63,870 nt of DNA, filler included, from Octopus bimaculoides (GCF_001194135.2; 7 parts of 7 records of this genome joined end to end with filler, not necessarily neighbours in it); one strand, 5' to 3'. Positions 1 through 63,870 are shown, counted from the whole stretch's first letter. Numbers and translations: made by a program. The notes: a model not told the origin generated them from the sequence alone.

Positions 1-13802: not shown

Positions 13803-14701
13803 AAGTCAAGCATACGTATATACACATTTGTGTCCCTGTATCCCTGTATAAACCCTTCCCTCTACAAAGACACACGTATATGCCTTCTGAGAAATACAAG
13901 CTTACACAGACAGAGACAATGAAATGCAAAGTTGAAAAATTCTTGTTTATGTTACTGAGATTTTCTATTTGGAAAATACCCTTCAGCTGTAAAGACAACG
14001 TCTTATGAATGAAGCTAAACTTTTGAATAAGTGAACTTGTAAATTGTCTCGCTTCTTTGATCAGCCTTCGGTGAAATTACTGCTTCTACGAATGAGTTAA
14101 TAATGTTTCATTAATTGACTTCTAAATAGATAAGAGGATATTACAGGAAATGGCTTTCTATTTCTTCCGTTTTGTTTTTCAATTATTTAAACTCAAAATT
14201 GACCGCGTTTCTAATTCTGTTTTTCATGAGATTAGACTTAATAACTTTCGAAACGAAGAACAAAAACAAAACATAAAAGTAAAACCAAATCAAATATAAT
14301 GAAATAAATAAAAATAAACGATCAAGTAAAAATAAATACACAAGCGATTCGAGAAAGCTTTATCATCCAGCAATTTTTCTAGGAAGAAGTACAAACAAGC
14401 GATGTAATGGATGGATTTAGTAAAAATTTTATGGAAATTATAATGGAGAAGATTTCGCTAAATTAAATTTCCGAGTGTTCCTGATCAACACGAAATCTTA
14501 TTATTTCGATACATACTTATTCCATAATTACTTTGGATACATAATTACTAATTTAATTGCTGAGCTCGGTTTAGCCTCCGCTTTATTTGAAAAAGAGAGT
14601 TATAAGTATTATTTAATTTTCAAAATTTACCTCCGCGTGAAGATAAAATATAGAGCTGCCATTTTTGGTGTTGTTGTTGTTGTTGTTATTATTATTAAAG
14701 C

Positions 14702-15080
14702 GGCGAGCTGGCAGAATCGTTAGTACGCTGGACCAAGTGCTTAGCGGTATTTCGCCTGTCGCTCCGTTCTAAGTTCAAATTCCTCCGAGGTCGACTTTGC
14801 CTTTCATCCTTTCGGGGTCGATAAATTAAGTAATAGTGAAACAATGCGGTTGATGTAATCGACTTAATCCCCTCTCCTCAACTTTCAGGCCTTGTGCCTA
14901 TAGTAGAAAGGATTATTATTATTATTATTATTATTGTTATTATTATTATTATTATTCCGAGGTCGACTTTGCCTTTCATCCTTTCGGGGTCGATGAAATA
15001 AGTACCAGTTACGCACTGGGTCGAGGTAATCGACTATCCCCACTCCCAAATTTTCAAGCCTTGTGCCTACAGTTGAAAAG

Positions 15081-15157
<77 letters not shown>

Positions 15158-16503
15158 GAACACGAAGGCTGTGAATTGGAAAATAACGTTAGCGCATTGG
15201 ATAAAATACCTAGTTGCATTTCTTCCGGCCATTTAGTTCTGAGTTCCAATCCCGTCGAGCTCAACTTTTCCTTTCATCCTTTCAGGGTCAATAAAGTACA
15301 GTACTGGGATCGGCGTAATCGACTTACCCCTCCCCTTAAAACTGCTGGCCTCGTGTCGAAGATTGAAAGCGTGAAGATGGTAAACTGGCAGAGTTATTAG
15401 TACGTGTGACAAAATACTTTGTGGCCCTTTGCGTTTTGCGTTCAAATCCCACCGGGTCAATCAAACATACCTTTCATCCTCTGGAGGTCGCTAAAATAGA
15501 GTACTAGTCAAGTACTAGGATCTATTTAATCGACTAACTCTATCCTACTAAAACTACCAACATTATACTAAAATTTAAAAATTACCAAAATGAAAAAGTG
15601 GGCAGCGTGCCGGTAGAATTTTTGGCGCACTGGACAGAATGCCAAGTGGCATTTCATCCTTTTTTCGTTCTGAGTTCAAATTCTGTTGATACTGACATTG
15701 CCCCTCATCCTTTTGGAATCGGTGAAATAAGTACCAGTTGGATAATCGACTCACCCCGCTTCCTCAAAACTCCAAGCCTTATGACTACAGTAAAACGAAT
15801 TGTTATTACAATTCTGTTTGACTCACGTAGTATGAAGACATATTTTTGATTTTCGCTTTTTGAAGATCAATCTATTCAAGTATTACGAAAGGAAAATTTC
15901 ATTGGAGTATTTATAAAAAAGAGTAATAGCCTAAAGAGAGGTTTTCTTCGATATTCGGGACCTGGGTTGGGTAAACAACAGAAAAGTAGGTTTGTTTCAC
16001 AAACTTTTAAAATTCTTTTTACAAATATTGCATTTTCACATTTCAAAATGGTTACGTCACAGAAGTATATTATTTTCTACTCAAGGCACAAGGCCCAAAT
16101 TTTTTGGAGAGGGTGCGCAGTCGATTAGATTGACCCCTGGTACGCAACTGGTACACAATTTATCTACCCCGAAACGATGAAAGGCAAAGCCGACCTCGGC
16201 GGAATTTGAACTCAGAACGTAACAGCAGACGAAATACCTACAAGCATTTCTCCCGGCATGCTAACGTTTCTTATTTCTTTATTGCCCACAAGGGGCTAAA
16301 CATAGAGGGGACAAGAAATGACAGGCAAAGAAATTGAGTCAATTATATCGAGCCATTGTGTAACTGGTACTTATTTAATCGACCCCGAAAGGATGGAAGG
16401 CAAAGTCGACCTTGGAGGAATTTGATCTCTGAACGTAAAGACAGACGAAATACCACTAAGCGTTTCACCCGGCGTGCTAATGTTTCTGCCAGCTCGTCGC
16501 CTT
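14702..16503. mobile_element. SINE family A array: five + copies (14702, 14957, ~15165, ~15385, ~15598), then two - copies (16072-16270, 16271-16503)
   Basis: Repeated A/B-box heads and gtcgac..cggggtcgat bodies, with (ATT)n tails at 14912-14956 and 15081-15115. Confidence 0.8.
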
Positions 16504-16749
16504 TTTACACAACTACATTAAAAGACTAAATACTAGAATAGCAGGAAAAACAATACAAAATCAATGCATTCAACAGATTTACAAAAGGAATTAGAAAATG
16601 TACACATTAGGTAACAATTTACCGAAGAAAATGTCTGCTAAACTTAAATAATTTTACATTAAAGACAGCGATAGTAATGACAATAGCAATAACTGAAGAG
16701 ACTCTTACATGGAGCGAAATGCTGTGGTTTGTTCATATAATACCTATGT

Positions 16750-17070
16750 GAAAGCTGTGTAAGCACGTGACTTAGTGGTCAGGGTATTCGGCTGACGATC
16801 GTGAGACTATAAGTTCGATTTCAGGCTGCGCGTTTTTTCCTTGTGTGAGATATTTTGTTTCTCGTTCCTCTAATCCACTCACCTGGCAAAAATGGTTCAT
16901 ACCTGTAATTCAAAGAGTTAACTCTGTCATACTAAATCTCCCTGAGAACTACGACAAAGGGACGCGTGTCGGGAAGAGTGGTCAGTCACTTGCACGTTAA
17001 TTTCAAGAGCTGGCCGTTCCGTTGATCGGATAAACCAGAGCCGAGGTCGTCGTAACCGACGGAATACCAG
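16750..17070 (+). mobile_element. Composite SINE: family D head plus family C 3' module
   Basis: The head resembles 2271-2390, and the tail from acctgtaattcaaag to gtcgtcgtaaccgacgg matches 33965-34140. Confidence 0.65.
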
Positions 17071-17139
17071 ATGTGTGAAAGCTAACCTCCCTTTAATTCG
17101 AAATCAGCAAATGGAATGTTTAGATCTTACAGATTTACA

Positions 17140-17729
17140 AGAATAAAATGTTGCCGGGCGAATTTCGTGAATTTGAACAGCATTTCTTTGCCACTGAAGA
17201 TAATCCAGAAGATGGCTAAGAGAGTTCAAATCCCGCCGAAACTAACCTAGTCGCTTATCTTTTCGGAGTTTGATTAAATGAAGTTCCAGTCAAGCACAAA
17301 AGTCGATGTCTGCGACTCCTGTATTCCTCCCCTCAAATTTGCAGGTCTTGTGCCGCATTCTTCTTCTTCTTCTTCTTCTTCTTCTTCTTCTTCTTCTTCT
17401 TCTTCTTCTTCTTCTTCTTCTTCTTCTTCTTCTTCTTCTTCTCGCCCGTCGCTACGTTCTGGGTTTAAATTCCACCGAGGTCGACTTTACCGNNNNNNNN
17501 NNNNNNNNNNNNNNNNNNNNNNNNNNNNNNNNNNNNNNNNNNNNNNNNNNNNNNNNNNNNNNNNNNNNNNNNNNNNNNNNNNNNNNNNNNNNNNNNNNNN
17601 NNNNNNNNNNNNNNNNNNNNNNNNNNNNNNNNNNNNNNNNNNNNNNNNNNNNNNNNNNNNNNNNNNNNNNNNNNNNNNNNNNNNNNNNNNNNNNNNNNNN
17701 NNNNNNNNNNNNNNNNNNNNNNNNNNNNN

Positions 17730-17778
<49 letters not shown>

Positions 17779-18005
17779 AGCAGTGATCTGGCAGAATCGT
17801 TATAACGCCGGGAGAAATGCTTAGCGGTATTTGGTTCGCCGCTACGTTCTGAGTTGAAATAATTCCACCGAGGTCGACTTTACCTTTCATCCTTTCGGGG
17901 GGGGGGTCGATATATTAAGTACCAGTCAAGTACTGGGGTCGATCTAATCGACTAGGTCCCTTCCTCCAAACTGCAGGCCTTGTGCCTATAATAGAGCAAG
18001 ATTAC

Positions 18006-18046
<41 letters not shown>
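17140..18046 (+). mobile_element. SINE family A cluster (about 17140-17355, 17443 into gap, 17779-18000 plus (ATT)n)
   Basis: Same head, body and tail motifs as the other family A copies. Confidence 0.75.
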
Positions 18047-18048
<2 letters not shown>

Positions 18049-18760
18049 ATGATCTTTTGATTAGTTTCATGCAAGTGTCTTGCATCATTAGGTGCAGCTC
18101 TCCATATTACGCAACATTGGAAACATGCATCATTTTCCGTTGCTGTATAATAACATCATCCTACGCTCAACAATTTCATGCGAACTTCTACTGTATAACC
18201 AAGTGCAGTGTCTCTCTCTCTTCCCGATGTTCCTGCAGTATTATCTTAAAAACAAAAGGGTTGTGCTAATGTTTAATATATTTTCAATGCTTTTATGTAG
18301 GATTTACTTTGTTACTTCCAGTGTTATTTCGATGGTTCATCTATAAAGAATTCTATATGGTTTGTGTTATTTTGTTCGCTGGTGATTGTATTACGTATGT
18401 GTTGTATTATGTGTTACAGTTTAAGTGGGTGGTTGCACAGAATATGTATTGTGTGGGTTGTGTTATAATTATTCAATTGATACTGTAAATAACGTGCAAC
18501 AAAATCTCTGTGAAATAGAGATCCCTAAACAAGAACAATCCTTAACATAATTAGAATATCAATGAGGGACAATCATGCAGTGTCGATGTATGGTATAATA
18601 TTGTATATGCAACAAAAGCCACCGTAAACCGGGAAATCAAGAAATTTCTAAACAAGTTTGACTCCACGAGAACTAGAAGTTCGTGAATGATATTTTGGAA
18701 ACTATGAGAATACAAAAGACCCAACGTTCACAGTAATTAGCAACAATAACACACACACAC

Positions 18761-18839
<79 letters not shown>

Positions 18840-18855
18840 AAGCACACAACACACA

Positions 18856-18965
18856 GGTGCAGGCATGCCTGTGTGGTATAAAGTTTGCGTTCTATAACCA
18901 CATGGTTCCGGGTTCAGTTCCACTGCCAAGACTGGTAGACGGAAACTGAAATAAGCCCATCTTAC
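18856..18965 (+). mobile_element. SINE family B head with an internal deletion
   Basis: ggtgcaggcatg.ctgtgtggt..ggttccgggttcagttccactgc..gtagacggaaactgaa, then (TATC)n. Confidence 0.7.
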
Positions 18966-18966
18966 A

Positions 18967-19037
<71 letters not shown>

Positions 19038-19767
19038 ATATAAAATATACAAGAATAAGGGCAGAGAATCGTCAATTAATAATAGAATTAATAATTAACA
19101 ATTCTGCCAAGTAGTTCAGTATGAAAAAAACCTTTATCGGTAAAAACTATTTATCATTATAAATATACATATANNNNNNNNNNNNNNNNNNNNNNNNNNN
19201 NNNNNNNNNNNNNNNNNTTAATTAATTAANNNNNNNNNNNNNNNNNNNNNNNNNNNNNNNNNNNNNNNNNNNNATATATATATATATATATACATGTATA
19301 TATATGTATATATATATATGTATGTATATTTATGTGCGTATCTATATATCAATGTATATAAGAAAGTGGTACCATTTTTCTTAATAGCATTTCTATATGT
19401 GGCCGAGACCAAACACGTTCATCCATTTTTAACGGTCAACCGAGTGACCCGGCAAGAGTCAGAATTCTCTGCTGAAGAGTTCTATTATGGTAACAATGTC
19501 TGGAATCAATAACTTGCAATTTCGTTCCTTCCTTGCTTGATGAGTGCGTGTGCGTGTATGTGTGTGTGTGTGTATGTGTGTGTATTGTGAGTATGTGCGT
19601 GCGCGTGTTGGTTTTGCGTTTCGTGTGTGTATGTATGTGTATGTATGTGATGTGTGTGTATGTGTATTTGCTTATGCATGTCTCGCTCTCTTTCTCTCTC
19701 TCTTTCGTTAAAAATATATGTGTGTGTTTGTTTGCGTGTGTATACATGTATATATATACATATGTAT

Positions 19768-19803
<36 letters not shown>

Positions 19804-19903
19804 GTATATATATATATATGTATATATATGGGTATATACATATGTGTGTATTGTATACACAGACCCGTGCACAATCACACACGTTTATATATTTTCTTAT
19901 TAT

Positions 19904-19942
<39 letters not shown>

Positions 19943-19961
19943 NNNNNNNNNNNNNNCTCTC

Positions 19962-20034
<73 letters not shown>

Positions 20035-20130
20035 TGAGGGAGAGAAATATATACAAATATATACAAATATTTATATCCATATATTTTAACATAGATGATT
20101 TATATATGTATATATAGATATATATATATG

Positions 20131-20203
<73 letters not shown>

Positions 20204-21166
20204 GCATATGTATGTGTGTTTTTGTGCGTGACTTTCTGCGCGCACGTGTGTGTTTGTGTGTGTGTGTGAATATAACAATTTATGTAGATATGTACACTAA
20301 GCCATACACACATATCTACACGCAAGCACTCAAGCACATTACTTACATACATATATACATACACATACATAAATACATACATACATGCATACATAGATAC
20401 AAACACAAACACACCTACACACATGCATATATATATATATATACATACATAATTTAGTCTTTCCCTTTTCTTATTTCCACTGAAACCAGAAGTGGTCGGT
20501 TTTATTTCGGGAACAAATCTACTCTGTTGGTTCATTAAAAACGACCGCAATGGTTACTATGTCAGTATAACGCCATACTTTACCAAATTATAAACAAAAC
20601 ATAGAAAACGAGCTAAATATACATGTGGCCAGCATTAACTAATCGATTGATGGCGTATTACTTTCTATTTTGACAACACTTTAAGATAATAGTAAGCAGA
20701 AACTAATCGATATGTTTCCTAGGCCTAAAATGGTTTCATTTCTCTCTCTCTTCTTTTTCTTCATTTTCGCTTGGTTTTATTTATTAATTCGTCTTACTGG
20801 AGAATTATTATTATTATGATTGGACCGGGAGAATCGTTCTAGCGTCAGATAAAATGTCTTGTGATATCTATAATAATAAACGGCAAGCTTGTGTGTTTGT
20901 GAATTTGTGATTTTAACTCCTCCAAGACTATCCAACAGACCTTGAGGAAACTTGACCCGTGTGTGGGTGGGGTTTATGCCCATGCAGTCACTTACGCCCT
21001 TGGAATTTTAAAACAATCGATTTTTAACCAGCATTGATTATTAATCAGCATCGATTTTTCAAAAATCGTAAAATTTCGCCATTTTTCGCACGAGCCATCA
21101 TGACTTCAATTTCACGAAAAATGCCGAAATTTGACGAAATTTGTTTTATGGGTATAAACTGACGGC

Positions 21167-21392
21167 TTTTTTTTTTTAGGGCCACCTTCGGTCATGGCCG
21201 ACCATGGGTGTCACATCCGTCCATTTATTGTCTAGGTTGGGCCGCTTGGCTTGTACAACACCTCCTGTAGCTATGGAGACCAATGCGAGAATATCAGTTT
21301 CGGTCGCATAGATTGCACCTGTGTGTGCATTCTGGTCTGTTGCCTGTCGATCCCTTACGTCGGGCTCGCTTTTCTGTATGTGGTCAATGCAC
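21167..21392 (-). mobile_element. RTE-clade LINE 3' end with poly(A)
   Basis: The minus strand reads EKRARRK..THRCNLCDRN*YSRIGLHSYRRC, the RTE C-terminal zinc-finger-like motif. A short 3'UTR ccatggtcggccatgaccgaaggtggcc and an A-run follow. Confidence 0.75.
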
Positions 21393-21453
<61 letters not shown>

Positions 21454-21471
21454 TAATAATAATAATCATAA

Positions 21472-21625
21472 CATCTAAAAATACCTTAGGAATGAGAACC
21501 CAGGTTCGAAATTTCCCCCCAGACACTTGATGAAGGCTGGAGGGTATATCAGCCGAAACGTTGTGTTAACAACAAACAAGATGAGGACAAATATCCGTCA
21601 AATGTAAATAATGTAAATAATGTAC
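21472..21625 (+). mobile_element. Penelope-like terminal repeat fragment containing a minimal type I hammerhead ribozyme motif (21523-21566)
   Basis: acac-TTGATGA-a-ggctg/cagcc-GAA-ACGT-T-gtgt. A second related copy lies at 57760-57916. Confidence 0.6.
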
Positions 21626-22692
21626 TTTGCAGACTAGTTTTGCCTTTATCTAAAAATGAAGGTAAGTTTCTTTTTCAACCTTCTCGCTTCATTATATATA
21701 AATTTGGTGGGAAAATGTTTTCATGTTTCCCTATCAGCTTCGTTTTATTTGTTTCTGAGTAATTTTCTAGTGCTACTGTTGTTATTTTCTAATATTTCTT
21801 TTATTTGTATCAAACTTCACCCTCTTTGAGTGCTGAGTAGATGTAACGTATCGAGATCAGATTTGTAGTTTGGTTCTTTGTAAGCCTTTCAAGGAAATTA
21901 ATTGAGAAAACTACTGTATTTATATCAACTATCTTATTTCTAACATTAAGTTGATTATTAATTACTTTCCCCTCTTCTGTAGTTCTCTTATCAAATTGTT
22001 GTATCGACGCCCCTAGGTGAAGAAGTAGGATCTCCCAAGACATATAAATAGAGGTAGTCTGGCCGTGGTAGGAGTGTTGAGTAGCAGTCGAGTAGCAGTT
22101 GTGCAGCGGTTGAGTAGAGATCATCCGAAGATGCTAGATAGCAGTAGCTTGAGACATAACACAGATACAAAGAGGCTTTATCAATTCCTCGTGTTTTGGA
22201 GCATGCATTGTAGTTGTCTCATTCAAATTATTCAATTTCAGATTTTTAACAGACGGAATCTTAACAGACAGAATTTTACTTGTTTGCACAGTTTTTTGAG
22301 GGGGTGTTTCCCCGAGTAAATGCTATCTTGGATTTAATATAAAAGAAAAACAGAAAAATAAAATTGAGTCCAAAACTGATAGACGTTATGTCTATCCCGG
22401 TATGGGGTAGATGTCCAACGCATTACAGGAGGTTTCATGATGAAATTCATTCGAAAAGAAATATTTGTTTTCAGTTGTACTTGGCAAAATTCCAAAAATA
22501 CATCTGCTCACAGCCAAATTCAAACATGATAATAATTCTTTTATTTATTTGCCACAAGGGCCCGCGCATAGAGTAACGTTTTATATAAAGGTTTACTGGA
22601 TATTTGAAGATCTACAATCAATCGTTGTGGTATAAAAAATTAGTTGCGATACAATAACATCACAGAATACATAGGAACAGTTTAAGACTTTG

Positions 22693-23945
<1,253 letters not shown>

Positions 23946-24439
23946 TTATTATTACTCGTTTCGTTAGAAGCTGGTCATTGACCTGCGGAGATGAATTTAA
24001 AAAAAAATTATCCCATTTTCAATTAATTAATTGCTTTTTGAATTCCTACTTTGTAGTATGATGGCGCTTTAGATTGAGGCCGACGGAGTACTTGGTTTGA
24101 AGGGCCTTTAAGGTGACTCCCGATTTAACCCAGGTAAGTGTGNNNNNNNNNNNNNNNNNNNNNNNNNNNNNNNNNNNNNNNNNNNNNNNNNNNNNNNNNN
24201 NNNNNNNNNNNNNNNNNNNNNNNNNNNNNNNNNNNNNNNNNNNNNNNNNNNNNNNNNNNNNNNNNNNNNNNNNNNNNNNNNNNNNNNNNNNNNNNNNNNN
24301 NNNNNNNNNNNNNNNNNNNNNNNNNNNNNNNNNNNNNNNNNNNNNNNNNNNNNNNNNNNNNNNNNNNNNNNNNNNNNNNNNNNNNNNNNNNNNNNNNNNN
24401 NNNNNNNNNNNNNNNNNNNNNNNNNNNNNNNNNNNNNNN

Positions 24440-24484
<45 letters not shown>

Positions 24485-24645
24485 TGTGTTTTTGTGTGTA
24501 CGTGCGTGTGAGGGATAGGTTCACGTAATGTCGTAATACAGTTTTCCCTTTCTCCTTTCAGAATCGCTCTATGATCGATGCAATTAGCTATATATTTCTC
24601 TCAAAATCCATTCCGCCTATGCTGTAGGAAAACATGTGGACTAAT

Positions 24646-24785
24646 ACTGAGGCAGTTTAGCTTACGTTTGTAGGGTTGTGTGTTCAGGTCCTAGATCGGC
24701 GCGACCTGTTGTGTTCTTGATTATAGCGCTTCCTTTCACGTTGCCCATAGTCTACTCAAATGTAAATGAGTACTAGCTATCTCTG
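24646..24785 (+). mobile_element. SINE family D, diverged
   Basis: gttgtgttcttga..tttcacgttgc..actcaaatgtaaatgagta. Confidence 0.45.
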
Positions 24786-24848
24786 TACTCTATCACGCCA
24801 CACATCTTCCTTTTGCCCTACTTCCCCGGTCACTGACGTACATTCCAG

Positions 24849-25090
24849 CCTAGCGCTTCCACTCTCCTCTGTGTGATCAAACTTTTCCTCACTCTTAACT
24901 GTTGCCCGTGTGTTAGAGACTTCCAACAGTAGATACCTGGGGTGGCTATGGGCACCAGTTTTGGCACGGACTACGCAAACGTTTTCGCTGGGTTACGCTG
25001 AGTTGACTTTATTAGCACCACTTCTTTCTTACTTTCAATCTCTAACTATCTCCCACTTTTTTCTCTTTTAACGTATTTATCGATGAACGT
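24849..25090 (+). mobile_element. Penelope-like element reverse-transcriptase remnant
   Basis: Reads PSASTLLCVIKLFLTLNC..FQQ*IPGVAMGTSFGTDYANVFAG (PLE RT motif GVAMGT..YAN). A degenerate FIDE, for YIDD, lies at about 25076. Confidence 0.6.
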
Positions 25091-25450
25091 AGCTCTCCCC
25101 TATGAATGCATACAACTCTCATACTTCTCTTTCACTCACTCAGTCACTCACTCTTTCTCTTTCTTTTGCTCAAGCTATTCTCATTCATCTGTACTTCAAA
25201 ATATAACCTAGTGTCTAACCTCTCTTATGTCTCCTATACAGTGAATTTGCATCTGTCTCTATTTCTCTCTATCTTATTTATAATTTTTCATCCTTCGTTT
25301 CCCAATCAAACATTGAAATCTTGCTCTCCCACTCACTCTCTAAGAAACTTTCCAACCGTAGCGATGGTGCTGTTGTTTTTCTGGACCATCAGCAGGAGCA
25401 GCAGCAGCAGCAGTAGCAGCAGTAGCAGCAGCACCACCACCACCACCACC

Positions 25451-25481
<31 letters not shown>

Positions 25482-25737
25482 TCACCACCACCACCACCAC
25501 CACAAAGCTGTGCATCTTGCAAACACACAAAGAAATAAAACAAACGCAGAAAACGTCGGTATTTCTCCGATTAATTTTTATGATAAATACATTCTTTTAG
25601 CTAAACAAACCACCACCAACACCACCACCANNNNNNNNNNNNNNNNNNNNNNNNNNNNNNNNNNNNNNNNNNNNTTAATTAATTAANNNNNNNNNNNNNN
25701 NNNNNNNNNNNNNNNNNNNNNNNNNNNNNNTATATAT

Positions 25738-25791
<54 letters not shown>

Positions 25792-25792
<1 letters not shown>

Positions 25793-25955
25793 CGATGGAC
25801 TTCTTTTAGCTCCCGTCTACCAAGTCCGCTGATAAGGCTTTGGTCGGACCAAGGCTACAGAAGAAGACACTTGCCCAAGGCACCCCCACAGCAGGAATGA
25901 ACCGGGAACGATGTGGCTGGGGAGCAAGCTTCTTACCAACACAGCTATGCCCGCA
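25792..25955 (-). mobile_element. SINE family B head
   Basis: ccgtctacc..ggctttggtcgg..gacacttgcccaagg..gcttcttacca. Confidence 0.7.
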
Positions 25956-26334
25956 CATGTTACAAACTACCAGATCTTACTCAATAGCGAGTGACGGCTT
26001 GGGGTTTTGAAGTCAAGAATTAGCTGAGTTCTTAAGAACACCTCACCAGATTCTGTTAGTTTTTTGTTCCAGTTTCCAATAAAAAGTCTTGGAATCCTGC
26101 TGGAGTCAGCTGTGCTTTTCAACATTTCTCGGTCGATAAAATAAAGTTCAAGTCTAGAGTAATTCATTATTAACATTGCAAAAACGTTGCTGTAATTGCT
26201 CTAGCTCATTGCGTTTTGAATTCACCTGCATTGATCTTTGTTTTCTTCTTAGACAACATCGGTTACATACAGAGAGGTGACATACTGCTGGATCTTTCGT
26301 CAAATAAATAAATAGAATAAACAAACAAGTATAT

Positions 26335-26670
26335 AGGTGCAGGCGTGGCTGTGTGGTAAGAAGCCACAAGGTTCCAGATTCAGTTACCCTGCATGCCACT
26401 TTGGGCAACTGTTTTCTTCCATAGCCGCGAGCCAATCAAATTTTTGTGAGTTTGTATCTGTCCCACACCGTTTGACAACCGGTGCCTCAGAATGATCCCA
26501 CTCTAATGACTGAAAGAAGGAAAAGACAAAAGATAAAAGATTTATGTATGTATAGGCCGTAACAAAATACAAGTACTGAGGACGATTTCTTCAACTTAAA
26601 CCCTTCATGGTGGTGTGCCCCACATGGTCGCAATCCAATGACTGAAACGAGTATAAAGATAAAAGATAAA
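26335..26670 (+). mobile_element. SINE family B, diverged
   Basis: ggtgcaggcgtggctgtgtggtaagaag head and atgactgaaacgagtataaagataaaag tail. Confidence 0.6.
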
Positions 26671-26865
26671 CCTAGCCCAGATCTACATCTTGGTTGACGG
26701 ACGACTTACAATGTGCTGCTTGTTTATTGAAGATAGCGGGTGGTTCCTTCCTCTCTGTACATTCCACTAGTTTTTTGAGACCACGAAATAAAGATTTTTA
26801 TGGGCATTTTTACTCAACCCCACCACTATCTCCCTAACTCTCTCTTCCTTAGTTACGCATATACG

Positions 26866-26899
<34 letters not shown>

Positions 26900-27439
26900 C
26901 ACACACATATGTGTGTGTGAGTGTGTCTATACACATGGCTGCGTGTATCTAGCCCATTCAGAAAATGTGTGTACGTATGTATGTATGCATATACACACAC
27001 ACATATATATGTATACATATATACACACACACACATACACACACATATATATATACATACATACATACATACATACATACATGCATGCATATAGATATGT
27101 ACACTTGCATATATTGATGTATGTGTGTAGGTGAGTGTGTTTGTATGTATATATATAATCTTGCGATATTTTCTGCCATAATTCTTCATTTTTATTACTA
27201 AAAAATTCTAACACTTGTACTTGTTGTTGATGTTGGTGTTGGTGATGTTGTTACAGCAGAATTTTTATTGTTGTTGCTGTTGTCGTCACTGGTGTATTTG
27301 TTTATTTGGCTGAAAATGGACGCGATAGTAAATCAGGAGAGTGTTAGGTTGTGTCTGCTGTTGTTCTTCTTTTTCTTCTTCTTCTTTTAGTATCATGTCA
27401 GCGATGACTGAACAGACACAGGCTATGAGATAGATAGAC

Positions 27440-27505
<66 letters not shown>

Positions 27506-27510
27506 GTAGG

Positions 27511-27586
<76 letters not shown>

Positions 27587-27732
27587 CNNNNNNNNNNNNN
27601 NNNNNNNNNNNNNNNNNNNNNNNNNNNNNNNNNNNNNNNNNNNNNNNNNNNNNNNNNNNNNNNNNNNNNNNNNNNNNNNNNNNNNNNNNNNNNNNNNNNN
27701 NNNNNNNNNNNNNNNNNATGAGATAGATAGAC

Positions 27733-27790
<58 letters not shown>

Positions 27791-27791
27791 T

Positions 27792-27835
<44 letters not shown>

Positions 27836-28410
27836 CAGATATAGATAGAGAGAGAGAGAAAGGGACAGAGGGATAATCTGCGATAAATCAGTAGGAACGG
27901 CGAAGCGTCGAACTAAATGATTCTCTGTATTCATTCACATCTCCGCCTTTTCTCATCAATTTCTCTTTCCACACTCCTCCTACTCTTTCTACCACGACGT
28001 CCACCTCCTCCTCCTCCACCTCTTTCTTCCATATTAAATACAAATGCTTTTTAAGACCCTTTTGGGGCTGTTAGTATTCTAAATTGCTTAGCATTACTTT
28101 CTAAATATTCAGCGTTTCAGACATTAAATTTCTCTACACTGACAACTTACCACGTACCCGGCCCCACATTTTATGGGGGTAAGTCGTCTCTGTTGTGTCT
28201 GTCACATTAGTCATGTAAAATATCAGGAACGTACCCTTCTTCGTTTCCAGACTATGTATATATACACCCCCATACATACATATTTGTCCGAAACTACAAA
28301 GATAATCTGGAACTCGACTGACGAAAGAAAACTCCGAATGACCCGTCCTTGTACCATTCGTCTCGATGTTTCGTTGTCACCTGTCGCGTTCTTGTACCAT
28401 TTTCTTGTAT

Positions 28411-28741
28411 TCGACGGGGTTCCTGTTGATCCGATCAACTGAACAGCCTGCTCGTGAAATTAACGTGCAAGTGGCTGTGCACTCCACAGACACGTGTACC
28501 CTTAACGTAGTTCTCAGGGAGATTCAGCGTGACACAGAATGTGACAAGGTGACAAGGCTGGCCCCTTTGAAATACAGGTACAGCAGAAACAGGAAGATAG
28601 AGTGAGGGAAAGTTGTGGTGAAAGAATGAAGCAGGGTTCGCCACCCTACCCCCTGCCGGATCCTCGTGGAGCTTTAGGTGTTTTCGCTCAATAAACACTC
28701 ACAACGCCCGGTCTGGGAATCGAAACCGCGACCCTATGATT
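28411..28741 (-). mobile_element. SINE family C
   Basis: Reverse complement of about 33810-34120, with an 8-bp duplication gtgacaag at 28541-28557. Confidence 0.85.
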
Positions 28742-28764
28742 GTCGTATATATATATATATATAT

Positions 28765-28880
28765 ACGACAGACTTCTCTTTCAGTTTCCGTCTACCAAAT
28801 CCTCTCAGAAGTCTTTGGCCGGCCCGAGCCTATAGTGGAAGACACTTGCCCAACTTGCCCAAGGTGCCACGTGGCGGGGA
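28765..28880 (-). mobile_element. SINE family B partial head
   Basis: tttcagtttccgtctaccaaatcc..gacacttgccca (9-bp duplication) aggtgccacg. Confidence 0.7.
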
Positions 28881-55792: not shown

Positions 55793-57122
55793 TGATGAAT
55801 TAAAGCAAAAAAAGTGCAGAAAACAGCAATATATGAATGCATGAGATTGAGGCTCGGGGAAAATTTTCAGATGAAAATATACGATTGGAAATGACGTTTT
55901 GAGCATACCACTTCGTCGGATAAAAGGAAAAAAATCCCAGAAAAAAGGGAATAAAGAAAGGAGCAGATACTCCGCAGAAAAAGTAAAAGTGATGTTATAT
56001 GGCCGAAATATAAGCCGATCGAAAGTTGGAGAGATATAGAAAATGTAATTTTAACAGGGAGGAGAGTACTGTGTTTGCATGTGTGTGCAATGATATGCAT
56101 GTATCAGTATGCATGTGTTATTGTCTGTGTGTGTGAGCATGTGCCGTCCTGTGACTGCATGCATTAAGCTATGATTACAACATCGTTAGTGAAAGATGCG
56201 GAAGAGGGGGTATAGCAGATGTAAATGAAACCCTGCATATCCATGCATAAATTCCAGAATCTATAGCTAAATATAATAATTCTATTGTTTCACCTGTTCT
56301 TGTACTTAGTGAGGGACATTGAAGAAAATGTTCAAATTGAATAATTTCAAAACTGGATTAAAGATTAACACCCAGAATTCAATGCCTGAATCGACAAATC
56401 AATAATCTGGCGCCGTTCTTTGAATTATTCCATCTCAAAATGTAGAGAACGAATAGTTGATGTGGCTTTTGTTGTGAATGATTTTATAATTATTGAACAA
56501 TAACTAGAAATTTAATTAATCAAGGGACTCCCTATCCGTATATACATGTTTGCTTGTATATAAGTGTTCATGTGTGTATGTGTGTAAGTGTATGTTTGCG
56601 TGCTTCTGTGTATATGTTATGAAATATATATGTGTGTATGTGTAGGTATGTAGACGTGTGTGTGTGTGATTTAATTGTCTCAACTCATTATTAAATGTTG
56701 AAAATTGTAATTAAAAATTGAAATATTTTTTAACAGCGCTAAGGTTAAGACGGTCTCTAAAAGCATAAAGACATCAGACTTATAAGTCACACAATGAGAT
56801 TATTTTGGCGACCATGACGTTGTTACTTGATTTTTTTTCAGCCATATTCATTCCTTCCTTCGCACTCGTTCACTCTGTTCGTGAGTGTTTCGGCTCGGAA
56901 TTTTAATACCTTCCTGTGTCTTCAGTGAACCTCAAGTTTGTCTATGCAATATTTAAGCTTTATCCCATTCTTTATTTTTTCGTTGTTTTGCCTTCGTTCT
57001 TTTTCTTCTTGTTCATTCCCCCTCTTCCCTCTCCTCCCTCTCCTCCTCCTCTTCTTCTTCTTGTCCTCTCCATGTTTTTCTCTTCCTTCATCTTCTGCTA
57101 CTCCTTGCATATATATATATAT

Positions 57123-57177
<55 letters not shown>

Positions 57178-57253
57178 TAGACAGATAGACAGACAGACAG
57201 ACAGACAGCGAAAGAGAGTGAGGGGGAGAGAGAGATGGATGGATGGCTCAATC

Positions 57254-57304
<51 letters not shown>

Positions 57305-57595
57305 TGATCATTGAAAGGAAACGACGACTTACAATTTTAGACAAATAATCTATATTAATTATCGTAATAATTAAAACCACAACGGCTTTCATATTAATTA
57401 CAATTAAAACATCAGTGATTGCAATAAAATGAAATCAGTGTAAAATGGCTTTCCGTTCGAATCTAAAACAAAGATAACAGACAGATGTCAAAGAGAAACC
57501 CAGGGCCGAGTAATGTCGAAGATGTAGGAGGACGTGGGTACACAAAGGAAAAGAAACACTATTTTAAGTTTCTGAGATGAGGGATTATATACAAT

Positions 57596-57916
57596 ATTTA
57601 CAATGAACGGATAGGTGTTCTCACCATGTTTGTTGTTACCACCACGTCTCGGGTGATATATATAAGGTAGTGGATAAGAACGCGGGCTACTAACCCACGG
57701 ATCCTGAGTTTAAGGGACTTTGGAACTAATGTCAAAAGAAAAAAAATATCATTAGCACAAAAGAATACCTTAGGAATAAGAACAGAGCACTCGATTAGTC
57801 AAATAAAGGCTTACGCTCGAAATTCCACCAGAACACGTGATGAAAGCTGGAGAGTACAAGGCCGAAACGTTGTGGCGTGAACAAACAAGATGTAGACACC
57901 TATCCGTCCATTGTAA
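57596..57916. mobile_element. Inverted pair of Penelope-like terminal fragments with a degenerate hammerhead motif
   Basis: 57596-57650 is the reverse complement of 57862-57916 (ccgaaacg..aacaaac..acacctatccgt.cattgtaaa). GTGATGA..ccGAAACGTtgtg lies at 57837-57874. Confidence 0.55.
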
Positions 57917-58064
57917 AGAGACATTAGATTGATAAAGAATTTGTTAACAACTGATCGTATGACAAAATATAAATGCAGAATTATTGGCATAAATTATACC
58001 AATGATCGTGTACGTGTAAACACAGATATAAACATACATAAACACACTTGCGTATATCTCTCTC

Positions 58065-58118
<54 letters not shown>

Positions 58119-58221
58119 TACATACATATATGCATACACACATACTTGCATACATGCATACATACTAGCATGCATACATACGTACATTCTTACATTCAAA
58201 CGCATATACATACATCCAGAT

Positions 58222-58400
58222 GTTTAGCATTTAAATATATATGAGCATGTTTAGATACGCATATCTGTACATACATAGATGCATACCAACAATGATTCCT
58301 TGTTGATGTTGTTGAAATTCCAATGAAGGGACCTTGGATCTAGGTTAGAAACCGGGTCCTTCTTTATTGGCAAGAAATCTTGAAATAAGCTGAATAATGA
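58222..58400 (+). mobile_element. 3'UTR copy of the CATA-associated RLE LINE
   Basis: Matches 63636-63845 from the stop-codon region to ctgaataatga|catacatac. (CATA)-rich DNA lies on both sides. Confidence 0.8.
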
Positions 58401-58909
58401 CATACATACGTATATACATATATAATCATGCATACATACATACACGCATCCTCACGTACACACATACATGCAGATATACATTCATACAAAGATACATACA
58501 TAATACATACATTTAAAGATATCGGACAGCTCTCATGCTTTATCTCCCTGCTAGAGTTCACGTGATGTACCTGCTAACACGGAGATTTCTATGGCACGTA
58601 AACAACGGGGAGCTGATTTCTATCCCTACTCACAGAAATTTAGCATCAATTACCAATTTATGCTATTTAGAAATGTATATACACGTCACAATTCAGGACT
58701 CCACCCCTCTGTTTGATGTCAATATCGTTGATGAAACTCATAATAGACGTATCTTAAAACGAAAGGTCAACGAGCCGCACTGTCAGGTAATCTAATGGTC
58801 AAATAGGTTAGATGCAGATATATTCGCATTGAGTTGATAACACAAATACACAACGGATATATAAGTTGTGTTTGTGTGTTTGTGTGTACAAACACACACA
58901 TATACTTAC

Positions 58910-58970
<61 letters not shown>

Positions 58971-59240
58971 NNNNNNNNNNNNNNNNNNNNNNNNNNNNNN
59001 NNNNNNNNNNNNNNTTAATTAATTAANNNNNNNNNNNNNNNNNNNNNNNNNNNNNNNNNNNNNNNNNNNNATATATACCTTATATCTTGCACTAATATAT
59101 ATTCTCTGCGATTCTTAGATCCAGATATATGACTTTACAGTTCATTTCTTTTCAGCAAATACTCAGTCGTTTAAATGAACATAAACACGCAAAATATTCA
59201 TGGCTTCTTCTTAAATATTTTCAGTAAATTCAATCCTCAA

Positions 59241-59490
59241 ATGTCCACTCAACCAGCGAAGCATGAAACAGTTGTCAAAGATGTAGAAATCTGTCAGAAA
59301 CGACCAGTGGTACCAGACGGAGGCTGGGGATGGGTCGTCTGCTTTGCTGCAGCTTGTACCTGTTTCATAGTGAGTGGACTAGCAAGTTCTTCTGGAATAT
59401 TCCTTATCGGACTCAGAAAAATCTTCGATGACCACATTTCCAAGTTATCTACAGTGGGAGCCCTGGTAGAAGGACTTAGCATGATGGCAG
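59241..59490 (+). CDS. SLC16/monocarboxylate transporter family (MFS), first coding exon (TM1-TM2)
   Basis: Translates MSTQPAKHETVVKDVEICQKRPVVPDGGWGWVVCFAAAC..., containing the SLC16 signature PDGGWGW. Acceptor ttttcag ends at 59224; donor GCAG/gtatc at 59490/59491 (phase 1). An alternative in-frame ATG lies at 59175. Orthologue cannot be assigned. Confidence 0.9.
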
Positions 59491-60147
59491 GTATCAACAT
59501 ATATTTTTCAGTTTTAATTCTGCTTTGAGGTGTTTTCTGATCTTTTACTGACTTCAGTCTCTGGAGTGTTGCCATATTGAGGACCAATACTTTCAAAATT
59601 GTAGTCGATCTGATCGAATCTAACCGGGTACAAATGAGAACTGGTTCAATTCCCAGCTGAGCAATTTCACATTCCTTTGTTCTTTACGTTCCTACGTTTT
59701 GGTCGTGGTGATGCATACATGCCACAACATCAATGTATCCTTGTGTTAGTAAACGATAATTCATTTAATTTTATTTGCCGAACTGCACACTTACGTTGCA
59801 TAAATGAACATACCACATGCAGTACTTGTTTTTAATCCGGTATATACCTTAACTTAAATTCACATAAACACATACATTGAGAATTTCTGGTCAACCCGAG
59901 CTTAGAGTAGAAGATATTCGCTCACAGTTCCGCCCGATGAAATCAAATACTGGACAATATCTTAACCGCACAACTAATCCTGTACTTATCTATGTATTCA
60001 TTTCTTGTTTATATTTTCGTCCAAGACAAATTACCTACGTTTAGCAATTAAATACATCAATAAGATTTGAACCCCCAAATCTTTCAACTAAACAACACCA
60101 ACTGACCCACTTGGCTCTACTGTTTGTTCTTTGTTGTATATTTTCAG

Positions 60148-60291
60148 CTCCAGTTGCCAGTATTCTGTTGAATTACTTTAGCCATCAGACAGTGTTGATA
60201 TTAGCAGGTCTTATTGGATTCACAGGTGCCATATTAGGAACATTTTCTGTCAGTATCGATATGATGATAGTAACATATGGCCTCATATCAG
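60148..60291 (+). CDS. SLC16/MCT coding exon 2 (TM3-TM4)
   Basis: Acceptor ttttcag/ at 60147 and donor CAG/gtaag at 60291/60292; 144 nt, phase 1-1. Reads (A)PVASILLNYFSHQTVLILAGLIGFTGAILGTFSVSIDMMIVTYGLIS(G), in frame with exon 1. Confidence 0.9.
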
Positions 60292-60372
60292 GTAAGACAT
60301 TTTTATGTCATATTTTGCCGTATTCCCTAATATCATTTGCATCATATGCTTGGAATAGAAAAACAAGTTCCA

Positions 60373-60590
60373 TATCCTTTTCTACTCTAGGTACAAGGCC
60401 CGAAATTTTGGGGAGGAGACCAGTCGATTAGATCGACTCCAGTACGCATCTGGTACTTAATTCATCGACTCCGAAATGATGAAAAACAAAGTCGACCTCG
60501 GCGGAATTTGAACTCAGAGCGTTAAGACAGACGAAATACCGCTAAGCATTTCGCGCGGCGTGTTAACGCTTCTGCCAGCTCGCCGCCTTA
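60373..60590 (-). mobile_element. SINE family A, antisense in MCT intron 2
   Basis: Full-length reverse copy ending tgccagctcgccgcc. Confidence 0.85.
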
Positions 60591-61249
60591 AACAAGCTCC
60601 ATATCGTGTTTATTGCTTGAATTATTACATAAATAATACCTCAATAATAATTTTAAAAGTCTGATGTAATATATCTGGCTGTTTCTATTGCAATCTGGAT
60701 AAATTTCCTTGTTTTTAATAGCAGGAACTAACCAATGATAATTAGTAAAAACACTATTTTTGTTTCCCATACACTGACCTAATCATGTATCCATGACTCC
60801 ACTATTTTTGGTGTTTTCGGAATCTTAAAATTCTCATTATTTTTGAGGGCGGTTTTTAATGTTTTATTATTGAGATGATGAACATGTAAACAATCCAATG
60901 AGTTTTCGTGTTGAACTAATTATATTTATAATTTCGTCTCGGCATGTGATCACCGCGTGCACGTCATTGACAAGGCCCAATGCGGTCGAAAATAGTTGCT
61001 GTGACGATGTCTGTTAGGCTTCGATACATGTTACTTTTTACACAACACTGTTATGAAGAAATTTTCTCTCCGAAAAGAACCACAGCAATATATCTTTCAA
61101 TTCATTAAGTATAATACACAGGTTTCGATTTTATATTTTTAATATTTCATTCGATATATTAACTGGCAAAGTTTATTTTAAAAACAAATGTGAGATTTAC
61201 ATCTTCCAAAACTGAACCCTAACCCGTGAAATATTCCATTCTTTTGCAG

Positions 61250-61522
61250 GTGTATCCCTTGGAATGTCTTTTTTCACCTGCCAGATTATTGTAGGTCTCT
61301 ACTTTGATAAGAAACGAGCATTGGCAATAGGAATTACCAATTGCGGGGGAGGAATGGGCACAATGTTGTTTAGCTTGATTGTTCAGTCACTTTTAGAATT
61401 TTATGGACTTAGAAGCACGTTGCTCCTTATAGCGGGAATTCTTCTGAATATCACTGTGTTGGGAGCCCTTTGCCGACCTCTGCCCTACACCCACGCAGGG
61501 GATGGAAACACAGAATGTAAAG
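61250..61522 (+). CDS. SLC16/MCT coding exon 3 (TM4 end to TM6 and start of central loop)
   Basis: Acceptor cttttgcag/ at 61249 and donor AAG/gtgag at 61522/61523; 273 nt, phase 1-1. Contains the SLC16 motif YFDKKRALAIGITNCGGG and LNITVLGALCRPL. The C-terminal six helices are not in the window. Confidence 0.92.
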
Positions 61523-61739
61523 GTGAGTTCATTCAGGTTCGGAGTTCTCATTTACGAAAATTCAATATCTGTTACGGCTACGGATTGGATATGCGCAGAA
61601 AATCGAACATGTGCAGTGGTTACTTGAAATTAGTTGGACAAGGTATCTGCAGCAATAAACTCGAGTAAAATTTTATGACCGTTCCTCGAGTAAACATTTT
61701 GTTACGAATATTTGAAATATGTGTGTATACTTTTTTGCA

Positions 61740-61780
<41 letters not shown>

Positions 61781-62204
61781 GAATTCATCTTTGAAGGATA
61801 TCCCCATCCCATCTAGAAAGGGTTAATTTTTCTATGTGATAGTGGATATTCATCGATGAGTTATTGAAACTTGGTTATTTTCCCTAAAACTATATGTTTT
61901 ATATATATTTTATCTATAAAGCTCAATTTAATTTTGATCTTTTATAAATTGATTTTAATTGAGTTTTTACCTGTAATTTTGGATTTTGTCCCTAATATTA
62001 TTATAATTTTCTAATTTATAATTAACGTTTATTGTTTGTATTTAACTTTCAGTTTTTCGTTGATTATGGAATTTACAGGTAGGATTGAGCCACTGTTTTG
62101 GAATTCATCTTTGAAGAATATCCCCATCCCATCTAGAAAGGGTTAATTTTTCTATGTGATAGTGGATATTCATCGATGAGTTATTGAAACTTGGTTATTT
62201 TCCC
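61781..62204. repeat. Direct repeat with a 320-bp period (second copy cut by an assembly join)
   Basis: gaattcatctttgaa.gatatccccatcc...ttggttattttccc at 61781-61884 and 62101-62204, with one mismatch. Confidence 0.85.
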
Positions 62205-62402
62205 NNNNNNNNNNNNNNNNNNNNNNNNNNNNNNNNNNNNNNNNNNNNTTAATTAATTAANNNNNNNNNNNNNNNNNNNNNNNNNNNNNNNNNNNNNNNN
62301 NNNNTATAGCAATAAGAAAATGGAGGGGAATATGTGGTACTTATCAACTTGCAGGAAGTTGATGAGTACACGCGCACATATATATATATACATATACATA
62401 TA

Positions 62403-62568
62403 TACGACGGGCTTCTTTCAGTTTCCGTCTACCAAATCCACTCACAAGGCTTTGGTCGGCCCGAGGCTATAGTAGAAGACACTTGCCCAAGGTGCCATGC
62501 AGTGGGACTGAACCCGGGACCACGTGGTTGGTAAGCAAGCTACTTACCACACAGCCACTCCTGCGCCT
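62403..62568 (-). mobile_element. SINE family B head, well preserved
   Basis: Reverse complement is aggcgcaggagtggctgtgtggtaag..ggttcagtcccactgc..gtagacggaaactgaaagaagcccgtcgta, followed by (TA)n. Confidence 0.85.
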
Positions 62569-62659
62569 CTATATATATATTTATATATAAAATAGCTCTA
62601 TGCATATATACACACACACGTTCATACATACATACATATATTCATTCATTCATAGATAC

Positions 62660-62800
62660 AGAGAAATTTACAGAAAGACCTAGAAACAGTCGGTTTCTCG
62701 AAGAAAGAGGAAAAGAAACTGATGCAGGTTCTTCAAATCCAATCTGTAAATGACATCGAAGATTTGTAAGATATTCGAAAGTTGCTTCATTTGAGATTCT
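62660..62800 (+). mobile_element. Short C-terminal fragment of a related RLE LINE
   Basis: Reads LQKDLETVGFSKKEEKKLMQVLQIQSV, resembling the terminal LEKLSVSKPRMRKLIRRLQIQAI of the adjacent element. Confidence 0.45.
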
Positions 62801-62849
62801 TTACATGAATCGATGCACATATTCCATGCATCGATAGTTCAACCAACAT

Positions 62850-63845
62850 ACCAACTCAAAGACGTATTTACAAACACCGGGAACAATCTTAACTCAAAAA
62901 GCCTTGTCGCTTTGTTGGCGACCGGCATGAAGTCTCTTAGATAAAACTCAAAGAAAAAAAATCGTATACACACCTCCATACATGAAGAGAAAATATCAAC
63001 CAAATACCTAATGCACAAAAGGGTCAGAGATGCAGAAAAGCAGTAAAATGTGACAACCGATGCAGACTTTGTGGAGTTAACACCAAAGATATTACCCACA
63101 TAATAAGCAGCTGTCCGAAAATGTCATCATGGTATTATCTACCGATGAGATATGATGTTGCAGCTAGGACACTGTATTACAAGATTCCTCGAAAGGATAA
63201 CCTTGAGAACAAAGAAATAAGAACCCACAGTAAGGTAGAAGCCATAGCCACTCATAATAAAAAGGAGTACTGGTCGAATGTGCCAGTGAAAACCTCAATG
63301 AAATGCAAACGTAATAGAGCTGACATAATGATTTGGGTTAGAGAAGAGAAATTGTGTACAATTGTGGAAATCAGCTGCCCAGCGGATGTTAGCTGAAGAT
63401 CAGTGAAAAAGAGAATACCTACGCTAAACAACTGAGAAATTCGCAGTTACTCTATCCAGATTACAAGTTCGAGTTTATACCTGTAATTATTGGAGCACTG
63501 GGATATGTTACGCACTGTCTAAATACAAATCTCGAGAAATTAAGCGTCTCGAAACCAAGAATGAGAAAGCTGATTCGAAGGCTACAGATCCAAGCCATCA
63601 CTGCAGCTTCGAAAATCTGTAAAACTTTCCAGAAGTTTATCGTTTAAGTATATATGCGCATGTCTAGATATGCAACTATATGTATGAGAAGACATACAAG
63701 AAGCAAAACATTCATATCTGCAAATATACATACATACATGGAAAAATACCCGGTTGTTGATATTGAAATTCCAATGGAGACGTCTGGGACCTAGTAACCG
63801 GCTCTTTCTCTACTGGTCAGAAATATTGAAATAAAACTGAATGAC
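62850..63845 (+). mobile_element. RLE non-LTR retrotransposon 3' portion (CCHC knuckle, endonuclease, 3'UTR) ending in (CATA)n
   Basis: CRLC-x8-H-x4-C at 63061-63114; RYDVAART; NRADIMIW..TIVEISCPAD; FIPVIIGALG; stop at 63645-47. The 3'UTR runs into the tacatacata repeat. Confidence 0.85.
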
Positions 63846-63870
63846 GTACATACATACATACATACATACA

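What the first reader, a model, noticed from the sequence alone, without database searches (positions are those of the whole stretch)
62850..63870. Candidate (CATA)n-microsatellite-targeting RLE retrotransposon
Seen: an element with a CCHC knuckle (63061-63114) and a PD-(D/E)xK-type endonuclease ends ...ctgaatga|cgtacatacatac. Two independent 5'-truncated copies (13526-13627 and 58222-58400) end at the same junction (ctgaataatga|catacatac) and also have CATA-rich DNA on their 5' side. Established: RLE-clade non-LTR elements (R2, R4/Dong, NeSL) are often sequence-specific, and Dong targets TAA repeats. Inference: this family uses its endonuclease to target (CATA/TATG)n tetranucleotide repeats. 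I do not know of a described element with this specificity, but cannot verify novelty. It would be of interest as a programmable-insertion candidate.
Basis: partly seen in the sequence, partly recalled or inferred. Interest (0 to 1): 0.72.

Follow-up and report, generated by a model that had tools for sequence, protein, structure and literature searches.

The report
Dead retrotransposon copies in CATA microsatellite
Two broken, 5'-truncated copies of R2-like (restriction-like-endonuclease) LINE retrotransposons sit head to tail inside one (CATA)n microsatellite of an octopus-type genome; relatives elsewhere are flanked on both sides by tetranucleotide repeats, so the lineage really does insert into such repeats, but this behaviour is already known for this kind of element.

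Summary

The "element" is two 5'-truncated dead copies of different families, head to tail:
- Copy A (~62655-62954): last ~45 codons plus 3'UTR.
- Copy B (62967-63844): CCHC, RLE and 3'UTR, with at least 2 frameshifts and a 24-bp deletion.

A has imperfect (CATA)n on its 5' side. B lies exactly between A's 3' end and the downstream (CATA)n, bracketed by CGTA on both sides.

Full-length relatives have RT, a CCHC knuckle and a C-terminal RLE, with no APE domain and no N-terminal zinc finger. Their best matches among solved structures are R2 proteins.

Four relatives from other genomes are flanked on both sides by one tetranucleotide repeat: (CATA)n in two, (ACTT)n in two. These tracts are the only ones in 20 kb. 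One family (73-85% nt identity) occurs in both repeat types.

So insertion into microsatellites is supported. Strict CATA specificity and endonuclease-determined targeting are not shown. Microsatellite-targeting RLE elements (Dong, Togen, some HERO) and an (ACAY)n-targeting element (Waldo) are already described. This is a new member of a known kind, of moderate-to-low interest.

The parts
62603..62654 (.). 5' flank of copy A: imperfect tetranucleotide microsatellite (CATA)3.5 TATAT (TCAT)3; the perfect (CATA) tract is 62623-62638
   Evidence: TRF period 4, 14.5 copies, 74% matches; regex tract; sequence
62655..62794 (+). Copy A, ORF remnant: last ~45 codons of an RLE-LINE ORF (RNLQKDLETVGFSKKEEKKLMQVLQIQS, one frameshift, then TSKICKIFESCFI*; stop 62792-62794)
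   Evidence: tblastn: matches C-terminal residues of relatives, e.g. P0107 aa 89-120 at 53% identity; translations
62795..62954 (+). Copy A 3'UTR (160 nt), ending in ATAAAACTCAAAGA (62941-62954)
   Evidence: Length and terminal motif match copy B and relatives
62901..62926 (+). Conserved 3'UTR stem-loop GCC-UU-GUCGCU-UUGUU-GGCGAC-C-GGC of copy A; presumed RT recognition element (inference)
   Evidence: The same hairpin is the MFE fold in winA, L002 and L028. 7 of 9 pairs change on both sides across 11 sequences, 87.9% of cells paired versus 25-48% when slid, and 0/500 shuffles reach the covariation score
62955..62966 (+). A/B junction: A7T filler (62955-62962), then CGTA (62963-62966), which is repeated at B's 3' junction (possible 4-bp target-site duplication or microhomology)
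   Evidence: Sequence; alignment to octopod relatives shows that B homology starts at about 62967
62967..63647 (+). Copy B ORF remnant, read as frame 1 to ~63040, frame 0 to 63393, frame 2 from 63399 to 63647. Holds CCHC 63061-63114 and RLE motifs RADIM 63316-30, EISCP 63367-81, EKENTY 63405-22, IPVIIGALG 63477-503. Has a 24-bp deletion near 62976
63648..63844 (+). Copy B 3'UTR (197 nt), ending in ATAAAACTGAATGA (63831-63844); contains an internal (ATAC)3 at 63726-63739
63845..63870 (.). 3' flank of copy B: CGTA(CATA)5CA, running into the end of the piece; read as the remaining part of the target microsatellite that originally followed copy A
   Evidence: TRF (TACA)6 at 100%; sequence

Best explanation
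The region holds two dead, 5'-truncated copies of two different families of R2-superfamily non-LTR retrotransposons. These elements have a reverse transcriptase followed by a CCHC knuckle and a restriction-like endonuclease, and no APE domain. They are most likely what repeat annotators call LINE/Dong-R4 in cephalopods.

The two copies were inserted one after the other, in the same orientation, into a single (CATA)n microsatellite.

Shown:
- The domain identity of the remnants.
- The two-copy architecture.
- Repeats on the outer flanks, and CGTA on both sides of copy B.
- Related families in other genomes flanked on both sides by (CATA)n or (ACTT)n.
- A conserved 3'UTR hairpin and a conserved terminal AATGA-like end.

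Inferred mechanism:
- The element's protein binds the 3'UTR hairpin of its own RNA.
- The RLE nicks the bottom strand within a (TACW)n-type tetranucleotide repeat.
- Target-primed reverse transcription starts at the RNA 3' end, probably helped by pairing between repeat units carried at the RNA 3' end and the nicked repeat.
- Most copies are 5'-truncated, and 5' joining uses microhomology.
- Because every insertion recreates a repeat tract at its 3' end, later copies land next to earlier ones and give head-to-tail arrays.
For: Domain identity:
- Full-length relatives carry RVT_1 plus the C-terminal CCHC, with no APE hit and no N-terminal zinc finger.
- Their best PDB matches are R2 proteins.
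- The C-terminal profile aligns CCHC+RLE (KPD...D/E-V/I-T/S...EK..KY...GA.G) to R2 chains at E about 3e-5.

Two copies:
- One search places 62656-62751 on the C-terminal residues of relatives.
- The terminal motif ATAAAACTSAAWGA occurs at 62941 and at 63831.
- The hairpin lies in A's 3'UTR.

Target rather than tail. Both-sided flanks in relatives:
- L003: (TTAC)21 upstream, (ACTT)5 downstream.
- L022: (CATA)~50 upstream, CATACATACAT downstream.
- L023: (ACTT)~20 upstream, (ACTT)7 downstream, plus a tandem 3' fragment.
- L025: a near-full-length copy with (ACTT)n on both sides.
- L028: (GATA)n(CATA)~45 upstream and a long (CATA)n downstream.
- L002 and L016 show only the 3' side, and it is CATA-type.

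Background and orientation:
- In these 15-21 kb loci nearly all tracts of the relevant repeat lie at element junctions (the exception is one 19-bp CATA tract in L023). Octopus locus L001 has only two 12-bp CATA tracts in 20.8 kb.
- The sequence upstream of the L022 and L025 tracts is unique among the loci held, so those tracts are not obviously tails of another element.
- Orientation is constant: the sense strand reads CATA in 6 of 6 cases and ACTT in 5 of 5.

Literature: Dong-R4 LINEs are abundant and possibly active in octopus (PMC13282606, PMC8967140).
Against: - No other copy of the window's own two families could be retrieved, so genome-wide enrichment for these families is untested. The relatives are only about 40-55% identical in protein and come from unidentified ENA samples.
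- In L003 and L023 the upstream tract is the tail of a SINE. Part of the evidence is therefore 'insertion into another element's tail', which template jumping could also produce.
- Downstream tracts are usually shorter than upstream ones, which also fits a newly made tail at the edge of a tract.
- Many other relatives (L004-L015) end in AATGA without any microsatellite, so the behaviour is not general in the wider clade.
- Clade placement (R4/Dong versus HERO versus NeSL) was not tested by phylogeny.
- The roles of the RLE and of RNA-tail pairing are pure inference.
Confidence: 0.68

Rival explanations
1. (CATA)n is only an element-made 3' tail, templated or slippage-generated at each retrotransposition as in many CR1/L2-type LINEs. 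Insertion sites are essentially random. The CATA-rich DNA 5' of copy A is coincidence in a microsatellite-rich genome, and A-B adjacency is chance.
For: - All copies end in the repeat in one orientation.
- Downstream tracts are short in L003 (5 units), L022 (2.75) and L023 (7).
- The piece itself is rich in TA/CA/CATA repeats.
- B's immediate 5' flank is not CATA but copy A's end.
Against: - Upstream tracts of 20-50 units of the same repeat, in the same strand sense, directly abut the 5' ends of L003, L022, L023, L025 and L028. With one small exception in L023, the only tracts of that repeat in each locus lie at element junctions.
- One family (73-85% nt identity, with a conserved 3'UTR) has ACTT in some copies and CATA in another, so the repeat is not encoded in the element body.
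- Head-to-tail pairs occur in 3 loci: the window, L023 and L024.
Confidence: 0.12
2. The head-to-tail A-B pair, and the SINE-(TTAC)n-LINE arrangements in relatives, are single-event chimeras. The RT, having copied a truncated RNA, jumped to the 3' end of a second RNA (another LINE or a SINE with its repeat tail). The 'upstream repeat' is then a co-inserted tail, not a pre-existing target.
For: - Template jumping between RNA ends is a documented property of R2 RT (established knowledge, not tested here).
- The A-B junction is a short filler (A7T + CGTA).
- In L003 and L023 the upstream tract is preceded by 82%-identical SINE copies.
- Tandem 3' fragments occur in L023 and L024.
Against: - In L022, L025 and L028 the upstream tract is preceded by sequence that is unique among the loci held and shows no element 3' end.
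- Copy A's own 5' flank is CATA-type repeat that does not follow any same-orientation element; the nearby SINE is inverted.
- L025 is near full length, with its 5'UTR directly after the repeat.
Confidence: 0.1
3. Passive accumulation. The elements insert without sequence preference but survive preferentially in microsatellite-rich, gene-poor, low-recombination DNA, as proposed for Drosophila Waldo-A/B near CA repeats.
For: - The piece is a repeat-dense region: a SINE plus TA, CA and CATA repeats.
- The review PMC3812793 cites this explanation for Waldo-A/B.
Against: Passive accumulation does not predict any of the following:
- Junctions that fall exactly at the repeat, at base-pair precision.
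- A constant strand orientation (11 of 11).
- Tracts of the relevant repeat found almost only at the junctions within 20-kb loci.
Confidence: 0.05

Closest known systems
Dong / R4 clade (RLE non-LTR retrotransposons; Dong in Bombyx mori, DongAg in Anopheles, DongBg in the snail Biomphalaria)
   Same: - Single ORF with RT followed by CCHC and RLE, and no APE.
- Inserts into a microsatellite, (TAA)n for Dong, and is flanked by the repeat on both sides. A mollusc member is already described (PMC3812793; PMC4640811).
- 'Dong-R4' is the label repeat annotators give to abundant, possibly active octopus LINEs (PMC13282606, PMC8967140).
   Different: - The repeat here is tetranucleotide, (CATA)n or (ACTT)n, not (TAA)n.
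- Clade membership by RT phylogeny was not tested.
- The window copies lack the RT region altogether.
Togen (NeSL-related, fish) and microsatellite-specific HERO families (leech)
   Same: RLE-bearing elements with microsatellite targets: (TG)n for Togen, and 'some families' of HERO (PMC4640811).
   Different: Different repeat units and host groups; the phylogenetic relation to the lineage studied here is unknown.
Waldo (R1 clade; WaldoAg1/2, WaldoFs1)
   Same: Its target is the (ACAY)n microsatellite, which includes (ACAT)n = (CATA)n (PMC3812793, citing Kojima & Fujiwara 2003). The CATA specificity as such is therefore not unprecedented.
   Different: Waldo uses an N-terminal APE-type endonuclease. 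Full-length relatives of the window element have no APE and carry a C-terminal RLE.
R2 (28S rDNA-specific; solved structures 8GH6, 9DOU, 9NL2)
   Same: Best structural-database matches for RT, thumb, CCHC and RLE. The mechanism is presumably the same: 3'UTR RNA recognition, bottom-strand nick and TPRT.
   Different: - The flanks are microsatellites, not 28S rDNA.
- No N-terminal zinc finger was found in full-length relatives.
- Identity is low; only profile-level similarity is seen in the RLE.

Membership tests
RLE-bearing non-LTR retrotransposons (R2 supergroup: R2, R4/Dong, NeSL/Utopia, HERO, CRE) | CCHC zinc knuckle followed by a PD-(D/E)xK restriction-like endonuclease, C-terminal to the RT | tested here: met
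   CCHC at 63061-63114; RADIM / EISCP / EK..Y / GALG motifs; the profile of relatives aligns to CCHC+RLE of R2 chains 9nl3/9nl2/9dou at E about 3e-5
RLE-bearing non-LTR retrotransposons (R2 supergroup) | Reverse transcriptase upstream in the same ORF, and no APE endonuclease | tested here: met
   Met in full-length relatives only: 8 of 8 scanned carry RVT_1 with no Exo_endo_phos hit, and R2 proteins are the best PDB hits. The window copies are 5'-truncated and lack the RT region
R2 clade proper | Insertion at the conserved 28S rDNA site | tested here: not met
   Flanks are (CATA)n / (ACTT)n microsatellites; no rRNA match in Rfam
R2 clade proper | N-terminal zinc finger(s) and Myb DNA-binding domain | tested here: not met
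   No C2H2/CCHC pattern in the regions upstream of the RT (RT starts at about residue 200-545) in 11 full-length relatives, and no Pfam hit there in the 8 scanned. A divergent Myb cannot be excluded
R4/Dong clade | Placement with R4, Dong and Rex6 in an RT phylogeny | not tested
   No reference sequences for Dong, R4, HERO or NeSL were available in the tools. The label rests on the literature statement that octopus RLE LINEs are annotated Dong-R4 (PMC13282606)
R4/Dong clade | Target-specific insertion into a repetitive target (rDNA or microsatellite), with the repeat on both sides of the element | tested here: met
   Both-sided flanks in L003, L022, L023, L025 and L028. In the window, copy A has CATA-type repeat 5', and the A+B pair is followed by (CATA)n. 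Only inconclusive for the window's own families, with n=2 copies
Waldo (R1 clade, ACAY-specific) | N-terminal APE endonuclease | tested here: not met
   No APE domain in full-length relatives; an RLE is present instead

The most novel reading that the evidence does not exclude
Target choice in this lineage may not be fixed by the protein. It may instead be carried by the repeat units at the 3' end of the RNA, acquired by read-through into the flanking repeat, which pair with the nicked target. On this reading one family can propagate in (ACTT)n or in (CATA)n depending on where its parent copy sat: a heritable, RNA-guided and therefore re-programmable target preference in an RLE LINE. The hint is that L022, in (CATA)n, is 82-85% identical in nucleotides, with the same 3'UTR, to copies sitting in (ACTT)n (L003, L024). 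An alternative reading not excluded is a single protein specificity for (TACW)n.
Probability: 0.2. Interest if true: 0.65.

Novelty: new member of a known kind. Interest (0 to 1): 0.33.

Why it matters
If confirmed genome-wide, it would add a tetranucleotide, (CATA)n/(ACTT)n, target to the list of microsatellite targets of RLE-bearing LINEs. It would also help explain part of the association between LINE/SINE tails and tetranucleotide repeats in cephalopod and other marine-invertebrate genomes.

The lineage offers a compact 3'UTR hairpin with covariation as a candidate RT-recognition element. It also offers a natural contrast, one family in two different repeats, that could be used to ask whether RLE LINE targeting is guided by protein or by the RNA tail. 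That question bears on efforts to engineer R2-like systems.

The copies in this window are themselves dead and have no function.

Tried and rejected
- **Sequencing runs.** No genome-wide collection of copies or empty sites from the source species was possible.
- **Exact look-up of the window's 91-aa ORF.** Not on record.
- **O. bimaculoides locus L001 (P0004) and Logan contig L026.** Related octopod copies (77% and 72% nt), but truncated or cut before the 3' end, so uninformative for junctions.
- **Hydractinia locus L027.** A 3'-truncated fragment annotated as a gene; uninformative.
- **Viral contig scan.** No relatives.
- **Metagenome scan.** 17 loci. Most (L004-L015) end in AATGA without a microsatellite, so the trait is not general in the wider clade. 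Only L016 has (CATA)6.
- **Third homologue search with P0004.** No further octopus proteins.
- **Cluster names.** No clade label obtained.
- **Rfam.** Only sub-threshold mir-297/mir-568 hits, caused by CA/TA repeats; rejected as artefacts.
- **ARAGORN.** No tRNA in the SINE-like segment.
- **Pfam on the window read-through.** Only a weak zf-RVT hit.
- **DNA comparison of A and B.** Nothing found beyond repeats, which is why they are called different families.
- **B's 5' end as spacer.** I first read 'tatacacacctccatacatg' at B's 5' end as a CATA-like spacer. Alignment to L001/L026 shows it is element coding sequence (ITTSHLEE region) with a 24-bp deletion, so that reading was dropped.
- **Literature.** Searches found no RLE element described with (CATA)n or (ACTT)n specificity. 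Repbase Reports and several key papers are not in the searchable library, so absence is weak evidence.

Full report
**What is in the piece**

The piece (62305-63870) is repeat-dense octopod-type DNA. From left to right it holds the following features.
- A SINE-like segment at 62405-62575. It is 85% identical to a copy in Octopus bimaculoides CM046628.1 (L001 4396-4561) and is flanked by TA repeats.
- An imperfect tetranucleotide microsatellite at 62603-62660.
- About 1.2 kb of retrotransposon-derived sequence.
- A perfect CGTA(CATA)5CA that runs into the end of the piece.

**Checking the observation**

- The CCHC knuckle is exactly at 63061-63114 (C-x2-C-x8-H-x4-C).
- The same frame continues into RADIM (63316-63330) and EISCP (63367-63381).
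- After a frameshift come EKENTY and IPVIIGALG, and the ORF stops at 63645-63647.
- A 197-nt 3'UTR ends in ...ATAAAACTGAATGA at 63844.

The domain is a restriction-like endonuclease (RLE). This was tested in three ways.
- A profile of four intact relatives aligns its CCHC and its KPD / (D/E)-V/I-T/S / EK..KY / GA.G motifs to the C-terminus of solved R2 proteins (9nl3, 9nl2, 9dou) at E about 3e-5.
- Full-length relatives from the representative library (about 1070-1490 aa) carry RVT_1, then this C-terminal module, and no APE domain. I also found no N-terminal zinc-finger pattern in them.
- Their best matches among all solved structures are R2 proteins.

**The region holds two copies, not one**

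tblastn of the relatives against the piece places 62656-62751 on the last ~35 residues of the relatives' ORFs, for example P0107 aa 89-120 at 53% identity. After one frameshift the ORF ends TSKICKIFESCFI* at 62792-62794.

A 160-nt 3'UTR follows. It ends in ATAAAACTCAAAGA (62941-62954), the counterpart of B's ATAAAACTGAATGA.

The two copies are therefore:
- Copy A, about 62655-62954: a short 5'-truncated 3' fragment.
- Copy B, 62967-63844: a second 5'-truncated copy in the same orientation.

A and B share no nucleotide similarity beyond that terminal motif, so they belong to different families.

Alignment with two other octopod copies (L001, L026) shows where B's homology starts, at about 62967 in the 'ITTSHLEE' coding region. 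It also shows that B carries a 24-bp deletion there.

Both copies are dead. B has at least two frameshifts, the deletion, and P->A in the (K/R)PD motif.

**The junctions**

- Upstream of A: ...acgttCATACATACATACATatatTCATTCATTCATa.
- Between A and B: A7T, then CGTA, then B.
- After B: CGTA(CATA)5CA.

CGTA thus brackets B. If B is removed, A's end is followed by A7T-CGTA(CATA)n.

The simplest reading is two successive events. A inserted into a (CATA)n tract and kept repeat on both sides. B later inserted at the start of the tract that followed A. CGTA is then either a 4-bp duplication or microhomology; B's first bases, TACACAC, also resemble the repeat.

**Is the repeat a target or only a tail?**

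The exact look-up of the window ORF also found nothing. I therefore used relatives whose contigs could be fetched.

| Locus | Sample | 5' flank | 3' flank |
|---|---|---|---|
| L003 | ERZ25042219 | (TTAC)21 | (ACTT)5 |
| L023 | ERZ25042219 | about 20 (ACTT) units | 7 units, then a second tandem 3' fragment in the same repeat |
| L025 (near full length) | ERZ25878469 | (ACTT)n-type tract | (ACTT)n-type tract |
| L022 | ERZ25067903 | about 50 (CATA) units | CATACATACAT |
| L028 | ERZ25067561 | (GATA)n(CATA)~45 | long (CATA)n |
| L002 (closest protein to the window) | ERZ14208698 | not visible | (CATA)2(CAGA)n |
| L016 | JGI Ga0115011 | not visible | (CATA)6 |

Three further points bear on the question.
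- In the 15-21 kb loci, nearly all tracts of the relevant repeat lie at element junctions (one 19-bp CATA tract in L023 does not). The 20.8-kb O. bimaculoides locus has only two 12-bp CATA tracts.
- The sense strand always reads CATA (6 of 6) or ACTT (5 of 5).
- The sequences upstream of the L022 and L025 tracts are unique among the loci held.

Together these argue against a pure 'element-made tail with random insertion' and against passive accumulation.

**Limits on the specificity claim**

L003, L022, L023 and L024 form one family. They are 73-85% identical in nucleotides over the last ~950 nt and share a 3'UTR. Yet three of them sit in (ACTT)n-type repeat and one (L022) sits in (CATA)n.

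Either the specificity is broader, since both repeats are (TACW)n, or it is not fixed by the protein.

Many more distant relatives (L004-L015) end in AATGA with no microsatellite.

In L003 and L023 the upstream tract is the tail of a SINE; the two SINE copies are 82% identical. Part of the signal is therefore insertion into other elements' tails. A template-jump chimera could mimic that, and it remains a rival for the A-B pair.

Nothing here tests whether the endonuclease itself reads the repeat.

**A conserved RNA element**

About 30-50 nt before the 3' end, copy A and the relatives share a stem-loop followed by CCGG. In A it is 62901-62926: GCC-UU-GUCGCU-UUGUU-GGCGAC-C-GGC.
- 7 of 9 pairs show changes on both sides.
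- 87.9% of cells are paired, against 25-48% when the partner is slid.
- No shuffle out of 500 reaches the observed covariation score.
- The hairpin is recovered independently as the MFE fold in three sequences.

One caveat applies: I derived the structure from these same sequences. By analogy with R2's 3'UTR recognition, it is the likely RT binding site; this is inference. Copy B does not keep this hairpin in recognisable form.

**Comparison with what is known**

- RLE-bearing clades are mostly target-specific, and microsatellites are among their targets. Examples are Dong at (TAA)n, including a snail member, Togen at (TG)n, and some HERO families (PMC4640811; PMC3812793).
- (ACAY)n, which includes ACAT = CATA, is the described target of Waldo, an APE-type R1-clade element (PMC3812793).
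- Dong-R4 LINEs are reported as abundant and possibly active in octopus (PMC13282606, PMC8967140).
- I found no description of an RLE element specific for (CATA)n or (ACTT)n in the searchable library. Repbase Reports are not covered by that library.
- Membership in the RLE supergroup is met.
- Membership in the R2 clade proper is not met: the target is wrong and no N-terminal zinc finger was found.
- R4/Dong membership is plausible but untested, because no reference sequences were available for a phylogeny.

**Verdict**

This is a new member of a known kind, and the copies in the window are dead. Interest is moderate to low.

The most interesting reading that remains open is RNA-tail-guided, heritable target choice. 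It is suggested by one family occupying two different repeats.

Noticed in passing
window 62405-62575 (minus strand): SINE-like, tRNA-derived-looking repeat, 85% identical to L001 4396-4561 in Octopus bimaculoides CM046628.1. It is flanked by (TA)n/(TATG)-type repeats. ARAGORN calls no tRNA in it.
   Followed up: partly
window 62901-62926; L002 ~907-936; L028 ~11496-11521; L003, L022, L023, L024, L025, L021 in alignment A3 columns 103-128: Conserved 3'UTR stem-loop followed by CCGG, with compensatory changes in 7 of 9 pairs. It is a candidate RT-recognition element of this LINE lineage. Copy B does not keep it.
   Followed up: yes
L003 9548-9808 and L023 7908-8166: Two 82%-identical SINE copies, each ending in a long (TTAC)n tail, with a 5'-truncated LINE of the (ACTT)n family inserted directly after the tail at different truncation points. 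This suggests a SINE/LINE partnership or tail homing.
   Followed up: partly
L023 9981-10071; L024 ~10715-10900: Additional short 3'-terminal LINE fragments in tandem, separated from the main copy by a few repeat units. This is the same head-to-tail pattern as copies A and B in the window.
   Followed up: partly
window 63726-63739: Internal (ATAC)3 inside copy B's 3'UTR. The 3'UTR of B is CATA/TATG-rich in general.
   Followed up: no
L001 9600-9900 and 10001-10837: The O. bimaculoides gene model LOC106878562 (P0004) is a retrotransposon ORF fragment truncated at both ends. It lies just downstream of C2H2 zinc-finger-like repeats and is probably a TE fragment annotated as a gene. The Hydractinia model LOC130624072 (L027) looks similar.
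   Followed up: no
L021 11202-11410: Compound microsatellite after the LINE end: (ACTT)14, then (GACC)n, then (GACT)n. L002 likewise switches from (CATA)2 to (CAGA)n, and L028 from (GATA)n to (CATA)n. The tetranucleotide tracts at these junctions mutate between related units.
   Followed up: no
window 62574-62641, 62371-62406, 63647-63743 (minus strand): Sub-threshold Rfam hits to mir-297 and mir-568 (35 bits or less, against gathering scores of 75-90). They fall on CA/TA/CATA repeats and are low-complexity artefacts.
   Followed up: yes
literature (PMC3812793 versus PMC4640811): The 2013 review lists Dong among 'APE-type' microsatellite-targeting elements, whereas Dong belongs to the RLE-encoding R4 clade according to Kojima & Jurka 2015. 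This is an inconsistency in the literature to keep in mind when citing.
   Followed up: no
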